In this document: positions 1 through 64,000 of the stretch, in pieces
How positions within the stretch are numbered: the first letter of the stretch is position 1
Layout: every line of letters starts with the position of its first letter
Assembly (NCBI GenBank): GCA_019746225.1
Contig: JAIESE010000013.1
Location: 106,063 to 170,062 of the forward strand
DNA from: Alphaproteobacteria bacterium
Lineage (GTDB): Bacteria; Pseudomonadota; Alphaproteobacteria; Paracaedibacterales; VGCI01
DNA: 64,000 nucleotides
Direction of reading: 5' to 3'
Program-made: the position numbers and the translations under genes
The notes under the pieces: model-generated
What the model saw: only the letters and a program-made list of their open reading frames with translations
The model's database searches: none
Told to the model about the DNA's origin: nothing

Positions 1-333
1 TGTGAAAGCGCCTTATCAACGACAACTATAAAAAAAATAACCGAGGCTCATCGTGGATCAACAGTGGAATGGAAAGGTCAACAATGGAATGTAGAAGATC
101 CGACTGGCTTTCCTACTCTTCCAACAAGAAATCGACTTTTTCTTGGAGAAAATAAGAATGATAGACTTGTATGTTACTACGATGTTTCTTATAAGGAAAA
201 ACGTGAAGCATTAAGACTTGCAATATCGATTAAATTCTGTGAGGATTCAAAAGAAATTGCCGGTCATCCACCCTTAGCGATTGAAGCAGCTCCTCCACCT
301 AAAGGCCTACCCCAAATTACTGGGGGTAAATGA
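1..333 (+). CDS. C-terminal part of a hypothetical protein; the ORF is open to the left window edge
   Basis: Frame 1 has no stop codon from nt 1 to the TGA at 331-333, so the track ORF 64..333 starts at an internal GTG. Its stop abuts the next ORF at 334, which looks operon-like. No domain recognised. Confidence 0.4.
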   Translation, partial: CESALSTTTIKKITEAHRGSTVEWKGQQWNVEDPTGFPTLPTRNRLFLGENKNDRLVCYYDVSYKEKREALRLAISIKFCEDSKEIAGHPPLAIEAAPPPKGLPQITGGK

Positions 334-1332
334 TTGAGTCAAGATAAAACACTAAACTACCCTGCAGATTTAATAAAAGAAATGACAGATGAAAACATTA
401 ACAACCTTTTGATTGGTAATGGATTTTGTTTGTCTCATCCTGATTTAAAGGACTGTTTTGAGTGGGACATGGAAAAAGCTCTCATCCCATTTTGGAAAGA
501 TATGGTTCCAACTGATTTCGAAGACTGTCCCGAAAAAGATTTGAATACTATACGAATCAATATCACAAAGAGAATTTTGCAATATTATATTGATAACTTA
601 AAAGAAAAATTATCACTCGAATCTGAAAATCTCTATGATCTGCGTTACAGTTATCAATCGCAAATAAAATATAAGTGCTCTGATTTTTTAAATGCACCTA
701 CTCTGAAAAGTGGTAATATATTCACCCTAAACTATGATCCACTTTTGTATTTTGAAATCTTGGAAGTCCTTGAGAATTTATCAGCTGACTACTTTGATGG
801 TTTTATTGGTAAAAATAATGGATTTTTAGACCAGAATTACATTGCTTGCAACTTGTGCAGAGAAAGCAAGTCAAGTTCTTCTAACATTAAGGTACACTAC
901 CTCCACGGATCTTGGTTCATTCAAGCTAATGCAGAGGAAAAATTAAGAAAATTAAGTTTTAGAAAGGGCAGTGACGATACCATTGACTCACTCTTTGAGA
1001 ATGAACGGAGGCCCTTTTTAATCCTTGAAGATAGGTGGCAAACCAAAGAAGCTATTCTTAGTGCTGATCCATATCTAAAATTCTGTCATGATCAGTTAAA
1101 AACAATAGAGGGTAATTTACTTATATTTGGATGTTCATTTAAAAACGATGAACATATTCTTAGGGCTATAAAAGGTAACTCATCTTTAAAAAAAATCTTT
1201 GTAACATATATAATTGATAAGGACAAAGATAACCTAGCAGGAAAGTTTAATGGATCGAGCAAAAATATTCAATTTTTACAAATTAGTGAAAATGTAATTT
1301 GGAAACTACCGCAAATACCTTTGGCATTTTAG
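334..1332 (+). CDS. SIR2-like fold protein of the DUF4917/AbiH-like type (hypothetical)
   Basis: The blocks LLIGNGFCLSH (N-terminal), FTLNYDPLLY, YLHGS and LLIFGCSFKNDEHI occur in the order I recall for DUF4917/AbiH-type proteins. TTG start directly after the upstream stop. Strongly AT-rich. Confidence 0.45.
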   Translation: MSQDKTLNYPADLIKEMTDENINNLLIGNGFCLSHPDLKDCFEWDMEKALIPFWKDMVPTDFEDCPEKDLNTIRINITKRILQYYIDNLKEKLSLESENLYDLRYSYQSQIKYKCSDFLNAPTLKSGNIFTLNYDPLLYFEILEVLENLSADYFDGFIGKNNGFLDQNYIACNLCRESKSSSSNIKVHYLHGSWFIQANAEEKLRKLSFRKGSDDTIDSLFENERRPFLILEDRWQTKEAILSADPYLKFCHDQLKTIEGNLLIFGCSFKNDEHILRAIKGNSSLKKIFVTYIIDKDKDNLAGKFNGSSKNIQFLQISENVIWKLPQIPLAF

Positions 1333-1409
1333 CTGTTTCACCCCCCCCACACAAACACTCTCCCGCCCCACTATGAACGTAACCTCCCTCTAAACCCTCC
1401 TCCACGATC

Positions 1410-2342
1410 TCATCTGAACAGATCTAAAATCAGGGTCATAAAAACAACCGTGAGGATAATTTGAACGATCATCACGCGATTAAATGCCCCCCAATAACTT
1501 CTCAACCGTTTAGGGTTTTCAACCTTTATAGAAGCATCAAGGGATTGAAGTTCTTCATAGAAATTTTCAAACTCCCGGTAATATTGCTCGAAGGGCTGAT
1601 CATCTGAAAATGACATGGTAAGGAGATAATACAACTGAGGATTTTGTTGAAATTTATGCGCTTCACTTAAAGCATCTTTCACGATAGCTTTGGCTAATTT
1701 TAAATTTCCCACTTGCTTAAAATAAGCAGCGTGATGCGCTAAAAGAATGGCGTTAAGATGGGGGGGCCGAATGCCGCCTAAAAGATTGGTGAAAAGAGAC
1801 TGTAGAGACTTAAACACACCCCAGGGGAATTGGCCCCACCACCCAAATAGCCAGGTTGTTATACTGGCTTTTAAAGAAACGATAGAAGCGCATTTTAAAC
1901 AGAAGGTGCCCTCAACGCGCTGTTGCTCGCTAAAGGTTAGAAAGCTTCGAACGACATAAAAAATAAGATAGCGGGGTTGTGCGGAAATAGCGCCACAGTT
2001 CGTACATTTGATAGGAGCATCTTTCGGAATGGCATCAGATTGACGGGTTTGATAGGTTTGAGACTGACTTGAATGGGGGTGTGACCTTCGCGTTTGATGA
2101 CTATAGGAAGAATGGGAAGAGCTCGATTGGAGCGAATCATACTGAGCTCTTAATTTCGGATCTTTCAAAACATTAAAGGCTTCTTGCAAGAGTTGAAAAC
2201 TGCGCGTGGTATCTTTGTTACGATTTTTATCCGGATGAAGTTCTTTGGCCTTGAGACGATACGCCTTCTTAATCTCAACAGATGAGGCAGAAGGCGATAC
2301 TCCTAAAATCTCATAATACTTCTTGCTATCATTTTTTTTCAT
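1410..2342 (-). CDS. J-domain (DnaJ-like) membrane protein
   Basis: YYEILGV...KKAYRLKAKELHPDKN J-domain with HPD. It is followed by a Ser/His/Gln-rich linker, CxxC...CxxC pairs and C-terminal hydrophobic helices. I chose the ATG at 2342 (weak GAGAA RBS) over the track start at 2360. Confidence 0.85.
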   Translation of the reverse strand: MKKNDSKKYYEILGVSPSASSVEIKKAYRLKAKELHPDKNRNKDTTRSFQLLQEAFNVLKDPKLRAQYDSLQSSSSHSSYSHQTRRSHPHSSQSQTYQTRQSDAIPKDAPIKCTNCGAISAQPRYLIFYVVRSFLTFSEQQRVEGTFCLKCASIVSLKASITTWLFGWWGQFPWGVFKSLQSLFTNLLGGIRPPHLNAILLAHHAAYFKQVGNLKLAKAIVKDALSEAHKFQQNPQLYYLLTMSFSDDQPFEQYYREFENFYEELQSLDASIKVENPKRLRSYWGAFNRVMIVQIILTVVFMTLILDLFR

Positions 2343-2636
2343 GGCACATTCTCGACTCATTTACTGAGTTTTCTTAAGGAACTCATTTGGAATTGTTCAT
2401 TTTATACAGGATGTCTGGCCTTCGCGCAAATGACGTGTCTTGTAAGCTGTAGGAGGCAGATATTTCTAATTAAGCACATAACCCAACGAATCTTCAACAC
2501 ACCCTCCCCAATATATATGTTGACTTCCTCATGAATTAGGCGGTTATATGATTGGTTCCTCTTCATTAATAAACAAGTCAATTTTCAGGGAACACAATAG
2601 ACCACAAACTTTTACTTTACAGATTGGATAAATATC

Positions 2637-3041
2637 ATGATTCATCATAATACATTTACAAAGCGAACCCCCCTCACCCATTCAAACCATAATTTAAAAT
2701 CCAATAATTCCAAAGCCTCCCTCTTGAAGCGTCCTTTAGCGTTGTTGAGTGTTGCAGTTTTGGTATCTGCTTGCGCTGCTTTTTCGGGTCGGGAAACCGC
2801 CGGGGAATATGTGGACGATGCCTCCATTACAACCTCTGTCAAAAGCAACATTCTTCAAGATTCTTCCTTAAAAATGTTCCAAATTCATGTTGAGACATTC
2901 AAGAATCAAGTTCAATTAAGTGGTTTTGTTGATTCTGCTGCCGAAATAAGCCGTGCAGGACAGATTGCAAAAAGTGTAGATGGCGTTCAAGGCGTAAAGA
3001 ATAACTTAGTGTTACGCAAAAAAGGCCACACCGTAAAGTAG
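2637..3041 (+). CDS. BON-domain lipoprotein (OsmY-like)
   Basis: Lipobox LVSAC followed by a BON-like segment: DASITTSVKSNIL...IHVETFKNQVQLSGFV...A...VDGVQGVKNNL. Confidence 0.8.
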   Translation: MIHHNTFTKRTPLTHSNHNLKSNNSKASLLKRPLALLSVAVLVSACAAFSGRETAGEYVDDASITTSVKSNILQDSSLKMFQIHVETFKNQVQLSGFVDSAAEISRAGQIAKSVDGVQGVKNNLVLRKKGHTVK

Positions 3042-3068
3042 AGCCTTTATATAGGCCCTTCTGAATCA

Positions 3069-3102
3069 CCTTCTCCCCTTGCTCAATGGTAAGGGGAGAA
3101 GG
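3069..3102 (+). terminator. Perfect 12-bp stem hairpin downstream of the BON gene
   Basis: CCTTCTCCCCTT (3069-3080) pairs with AAGGGGAGAAGG (3091-3102) around a 10-nt loop. There is no clear T-tract. Confidence 0.4.
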
Positions 3103-3236
3103 GGGGTGCGGACTAACTTAGGCTACAAACATACCCACTTCCTTGCAAATGTCCCCTTTGCATATGAATTTTACGGTTTCTTATCTATTATGAGAGTAGA
3201 ATTTAGATGCAGCTTAAGACAAATGGGGCGAGGAAA

Positions 3237-3443
3237 ATGTTTAACCTTTTGAATAAATTTAAAAATTATGTGACTCGCCATCCAAAAGATGTCTTGCTCA
3301 TTCTGGCAAGTATAACGATCGTCGGTGGCGGTCTGTTTTACTATTTTAAAACATCGAATGCGAATGTCTGGGAAATTAAGATGCAAGATGACGCCATTAA
3401 AATAACCATTCCTGAGAATTTGCTTCCGCCCCGTCAACAATAA
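3237..3443 (+). CDS. Small single-pass membrane protein (hypothetical)
   Basis: GAGGA RBS 5 nt before the ATG at 3237. One clear TM helix (VLLILASITIVGGGLFYYF). The opposite-strand ORF 3171..3473 looks like a shadow ORF. Confidence 0.35.
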   Translation: MFNLLNKFKNYVTRHPKDVLLILASITIVGGGLFYYFKTSNANVWEIKMQDDAIKITIPENLLPPRQQ

Positions 3444-3476
3444 TTCCCCGGCATCGATACATTTCCCCCTCACCCA

Positions 3477-3884
3477 TTACCCCGTGCGCATGCATGTCGC
3501 GAGGCGCACGGCTCTTTGCCCCACCTCATTGGCCCACTCGCTATTCAACATGGCATCGGCCGCCCCGTTCCAATCTTGCGCTTCTATGGCGCTCCACATC
3601 TCTTTAAATTCCATGACGCCGCTACGGCCCATATTAAATGTCATTTCGATGAGGACACGCTGGCGAATATCAGATAACTGAGGAAAATATTGGACAGAAG
3701 CCAACTCTGTTTCTACCCGTTGAATATCATTATTTAACAGATAAAGCGCCTCCGCCTCAGTGATGCCTTCATCATCCAAATTGCGCCCCACACCAATGGT
3801 TAGTTTTCCAACAGAATCCCGATAGGGTTTCAATTTGAGTCCCTCATCGTTGATCAAATCTTGTTTCAAGATGTCATTATCCAT
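3477..3884 (-). CDS. T4-type lysozyme (glycoside hydrolase family 24)
   Basis: NDEGLKLKPYRDSVGKLTIGVGRNL matches the T4 lysozyme E-D-T catalytic block ([23 protein letters not shown]). No signal peptide. Confidence 0.85.
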   Translation of the reverse strand: MDNDILKQDLINDEGLKLKPYRDSVGKLTIGVGRNLDDEGITEAEALYLLNNDIQRVETELASVQYFPQLSDIRQRVLIEMTFNMGRSGVMEFKEMWSAIEAQDWNGAADAMLNSEWANEVGQRAVRLATCMRTG

Positions 3885-3914
3885 TTTTTAATCTCCCTTA
3901 AAAATTGAATTTCT

Positions 3915-4952
3915 TTACCCATCCAACAGCTGCGCAATTTGCGTCAATTCACTTTGAGAATTTTGGATGAGATTCTTGGCATATAATTCCAAAGCCTTGA
4001 TATTTAACGGGCTCACGTCATCGAAGGCCGTGTGTTGTGCATCGAGCGTCACTTGGAATCGGTGGTAATCTTTTTTGCCATCATCGCCTTTGAAAACTTC
4101 TTCCATTTGATAATCGACAACTTCATTGGTTGCATTCATCAACACGGAAACAATATCCGGTGCCCACTCCAACTTGCCGCCAGATTTGATTACCTTCCCC
4201 TCAAATGACAATTTTCCAGGAGCCACGGGATTGTTCGTTCCTGTGCCAATCGAAACCACCAGAAAATCATTGTCTCGGCCAAACAATTTAAGCGCATGCA
4301 CGCATGCGGACATCGTGGGATTATTGACAGCCACACCGCCATCAATCAATGTATGATGTTTTTGCAAAGCAATATCTCGAACGTGGGCGGGCCTAAAGAA
4401 GGTCGGTGCCGCACTCGTCGCCCGGGCAACGTCCGTGAAGAAATAATCTCGAGATAAATCGCGCTTTGCTTTGTCGCTTTTGAAAAAGATGGTGTCGTCC
4501 TGACTGATATCGTAGGAAGGAATAATAATATTGGTGAGCGCATCCCGCAAACGGCAGTCCCCAAAAAATTTCTGGAGGGTCAATTCCAAGTTGGCGGATG
4601 AATATTTTTCCCCAATCCACCCATTCAAACTGGTCAAATATTTCCCCCACGATTGGTGAAAAACCGTAGCTCCTAGATTCTGATACAAGGTCACCACATC
4701 GGCCGTTCGATATTTTGGCTTATGTTGAGAGTCAGGGGTGTTCAAAAGAAGCACAATGATCCCACCCGTAGAAGTCCCCGACATCAAATCAAAACATTCC
4801 GATAAATGGCTTTTACGTGTCAATTTCTTCTCAATTTCTTGTAAAATGAGCGCAGGGATAATGCCCCGAATCCCGCCCCCATCAAGGGAAAGAATTTTAA
4901 TAAGCCTTCTCTTGGGCGCCTTTGGTGCCTTCTTCTTGGGTGTCTTTGCCAT
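3915..4952 (-). CDS. Patatin-like phospholipase
   Basis: DGGGIRG oxyanion motif, GTSTGG (GxSxG) and DGGVAVNNP (catalytic Asp). AAGGAGAG RBS before the ATG at 4952. Lys-rich N-terminus. Confidence 0.9.
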   Translation of the reverse strand: MAKTPKKKAPKAPKRRLIKILSLDGGGIRGIIPALILQEIEKKLTRKSHLSECFDLMSGTSTGGIIVLLLNTPDSQHKPKYRTADVVTLYQNLGATVFHQSWGKYLTSLNGWIGEKYSSANLELTLQKFFGDCRLRDALTNIIIPSYDISQDDTIFFKSDKAKRDLSRDYFFTDVARATSAAPTFFRPAHVRDIALQKHHTLIDGGVAVNNPTMSACVHALKLFGRDNDFLVVSIGTGTNNPVAPGKLSFEGKVIKSGGKLEWAPDIVSVLMNATNEVVDYQMEEVFKGDDGKKDYHRFQVTLDAQHTAFDDVSPLNIKALELYAKNLIQNSQSELTQIAQLLDG

Positions 4953-5141
4953 CGATCTCTCCTTAAACATCTTCCAAATGGGGCGTTTATGTATACCTCA
5001 AGTTTACGCCAAAAAGATAAATAGGATATTAAGAAGGCACGTCGAACGGGCCCTTTTGCTTGCGTCTTGTCTCCACCTTCTATCTCATTTACTATGGCCC
5101 TTAGATCTTCACTAAACTTGTTTTAAAAAGAAACTTGTCCT

Positions 5142-5837
5142 ATGAAAAAAAACCACATCATTCTGATTGTCCTTGGAACGCTCCTGGCTCTTCTCTTCGG
5201 CTACCTGATCTGGCGCTTTCCCCACGTTATGGAGTCGGAAGATCACTTTGGACATTTTTTCTACTCGATCCTTCTTCTATGCCTTCTGGTGCCTTCCTTT
5301 TTTTTACATCGGGAATTTCCCCATGCGCTGAAATCCGCCGCCGCTTGGGTTGGCATTTTCTTGGTTTTGTTCGTCGGCTATAGTTATCACGAGGATTTGG
5401 GGAGTGTTTGGGAGCGTCTGAAGAGCAACCTCTTGCCCTTTGCTGGCACACAACACAGCGATGGATCCATCACCTTCACCCGCGCGGAAGGGGGACACTT
5501 TTATGTGGAAGCGCTTGTGAATGGCACCCCCATACACTTTATGGTGGATACGGGGGCCACGCGCATCGCGTTGACGCAAGAAGACGCCAAGCGGGCAGGA
5601 TTTGATGTGGATAATTTACCCTACTCCGAGCTCATTCACACGGCCAATGGCGACACCATGGCGGCCCCCGTTTATCTCAATGAATTTAAGATTGGGCCGA
5701 TCGTCATGACCGATCTTTCGGCTTCCGTGAATAAGAATCTTTCTACACACTCCTTGCTGGGCATGAATTTCTTGAAGAAACTCAAAGGCTTTAAGATCGA
5801 GGGCAACCGCTTGACCTTTGAAATTCCTCAGTCTTGA
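5142..5837 (+). CDS. Retropepsin-like aspartic protease, TIGR02281 type, membrane-anchored
   Basis: N-terminal TM helices followed by FMVDTGATRIALT (DTGA active site). This architecture is typical of the alphaproteobacterial TIGR02281 family. Confidence 0.8.
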   Translation: MKKNHIILIVLGTLLALLFGYLIWRFPHVMESEDHFGHFFYSILLLCLLVPSFFLHREFPHALKSAAAWVGIFLVLFVGYSYHEDLGSVWERLKSNLLPFAGTQHSDGSITFTRAEGGHFYVEALVNGTPIHFMVDTGATRIALTQEDAKRAGFDVDNLPYSELIHTANGDTMAAPVYLNEFKIGPIVMTDLSASVNKNLSTHSLLGMNFLKKLKGFKIEGNRLTFEIPQS

Positions 5838-5865
5838 TGGGTTGATAAGTAACATAATTCCACCC

Positions 5866-6050
5866 CTGTCATCCTGGCACTTAGATTTTGTTCGTCTTTT
5901 TCGAAGAAAACAATCACGTCCTTGCGAGGACGGCGAAGGGAGCGAAACAGGACGCGGCAATCCATGTATTCAAAATCCTTCAAACAACCATGACGTTGAA
6001 ATCGTCAAATACATGGATTGCCGCGTCGCTAGCGCCCCTCGCAATGACAG
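5866..6050. repeat. Composite palindromic repeat element of the GTCATTGCGAGG family
   Basis: The ends are CTGTCATCC... and ...CCTCGCAATGACAG. Inside are CGTCCTTGCGAGGACG and a perfect 20-nt inverted repeat, GACGCGGCAATCCATGTATT (5951-5970) with AATACATGGATTGCCGCGTC (6008-6027). It lies between convergently ending genes. Confidence 0.7.
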
Positions 6051-6157
6051 AATGCTTTTGATCATAAAATCTATTCTGCAATCACCCCCCCATCTTAACG
6101 AATTCTTAAACCTTCTTGGCCGACTCTAGACTCAAAGACTGTCGGTGAGGAGCTTCC

Positions 6158-6721
6158 ATGAAACGCGTCAAAAAACTGAAAATACCGTCTTCGGTTTTGT
6201 TTATCGTCCTGATCATGATTGGCTTTGGAGCTGGATATGGCGCCCACGAATATGGAGATACTCCGCAAGTCGCCCCGCTGTTAGACAATTCAATTTCCGT
6301 GTGTTTTACCCCCAACAAACAGTGCCAATCTCAAATTTTAGGACAAATTGAAAAAGCAAAGAAATCGATCTTTGTTCAAGCTTATTCTTTTACGGATAAG
6401 GACATTGCGAGTGCGCTTGTAAACGCGGCGCGGCGCGGTGTTGCAGTCAAGGTTTTGTTGGATCGAAGCAACCGAAAAGATGATCGCTCCGCCAAAGATA
6501 TTCTCGAGGGAAACCACTTACCGTTGCGGTTTGATGCGCCCAGTGGTATTGCCCACAACAAGATCATTATTATTGATGAAGCTACGATCATCAGCGGAAG
6601 TTATAATTTTTCAGCCGCCGCCTATAAGCGCAATACAGAGAATCTCCTCGTGATCACGAACCCTTCCCTTGCCCATCAATATATCCAAAATTGGCAGGCA
6701 CGGTGGCAGGTTTCGGAGTAG
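6158..6721 (+). CDS. Secreted single-HKD phospholipase D / Nuc-like endonuclease family protein
   Basis: Signal or anchor peptide, HNKIIIID (HxKxxxxD) and GSYNFS. The ~190 aa size is typical of Nuc and Rickettsia-type Pld. Confidence 0.85.
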   Translation: MKRVKKLKIPSSVLFIVLIMIGFGAGYGAHEYGDTPQVAPLLDNSISVCFTPNKQCQSQILGQIEKAKKSIFVQAYSFTDKDIASALVNAARRGVAVKVLLDRSNRKDDRSAKDILEGNHLPLRFDAPSGIAHNKIIIIDEATIISGSYNFSAAAYKRNTENLLVITNPSLAHQYIQNWQARWQVSE

Positions 6722-6749
6722 AGATTTTTCGCAGAATTAATCTTAGACA

Positions 6750-9700
6750 TTAATTCATCTTACTCCCAATATTATAAACAACATCCAACATTTTCCAAAG
6801 ATTTCCTAAAAATTTTCGATCAAAACCATCAAATGTTTGTCCATGATTCCTGTGGGTGCCGCACGTTCCGTTTCGTTTCGTAATCCGATTGACCGCGCTT
6901 ATATAAAACCCAGATTTTGTTTTGAAAATCTGTATCTGACTCATAAAAAAAGGATCCGAAAACAGTCTTTCAAGATCGCTGTGATCTACACTTTTGTCTT
7001 TGATTTTGTCGAGAATACGGAAAGATGTATCCGTAAGCTTAGATTCACCTTCCTCTTCTTGATTATGAAGATCGATCCCCTTGGCCAATCTAACAAGCTG
7101 AGCTCCTTTCTTGCGAATAACCGGTAAGGGCTCGGACAACTCCTCCTGGATTTCTACGTCTGAAAACGTATCCGTCTCCTCTTCAGCTACTTCTGACAAA
7201 ACATGAATGGGCTCTCTTTTCCCCATGATAGCGTAAATCGTTCTAATGGTTCGTGATGCAACCAGTTTTGGAGATTCAAGTTTTCCGGGCGTGGTTATTG
7301 CTTGATCTCTTAAAGCGTCAATTTCTGTATCCGTCATGTCATCAACGTGATCCCCTTTATCCCCATCCCCTCCCGATTCATGGAGTTTTCTCAAAGCGAG
7401 GTCTTCGAGGTCTCTTGTCACTGAAGGATCTGTCTGTCGCGCTATTTCAAACCAATGTTCTGCTTTAATGAGATCATCAAATTCAAACAGATATACTTTG
7501 CATAAGGCCATCATCGCTGGAGCATATCCTTTATGAGCTGCCATCGTGAAATGAGAAACGGCCTGGTGTATAGACTTCCGATCTTTGAGTCCCATCAAAG
7601 TAACGCCCGCATTATAACAACACGTTATATCACCAAGGGCGGCACCCTTTTTGAAATAACTTAAAGCCTTATTTACATCAGGCTCCTGGCCATTAAACCC
7701 CTTTAACCAAACAATTCCTGCCATTCCCATTGAACGGACATCCTTTTGAGCTGCTCCCTCTTCAAAATACTTTAAGGCGGATCTTGTAGCTGAAAATTGT
7801 AAAAGACTTACACCAGCGTGGTGCATCGACAGAGAATCACCAAGAGCCGCAGATCTTTTGTAACAGTCTAATGCAGCAGCTTCATCCGGTTCCTGACCTT
7901 CAAACCCTTTTGAGAGCATGCACCCCTTATTACAAATCGCTTTGACATGGCTTGCTTGCGCCGCATTGGTGAAAAGTCGGAAGGCTTCTTTTAAATCGGG
8001 AGATTGCCCCTCAAATCCATCCCTCAATAAACATGCCGCATTGTAAGTGGCTTCCAAATGTCCATACTCAGCAGCAATTCTAAGATATTTCAAAGCAGCT
8101 TTTAAGTCTCCTTTCACTTTGTGAGATCCAAGTAATAAATCACCTGCATGGTAATGGGCGTCTCTATACACCTCAGAACCTGCTTCTGCATGCGCGGCCG
8201 CTCGTTTGAAATAATCCAAAGCTTGATCATCATCCTCAACAAAACCAAATAGGAGCATGGCATAGTGAAGCATGGCCTGAAGATGTCCATGATCCGCTGC
8301 TTGCCGAAGATAATTTAAGGCTTTTGCCCAAAGTTTTTGAATGTTTGGTTCTTTTAATTTCCGTCTAAATTCCCCATCCTCAAAATCATTGCCACTGATG
8401 GTTTTGAAAATCATCAAACCGGTATCAAACATCGCTTCTACATGACCATTTTCGGCTGCTTGTTCAAAATAAACCAAAGCTGCTTTATGATCTGGCTTGC
8501 GTCGTTTAAATCCCTTTAAGAGATTAAGGCCAGCATGGTACATCCCCTCTCTACTTCCCCTAGACGCCGCTTTTTTGAAATACTCTAGAGCCCTATTCCC
8601 ATCAGGTTCTAGACCCTCACAGCCATTGCTACAAATCACAGCGACGTTCATTATGGAATCGACATCCCCTCCTGCAGCAGCCTGTTCGAATAACCCCAAG
8701 GCTCTTATCTTATTTACTGCTTGACCATAAGTACCTTTCACAAGTGCAAATCCTGCATTAAAAGCGGAATCCACATGACCTTGAGCGGCAGCCATGAGAA
8801 TATAATGGAAAGCTTCCTGTTCATTAGGCTCTCGGCCTTTAAACCCAGTTTTCAGAGCATGTGCGGCTTGAAGCATCGCAGGAACATTTTTGAGCCGTGC
8901 TGCTTTGATATAACATTGCAGCGCTTCTTCTTCATTGGGCTCTAATCCCCCATAACCAGAGATATAGATGGCCGCCGCATTCATATAAGCTTCAGCATCC
9001 CCCCGTTCTCCCGCCATTAAGTAGTATTTCAAAGCCATTGCAAAATTGGGCTCTTGACCTTTAAACCCGGTATGAAAGAGACACCCTACATTAAATAGAG
9101 ATCCGACATCTCCATGACGAACTGCCTCGAGGAGTAAATCCAACGCTTGTTTGTCATCTGGTTCATGACCGTCAAAGCACTTGCGCGCAACGGTTGCCCC
9201 ATTGACCATCGCTTTGACATGCCCAGCTCTAGCTGCCGCTAAAAAGTATTCGAGAGCTTTTGCGTAATTTGGCTTTTGATCATCATATCCTTCTAAATGG
9301 ATGCATCCCACATTAAACATGCCACCAGCATCTCCAAGGGCGGCTGCACGTTCAAATAAACGTAAGGCTGCCCTTTTATCCGGTGGATGGTCTTTATAAC
9401 CGTCTCGAATAATACACCCTGCATTAAAAATTGAATGGACATCCTGGAATGCTGCTGCTCTATTAAATTGCTGTAAGGCTGCATGACGGTCTTGCTCGAT
9501 GCCAATGCCGCCATCCATCAGGAGACAACCCGCATGGTACATTGCCGATATAATTCCAAGATCTGCAGCATCCAAATAATGCCTCAACCCTTCTGCAGGA
9601 TTGGGTGGCAGACCACTACCACCGTCGGTGAGTAAGGTTGCCAGTTTAGATAGGGCTATTGGATCACGTTGTAACGCGCCTGCTCTATAATAGAGAAGCG

Positions 9701-10670
9701 CCTGTTTTCCATCTGGCTCTTGTCCTTCAAATCCCTTAAGACAGAAATCCCCCATGCGGCACATGGAAAATACATCGCCCAGTTCGGCCCCTCTCCTTGC
9801 GAATTCTAATGTTTTGGGCACATGTTGGCCCTGAGCTGAAGATTCGAGCATACTCCATAAACAACGCGTGGCTTTAAAGTGACCGAGTCGTGCTGCATGC
9901 TCAAAGTAAACAAGAGCCATTGCATTGTTCTGGCCCCTCACATAAGTACAAGCAATCTCAAAGAGGTCGTCTTTGTCTCCTTGCAACGTTGCAATTTCTT
10001 TCTCCAGATCCTTGTAGAGACCGATGCCATTTTTTAGGAGAAAACCATTTAAGTCGCTTAAGGCAACGCTGTACTTCTTGCCCCGCCATTCCTCATAAAA
10101 CGCCTGAATCTGCTGTTTGGGGGTAGGGGGTAGTTTCACAAGAAAAAAGGGATAATTCCGTTTAGAATAACCGGCCGCAACATATTTTTTGGCAGGCTCA
10201 TATCCTCGACTCGCGGCTAAGTAATGCCAAGATGTAAAAGGATTTGTGTCGGTCTTTTCACGCTCTCCCCTTTCAAAATAAGCCCAGGGTAACTGGAGTT
10301 CAACTCCAAAATCTATGAGCTGAGCCAGAATGCCATTTCTATCCTGGTTCGCCGTAATATCAAGCTTTGAAAAGGGTTTGGTCAAGAATCCATAGAGTCT
10401 TCCAACCGATTCAGGAGCGCGGTTTTGAATGGCATCATATTGATAAGCACTTAAAAATAATTCAGAGGATATTTCATCATTAAAAAGAGCACTATTGATC
10501 ACCTTGTGATTCAACAACATCGGAGAGAATGGATATTTTCTTTCAAAAAACTTCTGAGCTTTTGTGAGAACGGAAGCATCAATAGGTGTGGATTCATTCT
10601 CAGCACCTAAAATGGATAAACCAAATAGTGTAAATAACATTACCGCAAGAGAAAAAGTACGTAGCATCAA
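6750..10670 (-). CDS. Giant Sel1-repeat (SLR/TPR-like) protein, EnhC-like, with a non-repeat C-terminal region
   Basis: Signal peptide. More than 20 consecutive ~36-aa units of the type A..YY..AA..G...A...LG.....G. The last ~280 aa are acidic and unique, without repeats. Confidence 0.9.
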   Translation of the reverse strand: MMLRTFSLAVMLFTLFGLSILGAENESTPIDASVLTKAQKFFERKYPFSPMLLNHKVINSALFNDEISSELFLSAYQYDAIQNRAPESVGRLYGFLTKPFSKLDITANQDRNGILAQLIDFGVELQLPWAYFERGEREKTDTNPFTSWHYLAASRGYEPAKKYVAAGYSKRNYPFFLVKLPPTPKQQIQAFYEEWRGKKYSVALSDLNGFLLKNGIGLYKDLEKEIATLQGDKDDLFEIACTYVRGQNNAMALVYFEHAARLGHFKATRCLWSMLESSAQGQHVPKTLEFARRGAELGDVFSMCRMGDFCLKGFEGQEPDGKQALLYYRAGALQRDPIALSKLATLLTDGGSGLPPNPAEGLRHYLDAADLGIISAMYHAGCLLMDGGIGIEQDRHAALQQFNRAAAFQDVHSIFNAGCIIRDGYKDHPPDKRAALRLFERAAALGDAGGMFNVGCIHLEGYDDQKPNYAKALEYFLAAARAGHVKAMVNGATVARKCFDGHEPDDKQALDLLLEAVRHGDVGSLFNVGCLFHTGFKGQEPNFAMALKYYLMAGERGDAEAYMNAAAIYISGYGGLEPNEEEALQCYIKAARLKNVPAMLQAAHALKTGFKGREPNEQEAFHYILMAAAQGHVDSAFNAGFALVKGTYGQAVNKIRALGLFEQAAAGGDVDSIMNVAVICSNGCEGLEPDGNRALEYFKKAASRGSREGMYHAGLNLLKGFKRRKPDHKAALVYFEQAAENGHVEAMFDTGLMIFKTISGNDFEDGEFRRKLKEPNIQKLWAKALNYLRQAADHGHLQAMLHYAMLLFGFVEDDDQALDYFKRAAAHAEAGSEVYRDAHYHAGDLLLGSHKVKGDLKAALKYLRIAAEYGHLEATYNAACLLRDGFEGQSPDLKEAFRLFTNAAQASHVKAICNKGCMLSKGFEGQEPDEAAALDCYKRSAALGDSLSMHHAGVSLLQFSATRSALKYFEEGAAQKDVRSMGMAGIVWLKGFNGQEPDVNKALSYFKKGAALGDITCCYNAGVTLMGLKDRKSIHQAVSHFTMAAHKGYAPAMMALCKVYLFEFDDLIKAEHWFEIARQTDPSVTRDLEDLALRKLHESGGDGDKGDHVDDMTDTEIDALRDQAITTPGKLESPKLVASRTIRTIYAIMGKREPIHVLSEVAEEETDTFSDVEIQEELSEPLPVIRKKGAQLVRLAKGIDLHNQEEEGESKLTDTSFRILDKIKDKSVDHSDLERLFSDPFFMSQIQIFKTKSGFYISAVNRITKRNGTCGTHRNHGQTFDGFDRKFLGNLWKMLDVVYNIGSKMN

Positions 10671-10724
10671 ATATTAAATTCCCATTTAAATTGTCACCCT
10701 TAAGGGAGGGAATGACGTTTCCCC

Positions 10725-11546
10725 TTAAGCAACTTTGGGAACGTACCACTTATGCGTCTCGGTACGCGACAAAGCCTCCACGCCATGGGCGTCAATAAAC
10801 GTGACAACCGCCCACCGGGCATAGGGTTTGCCAATCTGTGACTTATCGACTTGAATGACATCATGCCATCCGGGTGAGAATTTATCCGTGGTCATCACTT
10901 TTTGATAATTGCTCGACAGCATAAAAATGGCCGTGCCGGATTGATGCTCCACGGGCGTCAGATTTTCAGGGCAACTGCCAATGCGAAGCCCGGGACAACT
11001 TTCCGCAATCGCAAGCGTAAACGAACCTGCATCAAAATGCGGTTTAGCCAGAAACTCACCCGAATTTTGCCACTTATACCTCAAAAACCGTAATTGAACA
11101 TGAACATCTTTTGTATCAAAAACTTTGTCACAGATTCCCGGAAAATCTGGCTCAAAAGTTTGAAGGATATCTTTTACTGTTTTGTATGCGGCCTCCCAAA
11201 TGGGTTTTGCTTTCATCATAAAATCCATGACAACCGGATGCTTTTCGAGAAAATCACCATACCTTTCGAACAATGCGGGATTAAAATGGAAAAATTCCTT
11301 ATCGTCATTATATATATGGTCACTCGCGTCACGATGCACATACCCCACATCTCCCCGACGATGGAGAGGGGAGATGGAAAACTGAATATGCTCCTTCACC
11401 GAATCGGGCTCTTCCAAAAATTTAAAAAAAGCCTCAACGGCGGATTCAATCGTTGGTCGTTCAATGGGAAAGGGCACTGTCGCATAAGATTTCTCTGCCA
11501 AGGACTTTTGAAGATTTTCGAAGGTGAGATCGTCATTCTTTTTCAT
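10725..11546 (-). CDS. Probable 2OG-Fe(II) oxygenase superfamily protein
   Basis: LRFLRY...KPHFDAGSFTL (HxD), GLRIG, a distal WHDV histidine and RWAVVTF resemble the isopenicillin-N-synthase-like layout. Confidence 0.55.
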   Translation of the reverse strand: MKKNDDLTFENLQKSLAEKSYATVPFPIERPTIESAVEAFFKFLEEPDSVKEHIQFSISPLHRRGDVGYVHRDASDHIYNDDKEFFHFNPALFERYGDFLEKHPVVMDFMMKAKPIWEAAYKTVKDILQTFEPDFPGICDKVFDTKDVHVQLRFLRYKWQNSGEFLAKPHFDAGSFTLAIAESCPGLRIGSCPENLTPVEHQSGTAIFMLSSNYQKVMTTDKFSPGWHDVIQVDKSQIGKPYARWAVVTFIDAHGVEALSRTETHKWYVPKVA

Positions 11547-11552
11547 TTGCGC

Positions 11553-11631
11553 TTTCCTTATTCATATCCAACACCTGATTTAATGAGATGCTTATTGCAT
11601 ATCATAGGACTACGGAAATATAAAGATGGCC
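11553..11631. repeat. Copy 1 of a ~79-bp direct repeat; this is the 5' UTR and upstream region of the oxygenase gene
   Basis: The core CCTGATTTAATGAGATGCTTATTGCATATCATAGGACTACGGAAATATAAAGATGGCC (11574-11631) recurs at 13430-13487 with one mismatch. Weaker homology extends from TTTCCTTATT. Confidence 0.9.
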
Positions 11632-11847
11632 AATAAACTCTATAATAGTCCATGTCAGTTTACCCATTTATAAGGATTTTGCAATAAGCATACCTCAAAG
11701 CCAATTGAGGTCATCACCACTCCGGGACTAAAATAGCACCCTACGCACTTCACGAATTTTCTTAGTGGGTGAGAGAACACCTCTTAGGGTATGGATGAAA
11801 TATTTTTTATTGCCAAAATCATGCTCTAAACTATACAAACAATGAAA

Positions 11848-11870
11848 CTAGCGTATTTTTACGGTATTGC
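11848..11870 (+). promoter_or_regulatory. Conserved box CTAGCGTATTTTTACGGTATTGC overlapping a putative -35 (site 1)
   Basis: Identical to 49918-49940 and near-identical to 45865-45887. TTGCAT is followed after 16 nt by TATTAT. It lies ~170 nt upstream of the 12042 ATG. Confidence 0.5.
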
Positions 11871-12041
11871 ATAATATAAATATCTTGTTATTATAAAAAA
11901 CTTCAAACGTTTTCAGTTGTTTTTGCTATTAGAAAAGCTCATTTAGCAAGCATGCTAAATATTATATATATTGATGCGCCACAATGCAAAACCAATTTAT
12001 AATTTAATTTTTATATTTAAAAAATAAGGCAAATATTTAAA

Positions 12042-13109
12042 ATGAAGTTTAAAAATTTAATAATTAACATAATTATACCATATATTTCTCTTTTTATTAT
12101 GATATTAATATCCCGTTTTATGATGGGCAATACGTCAATAGGGGTATTTATTGGATTTATTGGATGGTTAATCTTCTTGGCAGGGTATTGGTGGATCAGT
12201 TGTGTGTCAGCGACCTGGAGAAATGAGAAAGGACATTTTTTACATTATTGTACCAGAAAGGATGAATTAACATCGATCAAAATTTTTGAAAATGAGGACC
12301 CAAAGAAAGCAAAAATTATTGAAAGCAGCTATGCCCTCGTCGCCGCAATTAGAGTCAACAAGGAACAAACTCCGAAGCTAAAAGATAGCAAGTTTGGCGG
12401 CGTACCATATTGGCCTAAAGGCAAAGAATACCCAGTAACATCAGGGGGAAAAAGATTAGGCATGCTTGCCCAAATTAACTGCAAAGATGTGCCAAAAGAA
12501 TTAGGCTGGCCAAAGCGGGGGATTGTTCAGTTCTTCCTGAATGATGATGAGGATCATGATTCCTTTCATCCCTTAAATAAAAATCGCTCCCGCGTCATAT
12601 ACCATGAAGACACCAAGTTAGATTCAATAGAATTGAGCGTGGAGCAAGAGCCCATTTACTGGGGAAAAAACTACCCATTCAATTTTTCTCAACCCATGAA
12701 AATTGACTTCATGCTTGGTCATATGTTGCCCGTTCATCCTTCGGCAGATGTACTTTTAAACCCAATGCTAGCAGATCTTCTTGGGGCCACTGACTTTAGA
12801 TATGACACAAAAAATCCAGACCTTACATCCTCCTACTGGATCTATTGGGATCTCAAATGGCATGAATCATTTCCTAATTTCCCTAAACACTATATTGGGG
12901 GTTTTCCCGCAACAGACTATATTGCTGGGATGAGATTTGAGAATTACCCTCGTTATTCTAATCTTCTGCTTCAGATAAGTTCGGAGGGAAAAAAGGATGG
13001 GATCGGCTGGGTTGACGGAGGCCAGGGACAGTTTTTTACTTCTTCTCAAAAGCTAAAAGATAAAGATTTTACAGACGTCTGCTTTGCGGATTATTTTTCG
13101 CATTTCTAA
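12042..13109 (+). CDS. DUF1963 (YwqG-like) domain protein with two N-terminal TM helices
   Basis: KFGGVPYWPKGKEYP...MLAQINC...GIVQFF matches the blocks I recall for DUF1963. AT-rich gene preceded by a ~400-nt very AT-rich leader. Confidence 0.65.
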   Translation: MKFKNLIINIIIPYISLFIMILISRFMMGNTSIGVFIGFIGWLIFLAGYWWISCVSATWRNEKGHFLHYCTRKDELTSIKIFENEDPKKAKIIESSYALVAAIRVNKEQTPKLKDSKFGGVPYWPKGKEYPVTSGGKRLGMLAQINCKDVPKELGWPKRGIVQFFLNDDEDHDSFHPLNKNRSRVIYHEDTKLDSIELSVEQEPIYWGKNYPFNFSQPMKIDFMLGHMLPVHPSADVLLNPMLADLLGATDFRYDTKNPDLTSSYWIYWDLKWHESFPNFPKHYIGGFPATDYIAGMRFENYPRYSNLLLQISSEGKKDGIGWVDGGQGQFFTSSQKLKDKDFTDVCFADYFSHF

Positions 13110-13154
13110 TCAATCTTAAATCTTGATACTCATGATGAGCCCGGTACAAATTCA

Positions 13155-13405
13155 CCCGTACAAATTGAGTATTAACGCAATCCACGGCTTGGGTGAGCTG
13201 AATAGATTTGGGATCTTCCATGGGCAACATGGGCAACATGAAAAACAAATCAAGCTGAACTTGCTGATCCCGTGGCAACAGATCAAACACCATGACCCCT
13301 GCTTTATGGTACGCAAAGCCGAGCTTAAATATACTCTCAAATGCTTTCGTTGTGGCTTTAATCAGACTCAAATCATCATCAACGGGACAAGGCAAAATAA
13401 GGGTT
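13155..13405 (-). pseudogene. Internal fragment of umuC (duplicate of 13942-14184)
   Basis: The translation PCPVDDDLSLIKATTKAFESIFKLGFAYHKAGVM...DPKSIQLTQAVD.VNTQF is near-identical to UmuC residues in the full copy. There is a 9-nt internal duplication (MLPMLPM). It lacks the 5' ~900 nt and the last ~115 nt of the gene. Confidence 0.9.
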
Positions 13406-13408
13406 ACA

Positions 13409-13487
13409 TTTCCTTATTTAAATTCACTGCCTGATTTAATGAGATGCTTATTGCATATCATAGGACCACGGAAATATAAAGATGGCC
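13409..13487. repeat. Copy 2 of the ~79-bp direct repeat, fused to the umuC fragment
   Basis: See 11553-11631. It starts 3 nt after the point where umuC homology ends. Confidence 0.9.
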
Positions 13488-13826
13488 TTAAAGCATTAAA
13501 AAGTTTGTATACCACCAGTATCATTTTAAGTCAGATCTGACGAGGTCCTGTTTCCTCACAATCTTTAAGAGTTTTTTCGACAAACTTGAGTTTTTCTTAT
13601 ATTACTCCGACAACAAAACAGATGATGCTTGAACCTTCCCTCGGGGGAAGGGAAGAGTATGACTGAATAAATGCTATAATTCAACATGTTACGTCATTGC
13701 ATGACCAGAATACATGGTAATTCACCGTGCTGCTCCGGTTTTCTGAGAAAAGTACGGATCACTAAGGACTCTTGAGGTATTGAATAAAGTAGCTGCAACA
13801 ATCTCAGAATCCTTACCTTCCCCCCC

Positions 13827-15095
13827 CTACCGCGCATACGCCTTGGGGAGATCCTGCCAGCAGGTGGTGTAAGCGGGTGAGACATTGCGTTTCTGGTCCC
13901 GCCATCGCAAGCGCTTTCCGCAGGCGGCCGAAAAAAGTGTCCCCCGTCCAAATTGAGTATTCACACGATCCACGGCTTGGGTGAGTTGAATAGATTTTGG
14001 GTCTTCCATGGGCAGCATGGAGAAAAGATCAAGCTGAATTTGCTGATCCCGGGGCAATAGATCAAGCGCCATGACCCCTGCTTTATGGTACGCAAAACCG
14101 GGCTTGAAGATGCTCTCAAACGCCTTCGTTGTGGCTTTAATCAGGCTCAAATCATCATCAACGGGACAGGGCAAAATAAGGGTTGCGTGATTTCGATATT
14201 GGGGCTGATTTTTGCGAAAAAAATTCGTGCGAATCTCCACCAAAACACTGCGCGTCTTTAAGCCATTGATGCGCAACTTTTGGGCCAATCGGGTGGCATA
14301 GGTCGCAACCGCCGCTCGAACATCTTCTTCCTTGACCATGGGCACGGCAAAGCTACGGGATACTTGGATTGATTTTTTAGGATCCTGAATGTCCTCGACC
14401 TCAAGGCAAGACAGCCCATTCAGTTCATGAATGAGACGCTCCCCCACAACCGTAAAGGTGCGCCGCATCCAACGAGGATCGATTTCCTTCAACTGCAGCC
14501 CTGTATAAATACCATAAGCCTGCAGGCGCTCCGTGATGCGACGTCCAATGCCCCAAATGTCCTCAATCTTGATGGCCTTTAGCGCCCCATTCACACGCGC
14601 GTCCGTATCCAAAACACACACGGACCGATACGCCCCCACCCGCTTAGCAAAGTAGTTAGCCACCTTCGCCAAGGTCTTTGTCTTAGCAATGCCGATGGAC
14701 GTGGGAAGTCCCAAAGATTGATAGATCTGATTCCTCAAATGATGCGCCCTTTCCTCTATGCTCACCACACCTGAAAAGTCGATAAATGCTTCATCAATGG
14801 AATAGACTTCGAGGCGCGGAACATGAGATTCAATCAGCGTCATCATGCGCGCGGACATATCCCCATAAAGGGAAAAGTTTGACGAAAAAACGGCAACGTG
14901 ATTTTTAAGGAGAATATCTTTGATTTTGAAATATGGCGCGCCCATGGGGATACCGAGTGCCTTGACCTCTGCGGATCGGGCAATGATGCAGCCATCGTTA
15001 TTCGACAGAACCGCAACGGGACGCCCCACAAGATCGGGGCGAAAGACCCGCTCGCACGAAGCAAAAAAATTATTGCCATCGAGAAGACCAATCAT
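13827..15095 (-). CDS. umuC: Y-family DNA polymerase V catalytic subunit UmuC
   Basis: MIGLLDGNNFFASCERVFRPDL...SIDEAF motifs and a C-terminal SPAYTTCWQDLP. Overlaps the upstream umuD-like gene by 4 nt. Confidence 0.9.
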   Translation of the reverse strand: MIGLLDGNNFFASCERVFRPDLVGRPVAVLSNNDGCIIARSAEVKALGIPMGAPYFKIKDILLKNHVAVFSSNFSLYGDMSARMMTLIESHVPRLEVYSIDEAFIDFSGVVSIEERAHHLRNQIYQSLGLPTSIGIAKTKTLAKVANYFAKRVGAYRSVCVLDTDARVNGALKAIKIEDIWGIGRRITERLQAYGIYTGLQLKEIDPRWMRRTFTVVGERLIHELNGLSCLEVEDIQDPKKSIQVSRSFAVPMVKEEDVRAAVATYATRLAQKLRINGLKTRSVLVEIRTNFFRKNQPQYRNHATLILPCPVDDDLSLIKATTKAFESIFKPGFAYHKAGVMALDLLPRDQQIQLDLFSMLPMEDPKSIQLTQAVDRVNTQFGRGTLFSAACGKRLRWRDQKRNVSPAYTTCWQDLPKAYAR

Positions 15096-15712
15096 GATGA
15101 CCCCTTAAATTCATGAATCACGGATGTGACGACGCCCCAAATCTGAAACGCCATTTCTTCTGTGATGACAAGGGGCGGGTAATTTGGATTTTCAGGCAGG
15201 AGGGTTATAATTTCCCCCTTCATATGAAGACGCTTTACGGTAAGCTCCCCATTGACAACTGCAATCACAATGGCACCGCTTTTCGCTTCCACGGAACGAT
15301 CCACCACCAAAATATCATTGTTGTGAATACCGGCCTGAATCATGGAATCGCCAGATGTTCTGACAAAAAAAGTAGCGGCAGGATGCTGAATCAAGTGCTG
15401 GTTTAAATCCAAAGCCATTTCTAAAAAATCATCAGCGGGCGACGGAAATCCGGCCGACACCCGGCTCGCGTAAAAGGGAAGATTGAGATTGCTTGGCTTT
15501 GAGATACGAATGTCTTGCAAAGTGGCAGAATCAAGGGTAAAAGATGGCTCTGCCTTTCCCTCTTTCCAGGTGCGAATAATGTGATCAAGACTGGGGACAA
15601 GAGAGGCCGGAATACGCTTCGCAACCGTCTTTTCCCCATACACACCGGAGTTCGCCTTGCGCCCCGCTCCGGGTCGTGCTCCCCCTCTTGAATCCTTGTT
15701 AGACATCTTCAT
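15092..15712 (-). CDS. umuD: UmuD-like S24 peptidase with an ~85-aa basic N-terminal extension
   Basis: AG/FPSPADD cleavage-site region, the GDSM serine and the VKRL lysine. The N-terminal GGARPGAGRK...KRIPASLVPSLDHII part is not found in canonical UmuD. Confidence 0.8.
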   Translation of the reverse strand: MKMSNKDSRGGARPGAGRKANSGVYGEKTVAKRIPASLVPSLDHIIRTWKEGKAEPSFTLDSATLQDIRISKPSNLNLPFYASRVSAGFPSPADDFLEMALDLNQHLIQHPAATFFVRTSGDSMIQAGIHNNDILVVDRSVEAKSGAIVIAVVNGELTVKRLHMKGEIITLLPENPNYPPLVITEEMAFQIWGVVTSVIHEFKGSS

Positions 15713-16007
15713 AAATCCTGCTTGATTGAAACTTGTACAACAATCATAACAACAAAAATTTGAAGATGTCTAATAAAACAATTTGAGGAAAATTTTCCCT
15801 CCTTAAATTTAAGGGACACGCTCCTCGAGCTCCAGAGGGAGAGGCCAGGAAATAGCGAAAATCTCATAAATCGAAACACTTGGCGCATTTCATCTTGTCA
15901 TCTTCCCCCACCTCGTGGCATAAAGAGAAAACATTTGGATATGACTTTAGTAGCCAATGCTGGAAAACATCCTAAAAATTACCCAATAATAGTGGAGTTT
16001 TGCAATC

Positions 16008-16547
16008 GTGTTGAAAATAATAGAAAAAAAAATTATCTTTGCCCTCTCTTCAACCCTGATCCTTCTGTCAGGATGCGGCGGTGATTTATCTGCAAAAGAA
16101 GGTCAATCAGTTCCCATGGGACGCGATGAAACGCGAAAGAAAAATTTCGGCAACTTGTTTGGAGATGACTTCCTGGCCTTTGGTGGACCGAAAAAAGGAA
16201 GCTCAACGGGCATGCCGTCTGCAACCGTAAACCCTTTCATTTGGCGCGCATCCCTGGATACCCTGTCCTTTATGCCACTGTCCTCAGCGGATGCTGTTGG
16301 TGGTGTCATCGTAACCGATTGGTTCACGGCCCAAAAGACACCACAGGAAAGAATAAAAGTTACCGTTTATGTTACAAATCCACAATTGCGAGCAGATGCC
16401 ATAAAGGTTACCATTTATAAACAAGCCTATAAGAGTGGAACCTGGGTAAGTGCGCCAGCTGATGCTAATTCAGCGACAGAAATGGAAAATATTATTCTGT
16501 CCAAGGCACGGCAACTACGGGTAAAACACTTAGAAGCGAATAAGTAA
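16008..16547 (+). CDS. DUF3576-type lipoprotein
   Basis: Lipobox LLSGC, FIWRASLDTLSFMPL...GGVIVTDWF, and the position immediately upstream of leuS that is common in alphaproteobacteria. Confidence 0.65.
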   Translation: MLKIIEKKIIFALSSTLILLSGCGGDLSAKEGQSVPMGRDETRKKNFGNLFGDDFLAFGGPKKGSSTGMPSATVNPFIWRASLDTLSFMPLSSADAVGGVIVTDWFTAQKTPQERIKVTVYVTNPQLRADAIKVTIYKQAYKSGTWVSAPADANSATEMENIILSKARQLRVKHLEANK

Positions 16548-16565
16548 CTTTGAGATATTACGAGC

Positions 16566-19112
16566 ATGACAGCCTATCCCTTTAAAGAGTTTGAGCATAA
16601 ATGGCAAAAGGCATGGGGCGATGCAAAGGCGTTTGAAGTTAAAGAAGATTCGTCAAAACCAAAATCCTATATCCTAGAAATGTTTCCCTACCCCTCTGGG
16701 CGTGTCCACATGGGGCATGTGCGAAACTATGCCATTGGAGATGCGATTGCCCGATACAAGCGCGCCCAAGGGTATGCGGTTCTTCATCCCATGGGATGGG
16801 ATGCGTTTGGCTTACCCGCCGAAAACGCAGCGGCCGAACATCAAATTGACCCAGCCGTGTGGACCGTTGACAACATCAAGACCATGAAGGAACAGCTTCA
16901 GTCTTTGGGGTTTGCCTTTGATTGGACACGGGAAGTCACCACCTGTCAGCCAGATTATTATGCCCATGAACAAAAGATATTCCTGGATTTTTGGCGACAA
17001 GGTCTTGCCTATCGCAAAGAAATTTGGGTGAATTGGGATCCGATTGAAGGCTCTGTTCTTGCCAACGAACAAGTCATTAATGGTCGAGGATGGCGCTCGG
17101 GCGCTCTTGTTGAAAAGCGAAAGCTGACACAGTGGTCCTTACAAATCACCCGCTATGCCCAAGAACTCTTAAGCGATTTAGCAAAGCTTGAAGAAGGGTG
17201 GCCCGACAAAGTCATTCGCATGCAAGAAAATTGGATTGGCCGATCAGAAGGGGCTTTTGTTCAGTTTGCGCTTGTTGGACGAGACAATGAAGCTGTAGAC
17301 GTTTTCACAACGCGCCCCGAAACGTTGTTTGGCGCGGCCTTTTGTGCCATTTCTCCCGCACACCCTGTGGCAGAAGCATTGATGAAAACCAACCCCGCCC
17401 TTGCGGAATTTGTTACCATGTGTCAACGCACACCGACCACAGAAGAAGCTTTGAGCACAGAGGAAATGCAAGGCTTTGATACAGGTTTGTCCGTTCACCA
17501 CCCCTTTATTGAAGGGCACACTCTGCCCGTATATATCGCAAACTTTGTGTTGATGGATTATGGAACGGGCGCCGTCTTTGGCTGCCCCGCGCACGATGAG
17601 CGGGACTTTGAATTTGCAACAAAATACAAGTTGCCCATCACCATCGTCGTCCAACCCCAAGAAGAAGCCCTCACATCTCCCTTGAGTGCTGCTTACACAG
17701 GTCCGGGAACATTGATCAAGTCTGACTTTTTAGATGGCTTGTCCGTCGAAGCGGCACGGGTACGTGCCATCGAGGAAATTGAGCATCGCAAAATGGGCGA
17801 GCGTCGAATTACTTATCGATTACGCGATTGGTGCATCTCTCGCCAACGCTACTGGGGATGTCCCATTCCCGTTATTTACTGCGATGATTGTGGCCCTCTG
17901 CCTGTGCCAGATAAAGATCTGCCTGTAACATTGCCAAAGGATGTCGTCTTTGGGCAAGGGGGAAATCCCTTGGCCAATCATCCAACTTGGAAGCATGTGA
18001 ATTGTCCTCATTGCAACAAGGCGGCAACGCGCGAAACCGATACGTTCGATACGTTCGTTGAATCCTCATGGTATTTCTTGCGCTACTGCAACCCGAAGTC
18101 TCCCGCCCCTGTTGATAAAGCGGCTTGCCAAAAATGGATGCCCGTGGATTGGTATATTGGCGGCGTCGAGCATGCGGTCCTTCATCTCCTTTATGCACGC
18201 TTCTTTACCAAGGCCTTGCGAGATTGTGGATATGTTCATGTGGATGAGCCGTTTAAGAACCTCCTCACCCAAGGGATGGTTTGTCATCAGACCTTTCAGG
18301 GCGCGGATGGCCATTGGCTCTTACCTCAAGAGGTTGAGAAGAATACAAAAGGCCAATATGTAACGGTGAAAGACGGATCGCCCGTGACCGTGGGACGCTC
18401 TGAAAAAATGAGCAAATCAAAGAAGAACGTGGTGGATCCCCAATCGATAATTGATACCTATGGCACGGACTCTGCCCGTCTTTTTGTACTTTCAGATACT
18501 CCGCCAGAGCGCGACTTTGACTGGAGTGAAGAAGGCCTCGAAGGCGCGTGGCGATACATCAATCGCGTGTGGCGCCTTGGTCTTCAAACCATCGAATTGG
18601 CAGATCGAAAGGGTGAGACAGAACCAACGCTCGTTTTGCGAAAAGCAACGCACCAATCCATCCGAAAATTTCAGCAAGCTTATGAACGAAATGCCTTTAA
18701 CAAAGCCATCGCTTTTTTGCGTGAACTGACCAACACCCTTGAGAAAGCCATCGAAAATACAGCCATCAGTCGGGAAGCCTTGATCGAAGGCTTCGAAGTG
18801 GTTGTGCAAGGATTGAGCCCCATTGTTCCCCACTTGACCTCCGAATTATGGAGCAAGCTTGGACATCAGGTTAGCTTGGTCGATGCGCCTTGGCCGCTCG
18901 CTGATCCAACGCTCGCCATGATTGAAGAAGTCACGATTGCGGTGCAAGTTAACGGCAAAATGCGGGGATCTTTTCAAGCAGCCGTTGATGCAGAAAAATC
19001 AGCATTGGAAGAAGAAGCTCAGGCGCTCCCCGGTGTGGTCCGCGATATAGCCGGCCGACCAACGAAACGCATCATTACCATTCCAAACCGGATTGTGAAC
19101 ATTGTGGTGTAG
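16566..19112 (+). CDS. leuS: Leucine--tRNA ligase
   Basis: MFPYPSGRVHMGHVRNY (HIGH region), the KMSKS motif, ~850 aa. Confidence 0.97.
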   Translation: MTAYPFKEFEHKWQKAWGDAKAFEVKEDSSKPKSYILEMFPYPSGRVHMGHVRNYAIGDAIARYKRAQGYAVLHPMGWDAFGLPAENAAAEHQIDPAVWTVDNIKTMKEQLQSLGFAFDWTREVTTCQPDYYAHEQKIFLDFWRQGLAYRKEIWVNWDPIEGSVLANEQVINGRGWRSGALVEKRKLTQWSLQITRYAQELLSDLAKLEEGWPDKVIRMQENWIGRSEGAFVQFALVGRDNEAVDVFTTRPETLFGAAFCAISPAHPVAEALMKTNPALAEFVTMCQRTPTTEEALSTEEMQGFDTGLSVHHPFIEGHTLPVYIANFVLMDYGTGAVFGCPAHDERDFEFATKYKLPITIVVQPQEEALTSPLSAAYTGPGTLIKSDFLDGLSVEAARVRAIEEIEHRKMGERRITYRLRDWCISRQRYWGCPIPVIYCDDCGPLPVPDKDLPVTLPKDVVFGQGGNPLANHPTWKHVNCPHCNKAATRETDTFDTFVESSWYFLRYCNPKSPAPVDKAACQKWMPVDWYIGGVEHAVLHLLYARFFTKALRDCGYVHVDEPFKNLLTQGMVCHQTFQGADGHWLLPQEVEKNTKGQYVTVKDGSPVTVGRSEKMSKSKKNVVDPQSIIDTYGTDSARLFVLSDTPPERDFDWSEEGLEGAWRYINRVWRLGLQTIELADRKGETEPTLVLRKATHQSIRKFQQAYERNAFNKAIAFLRELTNTLEKAIENTAISREALIEGFEVVVQGLSPIVPHLTSELWSKLGHQVSLVDAPWPLADPTLAMIEEVTIAVQVNGKMRGSFQAAVDAEKSALEEEAQALPGVVRDIAGRPTKRIITIPNRIVNIVV

Positions 19113-19156
19113 GGTTTAGATGTTATACTTTTTATAAGTGTTATAATATTAGTTAC

Positions 19157-19190
19157 GTCATTGCGAGGAGTTAAGCCGAAGCCTTGGCGG
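19157..19190. repeat. Solo half-copy of the GTCATTGCGAGG repeat family
   Basis: GTCATTGCGAGGAGTTAAGCCGAAGCC lies in the leuS-lptE spacer. Confidence 0.6.
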
Positions 19191-19231
19191 AATATTGAAG
19201 TTTGTACCGTGCAATTGATTGGAACAACAAA

Positions 19232-19771
19232 ATGTCTTTCAAAAAGCTCTTGGCCATCTCCTTCTTATCCCTTCCCCTAACAGGTTGTGGATTTCAACCC
19301 CTCATGTCAGGACAGCAAGAGTACCCCCAGCGCTTTAATTTAAAAATTAATGGTACTGGCTATTCTGCTTATAAATTCCGACGGGAATTAGAAAAGCAAT
19401 TGGCCCTTACTCCAAGGGTTAATAACAAAGCTTACATCGTGTCCATTACAGTAAATGAAGGATATGTCCCCATCGCTTATGGCTCAGACGCAACTGTATC
19501 TCGCAGCCAAATTCAAGCAACCGCCAATTACAAGATCTATGATGGCAATAAGTTCAGAGCCCAAGGAACGGTTACCGCCTACAGTAGTTATATTCTCAAC
19601 TACACGGAAGAATTCAGTACGCGAAGCGCAGAATCCGCAGCCAGTGAGCGTACAATCCTCAGTCTCTCAGAAGAGGTTGCCCGCGAAATTATGCTTAAAA
19701 TTCGCTCCCTTCCAGAAAAGGAAGACAGACAAATAGCGGAAACAAAAGCTGAAAAAGACGATAATTGGTGA
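19232..19771 (+). CDS. lptE: LPS-assembly lipoprotein LptE
   Basis: Lipobox LPLTGC, ~180 aa, and the conserved position directly after leuS. I preferred the ATG at 19232 to the track start at 19202. Confidence 0.7.
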   Translation: MSFKKLLAISFLSLPLTGCGFQPLMSGQQEYPQRFNLKINGTGYSAYKFRRELEKQLALTPRVNNKAYIVSITVNEGYVPIAYGSDATVSRSQIQATANYKIYDGNKFRAQGTVTAYSSYILNYTEEFSTRSAESAASERTILSLSEEVAREIMLKIRSLPEKEDRQIAETKAEKDDNW

Positions 19772-19778
19772 GGGTTAA

Positions 19779-19919
19779 CGAAAGGATATTTCAGACTCTA
19801 GGAATATCAAATCATAGAAATCAAAATAACTGTAGGCGTCATTGCTTCGCTTTCGCTCGCAATGACGATAAAACTTTGTTTACTAAATATGTAATGTAGC
19901 TATCATATATATCCTTTCG
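19779..19919. repeat. MITE-like element with 11-bp terminal inverted repeats and an internal GTCATTGC palindrome
   Basis: CGAAAGGATAT (19779-19789) pairs with ATATCCTTTCG (19909-19919). Internally, CGTCATTGC (19837-19845) pairs with GCAATGACG (19859-19867). It fills the lptE/csaA convergent spacer. Confidence 0.55.
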
Positions 19920-19927
19920 GATAAGTT

Positions 19928-20275
19928 CTAAAACAGCTTCTGCCCGTTGGGAACCCGCGGGTCGGCAGTCGCAAGACACACAGCGCCCGCCTCATCAGGA
20001 AATCCAACTAGGAGAAATTCGGACATGAACCCAGCGATATTGCGAGGGGCTAGGTTCACGCATCCCATCACTTGCCGTCCAACAAGATCTTCAAGGGTGT
20101 AGTGTTTGGTAACTTGGGCGGACGTCTGCTTGATGCCAAGGTCACCCCCGAAATCAACCCACACTTTGTAAGCTGGCTTTTGCGCTCTTGGAAAAGCTTC
20201 TGCTTTGACAACAGTGCCGGAACGCAATTCAACACGACTAAAATCTTCATAAGTAATAATATTCATATTCTTCAT
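19928..20275 (-). CDS. csaA: tRNA-binding domain protein (CsaA-like)
   Basis: F..VELRSGTVVKAEAFPRAQKPAYKVWVDFG matches the EMAP/CsaA-type OB fold. ~115 aa. Confidence 0.8.
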   Translation of the reverse strand: MKNMNIITYEDFSRVELRSGTVVKAEAFPRAQKPAYKVWVDFGGDLGIKQTSAQVTKHYTLEDLVGRQVMGCVNLAPRNIAGFMSEFLLVGFPDEAGAVCLATADPRVPNGQKLF

Positions 20276-20479
20276 CCATAAACAATTGATTTATATAATA
20301 ATAACGTAAATAACAGGGAACGGACCTCTTTCATCAAAAGGCCACAGAGAGGCTGATATAAACGTTACCGCTTATAGAGAAAACATGGATTAAATGAGTG
20401 TCGGCTTTTCGTCATAGTCTTTATGTAGAAGGTCAATGGACAGATTTCAAGAAAAAATTAAGATCCTCACAAAAAATCC

Positions 20480-21706
20480 TCACACCACCAGCTGGGTGGG
20501 GAATCCACCGGCTTCAAGACGAGCGATGATATTTGTCGCATGATCAGCATCTCGTGTTTCAACAACCGCGTCCAACACGGCCATCTTGACCGTGATGTGA
20601 TTAAAGAGGCGTTGATGGTTCACCTCAAAAATATTGCCGCCCGCATCCCCAATGATCTTCGAGATCTGCCCTAAAACACCAGGTGCATCGTTGATGTCGA
20701 TCTTGAGGCGCACCAGTTTGCCATGGTGCACAAGACCGCGTAAGAGCAAAGAGGACAGGATGCGCGCATCAATATTTCCCCCACAGATCACCGTGCCCAC
20801 CTTTCGTCCGGTGAAACGGTCAGGCTCAGCCGCCAACGCAGCAACGCCCGCGGCTCCCGCCCCTTCCGCGATCAGTTTCCCATGAATCAACACGTCTTCA
20901 ATGGCCGCTTCAATCTGATCTTCGGTGACAATAATAATATCCGACAAATGTTTCTTCAAAATCTGTCGAGTCAGAACACCAGGCGATTTAACGGCAATAC
21001 CTTCCGCAAGGGATGTGGAAATAATCTCTGTTGGTGTAAAGCTGCGCTCCGGATAGAGCACTTGCGCCATCGCTGGACAAGACGCTGCCTGAACTCCAAT
21101 AATCTCAATCTTGGGATTGATCGATTTGGCCGCGATCGCCATACCCGCGGCAAGGCCGCCACCGCCAATCGGAATAATCAAAACATCGAGGTCCGGCACA
21201 TCAGCCAGCATTTCTAAGGCCACAGTCCCCTGTCCCGCAATTACTGCAGGATCATCATAAGGATGGATGACCGTCAAACCCTCCTCTTTGGCCAATTGGG
21301 AGGCATAGTCACCCGCTTCATGGAGATTTTGTCCCTCCAAAATGACCCTTGCCCCAAGGCACTGGGTACTCTCAATCTTCGAAAAGGGGGTTGTTTTGGG
21401 CATCACAATCGTCGCGGGAATCCCAAGGGCGCGCGCATGGTACGCCACACCTTGAGCATGGTTTCCAGCCGACATGGCGATAATACCTTTGCCCTGCTGG
21501 TCTTTTGAGAGCGCCGAAATTTTAATGTACGCCCCTCGAACCTTGAAAGACGACATCACTTGCAAGTTTTCCAGCTTTAAAAAGATAGAAGCTTTAGCTT
21601 GTTCACTCAGCCAAGGCGACAGAAGCATGGGCGTGCGCAAAATCACAGACTCAAGAGTTTTTGCCGCTTCTTGGATATCCTCAAAGGTGGTCTCAAGCAT
21701 CGTCAA
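20480..21706 (-). CDS. ilvA: Threonine ammonia-lyase (short form with one ACT-like domain)
   Basis: The PLP lysine motif SSFKVRGA, the GGGGL loop and a C-terminal regulatory domain. ~408 aa. Confidence 0.88.
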   Translation of the reverse strand: MTMLETTFEDIQEAAKTLESVILRTPMLLSPWLSEQAKASIFLKLENLQVMSSFKVRGAYIKISALSKDQQGKGIIAMSAGNHAQGVAYHARALGIPATIVMPKTTPFSKIESTQCLGARVILEGQNLHEAGDYASQLAKEEGLTVIHPYDDPAVIAGQGTVALEMLADVPDLDVLIIPIGGGGLAAGMAIAAKSINPKIEIIGVQAASCPAMAQVLYPERSFTPTEIISTSLAEGIAVKSPGVLTRQILKKHLSDIIIVTEDQIEAAIEDVLIHGKLIAEGAGAAGVAALAAEPDRFTGRKVGTVICGGNIDARILSSLLLRGLVHHGKLVRLKIDINDAPGVLGQISKIIGDAGGNIFEVNHQRLFNHITVKMAVLDAVVETRDADHATNIIARLEAGGFPTQLVV

Positions 21707-21708
21707 TT

Positions 21709-22191
21709 TTAAAGAGCCTTTAAGAGGGTTTCCGCTGCACTCACCGTACAGACACCGGAATCTTCTTCCAAATTGAAAATGGCAACAACACCGTCTTTAA
21801 CCAACATGTTGTATCGCTTAGACCGAATTCCCAAACCGTTTTTTGATCCATCAAAAGTAAGTCCCATGGCTTTTGAAAACTCGGCACTCCAGTCGGCGAG
21901 AAAGATTATATCCGGATGAGAAATCTCTAATTTACCCCAAGCAGCCAAAGCAAAAGGGTCATTGACAGCAACACACACCACCTCAATGCCCTTTCGTTTA
22001 AATTCATCCATATTCTTGGCAAAACTGGGCAAGTGAACATTACTGCAAGGGGGGGTAAAAGCACCAACCAAGCCAAAAAGAGCGATTGTCTTTCCTTTGA
22101 ATAGGTTTTGGGTATCCGCATCTTGAAAGCCGTCTTTCGTGATTTGTTTTACGGTCGCATTTGGAAGATGGTCGCCAACTTTAATCGTCAT
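21709..22191 (-). CDS. Peroxiredoxin (Prx5-like)
   Basis: GAFTPPCS peroxidatic Cys motif. 160 aa. Confidence 0.85.
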   Translation of the reverse strand: MTIKVGDHLPNATVKQITKDGFQDADTQNLFKGKTIALFGLVGAFTPPCSNVHLPSFAKNMDEFKRKGIEVVCVAVNDPFALAAWGKLEISHPDIIFLADWSAEFSKAMGLTFDGSKNGLGIRSKRYNMLVKDGVVAIFNLEEDSGVCTVSAAETLLKAL

Positions 22192-22324
22192 GAAAAATAA
22201 TCCTCTTTTGTTGTTTTTAATAGTAACAGCATAACCTCCTTTATTCCCTTAAGGAAAGGGGGACGTTAATTTTATAGAAAGGAATTTTCTGATACAGTGA
22301 GATTATGTAAAACTCAACGGAAGC

Positions 22325-22924
22325 TTGGAAATCGTGGCAACAGAACAAACACCCTCCTCATTGCAAGACGGTTACGACCTAACGGGCAAGATATTGATTG
22401 CTATGCCTTTTTTGCCTGACCCACGCTTTACTCATGCTGTTATTTATATTTGTGGCCACGATGCGCAAGGTGCCATGGGACTTATCGTCAATAAAGGCCT
22501 CCCTGCGATCACCTTCGAAGAATTATTGACGCAGATGGAAGTAGATATATCGACGATCGCCACCCAGGTACCCATTCATTATGGGGGCCCTGTCGAGGTG
22601 GGTCGTGGGTTTGTCCTTCATTCAAGTGATTACGTAAGCGAATCTACAGTCCTCATTGAAAATGGTTTCGCGATGACCGCAACCCTAGATATTCTGCGGG
22701 CCATTGCCTTGAATGAAGGCCCTCGCGAGACATTATTAGCATTAGGCTATGTTGGGTGGGGCGCAGGCCAGTTGGAACATGAAATTCAAGAAAACGGGTG
22801 GCTCACTATCGATGCAAGCCCTGAACTCATTTTTGGGTCTGATCTTGATGGAAAGTGGCGCCAGGCTTTGGCAACCCTTGGAATTGACCCCGCCGGATTG
22901 TCTTTTGAGATCGGCCACGCTTAA
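22325..22924 (+). CDS. YqgE/AlgH family protein (UPF0301)
   Basis: GKILIAMPFLPDPRFTHAVIYICGHDAQGAMGLIVNK is the family signature region. Confidence 0.85.
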   Translation: MEIVATEQTPSSLQDGYDLTGKILIAMPFLPDPRFTHAVIYICGHDAQGAMGLIVNKGLPAITFEELLTQMEVDISTIATQVPIHYGGPVEVGRGFVLHSSDYVSESTVLIENGFAMTATLDILRAIALNEGPRETLLALGYVGWGAGQLEHEIQENGWLTIDASPELIFGSDLDGKWRQALATLGIDPAGLSFEIGHA

Positions 22925-23017
22925 CGGCCGAGTGTCCATTCTTAAATCCCTATCGAAATCAATCGTCCGTTTACCCGAATCTTTTATTCTTTCATGCTCT
23001 CATGTAACCCAGCACCC

Positions 23018-23061
23018 AGTCACTAAGTCACTAAGTCACTAAGTCACTAAGTCACTAAGTC
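23018..23061. repeat. Octanucleotide tandem repeat (AGTCACTA) x5.5
   Basis: Five perfect head-to-tail copies (23018-23057) plus a 4-nt partial copy. Intergenic, followed by a ~230-nt extremely AT-rich spacer. Confidence 0.95.
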
Positions 23062-23289
23062 GTTAATACCCCCCCGTTTTTAATACAAACTATTTTTCAA
23101 AACTCTCATCTATAATTAAACACAATGAAATTTATCTATTCTTTATTTTATAATACAATTTTTATAAGTAACAAAAAGTATTAAACATTTTCTTCTTTGT
23201 CATTTTATTTAATTAAAATTTTTTGCTTGCACAAAGGTTAATTTTGTATTAATTGTTAATGAATATTAATAATTCGTTAAGGAAACCTT

Positions 23290-23838
23290 GTGTTCATTCA
23301 GACAGAAGAAACACCCAATCCTGAAACCTTAAAGTTTCTCCCCGGATGCGTTGTGATGCCTGAAGGAACCGCATCTTATATAGAGGGTCAGCCTTGCGAT
23401 AATTCCCCCTTGGCTTTCTCTTTAATGAATGTTGAGGGCATAACAGGTGTTTTTTTTGGGTCGGATTTTATAACAATCACCAAAGACCCCACCCAAGAAT
23501 GGACGCTGTTGAAGCCCTCTATTTTGGGCTTATTAATGGAGCATTTTGTCGCAAATCTACCGGTAGTCACGGATGTTGTGGCTGGTGGGGCCTCCCAAGC
23601 AATTTCGACTGATCCTCTTGTTCACCAAATCCGGGAACTGTTAGACACGCGGATTCGTCCCGCCGTTGCCCAAGACGGAGGAGACATCGTCTTTCATTCC
23701 TTTGAAGAGGGGATTGTTTATTTAAAAATGCAAGGAGCTTGCTCAGGCTGTCCAAGCTCAACAGCAACATTAAAGTCGGGCATTGAAAATATGCTGCGAT
23801 ATTATGTCCCGGAAGTTCTAGAAGTCCGGGCGATTTGA
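23290..23838 (+). CDS. NifU-family Fe-S cluster protein (Nfu N-terminal domain plus NifU C-terminal domain)
   Basis: MFIQTEETPNPETLKFLPG and a C-terminal CSGCPSS motif. Confidence 0.85.
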   Translation: MFIQTEETPNPETLKFLPGCVVMPEGTASYIEGQPCDNSPLAFSLMNVEGITGVFFGSDFITITKDPTQEWTLLKPSILGLLMEHFVANLPVVTDVVAGGASQAISTDPLVHQIRELLDTRIRPAVAQDGGDIVFHSFEEGIVYLKMQGACSGCPSSTATLKSGIENMLRYYVPEVLEVRAI

Positions 23839-23852
23839 AGGAGAGTCCATCC

Positions 23853-24560
23853 ATGAAGCTGACAACATTAATACGAATCACTATGGCTGCAGGGTTTCTC
23901 TCAACACAATTTATCGCTCTTGCGGATGAAAAAACAGCAGAAAAGCCAGCTCTCCCTCCCCAACCTATTGCAAAACCATCTTCAGTAGCCGAAGTTATTA
24001 CCAAACAAGAAACGGAAAAAGGGATTCCTCAAAACTTATTAAGAGCCATTGCCAAGATTGAATCTGGACTTTCTCCTTGGGCTGTGAATGCGGGCGGACG
24101 TGCCCATATGTTTCGATCCAAAGAAGCTGCCGCAAGTTATGTTCGGGAACTGGTTGACCAGGGAACGACAAATTTTTCCGTGGGCTGTATGCAATTGCAT
24201 TATGCGTCTCACCGTCGCAACTTCAAGTCCATTGAAGCGATGTTAGAGCCCCAAAACAACATTGCTCACGCCGCTAAGCTGATAAAGAATCTCGAGCGTC
24301 GCCACGGATCTATTGAGCGCGCCATCAAATATTACCATTCCGCTTCCCCTGCGCATCATAACGCGTATAAAAGTCGTGTTTATGGCATGTGGGCGAAATT
24401 GGGCCGCCGTTCTAGCCTCCAAAAAGGTGACTATTTAAAGACAGTTGCTTTGAAAACTCAAACTCAAAAACCTCAACTTAAGACGTCTAAGCGTATCTCT
24501 AAAATCAAGTTTGGCGTTGGAGCTGCGTCTTCAAAAAAGAGAAAAACGAATAAAGTCTAA
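23853..24560 (+). CDS. Lytic transglycosylase (SLT domain) protein, secreted
   Basis: Signal peptide and LLRAIAKIESGLSPWAVN (catalytic Glu-Ser block). GAAGGAGAG RBS before the ATG at 23853. Confidence 0.75.
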   Translation: MKLTTLIRITMAAGFLSTQFIALADEKTAEKPALPPQPIAKPSSVAEVITKQETEKGIPQNLLRAIAKIESGLSPWAVNAGGRAHMFRSKEAAASYVRELVDQGTTNFSVGCMQLHYASHRRNFKSIEAMLEPQNNIAHAAKLIKNLERRHGSIERAIKYYHSASPAHHNAYKSRVYGMWAKLGRRSSLQKGDYLKTVALKTQTQKPQLKTSKRISKIKFGVGAASSKKRKTNKV

Positions 24561-24679
24561 TTTAGCCTAAAAAACATATCTCTTTTTCTCATTTCATTAC
24601 AATTGCTTGCCTTATGGGTGAAAATTTCTGTATGGTAAGTTCATTGAAGAAATGCACCTTTTAGACTGTGGTTAATTTT

Positions 24680-26029
24680 ATGGTTATTCGCGTTCGTTTT
24701 GCTCCAAGTCCAACTGGATTACTTCACATTGGAAATGCCCGTGCAGCATTGATCAATTGGCTATTTGCACGCCATCACGCTTTAAAAGGCGAAGATGCCT
24801 CTTTTCTCTTTCGCCTGGATGATACGGATTTAGAACGCTCTGATCCAGTCTATGCGAAGGCCATCGAAGAAGATCTGGCTTGGCTTGGCCTGACCCATGA
24901 CCGTTTTGCGCGCCAATCTGATCGGTTTGGTGAGTATGATAAAGCCGTCGAACACCTAAAGACTTCTGGCAGATTGTATCCCTGTTATGAAACACCTGAA
25001 GAATTAGATTTCAAGCGAAAGCGACAATTAGCGCGCCATGAGCCCCCCATTTATGATCGCACAGGCTTAAAATTGACCGATGAGGAGCGCCAGGCATTTG
25101 AGGCAGAAGGGCGTCGTCCCCATTGGCGTTTCAAATTGCTGCCCGAAGCCATCCACTGGGATGATCTGATTCGAGGACCTAATGATTTTCATGGGAGCCA
25201 CCTCAGTGACCCCGTTTTGGTTCGTGGCGATGGGGCATATCTGTATACTCTTACTTCTGTTGTGGATGATATAGATTTTGGCATTACCCATATTATTCGC
25301 GGTGAAGATCATGTCACGAATACAGCTGTCCAAATTCAATTATTTACGGCCCTTGGTGGAGACATTTCAAAGATGCACTTTGCCCATTCTACCTTGCTTG
25401 TTGATGTGAATGGGGCTTCCTTATCCAAACGCCTCGGGAGCTTGAGTTTAGCTTCTTTGCGTGAGTCTGGTCTTGAGCCTATGTCCATTAACAGTTTTCT
25501 TGCGCGACTTGGAACATCCATGCCCATTGAGCCGCACTTGACACTGGATGAGCTGGCGGAAAATTTCACCTTGTCCATCTTTAGCCGGACTGCGCCTCAT
25601 TTTGATCAGGCAGAGTTGGGAACAATCAATCACAAACTATTACAAATGACGCCTTTTGAACGGGTTAGAGATCGTTTGAAAGTGATCTCTCCTTCACTCA
25701 ACGAGCCCTTCTGGAATGTCATTCGTGGAAACTTGAAAACAATTCAAGAGGCCAAAGACTGGGAACCAATTATCAGTGGGGGTATGACACCCATCATCGA
25801 AGACCAAAATTATCTGAATCAAGCCTTGAGTTGCTTGCCAGGAGAACCTTGGAATACGGAGACTTGGGGTATATGGACTAACCAACTGAAAGAGATGACA
25901 GGACGCAAAGGCAAAGAATTGTTTATGCCTTTGAGGCAAGCCATAACAGGAATGGATCATGGGCCCGAAATGAAAGAACTGTTGCCCTTGATAGGTTATA
26001 CAAAAATAAAAGAACGACTTAAGGGATAA
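24680..26029 (+). CDS. gltX: Glutamate--tRNA ligase
   Basis: RFAPSPTGLLHIGNARAAL (HIGH region) and a KLSKR-like LSKRLGS motif. Confidence 0.93.
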   Translation: MVIRVRFAPSPTGLLHIGNARAALINWLFARHHALKGEDASFLFRLDDTDLERSDPVYAKAIEEDLAWLGLTHDRFARQSDRFGEYDKAVEHLKTSGRLYPCYETPEELDFKRKRQLARHEPPIYDRTGLKLTDEERQAFEAEGRRPHWRFKLLPEAIHWDDLIRGPNDFHGSHLSDPVLVRGDGAYLYTLTSVVDDIDFGITHIIRGEDHVTNTAVQIQLFTALGGDISKMHFAHSTLLVDVNGASLSKRLGSLSLASLRESGLEPMSINSFLARLGTSMPIEPHLTLDELAENFTLSIFSRTAPHFDQAELGTINHKLLQMTPFERVRDRLKVISPSLNEPFWNVIRGNLKTIQEAKDWEPIISGGMTPIIEDQNYLNQALSCLPGEPWNTETWGIWTNQLKEMTGRKGKELFMPLRQAITGMDHGPEMKELLPLIGYTKIKERLKG

Positions 26030-26042
26030 GCAAACAACCATC

Positions 26043-27410
26043 ATGAGCCTTCTACTTTTCAATACACTGACCAAAACAAAAGAGATTTTTAAACCCATAA
26101 ATCCAGATCAGGTGGGGATGTATGTGTGCGGACCAACCGTCTACGATTTAGCTCACATTGGAAATGCACGACCTGTGGTTGTATTTGATGTGTTAGCCCG
26201 ATTATTGCGCCGGATCTACCCCAACGTTTGTTATGTTCGGAATATTACAGATGTTGATGATAAGATTAATGCGGCCGCAAAGCGACAGGGCATATCAATT
26301 GGGGAATTAACGCAACAAACGACGGCAGCTTATCATCAGGACATGGGAGCTTTGGGAGCATTGCCTCCCGATGTGGAACCTCGGGCAACACACCATATTG
26401 CAGAGATGATAGAGATCATCAAAAATCTTATTGAAAAGGACCATGCCTATGAAGTCGAAGGCCATGTATTGTTTAGTGTCACAAGCTTTTCAGAGTATGG
26501 ACTTCTTTCTCGGCGCAATAAGGATGAGATGCTGGCGGGTGCCCGTGTAGAAGTGGCTCCCTTTAAGCGGGATCCGGGCGATTTCGTTCTCTGGAAGCCC
26601 TCCGATGATCAAACACCCGGGTGGGAAAGTCCTTGGGGCTTTGGGCGTCCCGGTTGGCATATTGAATGTTCGGCAATGAGCAGTCGTTATCTTGGAAACA
26701 CCTTTGATATTCATGGAGGAGGACTCGATTTAATCTTCCCACATCATGAAAATGAAATTGCCCAAAGCCGCTGTGCGCATGAAACGCCCATATTTGCACG
26801 ATATTGGATGCACAATGGTCATTTGACAATTGACGGAAACAAGATGTCAAAGTCCTTAGGCAATATTTTAACAGTTCGAGAGATTCTCGCCCATTACCCA
26901 GGAGAAGTAATTCGCTTTGCTTTGCTCTCTAGCCACTATCGTCAATCCTTAGATTGGACACAAACAGCTATTGAACAAGCGAAGAGCGGGGTCGATCGCC
27001 TTTATACGGCCTTGAAGGCTTGTGAAGGGTTGACGGATAGCACTGAGATCGATTCGAACGTGTTGGAAGCTTTGGAGGACGATTTGAATGTGCCTTTGGC
27101 AATTTCACATTTACATGAGTTAGCTACAGCCATTAACAAAGCAACAGATGACAAAGAACGGTTGCGTCTTGGGAGCCTCTTAAAAGCCAGTGGGAACATT
27201 ATGGGTATCCTTCAGCAAAATCCTGAAACTTGGTTTCAGGGGGGCGAATTAGGAATGACACCTCAAGAGATTGAAGCCCAAATTCAAAGCCGTCGAGAGG
27301 CCAGAACACGCAAAGATTTTGCAGAATCCGATCGCATTCGAGATGCTCTTCTGGCCAGTGGTATTGTGTTGGAAGATGGCCCAGAAGGTACGACCTGGCG
27401 ACGGGAATAA
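26043..27410 (+). CDS. cysS: Cysteine--tRNA ligase
   Basis: CGPTVYDLAHIGNAR, HIECSAM, HHENE and KMSKSLGN motifs. Confidence 0.95.
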   Translation: MSLLLFNTLTKTKEIFKPINPDQVGMYVCGPTVYDLAHIGNARPVVVFDVLARLLRRIYPNVCYVRNITDVDDKINAAAKRQGISIGELTQQTTAAYHQDMGALGALPPDVEPRATHHIAEMIEIIKNLIEKDHAYEVEGHVLFSVTSFSEYGLLSRRNKDEMLAGARVEVAPFKRDPGDFVLWKPSDDQTPGWESPWGFGRPGWHIECSAMSSRYLGNTFDIHGGGLDLIFPHHENEIAQSRCAHETPIFARYWMHNGHLTIDGNKMSKSLGNILTVREILAHYPGEVIRFALLSSHYRQSLDWTQTAIEQAKSGVDRLYTALKACEGLTDSTEIDSNVLEALEDDLNVPLAISHLHELATAINKATDDKERLRLGSLLKASGNIMGILQQNPETWFQGGELGMTPQEIEAQIQSRREARTRKDFAESDRIRDALLASGIVLEDGPEGTTWRRE

Positions 27411-27411
27411 T

Positions 27412-28137
27412 ATGCCTACCCCTTTCGCCCCCACCGTCATTCTCGTTCGCCCCCAACTCCCGGAAAATGGGGGGGCAGTTGCTCGAGTAATGGCAAATTT
27501 TGGCTTGAAAAAGCTTCATTTGGTGGCCCCTCTTTTTTCCCCCCTCGACCCAAAAGCACTTGCGATGGCAGCAGGTGCAGATGACGTTTTAGAAAATGCA
27601 TTGATCTTTGAGTCCCTTGAAGAAGCCATTGCTGATTTGCTTTATGTTTATGGGACATGTGCCGTTGAACGGTTGATGGTCAAAAAATATGTACCCGTTC
27701 GCGAAGCCATGCCAGAAATTGCTGCATCTGACGGGGTAGGCATCGTCTTTGGGCCAGAGCGCACAGGTCTAAACAATGATGAGTTGGCAAAGTTCAGAGC
27801 CATCTTACATGTGCCTGTTGATGAAACCTTTTCTTCGCTTAACTTAGCGCAAAGTGTTGCGATTACAGCCTATGAATGGTTTCAAACCCAAGCCGTGTTT
27901 AAAGGAAAGCTCCACCTTGGCGACACAGTTCCAGCGACCCATAACCAAATCCAAGGGTTTTTGACCGCCTTGGAACAATCGTTGGATGCGGCTCATTTCT
28001 GGCGCATCGACCATAAAAAACCCATCATGTGGCGAAACTTGCAAAACATTTTCACCCGCATGGACTTGACAGAACAAGAAGTGAGAACCCTTCATGGGAT
28101 GATTCAGTCTTTGAAAGCAACCGCCACGACGACTTGA
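27412..28137 (+). CDS. trmJ: SpoU/TrmJ-type tRNA 2'-O-methyltransferase
   Basis: ILVRPQLPENGGAVARVMANFG and FGPERTGL...LNLAQSV motifs. I chose the ATG at 27412, just after the cysS stop. The track start at 27271 overlaps cysS. Confidence 0.8.
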   Translation: MPTPFAPTVILVRPQLPENGGAVARVMANFGLKKLHLVAPLFSPLDPKALAMAAGADDVLENALIFESLEEAIADLLYVYGTCAVERLMVKKYVPVREAMPEIAASDGVGIVFGPERTGLNNDELAKFRAILHVPVDETFSSLNLAQSVAITAYEWFQTQAVFKGKLHLGDTVPATHNQIQGFLTALEQSLDAAHFWRIDHKKPIMWRNLQNIFTRMDLTEQEVRTLHGMIQSLKATATTT

Positions 28138-28233
28138 GAATCGTCTCCAAAATATTTGTTAATAATTTGTTCATAAATACCCCCATAGAATTGAAGATAG
28201 GAATGTTTTGGAATTCTATTAAGGGAGATCGAC

Positions 28234-29073
28234 ATGCGTCATTATGTATATGGTTTATTATTTGCAAGCGCTCTATTTAGTCAAGAAGCTATCTCCATGC
28301 AAGAAGAAAAGATGGCGATTTCTCCGGAGTTGCATAAATTATTAGAGGATATCAAAGGTATCAAACCTGGCGCCGCACTTGATAAGCATCTAGCTGGTAT
28401 CAAAGAATCAAACAGTGACCATTGGAGATCAATGTGTAAGGAAATTACAGATAACCGGTTCATAAAAATATCTCAACCGGCTGTTGGTAATATGAAAGCA
28501 GCTGCATTGGGCAGATGGTGTGATAACTATCAAGTTGTTCAGGTGATGAAAAAATCTGTTCAAGGAGCAAAAGTCGCAGCAGCTGTAGCAGAAATGCCTA
28601 AATTGAGGCCAGTTCAATTAAAGCAAGGCGCCAAGGGCTTTGAGGCGAAAGAACAGCAGCTCAAAGAAAATCAAAAAGAAGCCGATGAGCGTGTTCGACA
28701 AATGGCTCAGGAAAAAGATGTGCGAATGCAAGAGCGCGCACGAGAGTATGAGAAAAGGATTTTACTCGTAAGAAAAGATATAGAAGAAGCAAGAGAGTCT
28801 TATGACAATTTAAGTGCTGCAATGAATGGTTTGCGCGAAGATTTTCAACAAGTTGCTATGCTGAAGCAGTTTAATAACGAGCACAAGCATGACACCGCAG
28901 AAGAATTTTTGAATGCATACGACGCCTATGTTAAAGCCACGCCTAATATTAGAAATTATGTACAAGGACTTGATCAAGTAGATGCAGCACGCATAAAGTT
29001 AAAAGAAGCCTTAACAGCTCAGGAGCGTGGTGAGGAAGTTATAGCGGCTCTCATAAAAGAGATGAATCAATAG
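28234..29073 (+). CDS. Secreted coiled-coil protein (hypothetical)
   Basis: Signal peptide and long charged heptad-like regions. AT-rich. No family recognised. Confidence 0.5.
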   Translation: MRHYVYGLLFASALFSQEAISMQEEKMAISPELHKLLEDIKGIKPGAALDKHLAGIKESNSDHWRSMCKEITDNRFIKISQPAVGNMKAAALGRWCDNYQVVQVMKKSVQGAKVAAAVAEMPKLRPVQLKQGAKGFEAKEQQLKENQKEADERVRQMAQEKDVRMQERAREYEKRILLVRKDIEEARESYDNLSAAMNGLREDFQQVAMLKQFNNEHKHDTAEEFLNAYDAYVKATPNIRNYVQGLDQVDAARIKLKEALTAQERGEEVIAALIKEMNQ

Positions 29074-29122
29074 TCCAAATATCGGGAATTTTGCTCTAGA
29101 TTCTATGTATTTAAAAACGAGC

Positions 29123-29149
29123 AAGGAGGGATTTATTCCCTCCTTTTTA
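29123..29149. terminator. Bidirectional rho-independent terminator
   Basis: AAGGAGGGA-TTTAT-TCCCTCCTT followed by TTT. It lies between convergent genes ending at 29073 and 29157. Confidence 0.65.
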
Positions 29150-29156
29150 TGAAAGA

Positions 29157-29978
29157 TCAGAACCCTTCCGGCCACTGTTCCTTGAGACGCGCGCCCACAC
29201 AAATGGGATGGATGGATTTGGCAAGGCCTGTGGCGTCATCGGTTTCCACAAAAACGCCACATAATGTCCCTGGACCTTGGGCGGGTTGCATACGATCCGT
29301 TGGCATTTTTCGGGTGAACTTGAGAATAGGAACGGTTTTTTCCATACCCACAACGGAATTATAATCTCCACACATGCCTGCATCCGTTTGGTAAGCTGTC
29401 CCACCCGGCAGGATTTGCATATCCGATGTTGGTACATGGGTGTGGGAGCCAACAACCAGGCTGACGCGACCATCACAAAAGTGACCCATGGCCATCTTTT
29501 CGGAAGTCGCTTCACCATGAAAATCAAGAATGGTTGCGCCAATGGATCCACCGCCTAAGGGATATTTCTTCAAAATAGCATCCACGGCAGGAAAAGGGTC
29601 ATCCAAAGTTTCCATGAACAGACGCGCCATAGCATTGATAACCAGGACGTCTTTTCCTTTGCGATTTGGGATAATGGTAAATCCACGCCCCGGTGAGGTA
29701 GCAGGATAGTTGATGGGCCGCAGTAAGTGTTTATCTTGGTCAATGTAGCTGATCATTTCCTTTTGATCCCACACGTGATTACCCGTGGTGATCACATCAA
29801 CCCCAATTTTGTATAAATCATGACAGATACCTTTTGTAAGCCCAAAGCCATGGGCTGCATTTTCTGCATTAATAATGACAAAATCAATGTTTAGATCTTT
29901 GACAATTTGGGGGGTGCGCTCGACGACAATATCCCGTCCAGATCGGCCAACGATATCTCCGCAAAATAATATTCTCAT
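29157..29978 (-). CDS. YmdB-like metallophosphoesterase (TIGR00282 family)
   Basis: MRILFCGDIVGRSGR, NAENAAHGFG and GNHVWD motifs. Confidence 0.85.
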   Translation of the reverse strand: MRILFCGDIVGRSGRDIVVERTPQIVKDLNIDFVIINAENAAHGFGLTKGICHDLYKIGVDVITTGNHVWDQKEMISYIDQDKHLLRPINYPATSPGRGFTIIPNRKGKDVLVINAMARLFMETLDDPFPAVDAILKKYPLGGGSIGATILDFHGEATSEKMAMGHFCDGRVSLVVGSHTHVPTSDMQILPGGTAYQTDAGMCGDYNSVVGMEKTVPILKFTRKMPTDRMQPAQGPGTLCGVFVETDDATGLAKSIHPICVGARLKEQWPEGF

Positions 29979-30565
29979 GTGTTAATCTCGATCACTCGCG
30001 TAGGGGTGATAATATAATTCATCGGCTCGTCATATTCATGACAGGGGATAGATTCTACTTCCTGACAGTCGTAGGCAATACCGATCGCGATGATGTTGTT
30101 ATTTTTGCGTAAACTTTCGAGGGTACGGTCATAGTATCCCTCTCCATGACCAAGACGGTGGCCCTTTGTGTCAAAGCCCAGAATCGGTACAAACAATACG
30201 GTCGGTGTGACGACTTTTGCCCCTTCGTCAGGTGTTAAGATATTATAGAGCCCCGATACCAGTAAATTACCCGGGCGCCATTCGCGAAACACTAATGGTT
30301 GTTTAGAAGTTTGCACGACAGGCAGCGCGCAGACATGCCCGTGCTCATAGAAATAGGTTAACAGAGGCCGCACATCCGCCTCTGACTTGACGGGCCAATA
30401 ACTCGCCACGATGGCCCCGGTTGGAATAATCTCAGCGGATAGCACTTTATTCAGCAATGCCTGACCAGTAGCTTTTAAGTCATTCGATTTGGTGTACTGA
30501 TCCCGTCGCTGAAGCAACTCCGTGCGTAATTGTAATTTGAAAGTGTCTGTCATGGAGGTATTCAT
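29975..30565 (-). CDS. 5-formyltetrahydrofolate cyclo-ligase
   Basis: LFVPILGFD..GHRLGHGEGYYDR signature. ~196 aa. Confidence 0.85.
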   Translation of the reverse strand: MNTSMTDTFKLQLRTELLQRRDQYTKSNDLKATGQALLNKVLSAEIIPTGAIVASYWPVKSEADVRPLLTYFYEHGHVCALPVVQTSKQPLVFREWRPGNLLVSGLYNILTPDEGAKVVTPTVLFVPILGFDTKGHRLGHGEGYYDRTLESLRKNNNIIAIGIAYDCQEVESIPCHEYDEPMNYIITPTRVIEINT

Positions 30566-30626
30566 AGACGAATTTGTCGAAAAAGGGAAGACAATACAGC
30601 TTAAAGATAACTTCTAACTAAGATCT

Positions 30627-30875
30627 CTAATGGTGATGATGGTGGTGATGCCCCCAGCCGTATCCATAGTTATGATACCCATAATAAGGGTAATAAAGAG
30701 GATAGGGGTCATAGAATTCGTAAGAATAGTAACTCGGATGGTATGGATAGGTATCATAATAATAGAGCGAATGATAACGTGGATATCCTGAGGAAACGTA
30801 AGCTGTTTCACATCCGCCTAAACTTAGGCAAGGGATAGCTAAAAGAAGAAAAGAGGTTGTCAAGCGCCTCTTCAT
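30627..30875 (-). CDS. Tyr/Pro/His-rich mini-lipoprotein ending in seven histidines
   Basis: Lipobox LSLGGC. The mature part is roughly one-third Tyr. C-terminal GHHHHHHH. ATGA overlap with the upstream paralogue. Confidence 0.55.
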   Translation of the reverse strand: MKRRLTTSFLLLAIPCLSLGGCETAYVSSGYPRYHSLYYYDTYPYHPSYYSYEFYDPYPLYYPYYGYHNYGYGWGHHHHHHH

Positions 30876-31078
30876 TCTCTGGCTCTCGCTTCGTAATGAT
30901 AATAGTGATGATCATAAAATTCCGGTGAGTTTTTTGGCATATAAATAACAGCATCGTAATCGGGCGCTATATTGTCCGAATGATGGTAATGAGAGAATTC
31001 GGGCGATTGACATCCTCCCAAACTTACCAATCCCAGCAATGCCAAAAGGACATTTTTCTTATTTTGTAATATAGTCAT
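30872..31078 (-). CDS. Tyr/His-rich mini-lipoprotein (paralogue of 30627..30875)
   Basis: Lipobox VSLGGC. The HYHH and DHHYYHY clusters. Confidence 0.5.
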   Translation of the reverse strand: MTILQNKKNVLLALLGLVSLGGCQSPEFSHYHHSDNIAPDYDAVIYMPKNSPEFYDHHYYHYEARARE

Positions 31079-31355
31079 CTCTTTGCCTCCTCCCCATATT
31101 AGAGCCCATTATTCTTTAAGATCGGGTTAAGAGAGAGTTGTATATTTGTTAAAGTTCTCTTAAGGGCTATTGACGAAAAGCGTGCTTTTTCTAGAAAGGG
31201 TTTCAATTTATTAGGAGTCCTCCCTTTAAAAATGGGAGGAGCATGCCTCTAATGATAAGCCTTTTTGATTGAAGTAAAATATTCATAAATCAGTAATTTC
31301 TATATAGTATAATGTATTTACAATGCATCTAATTGTCTTTTGAGGTGGTTTTAAA

Positions 31356-32111
31356 ATGAACAATATTTCTTTTATTTTCATCAATATGTCTTTGAGCTTA
31401 GCTTTGATTTATGGAGCTATTGCTTCAGAGAATTCAACGATGATGCCGTCAACTCCGGCTCAAGATATTGCAGCCCCTAATCTAGGTGATAATACGCAAA
31501 CCTCTGGGGAACCTGGGAATAAAAAATTAGCCAAACAAGGGGATGATTTTCAAACAGTCTTGAATCAATCATTTAGAGCAAGTCGGATCAAGAGTTTAAA
31601 AGAAAAAACAAATCCAATGTTAACAGACATTGAGACAGCCCCAGATTTGCCGCAAGTTAATTTTTTCAATAATTCGAAGAGCTTCTTAACGAACATGAAG
31701 AAAGTAGGTGCAAACCCCTATGTCGCTTTGAGCAAACTTGCCTTTATGGATCAGGATAAATCCAAACAATGGGTTCAAATCGGGAATGGCAAGTATATTT
31801 TACCTCTTGGAACTCAAGTTTGGACAAATGCAGTTACGCCTCCTGAAGTTATACAACATCCCAACGATAAGAATTTGTGGGTGGTGAATACGGAACCTAG
31901 CGGTCCTTACCTACGGTCACCTGGACCCATTCTTTTAAGGCTACCTAAGACTTATAAAGTTTTGCAATTGAAAGAAGATGATCATGAAGGCACTGGACAA
32001 CCCTGCATGGCAACAACAGAAATAAATGACTTTAGCATATACTCTAAAAAGGGAATATGTATGTCTATCCCTAGTCAAAAGTTCTTAAAAGATTTTGATT
32101 TAATTGATTGA
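31356..32111 (+). CDS. Secreted hypothetical protein
   Basis: Signal peptide. AT-rich. No family recognised. Confidence 0.5.
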   Translation: MNNISFIFINMSLSLALIYGAIASENSTMMPSTPAQDIAAPNLGDNTQTSGEPGNKKLAKQGDDFQTVLNQSFRASRIKSLKEKTNPMLTDIETAPDLPQVNFFNNSKSFLTNMKKVGANPYVALSKLAFMDQDKSKQWVQIGNGKYILPLGTQVWTNAVTPPEVIQHPNDKNLWVVNTEPSGPYLRSPGPILLRLPKTYKVLQLKEDDHEGTGQPCMATTEINDFSIYSKKGICMSIPSQKFLKDFDLID

Positions 32112-32123
32112 GGATGGGCTGCT

Positions 32124-32160
32124 GTTCTGTGGTGATGTAAATGAATTCATCACAACGAAC
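32124..32160. terminator. Imperfect hairpin between convergent genes
   Basis: GTTCTGTGGTGATG pairs with CATCACAACGAAC around a 10-nt loop. No T-tract. Confidence 0.35.
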
Positions 32161-32162
32161 AT

Positions 32163-33353
32163 CTAATTCTCAATCTTAAGCCATTTGATGAAGCGGGCGG
32201 CAAGACCTCCTTGCACGAGGAAGGAAATGAGCACAACAAAGAAGACGAGATTGAAGATGGTATTGGCCTTAGGAATGCCCATCACCATAGGGAAGGTGGC
32301 AAGCACAATGGGAACGGCGCCTCGTAATCCGAGCCAGGAGACCAAGAATTTATCCTTACCGGAATAGCCGGAGAATGCCAAGGATACGAAAACACTAACG
32401 GGTCTTGCAAAAAAGATAAGGAAGAAGGGTAAGAGCAAATCAAGGTTGAAGATTTCATGCAGTTGTTTTGGAAAGACCAGCAATCCAAGGACCAAAAACA
32501 TGCTGATTTCACAAAGCCATGTTAAGGCGGCGTGAAATTTCTTGATGTTATATTTGTGATGAAAGTCATGTTGATACAAAACAATTCCCAGAAGGTAAGT
32601 TGCCAGGAATCCACTTCCCCCGATCGCGGAAGTTGCACCATAAGTGAACAGCACGAGCGAAATGGTGAACACAGGGTATAGCTCTCGATATTCAAGCTTC
32701 ATTTTTCGAAAGAGATGAACCGCAATCTTACCGACCAAAATACCAACAACAATGCCTCCCAGAACTTGGGTCAAAAACATTGTTGATAAACCGAATACCG
32801 TATAGCTTGGATCTTTCATCATGTTCAAGATGATAAAGACGAGAAGAATCGCCATAGGGTCATTGCTGCCGGATTCGAACTCGACGAGCATACGCAAATT
32901 TCGCTTTACCAAAAAATACCGAGAGCGGAAGAGGGAGAAAATAGCCGCCGCATCTGTGGCTGAAACAATGGCGCCTAAGAGAAACCCTTCCATGAGCGTG
33001 AAATCCAGAAGCGAATAGGCAAAAATAGCAACGAGGCCTGTTGAAATAAGGACCCCAAGAGTTGAAAGGGCAAGCCCTGACCAAAAGATGGGTTTGACGA
33101 GTTTCCAAGGTGTATCAAGTCCCCCAGAAAACAGAGAAAAAGATAAAGCTATGATCCCAATGTCTTTGGCGAGTTCAACATTGTCGAAGTAAATTCCACC
33201 GATACCATCGGAACCAGCAAGCATACCCGTAATCAGGAAAAGCAAAGGTGCTGGGACTTTGAGTCGTTTGGACAAGTCACTGGCAAGAATGGCGAGCAAC
33301 AACAGGAGAGAGATAATCAGAACCCATCCATCAAGGCTATAGTTAGAATGCAT
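32163..33353 (-). CDS. Cation:proton antiporter (CPA1 / NhaP-like), membrane domain only
   Basis: About 11 TM helices and FESGSNDPMAILL, a motif typical of Na+/H+ exchangers. Confidence 0.85.
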   Translation of the reverse strand: MHSNYSLDGWVLIISLLLLLAILASDLSKRLKVPAPLLFLITGMLAGSDGIGGIYFDNVELAKDIGIIALSFSLFSGGLDTPWKLVKPIFWSGLALSTLGVLISTGLVAIFAYSLLDFTLMEGFLLGAIVSATDAAAIFSLFRSRYFLVKRNLRMLVEFESGSNDPMAILLVFIILNMMKDPSYTVFGLSTMFLTQVLGGIVVGILVGKIAVHLFRKMKLEYRELYPVFTISLVLFTYGATSAIGGSGFLATYLLGIVLYQHDFHHKYNIKKFHAALTWLCEISMFLVLGLLVFPKQLHEIFNLDLLLPFFLIFFARPVSVFVSLAFSGYSGKDKFLVSWLGLRGAVPIVLATFPMVMGIPKANTIFNLVFFVVLISFLVQGGLAARFIKWLKIEN

Positions 33354-33473
33354 TCGGGTATAAAATCCTCCTGTATTTTTTGCTCTTGAGCGACTTTATG
33401 CGGAATACTTCCCCACAATCAAGCCTGAAATTTGAAAATATGATGTTTCTTTGAAGATTGATTTTCTTTGAGA

Positions 33474-33845
33474 TTAAGGTGTACTTGTTGCTATTTGAAA
33501 GGCCTCGTTTATTTTCAGACAAACTTGATGATGCTGATCGGGCTTAGGGCTCCAGATCAGCTCGACCGAGTTGGGTGTTACTTTCAAAATGCGGAATATA
33601 GAGGAGGTTTCACCCGCTTTGAGGACGCGACCGTTCAGCCATATGGTCCAAGAAGTCGGATTTGTGTAAATAATACCATCCAGCCGGACTTGTGTTGCCC
33701 CTTTGATCTGACCTCTATTTTGAGCTTGCTCAAGGGCTGTTTTTATTGCTTCTTCTTCTGTAGAACTGAGCATGAGGCATAAATCGGAGGCCTGAGCTGA
33801 ACAGATCATTAGACAAAATAGAAGTCTCTTCATCGGTGAATCCAT
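33474..33845 (-). CDS. Small periplasmic protein, last gene of the GspE/F operon (PilP/MshK-like by position only)
   Basis: Signal peptide. 123 aa. Overlaps the upstream gene by 16 nt. No sequence motif recognised. Confidence 0.35.
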   Translation of the reverse strand: MDSPMKRLLFCLMICSAQASDLCLMLSSTEEEAIKTALEQAQNRGQIKGATQVRLDGIIYTNPTSWTIWLNGRVLKAGETSSIFRILKVTPNSVELIWSPKPDQHHQVCLKINEAFQIATSTP

Positions 33846-34396
33846 GTGGCTGTTATCTTTCCATCAAATAGCGCTTGAGGCTTTCCAGAAGCAATTTTTT
33901 CCAACATTTCTTCATTTAAAGAGCTGACTCGATGGATGGTTACGGTGTGAATTTGAAAGAGACCGGGGCCCTTTTCCATCAATTGCTCGAGTAGGGTAAA
34001 CACGTTGGTGTCCTGCAAACAGGGTATGGATATAGAGACCTCTTGGTAAACCAGATTTTTGTTCGTTGATTCTTGATCTTGGGAGGAAACAGATCCAAAG
34101 GTGATGGGGTGAGCAATCTCTTTTTGAAGGTCTTCCTGGGTAATAGGGTGATCAAATTTGCAACTCTCAAATTTCTCAAAATCACTGGCATAAGATTTTA
34201 TTAACATCTCGGCCTCTTGAGAGCGAAGGGATGATTGAGTCAAGGTCAACAACCGATGCTTGAGGAGCTCAATTTGGTGGTGAAGATTGTATGCATGAAT
34301 GCCCAGAGCAAACAGGAGCATGAGAGAAAAACCAAAGATGCCGAGGCTAAAGCCCGGGAGGAATTTTATCTTTATCAGGAGGGATTTTACCATCAA
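33830..34396 (-). CDS. Bitopic membrane protein (GspM/PilO/MshJ-like by architecture)
   Basis: N-terminal TM helix followed by a coiled coil and a periplasmic domain. 188 aa. 4-nt overlap with the upstream gene. Confidence 0.4.
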   Translation of the reverse strand: MMVKSLLIKIKFLPGFSLGIFGFSLMLLFALGIHAYNLHHQIELLKHRLLTLTQSSLRSQEAEMLIKSYASDFEKFESCKFDHPITQEDLQKEIAHPITFGSVSSQDQESTNKNLVYQEVSISIPCLQDTNVFTLLEQLMEKGPGLFQIHTVTIHRVSSLNEEMLEKIASGKPQALFDGKITATWIHR

Positions 34397-35514
34397 CTTT
34401 CCTCCTGATTGGGTACTTGCTTGTCAATTGTCAAAGTACCTCTTAACCCGTCATTTTCTGCTTGTTTCCAGGTTAAAGTGTGGTTCGGTAGTTCGGATCT
34501 GATGGTTAAGAGAAGCGGTTCGATTTGTGTAGTGGGGTGTAGTTCCAGATGAAGTATGAGGCTTTCAGGGTGACGCGCCCACTGAAGATGGGTGGCAACA
34601 GCAGCATCTCTCAAAATCGGCATCAACTGCCGTAAGAGGGGAAGGATATTGGGGCGATCTTTTGTCAAATGATGAAAGGCCGCCAAAGTTTCGACTCTCT
34701 TTTCATCAATATGATTAGAGGCTGGAAGCTGGCTGATTTGGGTAATGAGAGCGCGCTCTAACTCGTTTGTAGATTTTATTTTCAAACTAAAATAGCCGAT
34801 GCCAATCGTGTTCAGAAATGCAATCGCATAGGCGGCGACCTTGATCTGTCGAGGCCAAGAATAGAGGCGTCGTGCATTCTTTAGTTCTGGAATGGAAAGC
34901 ACAATTCCCGCATAAACAAGGTCGTTTGGAATGCGAATTTCAGCATTCATGAAGAGCGGCAAGGGGTCCGGAAAAAGAGAAGACTTCAGGAGGGTTATCG
35001 GCATTTCTTCCTGATACCCAAAACGCTTTAGGTATCGCAAGATCGCAGGCAATTCGTTGGCCAATGGTTGATAGCAAGGACGGCTTAAACGCAATATACC
35101 ATCCTCGCAAATTAAAAGGTGATGATTGTGCCATATCATCGTCCATCCCGGATCGAAGGGCCCATAGGATTTGGTGATCAAATCTGTCCATAAATAGGCA
35201 CCTTTCACAGGTATGGAATGGTCAGAAATTACTTTGAGGATCGATCTCATAAAAGGAGTGGGAAGAATGCCCCCAATAAATGTTTCTCCTTTTGGAAGAT
35301 GCCTTTCTCCTACCCAATATTCAATTGAGTACTCAGCGGAGATGACAAACGGAACAGCTTTCTTGATGGGACAAAAATAATAAAGAGCATCATGGGACTT
35401 AATGACTAAGGTAATTTCACTCTTTGGGGGGAGTCTTTTAAGATAGGCAGGGAGATTCGAGATTTCATGGTCATTTTCTAATATTTGATTTTCTTCCAGT
35501 GTCAGAATGATCAT
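34393..35514 (-). CDS. Bitopic protein with a ~235-aa cytoplasmic domain, one TM helix and a ~115-aa periplasmic domain (GspL/MshI-like by architecture)
   Basis: The ATG at 35514 forms an ATGA overlap with the GspF stop; the track start at 35613 would overlap by 100 nt. TM helix VAAYAIAFLNTIGIGYFSL. Confidence 0.4.
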   Translation of the reverse strand: MIILTLEENQILENDHEISNLPAYLKRLPPKSEITLVIKSHDALYYFCPIKKAVPFVISAEYSIEYWVGERHLPKGETFIGGILPTPFMRSILKVISDHSIPVKGAYLWTDLITKSYGPFDPGWTMIWHNHHLLICEDGILRLSRPCYQPLANELPAILRYLKRFGYQEEMPITLLKSSLFPDPLPLFMNAEIRIPNDLVYAGIVLSIPELKNARRLYSWPRQIKVAAYAIAFLNTIGIGYFSLKIKSTNELERALITQISQLPASNHIDEKRVETLAAFHHLTKDRPNILPLLRQLMPILRDAAVATHLQWARHPESLILHLELHPTTQIEPLLLTIRSELPNHTLTWKQAENDGLRGTLTIDKQVPNQEES

Positions 35515-36719
35515 GTTAGATGCCCGAGTGTTCCATAAAACGGGACGATGACGGCCATTACAATCCACACCATTAACCCGCCCATCAGAAGGATAAGGCA
35601 TGGCTCTAACCACGAAATGACTGTATCAACTTTTCGAAAGGTTTGATGTTCATAGTAGGAGGCTGCTTGAGGAATAAGCTCCTTCAAGCGGCCCGTTTGC
35701 TCACTGAGTTTCAACAATCTCACCATCAATGGCGACAAGAGGGCTTTTTCATTTGAAAAAGTATCCGATAATCCCTCTCCTGCCGTAATTTTGCTTGAAA
35801 GAGTCGTAAGTTGTGCTTTGAGATAGGGATTGTGAATCACTTGAATCGCTTGGGTGAGAGAGGGAAGTAGGTCAACTCCTGCACTAATGAGCACGCCAAA
35901 AACATGCCAAAAATGCGTTAAGGCGATTGGACCATACAAAGGAAGACTTAAAGCAAATCGCGCTACATAATACCGCGTTTTCGGAAACACATACCCTAGA
36001 GCCAGACCCACCCCCATCATTAAAAGAACCAAAGGAATATAGGAGAGAATCGGCGCCAGATAAAGCAACAAACGCGTGGACAATGGGAGTTCTTTGATGC
36101 CCAGAGATCCAAGAAGAGCGGTCATGTTGGGAATGACAAAATCGATCATCACCAAAACCAAAATGATCATCAAACCAAAGAGGATGAGAGGTGATCTTAA
36201 GGCTTTTTGAATCTGATGATTCATTTTTTCAAGGTGTCTCAAATGACCTTCGAGGTGACGAAATTGAGGGGCAAACGTGCCTGTTTGTTCGGCTGCAGCA
36301 ATGAGTTTTTGAAACACCCTGTCAAATACTTTTGGATGTCGCGCTAATGCCTCAGACAACGGAATGCCAACTTGGACATCATCATGAAGGATATGCAGAA
36401 GCGTTTGAAACCCTCTATGAGATGATGATAAAGCCAAGTCATGTAAAGCTGTATCGATGGGAACGCCAGCCGCATCCAATTGAGCCATGTGGTGGCAAAA
36501 ATCGATCAGAAGTTCTCTTGGAATCTTGCGAAAAAGTCCGCCAGAAAACTTGTGGGACAGACGCGGCAAAAATCGCTCCGCACGACTTTCTTCACAACTG
36601 GTTAAGAGCAACCCCTCTTCTTTTAAGGATTTATAAACGCTATCGGTGGAAGCCGCGAAGCGATACCCGGAATGCCGTGTTCCTTTGGAGGATGTTGCTT
36701 TATAGGCATAGAGGGGCAT
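35511..36719 (-). CDS. Type II secretion / type IV pilus platform protein (GspF/PilC family)
   Basis: ~400 aa with two repeated cytoplasmic domains and three TM segments. Motifs typical of the T2SS F family. Confidence 0.88.
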   Translation of the reverse strand: MPLYAYKATSSKGTRHSGYRFAASTDSVYKSLKEEGLLLTSCEESRAERFLPRLSHKFSGGLFRKIPRELLIDFCHHMAQLDAAGVPIDTALHDLALSSSHRGFQTLLHILHDDVQVGIPLSEALARHPKVFDRVFQKLIAAAEQTGTFAPQFRHLEGHLRHLEKMNHQIQKALRSPLILFGLMIILVLVMIDFVIPNMTALLGSLGIKELPLSTRLLLYLAPILSYIPLVLLMMGVGLALGYVFPKTRYYVARFALSLPLYGPIALTHFWHVFGVLISAGVDLLPSLTQAIQVIHNPYLKAQLTTLSSKITAGEGLSDTFSNEKALLSPLMVRLLKLSEQTGRLKELIPQAASYYEHQTFRKVDTVISWLEPCLILLMGGLMVWIVMAVIVPFYGTLGHLT

Positions 36720-38449
36720 TAGGCATAGACTCCAATGACGCGGTCAATCTCTGAAAATGTCGTTTTGCCTTTCAAAACCTTTTTCACACCTCGATCCCAC
36801 AACGTTGGAATGTCCTGATCCTTTCCTTCTTTTCGTAAAATGCATTGTGGGCTTCCCTCTGCAATGAGGGTGGAAAGATCCTCATCAAAGAGGACAAGTT
36901 CTGCGACAGCTTCCCGGCCGCGATACCCTGTGAGTTGGCAAGCAGAACATCCGCTGGATTGGTACACATGTTTGATGGATTCGGGGAGGGCAAATTTGTT
37001 TCTCGTTTCATGGGTGATAATTTTCGTATGTCGACACTCTTCACATAAGCAGCGGATCAGACGTTGAGCCATACCAGCAATTAAATTTCCACTTAGAAGA
37101 GCTGGAGAAATGCCCAAATCTAAGAGGCGTTGAGGAATTGTAAAGCTATCTCGGGCATGTAGGGTTCCCAACACTAAATGTCCCGTCATAGCGGCTCGCA
37201 AGGCCATTTGCGCCGTTTCAGCATCTCGTATTTCGGAAATGAAAATCACATCTGGATCCTGGCGCAAAAGCGAACGCACACCCTCCGCAAATCGAAAAGG
37301 ACCGCCCTCACGAATTTCCGTTTGGTGAATATGGGGCAGATAATATTCGACGGGCTCTTCCAAGGTCATGATGTTTCGCGTCAGGGCGTCCATATGACTG
37401 AGGAGCGCATAAAGGGTGGTTGTCTTTCCAGCGCCGGTTGGACCACTCAAGACAATGAGACCTTGAGGGAGCTGGACAAGTCGTTCCAGAATTTGAATGT
37501 CTTCATCTTCAAAACCCAATTCATCTAAGGATCGAAGAGATTGGGTTTTGTCCAGGATTCGCAACACCAAATTTTCTCCATGAATCGTGGGGTGGCACGA
37601 TAGCCGAAAGTCAATCTCGCGTCCGCCAAGAGTCAAACTAAAGCGTCCATTTTGCGGGCGTCGCGACTCTGCAATATCAAGGCTTCCCATGATCTTCAAT
37701 CGCACAAGAATCCCTGACCACCGATCCTTATGTAAGGTGTGGGCTTGATGGAGTATTCCATCTTGTCGATAGTGGATATGAACACTGTGCGCCGTTGGGG
37801 ACAAATGAATATCAGAAGCATTGAGCCGAACAGCTGCTTGAATAAGCTCATTCACGAGGCGAACAACTTCCCCTTCTTGGGTGTCGACAGTGGGTTGAGG
37901 GTAGTAAATTTCAAGGGCTTGGGTAATTTCATCTTGTGTTGTGTGGTAGGGGATGAGAACGACTTGAGCCCCTAAAAGTTGGTGCAAGCGATCAAGAGCC
38001 ATAAGGTCTTCAGGATCAGACATGGCAATGTGAAACCCGCGGTCATCTTGGGCAAAGAGAATAAGGTTATAACGTTGCGCGAGTTCCATCGGAATTTGCT
38101 GCACAACAGACAGATCAAGGATTTGCTGGGAAAGAAGGATGTGAGGTAATCCTGACAAAGTCGACAAAGCTGTTACGAGTTGCGGTGAGGAAAGGAATCC
38201 CAAAGCCAACAATACTTCGCCTAACCGCTTCTGACGTCGGGACTGCTCTTTTAAGGCAACGGCCAGTTGATCCGGGGTAATCCAATTTTTTGAAACCAAC
38301 CAATCCCCTAACTTAATGCCTTTGGGACGCTGATTCTGAGGTGGTGGGAGGGCAATGGAAGGTTGAAAGGATGGGGTATAATCAGTTTGAAAATTATCAA
38401 ATTGGTCGGTGAAGGTCTCGTTTTTCTTATATAAGGGATACCCCATCAT
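36719..38449 (-). CDS. GspE/PilB/MshE-family secretion ATPase with an N-terminal MshEN-like domain
   Basis: Walker A GPTGAGKTTT, Asp and His boxes, and the tetracysteine CLCEEC...GCSAC. Tandem N-terminal (K/R)LGxxL(V/L)xx..(I/L)xxxxLxxxL motifs. Confidence 0.92.
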   Translation of the reverse strand: MMGYPLYKKNETFTDQFDNFQTDYTPSFQPSIALPPPQNQRPKGIKLGDWLVSKNWITPDQLAVALKEQSRRQKRLGEVLLALGFLSSPQLVTALSTLSGLPHILLSQQILDLSVVQQIPMELAQRYNLILFAQDDRGFHIAMSDPEDLMALDRLHQLLGAQVVLIPYHTTQDEITQALEIYYPQPTVDTQEGEVVRLVNELIQAAVRLNASDIHLSPTAHSVHIHYRQDGILHQAHTLHKDRWSGILVRLKIMGSLDIAESRRPQNGRFSLTLGGREIDFRLSCHPTIHGENLVLRILDKTQSLRSLDELGFEDEDIQILERLVQLPQGLIVLSGPTGAGKTTTLYALLSHMDALTRNIMTLEEPVEYYLPHIHQTEIREGGPFRFAEGVRSLLRQDPDVIFISEIRDAETAQMALRAAMTGHLVLGTLHARDSFTIPQRLLDLGISPALLSGNLIAGMAQRLIRCLCEECRHTKIITHETRNKFALPESIKHVYQSSGCSACQLTGYRGREAVAELVLFDEDLSTLIAEGSPQCILRKEGKDQDIPTLWDRGVKKVLKGKTTFSEIDRVIGVYA

Positions 38450-38535
38450 GAACTCTTTTCACGTTATTGGTTGCATGTTGAGGTTTACATCCAGCATCAG
38501 TAGATAAACTGGACTCCCCATCCTCGTCGTTTCAC

Positions 38536-38549
38536 TCCTCACAATGACA
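38536..38549. repeat. Degenerate half-copy of the GTCATTGCGAGG family (reverse orientation)
   Basis: The reverse complement of CTCCTCACAATGAC is GTCATTGTGAGGAG. Confidence 0.45.
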
Positions 38550-38724
38550 CCGCTTAAAATGATAAATTTACATACTAAACGGATAAATCACCTTAGAGGA
38601 TATCCCCCTAGAAACAAACGAGTAACATTGTCACGGTTGCTCATTTTTCAGAAAACCTTGGTTTCTCATAAACTTAATATTAATGATTTTTTGGAATAAT
38701 GAAGGCTGAGGGTGGAATACATTC

Positions 38725-39894
38725 ATGAAGAGCAGACTATTTATTTTTTCGTTAATTATGCAATTGATCCTCATTTGCCAAAATTTAGCATCCGTAAAAT
38801 TTGCGCAAGTGTCAGACCCCCACATCTTTGAAGACGCAAAACGGGCGGAGGATGCGAAAATTTCTGCCGCTGATTTTCTTGTCGTGGTCGAAAAAATAAA
38901 TAACATGTCAAAAGAGTCAAAGGTGCCGCTAAGTTTCATTGTTTTAACAGGAGATCTTGGGATTGGTAAACTTATAAAGCCGAAGGAGGTCGGAACCCTA
39001 CATCTGATCAAAGATGTGGACAAGTGGGACCAAGCTAAAGTGACTCTGGCTCAAATTCTCAAAGTCTCAACCGTAAAGAAGTGGCTGATTGTGCCCGGAA
39101 ACAACGACCTTTTTGAAGAGAATCCAGAATCGGTCAAGTTTTATGAGGATTTCTTGAAAGAAGTTCAAGAGATGCCGGAGATCAAGGCCGCAGGTCTTTC
39201 AATTGTGGATTTCCGCCTTGAAGCCCCTCGAAGCGCCCAACCAAAATCCCCCCCGGGGGTGTATGTGATTAAAGATTACGTCTTTGTGGGCTGGGACAAT
39301 GCCTTCTTTAAAAACAATGATTCTGTCAAACCCTTTATGACCAAGGACCATAAGGTTGTCCCTTTTGCCAAGACCCTTGAGTATAAAAGCGTGCAAAAAT
39401 TGTCGAGAGCCTTGCAATCCTCAAAGGCAAAATATGCTTATATTTTTTATCACATCCCGGAAATTGATGACCCTTACATGATCAAGCTCAATGAAAATGA
39501 AAAAGGAAATGTGGTCTCGAAGCGAATGGATGAGGCCAAAAGTTTGTCCCTTGAATTTGCGAAAGGAATTTATCCGTATTCTGCTTGGACGGTGCCCTTA
39601 GAAGTGCGCCAACTATGGGAGAAAGTTGCGACGAACCAGGCTTTCCGAACGCCCGTTATCAAAGGTTTATTTGCCGGTCATTTCCACGATCATAAGAAAA
39701 ATACGTACGAGACAACGACCTGGGTAAAAGATACGCGCTATAAATCAGATATATTGAAGAAGCTTTATCTGGATCCCCCTATATCCATAAAGTATCAAGA
39801 AAAAAAGCCCCCTACCGATCGTGCCCGGGGAGCCCAAATCGTGACCATTGACGATCAGGGCAACGTGAGCCGTGAGATCTTTTGGTTGGATTAG
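38725..39894 (+). CDS. Secreted calcineurin-like metallophosphoesterase
   Basis: Signal peptide plus the SDPH, LTGDLG, PGNND, YHIPE and GHFHDH metal-ligand blocks in canonical order. Confidence 0.8.
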   Translation: MKSRLFIFSLIMQLILICQNLASVKFAQVSDPHIFEDAKRAEDAKISAADFLVVVEKINNMSKESKVPLSFIVLTGDLGIGKLIKPKEVGTLHLIKDVDKWDQAKVTLAQILKVSTVKKWLIVPGNNDLFEENPESVKFYEDFLKEVQEMPEIKAAGLSIVDFRLEAPRSAQPKSPPGVYVIKDYVFVGWDNAFFKNNDSVKPFMTKDHKVVPFAKTLEYKSVQKLSRALQSSKAKYAYIFYHIPEIDDPYMIKLNENEKGNVVSKRMDEAKSLSLEFAKGIYPYSAWTVPLEVRQLWEKVATNQAFRTPVIKGLFAGHFHDHKKNTYETTTWVKDTRYKSDILKKLYLDPPISIKYQEKKPPTDRARGAQIVTIDDQGNVSREIFWLD

Positions 39895-39997
39895 ATGAGC
39901 TTCACTATTCTGTGGTGTTGGTTTCGAAAGCAAGGACTTTCACATCTTTTTGGGGGTGGCAGGCTCCATTTAACGGGCCTACCACCCTACTCAAGCT

Positions 39998-41593
39998 TTA
40001 CTTAATGAGTGGCTTCATGATTTTTTCAAACCAGTTATATAAATGTAGATTTAACGTCAATGCACGTCTGCCATGGTAAACCCGGGTATGATCCGTGTCG
40101 GTTTCTGTTCCAAAGATAAAGGATTGGATATCCCCACCCATAATGTCACTCAACGTTTCTTGCTTGAAAATTTCAGCGAGTGTAACTTTTTCGAAATTGT
40201 CCCCCACACACTCAACAAATTCCATATTTTGGAGAAGGTCATCGAATGTTAACTCACGATATGAGTCTCTTAAATACGTTGTTTGAAGGAGCTGTTCTGC
40301 TTTTATGCTTCCTACAAGCTCTAAAAGCTGAGCATCTGAATTATACCCAATAAAGTCAGAGAATTTTACATCTTTATAAATGTCACATACCCTCTTGTCA
40401 GCATAAATATCCGCTATTGAAATGGCTTCATCGCTATGGAAACGTTCTGTATAGCAAAAAGGATCACTTTGTTTGGGATCTGATTTCTCTTCTATTTTTT
40501 TAAAAAATAGCTGCGTTTTTGTCATTGTTGAAATGGGCATTTGTGAACCGACAACGAAGAGACCCGTTGTTAGTGAATGCTTCCATCTTTCCATTAAAAT
40601 GTGAAAGGAGTTAGCTGGATTGAAAGACTCAGCGAGCAAGGGGGTAATCTGATAAATATGATTTTCATGAAGCAAGCGAAAACCTGCTGCTATCGCTAGA
40701 GGTCGTGATTCAGCAGGTACAACGCCACTATTAACAACGGCTAATAGTCGTCCAGCTATATCTGCAATTATATTTGCAATTTTCATATAGTTTTGAGGTG
40801 AGCCGCCTTCAGTATTAGGCATGAGTTGGTCATTCATATGGGCTTGATCATGAATAAATAAAAGAATGGGAAGGTCAAATAAATACCCATGAGCCTTTGC
40901 AAAATCTTTATTGAGCCCATAAAGAGCTTTCTTTTGCCACGTTGCATAAAGGTAATCCTCTTCAGTGTAGATTGCATTTTCACCGGTTAAAATAACGGGC
41001 ATAAAATGCTCGCAAGTTAGTTCATAACCAAAGCTTGTTCTTTCTTCAAAAGGTGCGTCTAAGCCTTTATCTATATGGTGTGTGCCCTTTTTAGCATAGA
41101 AGAGTTTATGATTCGTAACCTCATTATAAATTCCATCATTCGTCGTATTTTTAGGGAGAGAATAACTAGGATCAAAAATTTCTGGTGATAATAACAAGCT
41201 TGCAGCCTCAGCTACTTTTAACATATCAACCCCAGTTAATTCTTGTTTTGTTGTTGCCTCATGCAATCTGCAGGCAGCACCAAACATGGTATTGTAGGTA
41301 AGATCTGAAGGGGTAATATCTTCCTTGCCTGTCTGAGGTAAGTCCATCTTTACAAGCCCCGTCTTTTGAAATATTTCAGCGTAGGGTAGATTCTTGAATC
41401 GAGCATTATTTTCATCCAAAACAGTTTTTACTGTAAAGGCTATAACCTCTTTAACATTAGAGGGAAATGTTTGAGGGGTGTATCGATCACTTATTGGTCT
41501 TTGTCCGTCATGCTCCATTGCTTTTGTGCAGTCAGCACCCACAAGAAGCGTTAAAAGTACGGGTATTGCGTAATGTAATTTGAATTTAAACAT
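39998..41593 (-). CDS. Large secreted hypothetical protein (ORFan)
   Basis: Signal peptide MFKFKLHYAIPVLLTLLVGADC. 531 aa, AT-rich, no family recognised. Confidence 0.55.
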   Translation of the reverse strand: MFKFKLHYAIPVLLTLLVGADCTKAMEHDGQRPISDRYTPQTFPSNVKEVIAFTVKTVLDENNARFKNLPYAEIFQKTGLVKMDLPQTGKEDITPSDLTYNTMFGAACRLHEATTKQELTGVDMLKVAEAASLLLSPEIFDPSYSLPKNTTNDGIYNEVTNHKLFYAKKGTHHIDKGLDAPFEERTSFGYELTCEHFMPVILTGENAIYTEEDYLYATWQKKALYGLNKDFAKAHGYLFDLPILLFIHDQAHMNDQLMPNTEGGSPQNYMKIANIIADIAGRLLAVVNSGVVPAESRPLAIAAGFRLLHENHIYQITPLLAESFNPANSFHILMERWKHSLTTGLFVVGSQMPISTMTKTQLFFKKIEEKSDPKQSDPFCYTERFHSDEAISIADIYADKRVCDIYKDVKFSDFIGYNSDAQLLELVGSIKAEQLLQTTYLRDSYRELTFDDLLQNMEFVECVGDNFEKVTLAEIFKQETLSDIMGGDIQSFIFGTETDTDHTRVYHGRRALTLNLHLYNWFEKIMKPLIK

Positions 41594-41740
41594 CTGTTGC
41601 TCTCATAAAATTATTAATAAATTGGGATTCAAAATATATATAGTTATTTATTTTAGAAATGCAATAAATAAATTTTTAACTATGGAGAATACTAACCAAA
41701 TGACGACGACGGCTGAAATCTCACTTCTTATACAGATCGA

Positions 41741-41822
41741 CCACCGTGTCTCGACACGGGTGAGATCTTCTTTAGCATTTGTCAGACTTTGCATGACTTT
41801 CATAAATTCTTTGGGATGGTTA
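41741..41822 (-). pseudogene. Decayed duplicate of the 3' end of the ABC-F gene uup
   Basis: The translation NHPKEFMKVMQSLTNAKEDLTRVETRW compares with NHPQEFMKVTEALTKAKEELARTETRW at the Uup C-terminus. By eye about 70% nt identity to 42701-42782, same orientation. Confidence 0.6.
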
Positions 41823-41927
41823 ACGCCTCCAGAGGCTTTTAATAATAATTTACGCCGTGTTGCACTTCGCGCTCGAAGGTGGCGTAGGTTCTTGTTTACA
41901 TATATAGACAACTATTTCTTGTTTCGT

Positions 41928-41953
41928 TTATGTAAAAACTTTATGTAAAAACT
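41928..41953 (+). promoter_or_regulatory. Perfect 13-bp tandem direct repeat TTATGTAAAAACT x2 upstream of the 42018 gene
   Basis: Units at 41928-41940 and 41941-41953, about 65 nt upstream of the ATG. Confidence 0.35.
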
Positions 41954-42017
41954 TCTTGAAAATAAATATATATGTTCATATATATAGCTTACAGTACATG
42001 TTGAACCTACCCAATTT

Positions 42018-42647
42018 ATGAAGGAACAAAATATGATCAACGCAATACTAAGTAAAATCAATCAACTAGTTTTTATGGGGCTTTTTCTTGTAAGCAGTGT
42101 CATAGCCATGGACCAAGTTGAAAAGAAGGTAATAACACCTCAGAATTCAACGGTCGTTTATTATAAGTTAGCAAATGAAGCTTGCACACTCCTTCTACAA
42201 GAGTACGCAGCAAAAGGCGGTGATGAGATCGTCCCTGGTTTTGCCCATGAGACGGTAACTGCTCAAAACGCTATAACACGGGTTAAAACAGCTTTCCGGA
42301 CAAACATCCTTGGGTGTGGATTGCATCCGGGAATTCCCGAAAAACTTTGGAGTGAGAAGCCCTATAGCGGGTTGAGGGGTACAATAAAATTCGGAAATCA
42401 CAGATTGATTCTTAAGGTTCGTGAACTGTACGAGCAATACTATGTCCTTAATGATGGTGTCAAACTAAGAGACATAGTCAATAATTTTGACTATATCGAG
42501 CATCCTTACATTGATTATAGTAAAGGCTTTTCTCCAAAAATGCCTGGAGAGATGAACGAGGGCGAGAGAGCCTATGTTCAAGGGTTAATAGAGGCGTATG
42601 ATCAGGCAAATCCTAATCAACAAACCCCTGATTGTGTTGTTATGTAA
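42018..42647 (+). CDS. Secreted hypothetical protein (ORFan)
   Basis: Signal/anchor segment LVFMGLFLVSSVIAMD. 209 aa, AT-rich. Confidence 0.5.
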   Translation: MKEQNMINAILSKINQLVFMGLFLVSSVIAMDQVEKKVITPQNSTVVYYKLANEACTLLLQEYAAKGGDEIVPGFAHETVTAQNAITRVKTAFRTNILGCGLHPGIPEKLWSEKPYSGLRGTIKFGNHRLILKVRELYEQYYVLNDGVKLRDIVNNFDYIEHPYIDYSKGFSPKMPGEMNEGERAYVQGLIEAYDQANPNQQTPDCVVM

Positions 42648-42664
42648 AATTCCAATATGAGTCC

Positions 42665-44446
42665 CTATGAAGAGCTGGTCATCACTTCATCCAATTCCAG
42701 CCACCGCGTTTCAGTACGTGCCAGCTCTTCCTTGGCTTTTGTGAGCGCTTCAGTAACTTTCATGAATTCTTGTGGGTGGTTTTGATAGAAAGAGGGGTCT
42801 TCGAGGCGCGCTTCAGCGGTCGAAATCTTTTTCATCAATTCATCCATGCGAGCGGGCAGAAGGTCGTATTCGCGCTTTTCATTGTAGGTGATTTTCCGAA
42901 TCTGTTTGGGCCGTTCCACAACTTCTTTAGGCACTTTAAGGGATTTCACAGCCTCTTTTTGGTGAGGAAATTGCCGGATATAATCTTGATAACCGCCGAC
43001 ACATTCACGAATCAAGCCATCGCCTTCGAGGGCAATAATCGACGTGGTGAGGCGATCCAGAAAGTCACGATCGTGGCTGACGATAAGGAGAGTCCCTGTA
43101 AAGTCGCTGACCATCTCAATCAACAAATCGAGGGTATCCATATCAAGGTCGTTGGTGGGCTCATCGAGGATCAAAACATTGCCGGGGCGTGTAAGCGCTT
43201 TGGCCAGAGCCAGGCGATTTTTCTCGCCACCAGATAAGATGCTCACGGGAGAACGCGCTTGTTTTTCTTCAAACAAAAAGTCTTTGAGGTACGCCATCAC
43301 ATGGCGGGGTTGCCCTTGAACCAAGACGTGATCACCGCCGGTGTCACACAAGGTTTGCCATAAGGTATCGTTGGGTTTTAAGGTGTCACGCAGCTGATCA
43401 AAATAGATAAGATCGATATTGGTCCCAAGGCGAACGGTTCCTGAATCAGGGGGCATAACGCCGGCCAACATGCGGATGAGAGTCGTTTTTCCCGTGCCAT
43501 TGGGGCCGATAATGCCTATGCGATCTCCGCGTAAAATCCGTGTTGAAAAGTCCTGAATAAGGGGTTTGCCGCCCAGTGTTTTGCTGATGGATTTGGCTTC
43601 GATGACCAATCTGCTCCCGCCTTCCGCATCCGCCCCGGCCATTTTCAATTTTCCAATTTGTCCTGACAAGAAGGCACGCTTTTCCTCTCGTAACGTATGG
43701 AGTTGGCGCAAGCGCCCTTGGTTGCGTTTCCGCCTGGCTGTAACACCCCGATGCAACCATTCCATTTCTTGTTTGAGTTTGGTGTTCATCTTACTGAAGG
43801 TCTTTTCTTCCTCCGCGAGCAAATGATCGGACCAATTTTCAAAGTCCGCGAACCCTTTATTATGGCGATGCAACAGACCCCGATCCAACCAAAGGCAAGA
43901 GGTTGAAACGCGCTCTAGAAACGTGCGGTCATGGCTGATACTAAGCAACGCGCCGGTATATTGACGCAAATACTCTTCGAGCCATTCGATAGTGGGAAGG
44001 TCCAGATGGTTGGTGGGCTCATCCAGTAACAGCACGTCCGGATCACCTACGAGCGCACGCGCCAAAGCTACACGACGACGCTCGCCGCCTGAAAAACCAT
44101 CCATCATCCGATCACGATCCATTTTCAGAAGGTCAAGAATCTCGTCCGCTTCGAACGGGGCACAGCCTGACTGCATGACAAATTGCTTGGGAGTTTGGTC
44201 CGCCTCGAGCCACACATCTTGCGGTAAATAGGAGATGCGGGTGCCAGGTTGAACAAAGCGCTCGCCGTTATCTATGTCCATTTGACCACAAACAATTTTT
44301 AAGAAGGTAGATTTGCCAGACCCATTTCGCCCCACCAAACAGGTTTTATCACCTTTGGAAATATTGTTGAATAACCCCTCAAATAAGGGCTTTCCCCCAA
44401 AGGTCAGCGAGATATCGCGCAAAGAAATAAGAGGAGGGAGTGCCAT
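42665..44446 (-). CDS. uup: ABC-F family ATPase (Uup-like)
   Basis: Two ABC cassettes (GRNGSGKST and GPNGTGKTT; two LSGGE signatures), no TM domain, C-terminal coiled coil. Confidence 0.9.
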   Translation of the reverse strand: MALPPLISLRDISLTFGGKPLFEGLFNNISKGDKTCLVGRNGSGKSTFLKIVCGQMDIDNGERFVQPGTRISYLPQDVWLEADQTPKQFVMQSGCAPFEADEILDLLKMDRDRMMDGFSGGERRRVALARALVGDPDVLLLDEPTNHLDLPTIEWLEEYLRQYTGALLSISHDRTFLERVSTSCLWLDRGLLHRHNKGFADFENWSDHLLAEEEKTFSKMNTKLKQEMEWLHRGVTARRKRNQGRLRQLHTLREEKRAFLSGQIGKLKMAGADAEGGSRLVIEAKSISKTLGGKPLIQDFSTRILRGDRIGIIGPNGTGKTTLIRMLAGVMPPDSGTVRLGTNIDLIYFDQLRDTLKPNDTLWQTLCDTGGDHVLVQGQPRHVMAYLKDFLFEEKQARSPVSILSGGEKNRLALAKALTRPGNVLILDEPTNDLDMDTLDLLIEMVSDFTGTLLIVSHDRDFLDRLTTSIIALEGDGLIRECVGGYQDYIRQFPHQKEAVKSLKVPKEVVERPKQIRKITYNEKREYDLLPARMDELMKKISTAEARLEDPSFYQNHPQEFMKVTEALTKAKEELARTETRWLELDEVMTSSS

Positions 44447-44448
44447 AC

Positions 44449-45693
44449 TTACCCTTCAGAATGCGTGGTAAGGGCATCCGGTTGGGGGCTATATTTGGCG
44501 GTTGTGGAAAACATCCACGCACATAAAACGCCACTGGCGAGCATCATCATGGTGCAAGGTATGAGCGTACCATTGCTCAGCAGGCTTACAATTAAAACAC
44601 ATAAGGAAGAAACGCCCATTTCGAGAGTGCTTAATAAGGCGGATGCACTTCCCCGTTGGGACGGAATAACTGAGACTGCTTTTGTGACCGCATTAGCAAA
44701 GACGGGTGCCAGACCCATCGTATACACCGAGAAGGGGATGTAAAGCATCACGAGTGATGTAGGCCAATATACTGTTGCCAAGAGGGCGAAACTTGCCCCC
44801 AAGATCATCAACCATAACCCAAATGCGAGCATGCGCTCCACCCCATAAAATCCAACACATCGTCTGTTGAGGAGCGTCCCAATAATGTAGGCGCCTGGGC
44901 CAATGGCAGCGTAATAGCCATAGTTGACGCTTTTGATGCCCAGCACATTGATCAAATAAAAGGGAGCCGCAACAATCCATGCCCATAAACCCCCATAAGT
45001 TGCAGCTGAAATGAGAGCAAAGGTAATAATCTCTCGGCGTTTGATCAGCTGTATATAATTATGAAGGAGGAATCGCCCGGAAAGGAGGGATCGATGGGAC
45101 GTTCGATGCTCCGGGCTTAAGCTTTCTTTTAAGCAAATTCCGATGGCGAGCCATATGACAGTCGCCACGAGAGCGATTATGAAAAAGCAACTTTTCCATC
45201 CCCAAACGTCAGCGATTTTTCCGCCAAAAATTGGTGCAATCATAGGAGAAAGGGCAATCACGATGCCAAGAGTTGACAAAATCCGAGACAAATTTTTCTC
45301 GTCATAAATGTCTTTGAGAATTGCCGTCGAGACAACCATTGCCATACCGGCGCCGATGCCTTGAATAAAACGGGCAAGAATGAGTGTTGTCATGGTTGGG
45401 GCAAACCAACAACTGATGCTACCCAGGGCAAAAATCGACATGCTCCCCAGGATGACGGGACGACGCCCAATGCTGTCAGAAAGAGGCCCTGCAAGGAGCC
45501 CAAGCAAAGCAAATCCAAGAAGATAACCGCTTAAACTGGTTTGAGCCGCTGCATCGGGGACACTAAAGAACTGCGCGATTTCCGGCAGGCTCGGCAGATA
45601 TATGTCCGTGGACATTTCAAACGCCAAGACAGCAAACATCAGCAAAACCGGGGTTAAGCGATGAAGGTGCAGTCTGTCTATTTTCGCATTCAT
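44449..45693 (-). CDS. MFS transporter (Bcr/CflA-type drug resistance family)
   Basis: 12 TM helices, the DIYLPSLPEIAQFF block and the GPLSDSIGRRPV motif A. Confidence 0.85.
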   Translation of the reverse strand: MNAKIDRLHLHRLTPVLLMFAVLAFEMSTDIYLPSLPEIAQFFSVPDAAAQTSLSGYLLGFALLGLLAGPLSDSIGRRPVILGSMSIFALGSISCWFAPTMTTLILARFIQGIGAGMAMVVSTAILKDIYDEKNLSRILSTLGIVIALSPMIAPIFGGKIADVWGWKSCFFIIALVATVIWLAIGICLKESLSPEHRTSHRSLLSGRFLLHNYIQLIKRREIITFALISAATYGGLWAWIVAAPFYLINVLGIKSVNYGYYAAIGPGAYIIGTLLNRRCVGFYGVERMLAFGLWLMILGASFALLATVYWPTSLVMLYIPFSVYTMGLAPVFANAVTKAVSVIPSQRGSASALLSTLEMGVSSLCVLIVSLLSNGTLIPCTMMMLASGVLCAWMFSTTAKYSPQPDALTTHSEG

Positions 45694-45864
45694 ACTATAG
45701 CCGTATCGTTAATCATTATCGTTTGAAGCATCTCCTTCGTGAAATTTAAGCGATTCTGTTGAAAAAAGCCAGAAACTTGTTGGGGAGGCATCTCCATATA
45801 GGTATTTTTATTCGATGGAATATAACGTCTGTTTTTTTAAATCGTCCCTCTCTCAGAAGTGTCG

Positions 45865-45887
45865 CTAGCGTATTTATACCGTATTGC
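45865..45887 (+). promoter_or_regulatory. Conserved box CTAGCGTATTTATACCGTATTGC overlapping a putative -35 (site 3)
   Basis: 20 of 23 nt match sites 1 and 2. TTGCTG is followed after 16 nt by TATATA. It lies ~55 nt upstream of the ATG at 45941. Confidence 0.45.
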
Positions 45888-45940
45888 TGTTATTAAAAAC
45901 GCGAATATATACTAAATCTCAATTTTTAGGAGATGCCACC

Positions 45941-46771
45941 ATGAAACTTCAATCGTTGCTATTCGCTTTTGCCGCAAATACCCTCATGCCTTATCCGCTA
46001 ATGGCGAGTGATAGCAGAGTTCCAGATCTACCAATAGAAATGGATGTTCCCAAGTGTGCAGGAGTCGCTTCCCAAGGGGAAGTATTGAATCTGGAGGAGA
46101 AAAAGACTCTATTATTGAGCGCGTGTGGGGTTGAAAAAGACCGTCAAGCACTTATCAACGCCTTTAATGAACCTTCTTCTGAGGATGCATTAAGGCAAGT
46201 ATTAGCCTGGATGACGGAAGATAGGCTTAAAAGGAGCACAAAGACTTCAAATTGGTCTTCGTTTATGCTTGGTGTTCTCAAAATATTGGAAGAGTTTGAA
46301 GATGATAAACGACATGCCTTTGTTTTACGGCTAGAACAAAACGGCGTTATGACTAGGTGTAGTAATATTTTTGATATCCATCATTATCTCCAGATCTTTA
46401 GGAATTCTACTACTGAGAAAATGAATCAAGCTATGAGATGGGTTAAAGAAACGGGAATTTGGGAGGTTTGCAAAAGCGGTGAATTCCATTTACCTAACTT
46501 GGTGGAATTAGTAAAAGACTATGACCAGGAGCAACTCGGTTGTGTAACATCATTTCTCAAAACAACAGGGATTTTGAGCCAATATTGCCATCAAAATAAT
46601 CTGTATGAACCCAGAAGGCGTCTCGCAGAGATGCTTAATCTTCTTAAAACGTGCCGCACAGAACAACTAGAGTTTCTTGCGCAATGGATGAAAGCAACGA
46701 CTTACATCTATAAGCACTTGGATGAGGGAAACGGGCGCTTGGGAGAAACTCAGCTCCTGGTACTGCTTTAG
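45941..46771 (+). CDS. Secreted repeat protein, N-terminal part (probably split from 46722..48410 by a frameshift)
   Basis: AGGAG RBS and the ATG at 45941 give the signal peptide MKLQSLLFAFAANTL; the track TTG at 45884 lies inside the box. Recurrent W(M/V)(K/R)E(T/S)G-type modules. Confidence 0.55.
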   Translation: MKLQSLLFAFAANTLMPYPLMASDSRVPDLPIEMDVPKCAGVASQGEVLNLEEKKTLLLSACGVEKDRQALINAFNEPSSEDALRQVLAWMTEDRLKRSTKTSNWSSFMLGVLKILEEFEDDKRHAFVLRLEQNGVMTRCSNIFDIHHYLQIFRNSTTEKMNQAMRWVKETGIWEVCKSGEFHLPNLVELVKDYDQEQLGCVTSFLKTTGILSQYCHQNNLYEPRRRLAEMLNLLKTCRTEQLEFLAQWMKATTYIYKHLDEGNGRLGETQLLVLL

Positions 46772-48410
46772 TAATTTTATTCTTTTAGGTAAGAGGTATG
46801 ATGAATCATTATTTATCAAAGCCTTATCTGAAAATTATGTCACTAGTGCTGGCCTTACTCAGGAAATCTTTTTTGACTTTTTTATGAGACATTTTCCGGA
46901 TGGTGACTCGGTAGATTCTTTGCGCAAATTAAAAGCTGCTGCTACCTGGATTAATGAATCATATTCAGAAAAATTTTACTCTAGTGAGGTAAAAGAGCTA
47001 TTTTCTATTCTCAAAAAATACGATTTTGAATATTTAAAGCTAATTACATCCGTCCTAATGGAAATGCGTTGGTTGGATACAATGCAGCCTTGTAATTTAA
47101 CACTCGCATTAAGAAGATTAAAAAACTGTAACAAGGAAACCTTCACAACAATTATTTCATGGATGAAAGAATCTGGGGTTTTGGCAACCTGCAATGATGT
47201 GGAAAGTTTTCTTAACGTAATCAGTTCCATCCAAACATGTGGGCCAGAGGACCTCAGAAATCTTATAGAACAAGGGGTTGTTCCAGAAAACGTTATTGAA
47301 GTTTTGATCCGCGTGTTGGGTGAAACCCATCCCGTCACCCAAAATCTCATAGAATTAGCCATTGGGTATGACAATCAACGAAACCCCAATAGCCCATTTG
47401 CAGTTTACTGTGAAATGAGGAAAAAGAGTAGTGATGAGGTTGAACACCGCCAACTTCAATTAACGACAGGTCTATCTTTGCGGTTAAATAGTATCAAGGA
47501 ACCTCGACCAGCAATCAGTATTCATATGCCTTCCAATGTTTGGAAAAGACTTTTTGAACAGTTTGAGAAAATAGATCCATCTACTTACACTGAACTTTTG
47601 GGTGATATTTCCCTAGAAACTATCTTGAAACTTAAAAATCACCACGACATTGTAAGGCTTCTGGACCCCAAAGATAGTCTAAAAGTTAATAAAAAGATCT
47701 CTTCGCACAGTCATATGTTGAGAGAAGTTCTTAAAAAAGCGCAAGAGGATTTTAGACTAGACCACGAGAATATTGGCAGTTTTGTACAGCTCTTGGTCAA
47801 CATCACAACGTGTCAAACAGGAAAGCTCAACGGGATTACTCACAGTTATATCTATATGAACCAGGGTCGCGCGCTCGATGAAAGTGTATTGGGGGCAGAA
47901 GGGTTTAAGCAAGAAATTGTCAGTTTCTTTAAGGAAGAATTACGACGCTTTAGAGAAGCAACCTTAGCGGCAATTGTGAGGAATATTACGAGGAGGCCAC
48001 AGGCTGATCCTCATGATCTTTACTATGTACGTGGCATTATTGGTCATGAGACTGGCCTCTTTTTTGAGAATGAGACCCCAACGGTTGACATTTATGCTTG
48101 GGGTGTCTCTGGGAAATTGAGGGGAAAAACCAAACAACAATTGTTGGATTTGTTCTATCAATATTACAAGGTGGAAGATGTGGTGGATCGCGTTCACTCG
48201 ATGTTAAACAATGGCTCAATTAGTATCTCAAATGAGTACTTAAGGGATGAGGCTATGGACGAAACATTGAGTGCGTGGGATCCTGAACTCGTGGTGCTGG
48301 ATGGTCAACAAAAGCCTTTGGGTCTTACCCCAAAAGCAGCACAGCGCCTTCTGGAAATTCTCGGTTTTGTCGTGAACGAAAATAAACCAGAGGAAACCAT
48401 GAAAACTTAA
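46722..48410 (+). CDS. Repeat protein, C-terminal part with a unique ~330-aa C-terminal domain
   Basis: The same module (TWMRETGAWEKL, SWMKESGVLATC) continues here. This frame is open from 46692 and overlaps the upstream ORF by 80 nt. Confidence 0.55.
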   Translation: MRETGAWEKLSSWYCFSNFILLGKRYDESLFIKALSENYVTSAGLTQEIFFDFFMRHFPDGDSVDSLRKLKAAATWINESYSEKFYSSEVKELFSILKKYDFEYLKLITSVLMEMRWLDTMQPCNLTLALRRLKNCNKETFTTIISWMKESGVLATCNDVESFLNVISSIQTCGPEDLRNLIEQGVVPENVIEVLIRVLGETHPVTQNLIELAIGYDNQRNPNSPFAVYCEMRKKSSDEVEHRQLQLTTGLSLRLNSIKEPRPAISIHMPSNVWKRLFEQFEKIDPSTYTELLGDISLETILKLKNHHDIVRLLDPKDSLKVNKKISSHSHMLREVLKKAQEDFRLDHENIGSFVQLLVNITTCQTGKLNGITHSYIYMNQGRALDESVLGAEGFKQEIVSFFKEELRRFREATLAAIVRNITRRPQADPHDLYYVRGIIGHETGLFFENETPTVDIYAWGVSGKLRGKTKQQLLDLFYQYYKVEDVVDRVHSMLNNGSISISNEYLRDEAMDETLSAWDPELVVLDGQQKPLGLTPKAAQRLLEILGFVVNENKPEETMKT

Positions 48411-48443
48411 TGAGGCAGCTTCAGCAAGGCAGAAGATAAAGAC

Positions 48444-48623
48444 TCAATCATCCAAAGAGCTTTTCTCCCCTGCTTCTTCCGCATCTTCCTCTTCCGCTGT
48501 CTCTTGAGTGGGGATTTTGTAATCTTCCCTAAACCATTTGATGAGGTCAATGTTCTTACAGGTCTTTGAACAGAACGGTGCATAGGTTTTATCAGCGTGC
48601 TTTTGGCAAATAGGACACGGCAT
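48444..48623 (-). CDS. yacG: DNA gyrase inhibitor YacG (zinc finger); 59 aa, below the ORF-track cutoff
   Basis: My own translation is MPCPICQKHADKTYAPFCSKTCKNIDLIKWFREDYKIPTQE... It matches CPxC...PFCSxxCxxIDLxxW...IP of YacG. TAATG overlap with the upstream kinase gene. Confidence 0.75.
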   Translation of the reverse strand: MPCPICQKHADKTYAPFCSKTCKNIDLIKWFREDYKIPTQETAEEEDAEEAGEKSSLDD

Positions 48624-49654
48624 TAGAATTCGCCTCCTTTGATGAATTGAGATTTGAGAACGGCATGGGATAAAGGCTCCTGATCATGGTCTTTGAACCA
48701 GGCTTTAAGGGCGGCTAAATCGGGGTGTTCCAAACAGCTATGAAGCATTTTCCACATGCGGGGGAGATGATTGAGGTAATGGGTTTTGCCGTCCCGCACC
48801 GCAAGGCGGGTAAAGATGCCGATGTTTTTGGCATGGCGTCCAGCGGCCAATAGGCACCCTGATGATCTCAAAGCTTCTTCATCCAAATGAGGAAAGGCCC
48901 CTAAATATCGTTGCCAGCAATGCTCGATGAGCGCAGGCTCTAAATCGAGGCGTTCATCCTCCACAAGGGAGATAAGATCATAAGCAACGGGTCCCCATCC
49001 CGCATCTTGAAAATCCAGAAGTCCACAGGCGGCAACATCAGCGCGATCTTTCAAGAGCATCAAATTATCCACATGATAGTCCCGCAATGCTAAGGTATGG
49101 GGACTCTTAACTGCTTTTTCAAAAACAGGTCTCCAGAGATCGAGATAGTCTACTTTCTCGGAATTGGACAAGCTCTTATTGCAATTCGCAGGCACATACC
49201 AGTCAACAAATTGGGTGACTTCTCGCAGCATATGATCAACATCATAAGCGGGGATAAATTCTGGGCAATCCGTTGCCCGCTGATGAAGAGCGATGAGGGT
49301 ATCGACCGCCAACTCATAGAGGGGATAGGGATCATGGCCTGCTTGCAACAGTTTTGTATAAGTCGTCTCACCAAAATCCTCTATGGCCAGTAACCCTTGG
49401 GACAAATCTTCGGCGAGGATGGCAGGCGCTGAAAATCCAAGATCCTTCAAATGGGATGCCACGCGCACAAATTGGGTGGGATTTTCAGGAGGTGGTGCAT
49501 CCATCAAGAGTCCCCCCTCATAGCGGAAATATTGTCGCTTCGAGGCATCACAAGGCAACGCCGTCAGGGATTGATGGCCTAAAAAGAGATGCCGTTGCGC
49601 TACCCGGTCGAGGGGATCAACTTGTGGTTTCTGGTAAGGTTTTAAGCGACTCAT
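48623..49654 (-). CDS. Aminoglycoside-phosphotransferase-fold kinase (AmgK-like)
   Basis: LRDYHVDNLMLL (catalytic loop) and LLDFQDAG. The position after tsaE is common in alphaproteobacteria. Confidence 0.72.
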   Translation of the reverse strand: MSRLKPYQKPQVDPLDRVAQRHLFLGHQSLTALPCDASKRQYFRYEGGLLMDAPPPENPTQFVRVASHLKDLGFSAPAILAEDLSQGLLAIEDFGETTYTKLLQAGHDPYPLYELAVDTLIALHQRATDCPEFIPAYDVDHMLREVTQFVDWYVPANCNKSLSNSEKVDYLDLWRPVFEKAVKSPHTLALRDYHVDNLMLLKDRADVAACGLLDFQDAGWGPVAYDLISLVEDERLDLEPALIEHCWQRYLGAFPHLDEEALRSSGCLLAAGRHAKNIGIFTRLAVRDGKTHYLNHLPRMWKMLHSCLEHPDLAALKAWFKDHDQEPLSHAVLKSQFIKGGEF

Positions 49655-49825
49655 GGGGTCCTACTAAGGTTATGGTAATTTCTCGCGTTGTTTCATTGAC
49701 GATTTTTAATGTGATATCAATTCGTCGGCGGGGCAATAAATCAGCCAACCGCTCCGGCCATTCTATCAAGCATATGGCCTCATGAAAAGCATCTTCAAGG
49801 CCTAACTCAAAGTTTCCTGAGGGTA
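49608..49825 (-). pseudogene. Duplicated 3' end of tsaE (copy of 51475-51692)
   Basis: The core 49613-49803 differs from 51480-51670 at about 6 positions by eye. The translation FELGLEDAFHEAICLIEWPERLADLLPRRRIDIT.KIVNETTREITIT.VGPHESLKTLPETTS equals the TsaE C-terminus. Confidence 0.92.
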
Positions 49826-49917
49826 AAGAAAAATTTGAAGATCTGTAAGATAGAGACCTTTTTAGCAAATTAAACTGATATTCCTGAAATAACTCACCCT
49901 CTTTGAAACTTTAGGAA

Positions 49918-49940
49918 CTAGCGTATTTTTACGGTATTGC
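49918..49940 (+). promoter_or_regulatory. Conserved box CTAGCGTATTTTTACGGTATTGC overlapping a putative -35 (site 2)
   Basis: Identical to site 1, with 26 nt identical when flanks are included. TTGCAA is followed after 18 nt by TACAAT. It lies ~80 nt upstream of the 50019 ATG. Confidence 0.5.
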
Positions 49941-50018
49941 AAAAATATATTTTGTGTCTCTACAATAATGCTCATTTTTTAATAAGTACTTTATGTTTAT
50001 TAAAATTTATTATTTAGC

Positions 50019-51434
50019 ATGGAGAAAAAAATACATAAATATTTAAAACAAACAACTTTTGCTTTATTAGTGACAGGACTCTGTTCTCAAATAGGGTTTA
50101 CATCTGAAGAGGGTAAGGAAAGTAAGAAAAGAAAGTCTTCTCATTCTTCTATCGCTCATACTGAACGCTTACAGGGAGATCAAACTTCAGCAGTAATATC
50201 TCCTATGCTTAAGTCCCAGAAGACTGAGGATGAACCTCAAATAGATCTTCGTAATCTTGGTAAGCTTTTTGAGTTGCCTTATCACGTTCGTATGCAACTC
50301 TACGGACTTTTGGATAGCACAACTCTTAAGTTCTTAAATATTCAAAACAGAGCATTACGATGTGAGATCTTTCAACAAAGAGGAGGTAGAATAGACTTAA
50401 AAATAAACACTCCTGTAGAAGCTTTAAGGGGGATGCTTAGGAAAGTCGGAAAAATAGACCTAGTGGCTAACTGTCTGAGATATTTGAATGTTCAAGGCTT
50501 GAGTGTTCTTGCAAAGCAAGATGGAACAGTTGATAAAACTCAATTCTTGGATGACGAAATCGTGGACCTCCTTGCCAGGTGCAAAAATTTGAAATCTTTC
50601 GCATTGTCTAGCTGTATAATCTGTCCCGGTGGTAAGAATTGGACTGAAGAAAGTACGGAAAATTGGGGAAATAACCAAAACCCTTTAAGACCTGTGGCTA
50701 GAAACGCCCTTACTCGCCTTTGCGAGGTTATATCAACAGAAACTTTATGCGAAGAGTTGATTTACGATTCAACTCCTTATTCTGAAAATTGGGAGTGGGA
50801 CCACGAAGATTGCCATGTTAATGGTCCTTTCGATTCCGATTCTGCCCTAAAAATTGTGCGTAAATCTTTTAATTTTTCAAAATTGAAAAAATTAAAAATT
50901 GGTTTAAATTTTGATACCACCTCCCTTTCTAAAATAGTTAAAGAAAAAATAGAATATATGACTTCATTGGAATATTTAAATTTACATTTTTGTGGGGATT
51001 TTCAAGAACTATTTATTGAGCTCCTGGGAAAAGTCAAAAATAATAGCAAACTAAAAGTATTTAAATTAGAATCTGAAGAATACTCATACGGCTTTAATCT
51101 TAGAATGCTCACTGAAATTTTTAATTCTGATCTATATATACAAAGAATATATCTTCATAATTTATGGTTTGACTGTGATCATCAAAATATTTTTAGGGAA
51201 TTATGCCAAGCTGTAAACCAATCTAGAAGTTTAGTTAAACTGAAATTTTTAGCACTTAAATTGCCTTATGGACAAGGTTTTTATAATGGGCTCAACCTCT
51301 TATTCAGGATAAAAGTTTTTTGCCATAATTGTCGTGAACCAATAGAAAACAAATGTTTTGATCCGAAGAATTTTACAAGGAAAAGCTTAATAATTGAGAC
51401 TTTTTGCGAAGAGTGCAAGGCAAACGGTGAGTAA
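50019..51434 (+). CDS. Eukaryote-like F-box-like / leucine-rich-repeat protein with a signal peptide
   Basis: LFELPYHVRMQLYGLLDSTTLKFLNIQNRALRCEI fits the F-box spacing (LPxx...L..L......L). It is followed by RNI-type LRRs (LKSFALSSC, LKKLKIGLNF, LEYLNLHFCG, LKVFKLES, LVKLKFLALKL). C-terminal CxxC...CxxC. About one-third GC by eye. Confidence 0.6.
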   Translation: MEKKIHKYLKQTTFALLVTGLCSQIGFTSEEGKESKKRKSSHSSIAHTERLQGDQTSAVISPMLKSQKTEDEPQIDLRNLGKLFELPYHVRMQLYGLLDSTTLKFLNIQNRALRCEIFQQRGGRIDLKINTPVEALRGMLRKVGKIDLVANCLRYLNVQGLSVLAKQDGTVDKTQFLDDEIVDLLARCKNLKSFALSSCIICPGGKNWTEESTENWGNNQNPLRPVARNALTRLCEVISTETLCEELIYDSTPYSENWEWDHEDCHVNGPFDSDSALKIVRKSFNFSKLKKLKIGLNFDTTSLSKIVKEKIEYMTSLEYLNLHFCGDFQELFIELLGKVKNNSKLKVFKLESEEYSYGFNLRMLTEIFNSDLYIQRIYLHNLWFDCDHQNIFRELCQAVNQSRSLVKLKFLALKLPYGQGFYNGLNLLFRIKVFCHNCREPIENKCFDPKNFTRKSLIIETFCEECKANGE

Positions 51435-51484
51435 TGGGTCCAGTTTTTAAATTCGTCGTCTGGCCATCCCTTCAGTTGAGGAGA

Positions 51485-51946
51485 TCAACTTGTGGTTTCT
51501 GGTAAGGTTTTAAGCGACTCATGGGGTCCTACTATGGTTATGGTAATTTCTCGTGTTGTTTCATTGACGATTTTAAAAGTGATATCAATCCGTCGGCGGG
51601 GTAATAAATCAGCCAACCGCTCCGGCCATTCTATCAAGCATATGGCCTCATGAAAAGCATCTTCAAGGCCCAGTTCAAACACTTCCTCGGGGTCTTTGAG
51701 ACGATAAAGATCGCAATGCCACACTTCGCCTTGAGGGGTATCATAAGCTTGTACAAGCGTGAAAGTCGGACTGGGGACATCTATGTCTTGACCAACCATA
51801 GTTTGAATGAGAATGCGCGCAAATGTCGTTTTCCCGACGCCCAAATCCCCCCACAAGGCAATCACGTCTCCTGGCCGCAAAGCTTCTGCCAGAGGCTGCA
51901 CCAAGCTACTGAGGTCTTGTTGAGTGAGGGTGTAGGTGAATGTCAT
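51485..51946 (-). CDS. tsaE: tRNA t6A biosynthesis ATPase TsaE
   Basis: WGDLGVGKTTFAR (P-loop), SPTFTLV and HCDLYRL. Confidence 0.9.
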   Translation of the reverse strand: MTFTYTLTQQDLSSLVQPLAEALRPGDVIALWGDLGVGKTTFARILIQTMVGQDIDVPSPTFTLVQAYDTPQGEVWHCDLYRLKDPEEVFELGLEDAFHEAICLIEWPERLADLLPRRRIDITFKIVNETTREITITIVGPHESLKTLPETTS

Positions 51947-51961
51947 ATATCTTACAACTTA

Positions 51962-52285
51962 CTATGCTGCAACAACATGTGTTACTGCGGGACGAAATTT
52001 TGAATGGTTTCTTTTGATGACAATATCAACATCCCAATCGAGTAAATTGAGGAGATGGATTAAGCGATCAATAGAAAACTTGTGAAGACGTCCTCTAAAC
52101 AAATCAGAAACATCAGGTTGCTTTAGACCCAAGACACGGGCTGCCTGCGTCTGAGTCAGTTTTCTCGAAATGATGGTTTTTTGGATCTTTCGAGCCAATT
52201 CAGCCTTAGCCAGAACTTCCTCAGGCTCTTTAATCTTTAGGTCAGCAAATATATTATCGCTCGCCTTAATAATTTTTTCCGTCAT
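51962..52285 (-). CDS. XRE-family HTH antitoxin (HigA-like)
   Basis: LTQTQAARVLGLKQPDVSDLFRGRLHKFSIDRLI HTH. 4-nt overlap with the upstream toxin gene. Confidence 0.8.
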   Translation of the reverse strand: MTEKIIKASDNIFADLKIKEPEEVLAKAELARKIQKTIISRKLTQTQAARVLGLKQPDVSDLFRGRLHKFSIDRLIHLLNLLDWDVDIVIKRNHSKFRPAVTHVVAA

Positions 52286-52650
52286 TTCTTTCTCCTTTCA
52301 TAATCTTCTTGAGCTCTTTTAAACCGCGCCTCAATCAGATCAATTTCTTTCTTTGGTGTTGCAATTCCATGCTTAGACTTTTTTTGAAAGGCATGGAGAA
52401 CATATATAGCTTCTTTAAGTGTGACTGTATAAACAACTCTAAAGGTATTAGTGTTATGATCTTCAACAATCTCTAAAACTCCTGATCCCTTAAATCCTTT
52501 TAGAGGTTTTACTGAAGAATGTTTTTCTCCCATTTGTGCTAGGTAGAGAGCATAACCAGCTTCTTCTCGAACCTCCTCAGGAAAGTCTAGTAGATCAATT
52601 TTTGTGCTACCAACCCAATACAATGGTTTTATCACACCTAACTCCCTCAA
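52282..52650 (-). CDS. RelE/HigB-superfamily toxin (Gp49/DUF891-like)
   Basis: LKGFKGSGVLEIVEDHNTNTFRVVYTV...IYVLHAFQKKS matches the Gp49-like HigB family. Toxin-first gene order. Confidence 0.8.
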   Translation of the reverse strand: MRELGVIKPLYWVGSTKIDLLDFPEEVREEAGYALYLAQMGEKHSSVKPLKGFKGSGVLEIVEDHNTNTFRVVYTVTLKEAIYVLHAFQKKSKHGIATPKKEIDLIEARFKRAQEDYERRKK

Positions 52651-52657
52651 TCTTTAA

Positions 52658-52675
52658 TATAGTATTTTTACTATA
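52658..52675. promoter_or_regulatory. Inverted repeat TATAGTA-TTTT-TACTATA just upstream of the toxin gene (candidate TA operator or promoter)
   Basis: A 7-bp perfect inverted repeat 8 nt from the start codon, overlapping TATA-rich -10-like hexamers on the minus strand. Confidence 0.4.
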
Positions 52676-52820
52676 ATATTTCAAGGGGTAACTTGCTATA
52701 TCCAAATAGTCGCAGGGGTTGCAAGGTAAATGTGTATTTATTAACGAATTATTAAACATTTATTTTCTAAAATTATCAAAATCTGCGAATATATAATCTT
52801 AGAAAGTCAGTATCTCCCCC

Positions 52821-53606
52821 TCACTGCTCCAGCAACAATCGATCGTCATCCATGGCCGTGCCGAATTGTTTCAGCAAATCTGGAACGGTCAATTTCTTGC
52901 GTTCTTTACCAGAAACATCGTAAATGACTTTGCCTTCATGAAGCATCACGGTTCGAGTGCCGCTATGCAAGGCTTGTTGCAAACTGTGGGTGACCATGAG
53001 TGCCGTGAGACCTTTTGTGGTGATAATCTCTTCTGTTAGATTCATCACAAACGCAGCAGTCTTTGGATCAAGAGCAGAACTATGTTCATCGAGAAGCAGA
53101 ATCTTTAAGGGACTTAAACTTGCCATCAACAAACTGACCGCTTGGCGCTGACCACCGGAAAGGAGGGACATCGACGTGTCGAGCCGATTCTCCAACCCCA
53201 ATTTCAGGACTTTCAGCGTTTCGGCATAAAACTCCCGATCGGATTTAGACAGTCCTTTCGTCAACCCGCGACTCATGCCGCGACGATGGGCCAAGGCCAT
53301 GTTCTCCGCAATGGTCAAATCCCCACACGTTCCGGCGAGGGGGTCCTGAAAGACGCGGGCAACCAGATCGGCACGTGCATGGGCGGGGAGGCGCGTGACG
53401 TCCTTATCATCGATGTGAATGGTGCCGGCACTCGACATGACTTCTCCTGCAAGCGCATTCAACAGGGTCGACTTTCCGGCCCCATTACTTCCAATTACGG
53501 TGATGAATTCACCCTCGCCAATCTTTAAATTTATCCCTCGCAAGGCCTTTTTTTCCATCACTGTTCCTGGTGCGAAGGTAACTTTTAGGTGGGATACGGT
53601 AATCAT
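52821..53606 (-). CDS. ABC transporter ATP-binding protein
   Basis: GSNGAGKST, LSGGQRQ and LLLDEH motifs. Confidence 0.9.
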   Translation of the reverse strand: MITVSHLKVTFAPGTVMEKKALRGINLKIGEGEFITVIGSNGAGKSTLLNALAGEVMSSAGTIHIDDKDVTRLPAHARADLVARVFQDPLAGTCGDLTIAENMALAHRRGMSRGLTKGLSKSDREFYAETLKVLKLGLENRLDTSMSLLSGGQRQAVSLLMASLSPLKILLLDEHSSALDPKTAAFVMNLTEEIITTKGLTALMVTHSLQQALHSGTRTVMLHEGKVIYDVSGKERKKLTVPDLLKQFGTAMDDDRLLLEQ

Positions 53607-54484
53607 GCTTTCCTCCCCACGCGAAGTTTGCTGCTTAAACCGGGAAGAAGCATGGCGGATGCCACCAATATGGCCGTGACCAAATTTAAGTCAGAAGCTT
53701 GGAATCCTTCCACGTTTAAGGCCATCGCCCGAATGATGAAGTAGAGAATCCCCCCCAACATGCACGCGATGATGGACTGCAAGACGGTCCGAGTGGGGAA
53801 GAGAGCTTCCCCAATAATGACCGCGGCCAAGCCAATGATGATGGTTCCAAGCCCCATGGTGACGTCAGCAAATCCGTGGACTTGAGCATATAAAGCGCCC
53901 CCCAATGCCACAAGAGCATTAGAGGAACTAAGTCCGGTCATGACCATGCGACGGTCGTTAATACCTTGCGCACGGCCCATTTTGGGATTGCTTCCCGTGG
54001 CTCGAATGGCAAGCCCGAGGCGTGTGCTCAAAAACCAATACATCCCAAAGATAACCAAAAGGGTAATGAATCCTAAGGAAACAGAGTTGGGAACAAGCCC
54101 CATCCATCCGCTTAAAATCGTCCTCTCACCTAAGAGGGCGATGTTGGGTCGCCCCATGATGCGCAAGTTAACGGAGTATAGGGCCAACATGGACAAGATA
54201 CCCGCTAACAAATTTAACATACGCAAGTGTGTTGATAACCAGGCGGTAACAAGGCCTGCAGCGGAGCCTGCCAGCACGGCCGCAAACGTAGCTGCATAAG
54301 GGTTCACACCCCCCGTAATGAGGGTGGCTGCAACGGCAGCTCCCAAGGGAAAGCTGCCATCGACGGTCATGTCGGGAAATTGAAGGGTGCGAAAGGATAA
54401 GTAAACCCCAATCACAACCAAGCTATAGATGAACCCGAGCTCAACGGCTCCCACAAATTGGATCCAGTTTAAAGGTGCACTCAT
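53603..54484 (-). CDS. ABC transporter permease (BPD_transp_2-like)
   Basis: ~8 TM helices. 4-nt overlaps with both neighbouring genes. Confidence 0.85.
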   Translation of the reverse strand: MSAPLNWIQFVGAVELGFIYSLVVIGVYLSFRTLQFPDMTVDGSFPLGAAVAATLITGGVNPYAATFAAVLAGSAAGLVTAWLSTHLRMLNLLAGILSMLALYSVNLRIMGRPNIALLGERTILSGWMGLVPNSVSLGFITLLVIFGMYWFLSTRLGLAIRATGSNPKMGRAQGINDRRMVMTGLSSSNALVALGGALYAQVHGFADVTMGLGTIIIGLAAVIIGEALFPTRTVLQSIIACMLGGILYFIIRAMALNVEGFQASDLNLVTAILVASAMLLPGLSSKLRVGRKA

Positions 54485-55512
54485 GGTTTCTCTCCGATGA
54501 TCTTTGCTTGTGCTTTAAGATCTTCTGGAATTGTGACCCCCATGTCTTTGGCTGCCTTTAAATTGAGCATCAAAACCAAGGGATGATCCGTTTCAACAAT
54601 CAAATCACCCGCTTTTTCGCCTTTCAAGATTTTAGCAACTTTTGCGCCTGCGGCCCGGCCGAGTGTATCACGATCATATGCTTGTGCTGCGAGGGCGCCC
54701 CTTTCAACGGAGCCCGCATCACCAGCAAAGATCGGCAATTGAAATTTCTTACCCAAAATGACAATGCTCTCCATCGCCGCTACGGCTGTGTTGTCATTGG
54801 GAATATATATAGCATCCACTTTACCGACCAATTTCGTGGTTGCTGATACAATGTCGCTGGACTTGTCAGCAGTAGCTATGACAAGAGTGAAACCTCTTTT
54901 CATGGCTTCTTCTCTCAACTGTTGTACAGCTTTTACAGAGTTTGTTTCCCCAGGGTTATAGACAACACCAATATTTTTTACAGAAGGGACAAGCTTCTTC
55001 ACCAAGTCGAGTTGAGAACTGGCTTTTAAAGCATCGCTCACACCTGTAACGGCTTCAGGTCGCGCATCCAAACGGGTGACCAATTTTGCTTCTAAAGGGT
55101 CAGTTACGGCCGTGAAGACGATGGGGACATTTTGCTCAGCCATGGGTTTCATCAAAGATTGGGCCGATGGCGTTGAAATGGCCACAGCCACCGCTGGCTT
55201 CAAGCTGGCAAAGTTACTGGCAATGAGGTTAGAAGTTGCCATATTTCCTTGGGCATTTTCATAAACAATCTTCACCGTTTGGCCATCGATATAACCAGCG
55301 TCCTTCAGTGCCGCAAGGATGCCTTCCCGTTCTAGATCAAGGGAAACATGCTGTACAATTTGTGAAATCACAACAATTGGTAGGGGGGACGGATCATCGG
55401 CTTTAAGAGGACAGGTGAATAAGGAGAAGAGAAGAACAGGGAGAATACGAGAAATTGTTTTTATTGAGGCACAAAGAGATTTAAGAACGGTGTTTGTTAT
55501 GAGACCTTGCAT
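54481..55512 (-). CDS. ABC transporter substrate-binding protein (ABC_sub_bind / PF04392-like)
   Basis: Signal peptide and periplasmic-binding fold blocks (IGVVYNPGETNS, IYIPNDNT). First gene of the three-gene operon. Confidence 0.78.
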   Translation of the reverse strand: MQGLITNTVLKSLCASIKTISRILPVLLFSLFTCPLKADDPSPLPIVVISQIVQHVSLDLEREGILAALKDAGYIDGQTVKIVYENAQGNMATSNLIASNFASLKPAVAVAISTPSAQSLMKPMAEQNVPIVFTAVTDPLEAKLVTRLDARPEAVTGVSDALKASSQLDLVKKLVPSVKNIGVVYNPGETNSVKAVQQLREEAMKRGFTLVIATADKSSDIVSATTKLVGKVDAIYIPNDNTAVAAMESIVILGKKFQLPIFAGDAGSVERGALAAQAYDRDTLGRAAGAKVAKILKGEKAGDLIVETDHPLVLMLNLKAAKDMGVTIPEDLKAQAKIIGEKP

Positions 55513-55679
55513 TTTAATTGTCGCTTTCTTTTTCGTAATAAATTAATGTTTTCATTCATATTTTCATTTGTGTGCCAATAATAAAAACAGCTTCTAAATC
55601 GTAAATGCAACATGGTGACTACTCCTATTTAATTATAAATCATAAAAGATTAACAAAGGTTAATATACGAAAAAAATTC

Positions 55680-56924
55680 TTAAGCTGCAACCTTAAGATT
55701 AAGGCGATTCCATACATCCTCCAGGGCATCGCCGAGTTGATGGATCATTTCTGGGGTATGAGAAGGGGTGACAGTCAAGCGAAGACGCTCTTGACCGCGG
55801 GGGACTGTAGGGTAGTTGATTGGTTGAACATAGATACCATATTCCCGTCGTAAAATATCACACACCGTAAAGCATTGAAGCGGATCTCCAACAATAATGG
55901 GAACAATGTGACTGGATAAGCGTTGAAACGGGATCGAGCTTTTTTCCAAGCAGGCTTTTAGCTTCTCAACATTGCGCCATAATTGGTTGCGCAAGGTCGT
56001 GTCGTTACGCAAAATTGAGATGGATTTGTGGGCAGCTGCCACAACACCGGGGGGCAATGAGGTTGTGAAAATAAAACCAGAAGCCACACTTCGCACATAA
56101 TCAACAAGAGGGGTGGACCCAGTAATATACCCACCAATCACCCCATAAGCCTTAGCAAAGTTGGCTTGAATAATATCGATACGATCTTGCAAGCCGAGTT
56201 GAGCGGCAACCCCTGCGCCTCCTGGGCCATACAGTCCAACAGCGTGAACTTCATCCAGATACGTGATGGCATTAAACTCCTCAGCTAAATCGCAAATGCC
56301 CTCAATGGGGGCGATATCCCCATCCATAGAATACACAGAAATAAAGGCTATGATTTTGGGTCGCGCTGGATCAAGAGATTTTAAGTTTTCCCGCAAATCA
56401 TTTAAGTTGTTGTGGCGGAAAATCCTGCGTTCTGATTTACCGGCACGAATCCCTTGGATAATCGAAGCGTGGTTTTTCTCATCACTTAACACAACGCAAT
56501 GGGGTAGGGCTTGGGCGAGGGCAGAAATTGTGGCCTCGTTGGCATTATAGCCAGAGGTGAAAATCAATCCTTTTTCTTTGCCGTGAAGAGTCGCAACTTC
56601 TTGTTCTAAAAGCACATGGCTGTGAGCCGTGCCTGAGATATTGCGGGTACCACCCGATCCTGCACCATAGTGCTGTGCAGCTTGAACCATGGCTTCAATA
56701 ACTTCTGGGTGCTGGCTCATCCCAAGGTAGTCATTACTGCACCAAATAATGACCTTTTTCTCCCCATCCGGGCTATGCCACAGAGCATAAGGCGCTTCAC
56801 CAACGATGCGCTCCAGATCAGCAAATATTCTATAACGTCCTTCGCCTTTTAGAGACTGGATGTGCGTTGAAAAAATATGATCGTAGTTCATGAGCCTATA
56901 ATTTTTTATGCCGTAAAGGGACAC
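55680..56924 (-). CDS. hemA: 5-aminolevulinate synthase
   Basis: WCSNDYLGMSQHP, GAGSGGTRNISGT and the PLP-lysine region. Alphaproteobacterial C4 pathway enzyme. Confidence 0.92.
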   Translation of the reverse strand: MSLYGIKNYRLMNYDHIFSTHIQSLKGEGRYRIFADLERIVGEAPYALWHSPDGEKKVIIWCSNDYLGMSQHPEVIEAMVQAAQHYGAGSGGTRNISGTAHSHVLLEQEVATLHGKEKGLIFTSGYNANEATISALAQALPHCVVLSDEKNHASIIQGIRAGKSERRIFRHNNLNDLRENLKSLDPARPKIIAFISVYSMDGDIAPIEGICDLAEEFNAITYLDEVHAVGLYGPGGAGVAAQLGLQDRIDIIQANFAKAYGVIGGYITGSTPLVDYVRSVASGFIFTTSLPPGVVAAAHKSISILRNDTTLRNQLWRNVEKLKACLEKSSIPFQRLSSHIVPIIVGDPLQCFTVCDILRREYGIYVQPINYPTVPRGQERLRLTVTPSHTPEMIHQLGDALEDVWNRLNLKVAA

Positions 56925-56991
56925 TTAAATGATATGATTACATCATATCAAAAATGAGACCCACGTACCATGTCCTAAATAAGGTCATATA

Positions 56992-58320
56992 ATGACAGCA
57001 TTAGAAGTCGAATTACAAGAGGTTCCTGTCTACTCCGTCACAGAAATTTCACAAAACTTGAAGCAGATGGTCGAAAAAACCTATGGTCATGTTCGGGTTC
57101 GAGGCGAAATTTCTGGGCTGAAGCGTCATACATCAGGCCATACCTATTTTGCGTTGAAGGATGCGGATGCGGTGATGGACGCTGTTTCTTGGCGGGGAAG
57201 TCTGAAAAGAAGTCCCGTTGCCTTGGAAGAGGGGCTGGAAATCATCGCTCTTGGGCGCCTAACCACCTATCCTGGTCGCTCAAAGTATCAGATGGTTGTG
57301 GAAGAGTTTGAGCCAACGGGCCAAGGGGCCCTCCTGAAACTACTGGAGGAACGAAAAGCCCGTTTAGCAGCGGAAGGTCTCTTTGAAGTTGCGCGCAAAA
57401 AGCCCCTGCCCCCTTACCCTCAGAAAATTGGAGTCGTGACCTCACCAACAGGCGCGGTTCTTCAAGATATCCTCCATCGCTTGGAGGACCGATACCCCTG
57501 TCATGTGCTGGTTTGGCCCGTTTTGGTTCAAGGGCAAGGAGCGGCTGAACAGGTGGCGGCTGCGATTGAGGGGTTTAATGCGATGGCCAGTCCCCCCGAT
57601 TTGATAATCGTGGCGCGGGGCGGCGGAAGCCTGGAAGATCTTTGGGCGTTTAATGAAGAGATCGTGGTGCGGGCGGCTGCCAATAGTCGAATTCCCTTGA
57701 TCTCTGCCGTGGGCCATGAAACAGATACGACGCTCATTGATTATGCGTCTGATCGCCGGGCGCCTACACCGACGGCCGCAGCCGAAATGGCGGTGCCTGT
57801 CTTGGTGGATTTGTGGCAATATTTGCAAGATCGCCAGCAACGGATGACGGCTGTGATTGCCCAAGAATTAGAACGTCGTAAAATGACGCTTCTGGCAGCG
57901 TCTCGCGGGTTGCCAGATTTAACACGCCTTCTGGAAGACAAGATGCAACGCCTGGACGAGTGGGCCGAACGGTTACCGGCGTTAGTGCGCAATTATGTGC
58001 AGAACCTGGAACTTCGCCTGCCCACACTCGCCCAACAATTTAAGGCGTCTGCCCGTCGATATTATGAGGTCACAAACCAGCAATTTGAGTTGGTGGCCAG
58101 TCGGTTGAACCACGCCTCCTACCAGCGTATCCTTGATCGGGGATTTTGTTGGACGACCACGGCCGATGGCACCTTCATTACGCGCGCAAAACAAATAAAG
58201 AAGGGCGCCACCCTTACCCTTCATTATGGGGATGGCGATGTGCCCGTGGTAGAGGCCTCAGGTCCAGTAGTGCGCGGAAAGAAGACAGGAAATGATGAGC
58301 GGCAGAAAGAGTTGTTTTAA
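56992..58320 (+). CDS. xseA: Exodeoxyribonuclease VII large subunit
   Basis: [24 protein letters not shown] (OB fold), [16 protein letters not shown] and SAVGHETD. Confidence 0.92.
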
Positions 58321-58388
58321 TCTGTTTTCTTATGATAGTCTCCAATCAAATTTTATATATCTTATTAAAATAAAAATGGAGTGATTTT

Positions 58389-59102
58389 GTGTTCAGGAAA
58401 TCAGAGAAAATAGTTAATGCTCTCTTGCAAAAAAAACTCGTGTCATTCTTCTTTATGCTTTCATTCTCTGAAGTAAATGTTGCGATGGAAACACCTACTT
58501 CACAAGAAGGAGCACAAAAAAAGATATGTGAGTTAACACTCGAGAATGGATACAAATTGGTCCCTTATCAAAAGAAGCATAAACGTGATTTTAAGGCTGT
58601 TGTGAATAACGAAGGGGTTTATCCCTATATCAGGGATGGCAAGCTTTGGTCAGATGAGGTTATAGAAGCACGACATGTGGCCTATTTGAAGGGCAATTGT
58701 AATGACAACAGTGTCTATAAGCCGAATACGTTTCTTGCCTGCTGGGTTCTTCTCGCTCCCAAGGGGGAAGTTATTGGACGGGGAGGTTTTCAGGTTGAGG
58801 ATGGTTGCGCCCCAATAGCCACGGAAGTTTTTTTTGCCATAGAGAAAGATTTTCAAGGAAAGGGTTTGGGAACGGCATGTTTCAAAGCCATTGTGAACTG
58901 GTTTGATCAAACCGTTGGCTCTGATATCCTCTTACGCTGGCTTACTATGAAAGAAAATGCGATCTCCCGAAAACTTGCTAAAAGTCTTGGGTTTGAGCCC
59001 CGAATGACATTATGGTCTGGTCAACCCGGTCAGGTTTTCGTCAATCAATGGAATAAAAACTACCTTGTTTATGAGCGCAAGGGTCTAAATACGGACGGCT
59101 AA
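58389..59102 (+). CDS. GNAT-family N-acetyltransferase with a hydrophobic N-terminal segment
   Basis: QGKGLGTACFKAIVNW acetyl-CoA binding block. The start codon is uncertain. Confidence 0.7.
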   Translation: MFRKSEKIVNALLQKKLVSFFFMLSFSEVNVAMETPTSQEGAQKKICELTLENGYKLVPYQKKHKRDFKAVVNNEGVYPYIRDGKLWSDEVIEARHVAYLKGNCNDNSVYKPNTFLACWVLLAPKGEVIGRGGFQVEDGCAPIATEVFFAIEKDFQGKGLGTACFKAIVNWFDQTVGSDILLRWLTMKENAISRKLAKSLGFEPRMTLWSGQPGQVFVNQWNKNYLVYERKGLNTDG

Positions 59103-59187
59103 GAGAAAGGGGGTCTGAAAATCCACCACGAAGAGGTGAATTTGACAAATTGCTGCATTCATCTCCATCTTATGCTATTGTCTTGAA

Positions 59188-60318
59188 ATGACTGATTCAA
59201 AAAGAAAACTTGTCTTCCTCATCACGGAACTTGGGTACTTTTGCTCCCATCGCTTAAGCCTGGCTAAGGCTGCAAAGCAGGCGGGGTTTGAGGTGGGGAT
59301 CATCACGAATTGTGAGGCGCGCCCGCAATTGACGCGTTATGAAACCGATCTAAAGCAATTTGACATCTTTCATGTGCCCTTTCACCGCTCCCGCCTGAAT
59401 CCCTTTGCTGAACTCAAGACTCTTTGGCAGATTGGGAAGCTCTACCGCAAGCTTCGCCCGAATATTGTCCATCAAGTCGCCTTAAAGCCTGTGATTTACG
59501 GTACTATTTGGGCACGCCTCACGGGAATGCCGAGGATTATCAATGCTTTAGGGGGAATGGGATATTTATTTACGCACCGGACCTTGAAATCGGGGGTCAT
59601 TCGCCCTATATTATCTCTTACCCTTAGAATTCTGCTGAAAAGTCCCCAATGTGAGCTGATTTTGCAGAATCCGGATGATGCGGATTTAATGGCCCCCTTA
59701 GTGGGGCCTGATAAAATCCACTTGATTCGGGGAGCAGGTGTTGACTTGAAGGCATTTTATCCGACGCAGCCTTCACAAACTCAAACATTTAATGCCTTGA
59801 TGGTCAGTCGTTTGTTGTGGAGCAAGGGGTTGAGCGAACTTAATGAAGCTGCAAAGATTTTGAAACGAGAAGGTATTCCGCTCCAAATTCAAGTGGCGGG
59901 GGGCCTTGATCCTCAAAACCCAGCATCCGTACCAGCCGCGACAATAGAGGCTTGGAAGGCGGAGAACGTGATTACATGGCTTGGGCCAGTTGAAGATGTT
60001 GCTTCCCTGTATGCGCTAACTGACATCGCCGTTTTGCCGAGTTATCGAGAAGGATTGCCAAAATCCCTGTTGGAGGCCGCCGCCTGCGGTAAGCCCATTG
60101 TGACAACCGATGTCCCTGGTTGTCGGGAGGTTGTGTCTGAGGGTGAAAATGGCATTCTCGTGCCCCCAAAAGATGCTAAAGCTCTGGCAAATGCTTTAAA
60201 GACCCTCGTTGAATCTTCTGAACTTCGCCTGGAAATGGGAAGAAAGAGCCGCGTGAAGGCCGAGTTGGAATTTGATGAACAGAAGATAATTGCACAGACG
60301 CTCGAGGTTTATGGGTAG
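59188..60318 (+). CDS. Glycosyltransferase family 4 (GT-B)
   Basis: PSYREGLPKSLLEAAACGKPIVTTDVPGCREVV (the EX7E region). Confidence 0.85.
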   Translation: MTDSKRKLVFLITELGYFCSHRLSLAKAAKQAGFEVGIITNCEARPQLTRYETDLKQFDIFHVPFHRSRLNPFAELKTLWQIGKLYRKLRPNIVHQVALKPVIYGTIWARLTGMPRIINALGGMGYLFTHRTLKSGVIRPILSLTLRILLKSPQCELILQNPDDADLMAPLVGPDKIHLIRGAGVDLKAFYPTQPSQTQTFNALMVSRLLWSKGLSELNEAAKILKREGIPLQIQVAGGLDPQNPASVPAATIEAWKAENVITWLGPVEDVASLYALTDIAVLPSYREGLPKSLLEAAACGKPIVTTDVPGCREVVSEGENGILVPPKDAKALANALKTLVESSELRLEMGRKSRVKAELEFDEQKIIAQTLEVYG

Positions 60319-60353
60319 GGGTTTTTAGAATATCTATGTAAGGTCTCGTGTAC

Positions 60354-60365
60354 GTCATTGCGAGG
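60354..60365. repeat. Solo GTCATTGCGAGG motif
   Basis: An exact 12-mer in the GT4-ygfZ spacer. Confidence 0.5.
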
Positions 60366-60404
60366 CCAATCAAGAGGAAAGTAAATTATACAAAAGGACC
60401 ACAC

Positions 60405-61322
60405 ATGACCTTTGCAACGATACTTCCAAATCAAGGGATCTTAAAGATTACCGGCAAGGATCGGTCTGCCTTTTTGCAAGGGTTGATTACCAATGATGTG
60501 GAGAAAATTTCTCCAACCCAAGGAATCTATGCCGCCCTCTTAAGCCCTCAAGGTAAATTTCAGTATGATCTATTCATTGTCTCCATGAAGGACCCGAATG
60601 GAGAAGAATCTTGGCTGATGACATGTGACCTTGATCGAGCCGACGCCCTTCTCAAGCGCTTGTCCTTGTATAAGTTGCGCTCAGAAGTTGGACTCGAGAA
60701 TGTGAGCGATCGCTATACAGTTTCTGCGATTTGGGGCCCCAAAGCTCTCGAAATAGTGAATCTACCTTCCACCTCAGGTGCCACACGGTCCCTAGAAGGG
60801 GGTTGTGTCTTTGTGGATCCCCGGCTGACAGAACTGGGTGCTCGGGTCATCATGAATCGGGATAAAATACAAGAATTTTTTGAAAGTCATGGAATAACAC
60901 CAACATCCTTTGACGACTATGATCATCATCGCCTGATTGTTGGCGTGCCTGATGGCAGTCGAGACGTTTTGATTGATCGGGGTATTTTGTTGGAATGTGG
61001 ATTTGATGAGTTGAATGCTCTTGATTGGAATAAGGGATGTTATATGGGGCAGGAGCTCACGGCACGAACCCGCTATCGTGGTTTGGTTCGTAAACGCCTT
61101 ATCCCGGTTCGAATTGAGGGAAAGACCCCCCTCTTTCAAAGTCCCGTTCTTCAAGGAGGAGTAGAAGTTGGAGAAATGCGCACATCTATACAAAACATCG
61201 GCATTGCTATGATTCGCCTTGAGGCACTATCAAAGGCTTTGCCCTTTCAGTGTGAGGATGCTACCCTAACTCCACATATTCCTCATTGGATGTGCTTGCC
61301 TTCTTTAGATGAGGAAGTCTAG
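60405..61322 (+). CDS. ygfZ: Folate-binding Fe-S cluster repair / tRNA-modification protein YgfZ
   Basis: KGCYMGQELTARTRYRG signature. I preferred the ATG at 60405 to the track start at 60348. Confidence 0.8.
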   Translation: MTFATILPNQGILKITGKDRSAFLQGLITNDVEKISPTQGIYAALLSPQGKFQYDLFIVSMKDPNGEESWLMTCDLDRADALLKRLSLYKLRSEVGLENVSDRYTVSAIWGPKALEIVNLPSTSGATRSLEGGCVFVDPRLTELGARVIMNRDKIQEFFESHGITPTSFDDYDHHRLIVGVPDGSRDVLIDRGILLECGFDELNALDWNKGCYMGQELTARTRYRGLVRKRLIPVRIEGKTPLFQSPVLQGGVEVGEMRTSIQNIGIAMIRLEALSKALPFQCEDATLTPHIPHWMCLPSLDEEV

Positions 61323-61326
61323 GATA

Positions 61327-63192
61327 ATGTCAGATTTAGCGCCCTTTTTACAAACATTGCGAGATCGGTTGACGATCACTGAAGTGATTCGTCCTCACGT
61401 TAAATTGACGCGCAAAGGCCGTGAATCAACAGGGCTTTGCCCTTTTCATAAAGAGAAAAGTCCCTCGTTTACTGTTAGTGATGAAAAGGGTTTTTATCAT
61501 TGTTTTGGCTGCGGCGCTCATGGAGATATTTTTGATTTTGTCATGCAAAAACAAAATATGCCTTTTATGGAAGCGGTTGAAATGCTGGCAAACTTGCTGG
61601 GACTTGAGATCCCTAAGCTTCAGGCTGACTCCTTAGCCCAATCGTCCCAACCCAAACCAGACGCATCTTTATATGAAGTCATGGAAGCGGCCTGTTGTTG
61701 GTATCAGCAGCAACTCACCTTAAGTCATGGAGAGCCTGCCAGAACCTACTTTGAGCAGCGGGGTCTTGAATCACAAACCATCGCCCAATGGCGATTAGGA
61801 TACGCTCCGGAACAGGGTTTACAAAAGGCTCTTGAAAAGAAGGGCTTTTCTGAAGCACTTATGATCCAGGCTGGGTTGATTGGCCGGGCGGAAGAGCGTA
61901 ACACAACCTATGATCGGTTTCGCACCCGGTTGATGTTCCCGATTTGGGATGGTAAAGGCCGTGTGATTGCCTTTGGTGGTCGTATCCTGAAAGAGGGGGA
62001 CCCCAAATATCTGAATTCGCCAGATACCCCGACGTTTATTAAAGGCAAAACCTTATACGCCTATAATTTTGCTTTGCCCATAGCACGTCAAAAAGATGCA
62101 TCGGGAGAGGGGCTAATTGTTGTTGAAGGGTATATGGATGTCATCGCGATGCATCAGGCGGGATTCACAACAGCTGTGGCCCCTTTGGGCACGGCCTTAA
62201 CCCATGATCAGATGGCGCTTCTCTGGCGGGGAACAGAAGACCCAATCTTGTGTTTCGATGGGGATGCAGCCGGAACACGTGCAGCCCATCGGGCTGCTGA
62301 AAAGGCTTTAGGGATTCTAAAGGTTGGACAAACCTTGAGATTCTGTTTTTTGCCAGCTGGAGAAGATCCGGATAGTCTGTTACGATCAGGCCGGAAGGAC
62401 GCATTTCGCCAGATTTTAAGCAGTCCTCAACCTTTGGTGGATGTCCTATGGTCGATTTTTCAAAAGGGTCGCCTCTTTCAAACACCGGAACAGAAAGCTA
62501 AGGCACGACAAGATTTGGGAGAGTTAATGAAAGAAATTGGTGATCTTGACGTACGCCATTTTTATCGGGAGGAGTTGAATAATCGACTTCAGGCTCTAAC
62601 GGAGCCCAAAGGAAGAGATCAAGGGAGTTATGCTAAAGGGTATGATCAGGGGAAGTATTTCAAAAAATCCTCCATTAATTCAATCTCTTCAGCGGGATCT
62701 TCGCTGATGGTTGCCCGGGTGTCACCAAATAAAAATCATTTGGGACACAAGATTTTACTGGCAACTTTGATAAATCATCCTACATTAGTAGAAGACACTG
62801 CAGAATCATTACAGCTATTAGCGGATGATGCGGTGAGTTTTGATGAAATGCGCCAAGCTATTTTGTCCATTGTGGCTGATAATCCCACCATCCATGCAAC
62901 TGAGTTGCAGGAGTTGTTGAAACAACAGGGATTTGCTGCATTGTTAGCAGAAGTGTTAACGCCTCAGGTCTATTCATTTGCACCATTTGCAAAAGTATCA
63001 AGCACTTATGAGGAGGCACTGGCTGGTTGGAAAGAAGTTTGGTATAGAACCGTCGCCAAACATTATTTGGCGGCTGAAACACATCGAACAGCTGCGGCAG
63101 TTCGAGATCAATTTGATGAAGAAACATGGGAACGATTTAAGTTTTTAAAAAACCAGGTTGTTTTTAAAAAGGACGAAAAAAGAGGAGTATAA
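61327..63192 (+). CDS. dnaG: DNA primase
   Basis: CPFHKEKSPSFTVSDEKGFYHCFGCGAHGD zinc finger and the TOPRIM block VVEGYMDVIA. Confidence 0.93.
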   Translation: MSDLAPFLQTLRDRLTITEVIRPHVKLTRKGRESTGLCPFHKEKSPSFTVSDEKGFYHCFGCGAHGDIFDFVMQKQNMPFMEAVEMLANLLGLEIPKLQADSLAQSSQPKPDASLYEVMEAACCWYQQQLTLSHGEPARTYFEQRGLESQTIAQWRLGYAPEQGLQKALEKKGFSEALMIQAGLIGRAEERNTTYDRFRTRLMFPIWDGKGRVIAFGGRILKEGDPKYLNSPDTPTFIKGKTLYAYNFALPIARQKDASGEGLIVVEGYMDVIAMHQAGFTTAVAPLGTALTHDQMALLWRGTEDPILCFDGDAAGTRAAHRAAEKALGILKVGQTLRFCFLPAGEDPDSLLRSGRKDAFRQILSSPQPLVDVLWSIFQKGRLFQTPEQKAKARQDLGELMKEIGDLDVRHFYREELNNRLQALTEPKGRDQGSYAKGYDQGKYFKKSSINSISSAGSSLMVARVSPNKNHLGHKILLATLINHPTLVEDTAESLQLLADDAVSFDEMRQAILSIVADNPTIHATELQELLKQQGFAALLAEVLTPQVYSFAPFAKVSSTYEEALAGWKEVWYRTVAKHYLAAETHRTAAAVRDQFDEETWERFKFLKNQVVFKKDEKRGV

Positions 63193-63195
63193 AAT

Positions 63196-64000
63196 ATGGC
63201 TAGTAAAGTTGCCAAGAAATCAGAGAATCAAGACCTTCCTGCACATGATGTTGCTGGAGATGAAGTTGATATTCCATTGATGGAATTGAGTAAATCAAAT
63301 CCTTCCCTGAAGCGCCTCATCGCCCGTGGTAAAGATCGTGGATACATTACTTATGACGAACTGAATGAAACATTGCCTCAAAATCAATTGTCATCGGACC
63401 AAATCGATGAAGCCATGACAATGATTGCGGAAATGGGCATCAGCATTGTTGATAGTGATGAAGTTGATGAGACACTCACAGAGGTAGAGCAACCCGCCCG
63501 GGAATTGACCGGCTTTGAAACCGGTTTCGAGGCAGAGGAAGAAGCGACAGAATCAGCGGGTCGCACCGATGATCCTGTGCGCATGTATTTGCGTGAAATG
63601 GGGAATGTGGAGTTATTGTCTCGAGAAGGCGAAATCTCCATTGCGAAACGTATCGAGTCCGGTAAAGAGATGATGCTGGGGGGTTTATGTGAAAGTCCGT
63701 TAACGACACGTGCTCTTGATTATTGGCGAGAGCAATTGCATGCCGGCACAATGATGCTGCGAGAAATTATTGCTTTGGATACCAATGCAAATTTTGATGA
63801 AGATGGGGCCGAAGATGATGATCTATTGGAAGTCGAAAATGAGAACGCAGTAGAAGGTGAAGAGGAAGTAGCAGCTACTGCTGAACAGGCAGCTGAGCCC
63901 ACAACCCCTCCGTTATCTGTGGTTGAGCAAAGCATGTACCCAAAGGTTACAGATTTAATGGATCGGTATAGTGAAGTCTATGCCACGTTATGGAGCCATC
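63196..64000 (+). CDS. rpoD: RNA polymerase sigma-70 factor RpoD, N-terminal part (runs off the window)
   Basis: My own translation is MASKVAKKSEN...LIARGKDRGYITYDELNE...DDPVRMYLREMGNVELLSREGEISIAKRIE. The frame is open to the window end. Conserved dnaG-rpoD order. Confidence 0.92.
   Translation, partial: MASKVAKKSENQDLPAHDVAGDEVDIPLMELSKSNPSLKRLIARGKDRGYITYDELNETLPQNQLSSDQIDEAMTMIAEMGISIVDSDEVDETLTEVEQPARELTGFETGFEAEEEATESAGRTDDPVRMYLREMGNVELLSREGEISIAKRIESGKEMMLGGLCESPLTTRALDYWREQLHAGTMMLREIIALDTNANFDEDGAEDDDLLEVENENAVEGEEEVAATAEQAAEPTTPPLSVVEQSMYPKVTDLMDRYSEVYATLWSH

Follow-up and report, generated by a model that had tools for sequence, protein, structure and literature searches.

Analysis of the 64,000-nucleotide window, i.e. 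the whole stretch of DNA examined here, identified five overlapping, co-directional ORFs running from 38449 to 33474 on the minus strand. They probably encode the motor and the entire inner-membrane platform of a type IV filament machine (T2SS/MSH/T4P superfamily) that is minimal, complete although its genes are dispersed, and part of the conserved core of the order. The features of the operon are as follows.

36719..38449, minus strand: E, GspE/PilB/MshE-family hexameric assembly ATPase, 576 aa
38159..38314, minus strand: predicted MshEN c-di-GMP-binding motif region of E, residues 46-97 (NF053729)
35511..36719, minus strand: F, GspF/PilC polytopic platform protein, 402 aa
34393..35514, minus strand: gene 3, GspL-like bitopic assembly protein (predicted from its model), 373 aa from ATG 35514
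33830..34396, minus strand: gene 4, putative GspM/PilO-class (T2SSM_b-like) bitopic protein, 188 aa
33474..33845, minus strand: gene 5, candidate exported connector of the PilP/GspC-HR/MshK class, 123 aa

An earlier, sequence-only reading had described five translationally coupled genes with overlaps of 1, 4, 4 and 16 nt, and the junctions bear this out, with shorter alternatives at genes 4 and 5. The E/F junction reads TAATG (1 nt) and the F/gene 3 junction ATGA (4 nt). At the gene 3/gene 4 junction, TTGATG preceded by AGGAGG, a gene 4 start at the TTG gives an overlap of 4 nt; gene callers begin gene 4 at the ATG, giving 187 aa and a 1-nt overlap. Gene 5 overlaps gene 4 by 16 nt if it begins at ATG 33845, and by 4 nt (ATGA) from the ATG 33833 chosen by gene callers (119 aa). 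The Met of this second site is absent in one orthologue, suggesting that translation begins at the upstream start in that orthologue at least. The proposed start of gene 3, ATG 35514, is backed by orthologue lengths of 373-374 aa and by the L009 orthologue, whose ORF has the equivalent ATG as its earliest start codon. As had been stated, the neighbors are unrelated: a K+/H+ antiporter gene (NF003716, 5e-138) on one flank and a divergent phosphoesterase (Metallophos) gene on the other. The five-gene unit is kept in four Ca. Finniella loci with differing flanks, arguing against a chance arrangement, and no stop codons were present in the five ORFs, either in the window or in orthologues.

The first two genes belong to the families previously named for them, the PilB/GspE/MshE ATPases and the PilC/GspF platform proteins. 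E matched PF00437 (1e-110) and PF05157 MshEN (3.5e-15), while F matched PF00482 over two stretches (5.3e-41) and has three hydrophobic segments. The top-scoring NCBIfam models were GspE for E (TIGR02533, 453 bits, followed by TIGR02538 PilB at 426 bits) and GspF for F (TIGR02120, 211 bits over the full length), all under their cut-offs; no NCBIfam equivalog cut-off was reached by any component tested. In the PDB, the best matches of E were PilF (366 bits), PilB (357) and GspE (304). The catalytic motifs of E are all intact (Walker A at residue 336, Asp box at 364, Walker B at 398 and His box at 423), as are its CxxC motifs at residues 469 and 501. Furthermore, residues 46-97 matched NF053729, an MshE-related c-di-GMP motif (2.3e-17; 62.5 bits, cut-off 38), and E is predicted to bind c-di-GMP through this MshE-type MshEN motif. 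In the same genome, an intact GG(D/E)EF motif is present in at least three encoded proteins. The genome contains only two T2SSE-family ATPases, E and the CpaF of a Tad system, and a PilT-type retraction ATPase was not found in it.

The three remaining proteins had been compared, on architecture and without recognizable motifs, to GspL/MshI, GspM/MshJ/PilO and PilP/MshK. Searches against Pfam and NCBIfam likewise returned nothing at E<=0.1 except noise, and structure and profile comparisons upheld the three likenesses at differing strengths. These accessory proteins are fast-evolving and lie outside all family models.

The likeness is strong for gene 3, whose AF2 model (pLDDT 81.5) resembles GspL in both domains. 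It comprises a truncated actin-like cytoplasmic domain (~1-215) and, in the periplasm, a ferredoxin-like domain (~290-365), with a long helix (222-261) between them that contains the membrane span. In Foldseek searches of the PDB, the cytoplasmic domain matched GspL/EpsL/PulL (4pht_Y, 6.7e-8; also 1yf5, 1w97 and 5tkw; probability 1.00, E about 1e-7) ahead of PilM and FtsA, and the periplasmic part matched the corresponding domains of PulL, EpsL and XcpY (5hl8, 2w7v, 6ghu and 8ab1_E; TM-score on target 0.57-0.65). At the sequence level there was no match in Pfam, including the PF05134 model, NCBIfam or the PDB, and only 33 relatives were found among 1.84 billion representative proteins.

A fair case can be made that gene 4 encodes a GspM protein of subtype b. 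Its product, in which a hydrophobic segment was detected, would have a membrane anchor near its N-terminus (~10-38), followed by a helical stalk and, at the C-terminus, an alpha/beta domain. The order-wide alignment (A4) matched 24 T2SSM_b proteins in hhalign with a probability of 84.6% (E 6.8e-6) over 150 aligned columns, which start at the membrane helix and reach the C-terminal domain; cross-controls for the gene 4 and gene 5 comparisons gave 0.1%. Gene 4 also shows weak similarity (57%) to gene 3 over the membrane and periplasmic portion of the latter, and the two genes are naturally fused in P0035. None of the 35 members of the gene 4 family had a Pfam match.

For gene 5, three weak but convergent independent lines point to a PilP/HR-like domain. 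The protein begins with a signal peptide (~1-20), and a helix (28-44) precedes its beta-sandwich domain (52-117); its AF2 model reached a pLDDT of 81.8, with values >90 across the beta domain. Of 350,542 PDB chains searched with Foldseek, the top two were PilPs, with weak scores: 2lc4 from P. aeruginosa, at probability 0.87 and E 0.28, and 2ivw from N. meningitidis, at probability 0.51. In hhalign, the HR-type products of genes that follow T2SSM_b were matched at 50-58% (E about 1e-4), and 9 of the 38 members of the gene 5 family weakly match PF16537 T2SSB (best 7.6e-4). In the reference T2SSM_b systems, too, the genes run L-M-P, and one P protein of these systems weakly matches HofP.

The operon had been called an orphan, and by position this holds. 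On the 185-kb contig carrying the window (C76) there is neither a secretin nor an A24 peptidase nor a GFxxxE prepilin, and in about 35 related loci examined the operon was never adjoined by a pilin, peptidase or secretin. By function the description fails, with candidate partners dispersed in the genome; the genes for the fiber subunits and for the outer-membrane channel lie elsewhere, as the first of the two alternatives in that reading had it, and a genome scan for prepilins, an A24 peptidase and a secretin recovered the following.

C55:5771-7453: orphan lipoprotein secretin, MshL-like (PF00263 8e-31, lipobox)
C62:21868-22482: major prepilin, 204 aa, GFSLIE (PF07963/TIGR02532)
C55:28846-29601: second prepilin, 251 aa, GFSLIE (PF07963/TIGR02532)
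C67:71239-71685: short A24 prepilin peptidase (PF01478), the second of two PF01478 proteins in the genome

The secretin lies outside the Tad locus, and its best family is TIGR02519 MshL (4e-61 over the full model length; 206.5 bits, cut-off 250.2), with lower scores against TIGR02517 GspD (122 bits, cut-off 351) and PilQ (68 bits, cut-off 284) and a weak similarity to HofQ. In a motif scan of the genome the two prepilins listed above, GFSLIE proteins with an N_methyl motif, were the only ones found, and a minor-pilin set of the GspH-K type was not found. Matches to GspG were weak and confined to the N-terminus (31 and 24.5 bits, cut-off 89); the N-terminal half of the major pilin is GspG-like, and this protein carries a conserved C-terminal Cys pair and shows 35-76% identity. 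The separate Tad system has its own secretin, peptidase and ATPase (CpaF), leaving the MshL-like secretin and the GFSLIE pilins with no other system to serve.

Across the 62 genomes of this order of protist endosymbionts, to which Ca. Finniella and the Paracaedibacteraceae belong, the core components were widely conserved: the secretin was present in all 62, E in 61, F in 58 and the major pilin in 60; the short peptidase was detected in 32 only. The F-L-M-P gene module occurs in most families (f1-f5, f9 and f10), with iterated profiles joining all positional equivalents, and the machine is kept even in the 1.1-1.3 Mb genomes of obligate intracellular bacteria. On the basis of this co-conservation and the absence of any other partner system, the dispersed genes are putatively assigned to one machine. 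Counted against the overall reading are the sub-threshold matches of genes 4 and 5, scores under every equivalog cut-off, the detection of the short peptidase in just 32 genomes and the lack of a minor-pilin set, which both T2SS and T4aP normally require for priming assembly. With an ATPase, a platform, prepilins with an A24 peptidase, and a secretin, its predicted gene set contains the components that define the type IV filament superfamily. The Holosporales literature refers to 'incomplete type IV pili' (PMC9992710); since nearly every relative keeps the core parts, the system published as incomplete looks complete.

The working of the machine can be outlined from established T2SS/T4P biology, the identity of the parts being taken from the present analysis. 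Hexameric E would bind c-di-GMP at its MshEN motif and dock on the actin-like cytoplasmic domain of gene 3 and on F. ATP hydrolysis would then drive F to lift processed prepilins from the inner membrane into a helical filament, with the 204-aa pilin as major subunit, the 251-aa pilin as second and prepilin cleavage presumably performed by the short A24 peptidase. Periplasmic ferredoxin-like domains would pair the gene 3 and gene 4 proteins around F, and the exported gene 5 protein, via its PilP/HR-type beta domain, would connect the platform to the MshL-like secretin.

In its platform the predicted machine resembles the GspE-GspF-GspL-GspM(-GspC) assembly of the T2SS (Vibrio Eps, Klebsiella Pul). 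Shared features are the ATPase and polytopic platform, a bitopic L protein with actin-like cytoplasmic and ferredoxin-like periplasmic domains (best structures 4pht, 1yf5, 5tkw and 5hl8), a putative M-class bitopic partner, a candidate HR/PilP-type beta domain for secretin docking and a GspG-like pilin N-terminal half; neither has a retraction ATPase. It differs in that T2SS genes form one gspC-O operon whereas those here are dispersed, in its lipidated MshL-like secretin in place of GspD, in the c-di-GMP MshEN motif of its ATPase, in its short peptidase and in L, M and connector proteins undetectable by sequence models. GspC combines a membrane anchor, an HR domain and a PDZ or coiled-coil domain, whereas gene 5 is one exported beta domain with neither anchor nor PDZ, and the pseudopilins GspG, H, I, J and K contrast with two pilins here. 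The reduced chlamydial T2SS, likewise from an obligate intracellular lineage, has a similarly pared-down set of ATPase, platform, secretin and pseudopilin, although the phylum differs and the likeness is one of gene set only. It has been classed as a 'generic' type IV filament, incomplete because GspL/M and minor pilins are unrecognizable (PMC6668835), whereas L, M and P equivalents are identifiable here through structure and profile comparison. The T4aP (PilM-PilN-PilO-PilP with PilB/PilC/PilQ) shares the overall logic, and supplies the best fold match of gene 5 (PilP), a secondary fold match of gene 3 (PilM) and the best PDB matches of E (PilB/PilF). It differs in having separate PilM and PilN rather than a fused GspL-style protein, PilT/PilU retraction ATPases, a PilQ distant from the secretin here and a minor-pilin or PilY1 set, none of which was found in this genome; gene 5, moreover, has no lipobox.

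Regarding the output of the machine, there is a slight lean towards secretion, by a T2SS-like short periplasmic filament that would push proteins exported by Sec out through the secretin, rather than towards an adhesive pilus on the cell surface. The lean is based on the fused GspL-type L protein, the GspE and GspF top NCBIfam models, the GspG-like N-terminal half and unusual conservation of the pilin, the lack of a PilT-type ATPase and the presence of just two pilins. Counted against this lean are the affinity of the secretin to MshL, the MshE-type motifs and the PilF/PilB-over-GspE ranking of E, the length of the pilin (204 aa) with its conserved C-terminal Cys pair, and the lack of a GspC anchor and PDZ domain in gene 5. 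Such Cys pairs are typical of true pilins.

These same observations lend themselves to a second, slightly less likely reading, in which the product is a surface-exposed, c-di-GMP-gated MSH-like type IV pilus with which the bacterium would attach to its protist host or enter it. The MSHA pilus of Vibrio cholerae (MshE-MshG-MshI-MshJ-MshK-MshL) shares the MshEN motif and has the secretin family nearest to the one here, and genes 3-5 resemble its I/J/K trio in size, topology and order; gene 5 would be small and exported, as are PilP and MshK. The published 'incomplete type IV pili' would also fit. However, neither a retraction ATPase nor a minor-pilin or tip-adhesin set was found in the genome, surface pilins are usually far less conserved than the major pilin here, and the machine is kept in 1.1-1.3 Mb obligate intracellular genomes. 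As here, MSHA has no dedicated bifunctional PilD (PMC6668835). MSH loci are almost always single, require MshM as a mandatory component and have been described only in Gamma- and Epsilonproteobacteria and Chrysiogenetes (PMC6668835), in contrast to the dispersed, multi-locus alphaproteobacterial system here.

Other readings fare far less well. The suggestion that the inner-membrane subcomplex (E-F-L-M-P) was repurposed without filament or secretin, e.g. as an envelope scaffold or c-di-GMP-responsive membrane complex, agrees with the isolation of the operon in about 35 loci and with accessory proteins missed by all family models. It is improbable given the intact catalytic motifs, the retention of secretin, major pilin, E and F each in 58-62 of 62 genomes, and a secretin and pilins that have no other user beside a self-sufficient Tad system; with partners present in the genome, repurposing is not needed. 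A DNA-uptake (competence) pilus is a shade less probable still. Diderm competence pili typically have minimal pilin sets and dispersed genes, as seen here, and weak HofQ and HofP similarities point the same way, but no retraction ATPase was found in the genome, the secretin belongs nearest MshL rather than PilQ or HofQ, and foreign DNA would hardly be reachable for obligate intracellular bacteria. A decaying remnant or redundant paralogue of a canonical T2SS/T4P locus elsewhere, in favor of which sub-cut-off scores and a reduced genome might be cited, is very improbable given five uninterrupted ORFs here and in orthologues, intact ATPase motifs, order-wide conservation and Tad, with CpaF, as the sole other filament system.

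Returning to the secretion reading, the machine may tentatively be regarded as a new minimal T2SS class, c-di-GMP-gated, limited to two pilins and combining a fused L protein of GspL type with a PilP-type connector and a lipoprotein secretin, serving as a general outer-membrane route for effectors of Holosporales-type endosymbionts into the host. If so, it would provide a path for the many eukaryote-like effectors (LRR, Sel1, F-box and similar) that bear Sec signals, and would explain the retention of the core parts in nearly every genome of the order.

The five-gene operon probably encodes the motor and inner-membrane platform of a complete, minimal type IV filament machine, together with a probable connector to the secretin; the genes of the machine are dispersed over the source genome (G000; 2.38 Mb, 76 contigs, designated by C-numbers). 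The window corresponds to C76:106063-170062, and homologues and related loci point to a Ca. Finniella / Paracaedibacter-like organism. The five ORFs lie on the minus strand from 38449 to 33474 and specify, in order, a GspE/PilB/MshE-type ATPase (E), a GspF/PilC platform protein (F), and candidate equivalents of the L, M, and P proteins (genes 3, 4, and 5). Junction sequences were read directly. E and F overlap by 1 nt (TAATG) and F and gene 3 by 4 nt (ATGA), as in the sequence-only reading, whereas the further overlaps of 4 and 16 nt listed there depend on the start codon. At the gene 3/gene 4 junction (TTGATG, with AGGAGG before it) the overlap is 4 nt if TTG is the start and 1 nt with the ATG chosen by gene callers, while genes 4 and 5 overlap by 16 nt with the ATG at 33845 or by 4 nt with the ATG at 33833. 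The ATG at 35514, previously taken as the gene 3 start, agrees with orthologue lengths of 373-374 aa.

No intrinsic terminator was found 3' of gene 5, and a promoter and terminator scan gave matches no more frequent than chance. Gene 5 is separated by a 120 nt gap from a K+/H+ antiporter gene, and the 5' flank of the operon is a divergent metallophosphoesterase gene. Two ORFs flanking the operon region, of 531 aa (39998-41593, minus strand) and 251 aa (31356-32111, plus strand), have signal-peptide-like N-termini and no Pfam match, and are possible exported effector-type proteins. Two neighbouring lipoprotein-like ORFs of 82 and 68 aa (30627-31078, minus strand) carry an LGGC lipobox and are extremely rich in tyrosine and histidine, one of them with seven terminal histidines.

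The ATPase E, of 576 aa, falls in the T2SSE family (PF00437, 1e-110) and carries an MshEN domain. Walker A and B, the Asp and His boxes, and both CxxC pairs are all intact in it. Its c-di-GMP-binding motif scored 62.5 bits against NF053729, above the NCBIfam cut-off of 38. An intact GG(D/E)EF motif was present in at least three proteins of the genome (C40:14682, C66:44864, and C73:92204), making c-di-GMP signalling plausible; three diguanylate-cyclase-motif proteins in a 2.4-Mb endosymbiont genome are consistent with c-di-GMP control of E. The system type indicated by E is ambiguous, as NCBIfam favored GspE (453 bits) over PilB (426 bits), each under its cut-off, while PDB sequences favored PilF (366) and PilB (357) over GspE (304). 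F (402 aa) contains two T2SSF domains and is nearest to GspF.

Neither the Pfam nor the NCBIfam scan matched genes 3-5 or their distant orthologues, and the three families searched as HMMs against PDB sequences gave no match; for gene 3 this held in both family scans and HMM search. A gene 3 profile run against 1.84 billion representative proteins recovered 33 relatives, all clade-internal, and thus offered no bridge to a named family. The AlphaFold2 model of gene 3 (27 input sequences, pLDDT 81.5) places a long helix (222-261) between an alpha/beta domain (1-215) and a small alpha-beta-beta repeat domain. In Foldseek searches of the PDB, the cytoplasmic fold was led by GspL/EpsL/PulL cytoplasmic domains at probability 1.00 (4pht_Y, 6.7e-8, then 1yf5, 1w97, and 5tkw), with PilM and FtsA ranking behind. 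The C-terminal part separately matched PulL, EpsL, and XcpY in their periplasmic domains (5hl8, 2w7v, 6ghu, and 8ab1_E; target TM-score 0.57-0.65). Since both parts matched, gene 3 is, by its predicted structure, a GspL-type protein. The assignment rests on structure because hhalign to the L-type proteins encoded 5' of T2SSM_b genes gave only 10-24%; canonical GspL was present in 4 of 301 sampled Alphaproteobacteria genomes, not enough to build a sound reference from.

Across the 35 members of the gene 4 family no Pfam model matched consistently, and comparison was made with 24 T2SSM_b (PF10741) proteins and their neighbours from other Pseudomonadota. In these reference loci the 5' gene encodes an L-type protein (PilN domain and weak T2SSL) and the 3' gene an HR/HofP-type protein, the same L-M-P gene order as in the operon. 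The order-wide gene 4 alignment (the GTDB order of the source genome, 62 genomes of protist endosymbionts) matched the T2SSM_b set in hhalign with a probability of 84.6% (E 6.8e-6) over 150 columns, from the membrane helix to the C-terminal domain, with both cross-controls at 0.1% each, suggesting that gene 4 is T2SSM_b-like (GspM-class). Gene 4 also weakly resembled the membrane-plus-periplasmic part of gene 3 (hhalign 57%, with the metagenomic gene 3 homologue P0035 left out). A match of 99.6% to the full gene 3 alignment was an artefact of P0035, a 527-aa protein whose gene 3 match spans residues 19-388 and whose residues 385-527 align with positions 49-201 of gene 4. P0035 would be either a natural gene 3-gene 4 (L-M) fusion or an assembly frameshift.

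The AlphaFold2 model of gene 5 (38 input sequences, pLDDT 81.8) has a signal peptide and helix followed by a beta domain (52-117, pLDDT >90). Among 350,542 PDB chains it best matched two PilP structures, 2lc4 from P. aeruginosa (probability 0.87) and 2ivw from N. meningitidis (probability 0.51), with E-values of 0.28 and 0.35 that are not significant alone. Against the HR-type proteins encoded 3' of T2SSM_b genes, hhalign gave 50-58% (controls 0.1%). PF16537 (T2SSB) matched weakly in 9 of 38 family members, which is a hint only, as an order-wide search at a loose threshold yielded noise and only two matches on gene 5 loci. As these three weak independent lines agree, gene 5 is a probable member of the PilP/GspC-HR/MshK class. 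The sequence-only reading had likened the three proteins, by architecture, to GspL/MshI, GspM/MshJ/PilO, and PilP/MshK. The first guess is backed by the GspL-type fold of the model, the second by the T2SSM_b alignment but not by Pfam, and the third by the concordance of weak lines but not by Foldseek significance.

That reading had also regarded the operon as an orphan with no pilin, prepilin peptidase, or secretin nearby, whose fibre and channel partners lie elsewhere unless the subcomplex was repurposed. A genome scan for pilins, peptidase, and secretin, the check proposed with it, recovered them all, dispersed over C55, C62, and C67, so that the operon is an orphan by location but not by function. 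Of secretins, A24 peptidases, and T2SSE ATPases the whole genome encodes two each, and one of each pair is part of a Tad system divided between C64 and C75.

Filament and secretion genes elsewhere in the genome.
C64:4534-9605, Tad part: CpaA-like peptidase, CpaB, CpaC secretin, CpaD, CpaE
C75:129800-137222, Tad part: Flp-like ORFs, CpaF, TadB, TadC, two TadE-like, TadG-like
C55:5771-7453, non-Tad secretin, 560 aa, lipobox, housekeeping gene context
C62:21868-22482, prepilin (major pilin), 204 aa, P-G|FSLIE
C55:28846-29601, second prepilin, 251 aa, P-G|FSLIE
C67:71239-71685, short non-Tad A24 peptidase, 148 aa

The best family for the C55 secretin was MshL (206.5 bits over the full model length, cut-off 250), and its lipobox was kept in all seven orthologues with the N-terminus captured. 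The C67 peptidase did not match PF06750, the model for the N-terminal domain that bifunctional prepilin peptidases carry. A T2SSE-family search of the genome found no PilT-like ATPase, and a motif scan found no GFxxxE proteins beyond the two prepilins. The second prepilin lies directly 3' of a repeat-rich protein of 1726 aa encoded on the same strand (C55:29692-34872), with RTX-like GDxxxN(I/V)LxGGxGND-type motifs. Within the Tad system, the CpaC secretin has a long Thr/Pro-rich insert, and the TadG-like protein (763 aa) runs past the contig end.

Conservation of machine components across the order.
Secretin: 62/62 genomes, mostly 41-77% identity
ATPase E: 61/62 genomes, mostly 35-74% identity
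Major pilin: 60/62 genomes, 35-76% identity
Platform F: 58/62 genomes, threshold E<=1e-8
Short peptidase: 32/62 genomes, searched with a single divergent query

E, F, the major pilin, and the secretin were also kept in genomes of 1.1-1.3 Mb. The intact five-gene operon occurred in four Ca. Finniella loci with differing flanks. The first gene 3 profile detected just 24 of the 62 genomes; in seven of ten families, ORFs of 300-630, 155-286 (typically 170-230), and 110-207 aa lie 3' of F, and iterated profiles joined these to the gene 3, 4, and 5 families. In family f7 (loci L042 and L043; compare L032), the position after F is taken by a thioredoxin gene, with the L-M-P trio located elsewhere, indicating that the module was broken up differently in different lineages. 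No pilin or secretin adjoined the module at any locus examined. In a genome that is 79% complete, an ORF of 322 aa (L034, G043:C41:88-1056) matches both the gene 3 and gene 5 profiles and may be a fusion or collapsed module. The 17 major pilin orthologues (loci L087-L102) all resemble GspG in their N-terminal half and have a conserved C-terminal Cys pair. The position preceding the predicted cleavage site holds Gly or Ala, with Ala (KAFSLIE, AAFSLVE) in many families of the order as against the near-universal Gly.

Co-conservation and the exclusion of other partner systems make it likely that the dispersed parts form one machine, which on gene content belongs to the order's core genes. By analogy, its mechanism would follow established T2SS and T4P biology. 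T2SS-like secretion and an MSH-like pilus are almost evenly balanced as its output, with a slight lean to secretion, towards which point the fused GspL-type protein, GspE and GspF as best models, the GspG-like and unusually conserved pilin, the lack of a retraction ATPase, and the very small number of pilins. That the same machine builds an MSH-like pilus is a tenable if less favored reading, in keeping with the MshL-like secretin, the MshEN motifs in E, the long pilin with its disulfide-type C-terminus, and the small, exported, PilP/MshK-like connector. MSH is, however, described as a single-locus system of Gamma- and Epsilon-proteobacteria and Chrysiogenetes (Denise et al. 2019, PMC6668835), and the genes here are dispersed. 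A repurposed, filament-less subcomplex is improbable, as secretin, pilin, E, and F have each been retained by 58-62 of the 62 genomes. A degenerate paralogue is scarcely credible, given the intact motifs of E and the assignment of the only other T2SSE ATPase to Tad.

The filament machine has the defining features of the type IV filament superfamily, but the GspC, GspD, and GspH-K features of canonical T2SS, the single locus of MSH, and the separate PilM/PilN, PilT, and PilQ of T4aP were not found, and it is therefore filed as a putative variant outside the canonical T2SS, MSH, and T4aP definitions. The chlamydial T2SS likewise lacks recognised GspL and GspM; it has been classed as 'generic', with GspL/M and minor pilins not recognisable (Denise et al. 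2019, PMC6668835). Most Holosporales were reported to have 'incomplete Type IV pili' in a 2023 comparative paper (PMC9992710), and a 2025 review of the Holosporales names no machines for host interaction other than a type VI system and flagella, with no mention of pili or type II secretion (PMC11909080). The present analysis indicates that the platform proteins counted as 'missing' are three fast-evolving, clade-restricted families missed by all public models. HMMs built from the alignments of genes 3-5 could allow systems now called 'incomplete' to be recognised as complete. Judged from gene content, such wide retention (58-62 of 62 genomes) among obligate symbionts with reduced genomes implies that the function is important, and the machine is a concrete candidate route for the export of Sec-dependent effector-like proteins.

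Follow-up and report, generated by a model that had tools for sequence, protein, structure and literature searches.

Transposon insertions typically leave target-site duplications of 2–15 bp that are identical when formed, and the elements carry terminal inverted repeats and a transposase. Campbell-type integration is known with non-replicating plasmids and circular DNA that meet a homologous chromosomal segment; the segment is doubled around the insert and present once at the empty site, no recombinase of the element is needed, a segment that straddles two adjacent genes, taking in the end of one and the start of the other, leaves both intact, and the product can loop out again. The icd gene of E. 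coli stays functional after integration of e14 or phage 21, since the element brings a near-identical 3′ end with it, and the displaced native end is left as the dead fragment icdC (PMC13626634); that source, which cites Hill et al. (1989), describes the differences between icd and icdC as mostly synonymous. In natural transformation, merodiploids arise when donor DNA pairs alternatively with two chromatids and so produces a duplication (Johnston et al., 2013; PMC3784515), and under selection for an essential gene the cells recovered retain an intact copy beside the inserted DNA (PMC3784515). Here, we describe an insertion between tsaE and a kinase gene that is a neat natural case of an already known recombination outcome. 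The gene tsaE is essential in most bacteria.

The locus lies in a 64-kb window (the whole stretch of DNA that was analysed), and its features are as follows.

48623–49654, minus strand: intact AmgK-like kinase gene of the APH family, 343 aa (Pfam APH, E = 2.4e-21)
49607–49811: H-left, the left copy of a 205-nt direct repeat
49617–49811, minus strand: dead tsaE tail, codons ~89–153 plus stop (translation; Pfam TsaE)
49760–49788, minus strand: sigma-70-like promoter with extended −10, TTTTCA-17-TGaTAGAAT (consensus scan)
49812–51474: inserted DNA, 1,663 nt, AT-rich, absent from all relatives
49919–49940, plus strand: 22-nt box TAGCGTATTTTTACGGTATTGC, lying across the cargo promoter's −35
49937–49966, plus strand: promoter-like site TTGCAA-18-TACAAT for the 471-aa ORF (consensus match only)
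50019–51434, plus strand: 471-aa orphan ORF (MBX9804642.1; K2Y18_02685)
51472–51522, minus strand: dead kinase stub MSRLKPYQKPQVDLLN ending in a stop (translation)
51475–51679: H-right, the right copy of the repeat
51485–51946, minus strand: intact tsaE, 153 aa (Pfam TsaE, E = 3.8e-38)
51628–51656, minus strand: second, identical copy of the sigma-70-like site (consensus scan)

The repeat copies have the same orientation, are offset by 1,868 nt and are identical at 194 of 205 nt (11 mismatches, ~95% identity); since the entire window holds only four families of direct repeats of at least 35 nt, a repeat of this length is not due to chance. An earlier reading of the sequence had already recognized the repeat and placed it at 49608–49825 and 51475–51692, with identity decaying at the inner end. 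The repeat is real, and the core of ~191 nt with ~6 mismatches given in that reading corresponds to 49615–49802, but the extension to 49825/51692 was rejected: beyond 49811 only 5 of 14 bases match in register, which is chance level and not decaying homology, and the reading frame there reads SGN where all relatives have EE[AV], so that the boundary is sharp at 49811/49812. The longest identical runs between the copies (68 nt and 52 nt) are both internal, and the 5′ edge consists of just 5 identical nt (49807–49811) adjoining three mismatches. Translation bore out the division of labor foreseen for the two copies. H-left holds the dead tsaE tail and codons 1–16 of the intact kinase gene, and H-right holds the 3′ end of the intact tsaE and the dead kinase stub; both tsaE and the kinase gene are present as full-length ORFs, as had been predicted. 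The dead tail reads …FELGLEDAFHEAICLIEWP…ETTS followed by a stop, matches positions 83–128 of the Pfam TsaE profile (E = 1.5e-7), stays in frame over 65 codons and is almost undecayed; the same region is also where the kinase gene has its upstream sequence and 5′ leader.

The tsaE product scored 112.9 bits against TIGR00150 (cut-off 60.1) and belongs to the TsaE equivalog. The kinase has orthologues of 59–88% identity in relatives and matched the NCBIfam AmgK model NF045698 with E = 5.5e-62, but its 210 bits lie below the cut-off of 500; of the initial label amgK, the APH domain and the AmgK likeness stand, whereas the equivalog threshold is not reached. Some homologues of the kinase carry the JGI name N-acetylmuramate 1-kinase.

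Comparison with related genomes confirmed that the insertion lies in the tsaE-kinase overlap. Eight relatives have an empty site with a single junction copy and no insert: in L013, L014, and L015 tsaE overlaps the kinase gene by 38 nt, and in L016–L018 and L097–L098 the junction is contiguous. The kinase of L013 (88% amino acid identity) marks it as the nearest relative and the sole near outgroup. Closer relatives did not appear in the protein clusters of the kinase and of tsaE, which hold no variants of 90–99% identity, in a scan of metagenome DNA with a conserved 23-mer, which returned only 3 loci, all distant, or in a GTDB scan, where the best identity was 69%. A junction duplication without an insert was found in none of the relatives compared. 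The insert thus lies between two copies, in the same orientation, of a segment found only once at each of the 8 empty sites, the arrangement expected of a Campbell-type event.

The inserted DNA differs in composition from its surroundings (GC 0.26–0.41 versus 0.45–0.52 in the flanks) and holds one 22-nt box, a promoter-like site and a single long ORF; the contents agree with the initial description, although the insert starts at 49812 and not at 49826. Pfam searches of the insert revealed no transposase, integrase, excisionase or phage gene, in agreement with the claim that it carries no recombinase gene. Its ends show no terminal inverted repeats, and it contains no tRNA and no Rfam element above threshold; transposon, integron, phage and tRNA-island readings were therefore set aside. 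The encoded 471-aa protein had no homologue among 5.8 billion proteins, none by phmmer among 1.84 billion representatives, no PDB or NCBIfam match and no Pfam match above threshold, so no alignment or profile could be built. It has a hydrophobic segment at the N-terminus, a weak F-box-like motif at residues 82–122 and LRR-like repeats at residues ~264–411. Both family scores were below threshold (F-box_4: 15.2 bits, cut-off 32, E = 0.02; LRR_8: 11.3 bits, cut-off 27, E = 0.3), and LxxLxLxx[NC] motifs occur 4 times versus 1.1 expected (P = 0.024). A single-sequence AF2 model was unusable (pLDDT 37), with a strand/helix alternation of period ~28 residues. The F-box/LRR name originally given to this gene therefore survives as a plausible but weakly supported resemblance in motifs.

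The 11 mismatches bear on how the two copies arose. Nine fall in the tsaE-coding part of the repeat and comprise 7 synonymous and 2 nonsynonymous (conservative) differences (dS 0.155, dN 0.014, dN/dS ~0.09, on these 9 sites), a synonymous bias that has P = 0.014 under neutral evolution of one copy ever since an in situ duplication. With L013 as sister, 7 changes were unique to the functional copy versus 1 to the dead copy (Tajima p = 0.034), and this 7:1 split has P = 3e-4 to 3e-3 against the neutral-decay expectation. The dead tail shows 1–2 unique changes relative to L013 and none at codon positions 1 or 2. Mostly synonymous differences together with a nearly undecayed dead tail favor the view that H-left and H-right are alleles from two related strains that were joined recently, rather than a decaying in situ duplicate; the statistics rest on 9–11 differences and are suggestive, not decisive. 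The copy-to-copy dS is about one third of the dS between the window and L013 (0.38–0.49), which would fit a closely related donor. The signal within the repeat is mosaic, since in the 5′ part the dead copy has TTA/ACA-TTA states in common with L013, and in the 3′ part window-specific states are common to both copies; this pattern calls for a donor that was itself mosaic or for gene conversion at a later time. After a 52-nt stretch identical in both copies, the unconstrained 10 nt of the stub carry 2 changes. An old duplication held similar by selection on the kinase leader was rejected as the main explanation because the relatives vary freely at the third codon positions here and the dead tail is unchanged at positions 1 and 2. 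Import of a whole tsaE allele was also dismissed, since the divergence from L013 was not rated higher in tsaE upstream of the repeat than in the kinase (pS 0.49 versus 0.38).

The sigma-70-like site at 49760–49788 lies ~100 nt upstream of the kinase ATG and coincides with a peak of third-codon-position conservation in tsaE (0.80–0.84 versus ~0.5; 8 relatives), and we infer that it is the kinase promoter, situated within the tsaE coding sequence. The stretch common to the tsaE and kinase units is then ~172 nt (49617–49788), which must be duplicated if this site is indeed the kinase promoter, and the 205-nt repeat just covers it; both genes would stay functional only if the insertion duplicates at least these 172 nt. 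The identical site in H-right would point through the stub and, in antisense, enter the 471-aa ORF from its 3′ end.

Taken together, we think that the cassette probably, though by no means certainly, entered the junction by homologous recombination with a related strain and not by transposition or site-specific integration. The incoming DNA would have carried the 1.66-kb cassette (a regulator box, a promoter and one AT-rich orphan gene) along with its own 205-nt junction allele, which covers the 3′ end of tsaE as well as the first 16 codons of the kinase gene. If this DNA was circular, one crossover (Campbell-type insertion-duplication) would leave the cassette between two junction copies; an unequal sister-chromosome exchange bridged by donor DNA is a topological equivalent with an identical outcome. 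The junction copy next to tsaE would complete that gene, and the kinase gene would draw its promoter, leader and start codon from the copy on its own side. Like the kinase promoter, a dependence on RecA, a donor strain and a circular intermediate are parts that we infer, as is an original event that would have created the repeat-cassette-repeat unit in some lineage; the Campbell model takes the circle of junction plus cassette as given and does not cover its first origin. The earlier suggestion of a Campbell-type integration is strengthened by the allelic signature of the copies and by a dead umuC allele at a second insertion described below, with the mechanism itself reconstructed from its product. 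The attL/attR wording that went with this suggestion should not be taken to mean site-specific att sites.

The locus resembles the Campbell case in its homologous segment doubled around the insert, its single copy at the empty site and its independence of an element recombinase. It differs in being natural and set in the genome of an uncultured, symbiont-like bacterium, in having as cargo a single orphan gene with its own predicted, regulated promoter, and in that the homology segment would be a related-strain allele and the circle is a postulate. As with icd, an intact gene (tsaE) faces its dead tail across the insert; e14, however, is a prophage of 15 kb that has a site-specific recombinase of its own and uses a defined att core, whereas the insert here measures 1.66 kb and encodes no recombinase, and the segment duplicated here also covers the start and predicted promoter of the downstream gene. 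Transformation merodiploids span 100–900 kb between IS-repeat borders, compared with 205 nt bordered by the junction alone. A transposon target-site duplication is likewise a direct duplication of the target, but the present one is 205 nt long, non-identical and unaccompanied by inverted repeats or a transposase.

Other routes to the same structure have to be weighed against recombination with a related donor. The closest competitor, which we rate as rather unlikely, is a stepwise origin in situ, in which a 205-nt tandem duplication of the junction, freeing tsaE from the kinase gene, was followed by entry of foreign DNA at the copy-copy joint and later by allelic replacement at tsaE, with another strain as the source of the synonymous differences. 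The topology of the product would be identical, homologous allelic exchange is common, and the 52-nt identical stretch followed by 2 stub changes fits a conversion tract ending within the repeat. Such a course nevertheless requires three events, the second of them exactly at the joint despite ~160 nt of dead DNA on offer; the similar divergence of upstream tsaE and the kinase from L013 speaks against the replacement, 2 changes per 10 nt of stub versus 1–2 per 157 nt of dead tail are inconsistent with neutral decay, and no relative compared shows the duplication without the insert. The icd precedent offers another route, improbable in our judgment: an integrase-bearing element could have integrated site-specifically near 49803–49811, bringing a substitute tsaE 3′ end, and later have been whittled down to one gene or mobilized in trans. 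The footprint does recall icd/icdC, where element-borne sequence completes the gene and the displaced C-terminal part persists beyond the insert as a pseudogene (PMC13626634), and the functional copy is more divergent from L013 than the dead one. Yet integrase, excisionase and phage genes are all absent from an insert of merely 1.66 kb, the 5′ boundary offers no clear identical core (its 5 identical nt stand beside three mismatches), and the 16 kinase codons in the element's copy would be superfluous in an icd-type substitute end.

An assembly artefact, in which a chromosome without the insert and a free circle of 1.87 kb made of a junction allele and the cassette, or two strains, were threaded together through the identical stretches of 52–68 nt, would also yield allelic copies, and one Logan contig (L012) terminates within both copies of the repeat. 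We consider this explanation quite improbable, because at least 5 JGI metagenomes (L001, L002, L005, L010, and L011) contain the same arrangement at 100% identity on contigs that span both copies with unique flanks on both sides, and in three further contigs (L003, L004, and L006) the cassette, H-left and the kinase are joined and the breaks fall at differing points within the ORF, not at the repeat. Identical stretches of at most 68 nt are also shorter than large assembler k-mers, and metagenome assemblers normally use such k-mers, longer than 68 nt. All retrieved contigs show the integrated form, with no circle junction, donor allele or empty site of the same strain among them. Finally, a transposon-like or break-repair insertion with staggered cuts ~205 nt apart and fill-in would directly duplicate the target around the insert, and the mismatches lie somewhat more densely towards both inner ends. 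Fill-in gives identical copies, however, and 11 post-insertion changes conflict with the synonymous bias and the undecayed tail; with neither a transposase nor terminal inverted repeats, and with a duplication far longer than any known for transposase target sites, as noted in the original prediction, this account is scarcely credible.

The 22-nt box in the cassette consists of two direct half-sites TAnnGTATT placed 11 nt apart. It occurs 3 times in the window, compared with 0 expected by chance, and was absent from the loci fetched for relatives. The features at the other copies are listed below.

11849–11870 and 45866–45887: further box copies, each upstream of a lineage-specific ORF on the plus strand
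11553–13487: second insertion, whole
11553–11631 (U) and 13409–13487 (U′): 79-nt repeat flanking the second insertion
12042–13109, plus strand: DUF1963 ORF in the second insertion
13152–13405: dead allelic umuC fragment in the second insertion
13827–15095, minus strand: intact umuC

All three box-bearing genes are lineage-specific and AT-rich, and each box is placed over the −35 region, which suggests a candidate regulon box for lineage-specific genes. In sequence, the three sites have the layout of a box for a putative winged-helix response regulator of the PhoB/PmrA-like kind. The box differs, we presume, from the PmrA box of Legionella. In that organism PmrA activates ~40 effector genes (PMC6989116). 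The likeness to such effector regulons lies in three lineage-specific AT-rich genes that have in common a 22-nt box with half-sites one helical turn apart; the difference is that only three sites in 64 kb are at hand, read from the DNA itself. Between the dead umuC fragment and the resident umuC there are 18 synonymous and 7 nonsynonymous differences (pS 0.335, pN 0.038; P ~1e-4 against in situ decay); no clean empty site is definable at this locus, where synteny differs among relatives. The third box-bearing insertion (45779–48435) has clean junctions, and neither it nor the HigBA insertion is flanked by duplications. An allelic core-gene fragment thus accompanies 2 of the 3 cassettes in the window. 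It is possible, if speculative, that box-promoter-gene units are recombinase-free mobile cassettes of this symbiont lineage that travel with a core-gene fragment between related strains. Host homologous recombination would integrate them as insertion-duplications, and loop-out through the flanking repeats would regenerate a transferable circle. The box may mark a common regulon or, less likely, act as a recombination signal.

The footprints described here show how a gene can be gained where an insertion should be lethal, at two overlapping genes whose common stretch was duplicated, in a host-restricted, protist-symbiont-like alphaproteobacterium. They suggest that effector-like orphan genes in Holosporales-like symbionts may spread between strains by ordinary homologous recombination, and if the mobile-cassette reading were general, obligate intracellular bacteria without classical mobile elements would have a distinct route of exchange for such genes. 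Synonymous-biased divergence of repeat copies, together with a dead fragment such as that of umuC, provides a simple and reusable test of recombination with a related donor versus duplication in situ. The candidate promoter hidden within tsaE emerged as a by-product of the analysis.

A repeat search and pairwise alignment confirmed that the junction between tsaE (coding for the t6A ATPase subunit) and the AmgK-like kinase gene carries an insertion bracketed by a direct repeat, as the original prediction had held. The two copies of the repeat (49607-49811, H-left; 51475-51679, H-right) are 205 nt long, differ at 11 positions and lie at an offset of 1868; only four families of direct repeats in the 64-kb window reach 35 nt, and none of the others is as long. 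Both inner edges are sharp (49811/49812 and 51474/51475), since the decaying extension to 49825 that had been proposed proved to be non-homologous, with only 5 of 14 bases matching in register and a tail that would read SGN as against EE[AV] in all relatives. GC content is 0.26-0.41 in the 1663 nt between the copies and 0.45-0.52 in the flanks.

Features at the tsaE-kinase junction
48623-49654, minus strand: intact AmgK-like kinase gene of the APH family, 5' end within H-left
within H-left, minus strand: tsaE tail of 65 codons, in frame and still matching the TsaE profile
50019-51434, plus strand: 471-aa ORF (locus tag K2Y18_02685), the one long ORF between the copies
within H-right, minus strand: kinase stub of 16 codons, MSRLKPYQKPQVDLLN and a stop
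51485-51946, minus strand: intact tsaE (Pfam TsaE E=3.8e-38; TIGR00150 above cut-off), 3' end within H-right

Relatives revealed the empty site. In the nearest outgroup, L013 (kinase 88% identical at the amino acid level), and in L014 and L015 (70%), tsaE and the kinase gene overlap by 38 nt with no DNA between them, and the junction is also contiguous in L016-L018 and L097-L098. The gene order in empty-site relatives is ABC ATPase, tsaE, kinase, yacG, MFS, ABC-F, to which the window adds three lineage-specific items: the 471-aa ORF, a pair of orphan ORFs that separate yacG from MFS, and a HigB/HigA pair. This AT-rich toxin-antitoxin pair (HigB-like, Gp49; HigA-like, HTH_37; 51962-52650) lies upstream of tsaE, after the ABC ATPase gene, and is absent from relatives, whose ABC ATPase-tsaE gap is 13-40 nt.

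An assembler that threads the chromosome and a free circle through their shared stretches would yield an identical sequence. We nevertheless consider an artefact behind the repeat-cassette-repeat arrangement unlikely, because at least five JGI metagenomes yield contigs that cover both repeat copies together with unique flanks at 100% identity to the window, and three further, independent contigs (L003, L004 and L006) link the cassette to the kinase gene. These three end at the equivalents of ~50117, 50858 and 51140. All three points fall inside the 471-aa ORF rather than at the repeat, a pattern that may reflect low coverage or heterogeneity of the cargo gene. A transposon target-site duplication was excluded. 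We found no transposase, integrase or other Pfam or NCBIfam domain in the insert, no inverted repeats at its ends, no tRNA gene in the 64-kb window and no Rfam family above threshold.

The divergence between the two copies bears on how they came together. Within the tsaE-coding part of the repeat there are nine differences, seven synonymous and two conservative (F/L, I/L), giving a dS of 0.155 and a dN of 0.014; such a synonymous bias has P=0.014 if one copy has been dead since a duplication in situ, and P=0.001 under full neutrality. When L013 is taken as sister, the functional copy carries seven unique changes and the dead copy one (Tajima p=0.034), whereas a dead copy would be expected to change faster (P 3e-4 to 3e-3 against that expectation). 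The frame of the dead tail is open, with zero changes at codon positions 1 or 2. Leader constraint was ruled out as the cause of this lack of decay, since third positions of the same tsaE stretch vary freely among relatives. These patterns are most simply read as two alleles that arose by divergence in two functional genomes and have recently been joined. The copies differ from each other about a third as much as the window differs from L013 (pS 0.38-0.49). TTA and ACA-TTA are common to the dead copy and L013, and CCAGAA/AGTTGA to both copies; because the sites are few and the signal is mosaic, the allelic signature supports, and does not prove, a homologous single crossover.

Such a crossover between the resident junction and an incoming junction-plus-cassette would leave two allelic copies around the cassette. 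The earlier interpretation, a Campbell-type integration of a small circle with a copy of the junction, therefore gains support, as the copies look allelic and the crossover product matches. We regard the insertion as a naturally occurring case of an outcome already known from recombination, the same as in Campbell-type insertion-duplication. Its footprint resembles that of e14 in icd, where the element provides the icd 3' end and the displaced native end persists as icdC (PMC13626634), but the tsaE-kinase insert has neither an integrase nor a clear core. A mechanistic cousin is found in transformation-generated merodiploids, which retain an intact essential gene next to the insertion (PMC3784515). 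What we add to the original prediction is the allelic signature, an account of the repeat length based on a promoter within a gene, and a second case.

The length of the repeat may follow from the position of the kinase promoter. On its minus strand the repeat contains a sigma-70-like site with an extended -10, TTTTCA-17-TGaTAGAAT (49788-49760, and again 51656-51628). The site falls where tsaE is best conserved among eight relatives; there, third codon positions are 0.80-0.84 identical vs ~0.5 elsewhere. This suggests that the kinase promoter is located within the tsaE coding sequence, in which case the stretch common to both transcription units would be ~172 nt (49617-49788) and not 38 nt. 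Both units would then need a long duplication, whatever mechanism made it. The repeat reaches 23 nt upstream of the -35 on one side and 10 nt beyond the tsaE stop on the other and, given the predicted promoter, would be just enough for both units to remain complete. The right-hand copy of the site (51628-51656) now runs antisense to the 471-aa ORF, whose 3' end it points into.

A comparable layout was observed at a second cassette, with the order gene A, U, cassette, umuC', U', spacer, umuC.

Features of the second cassette
11553-11631 and 13409-13487: U and U', flanking direct repeat of 79 nt, 91% identity
12042-13109, plus strand: DUF1963 ORF, with a 22-nt box upstream at 11849-11870
13152-13405: umuC', dead C-terminal umuC fragment, 89% identical to resident umuC 13940-14184

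Of the changes that separate umuC' from the resident gene, 18 are synonymous and 7 nonsynonymous (pS 0.335, pN 0.038), a pattern at odds with decay in situ (P ~1e-4); on these differences umuC' is an allele from another lineage. A circle U-cassette-umuC' with a crossover in U would give the observed layout. No clean empty site for this locus was found among relatives because their synteny differs. A third cassette (45779-48435), with orphan ORFs of 295 aa (45884-46771) and 562 aa that have no Pfam matches, is a clean intergenic insertion into the yacG-MFS spacer, ~90-120 nt long in relatives; no flanking duplication was found there. We see a modest chance that the insertion reflects a general route, free of recombinases, by which these symbionts exchange cassettes.

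Two TAnnGTATT half-sites, spaced by 11 nt, make up the 22-nt box, TAGCGTATTTWTACSGTATTGC, which sits over the -35 of a TACAAT promoter. The window contains three copies of the box (expected by chance, 0), each of them upstream of a lineage-specific, AT-rich plus-strand ORF: at 11849-11870 (DUF1963 ORF), 45866-45887 (295-aa ORF) and 49919-49940 (471-aa ORF). Two of the three copies are identical across 26 nt. The architecture resembles that of winged-helix response-regulator sites in Legionella effector regulons (PMC6989116), and the box may be a candidate response-regulator site that marks a small regulon.

No homologue of the 471-aa protein was detectable in 5.8 billion proteins, 1.84 billion representatives or the PDB. 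Its F-box/LRR label is weakly supported by profiles (Pfam F-box_4 E=0.02, residues 82-122; LRR_8 E=0.3) and motifs (four LxxLxLxx[NC] vs 1.1 expected, P=0.024), and the predicted model, of low confidence (pLDDT 37), alternates strand and helix with a period of ~28 residues. In one metagenome (JGI 3300056799, contig L102) the same locus has a 22-nt deletion at the equivalent of 50451-50472 that frameshifts the ORF into 146-aa and 316-aa pieces; either this contig was misassembled or a subpopulation carries a disrupted allele.

When species-level genomes are ranked by identity of the kinase, an alphaproteobacterial bin comes first (69%), followed by an uncultured Candidatus Finniella (66%) and Paracaedibacter (49%). 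Judged by these matches, the source organism resembles a protist symbiont of the Holosporales type. Sel1 repeats (Pfam Sel1 E=1.2e-64) make up most of a 1306-aa protein encoded elsewhere in the window, at 6750-10670; eukaryote-like repeat proteins of this kind are typical of intracellular symbionts.
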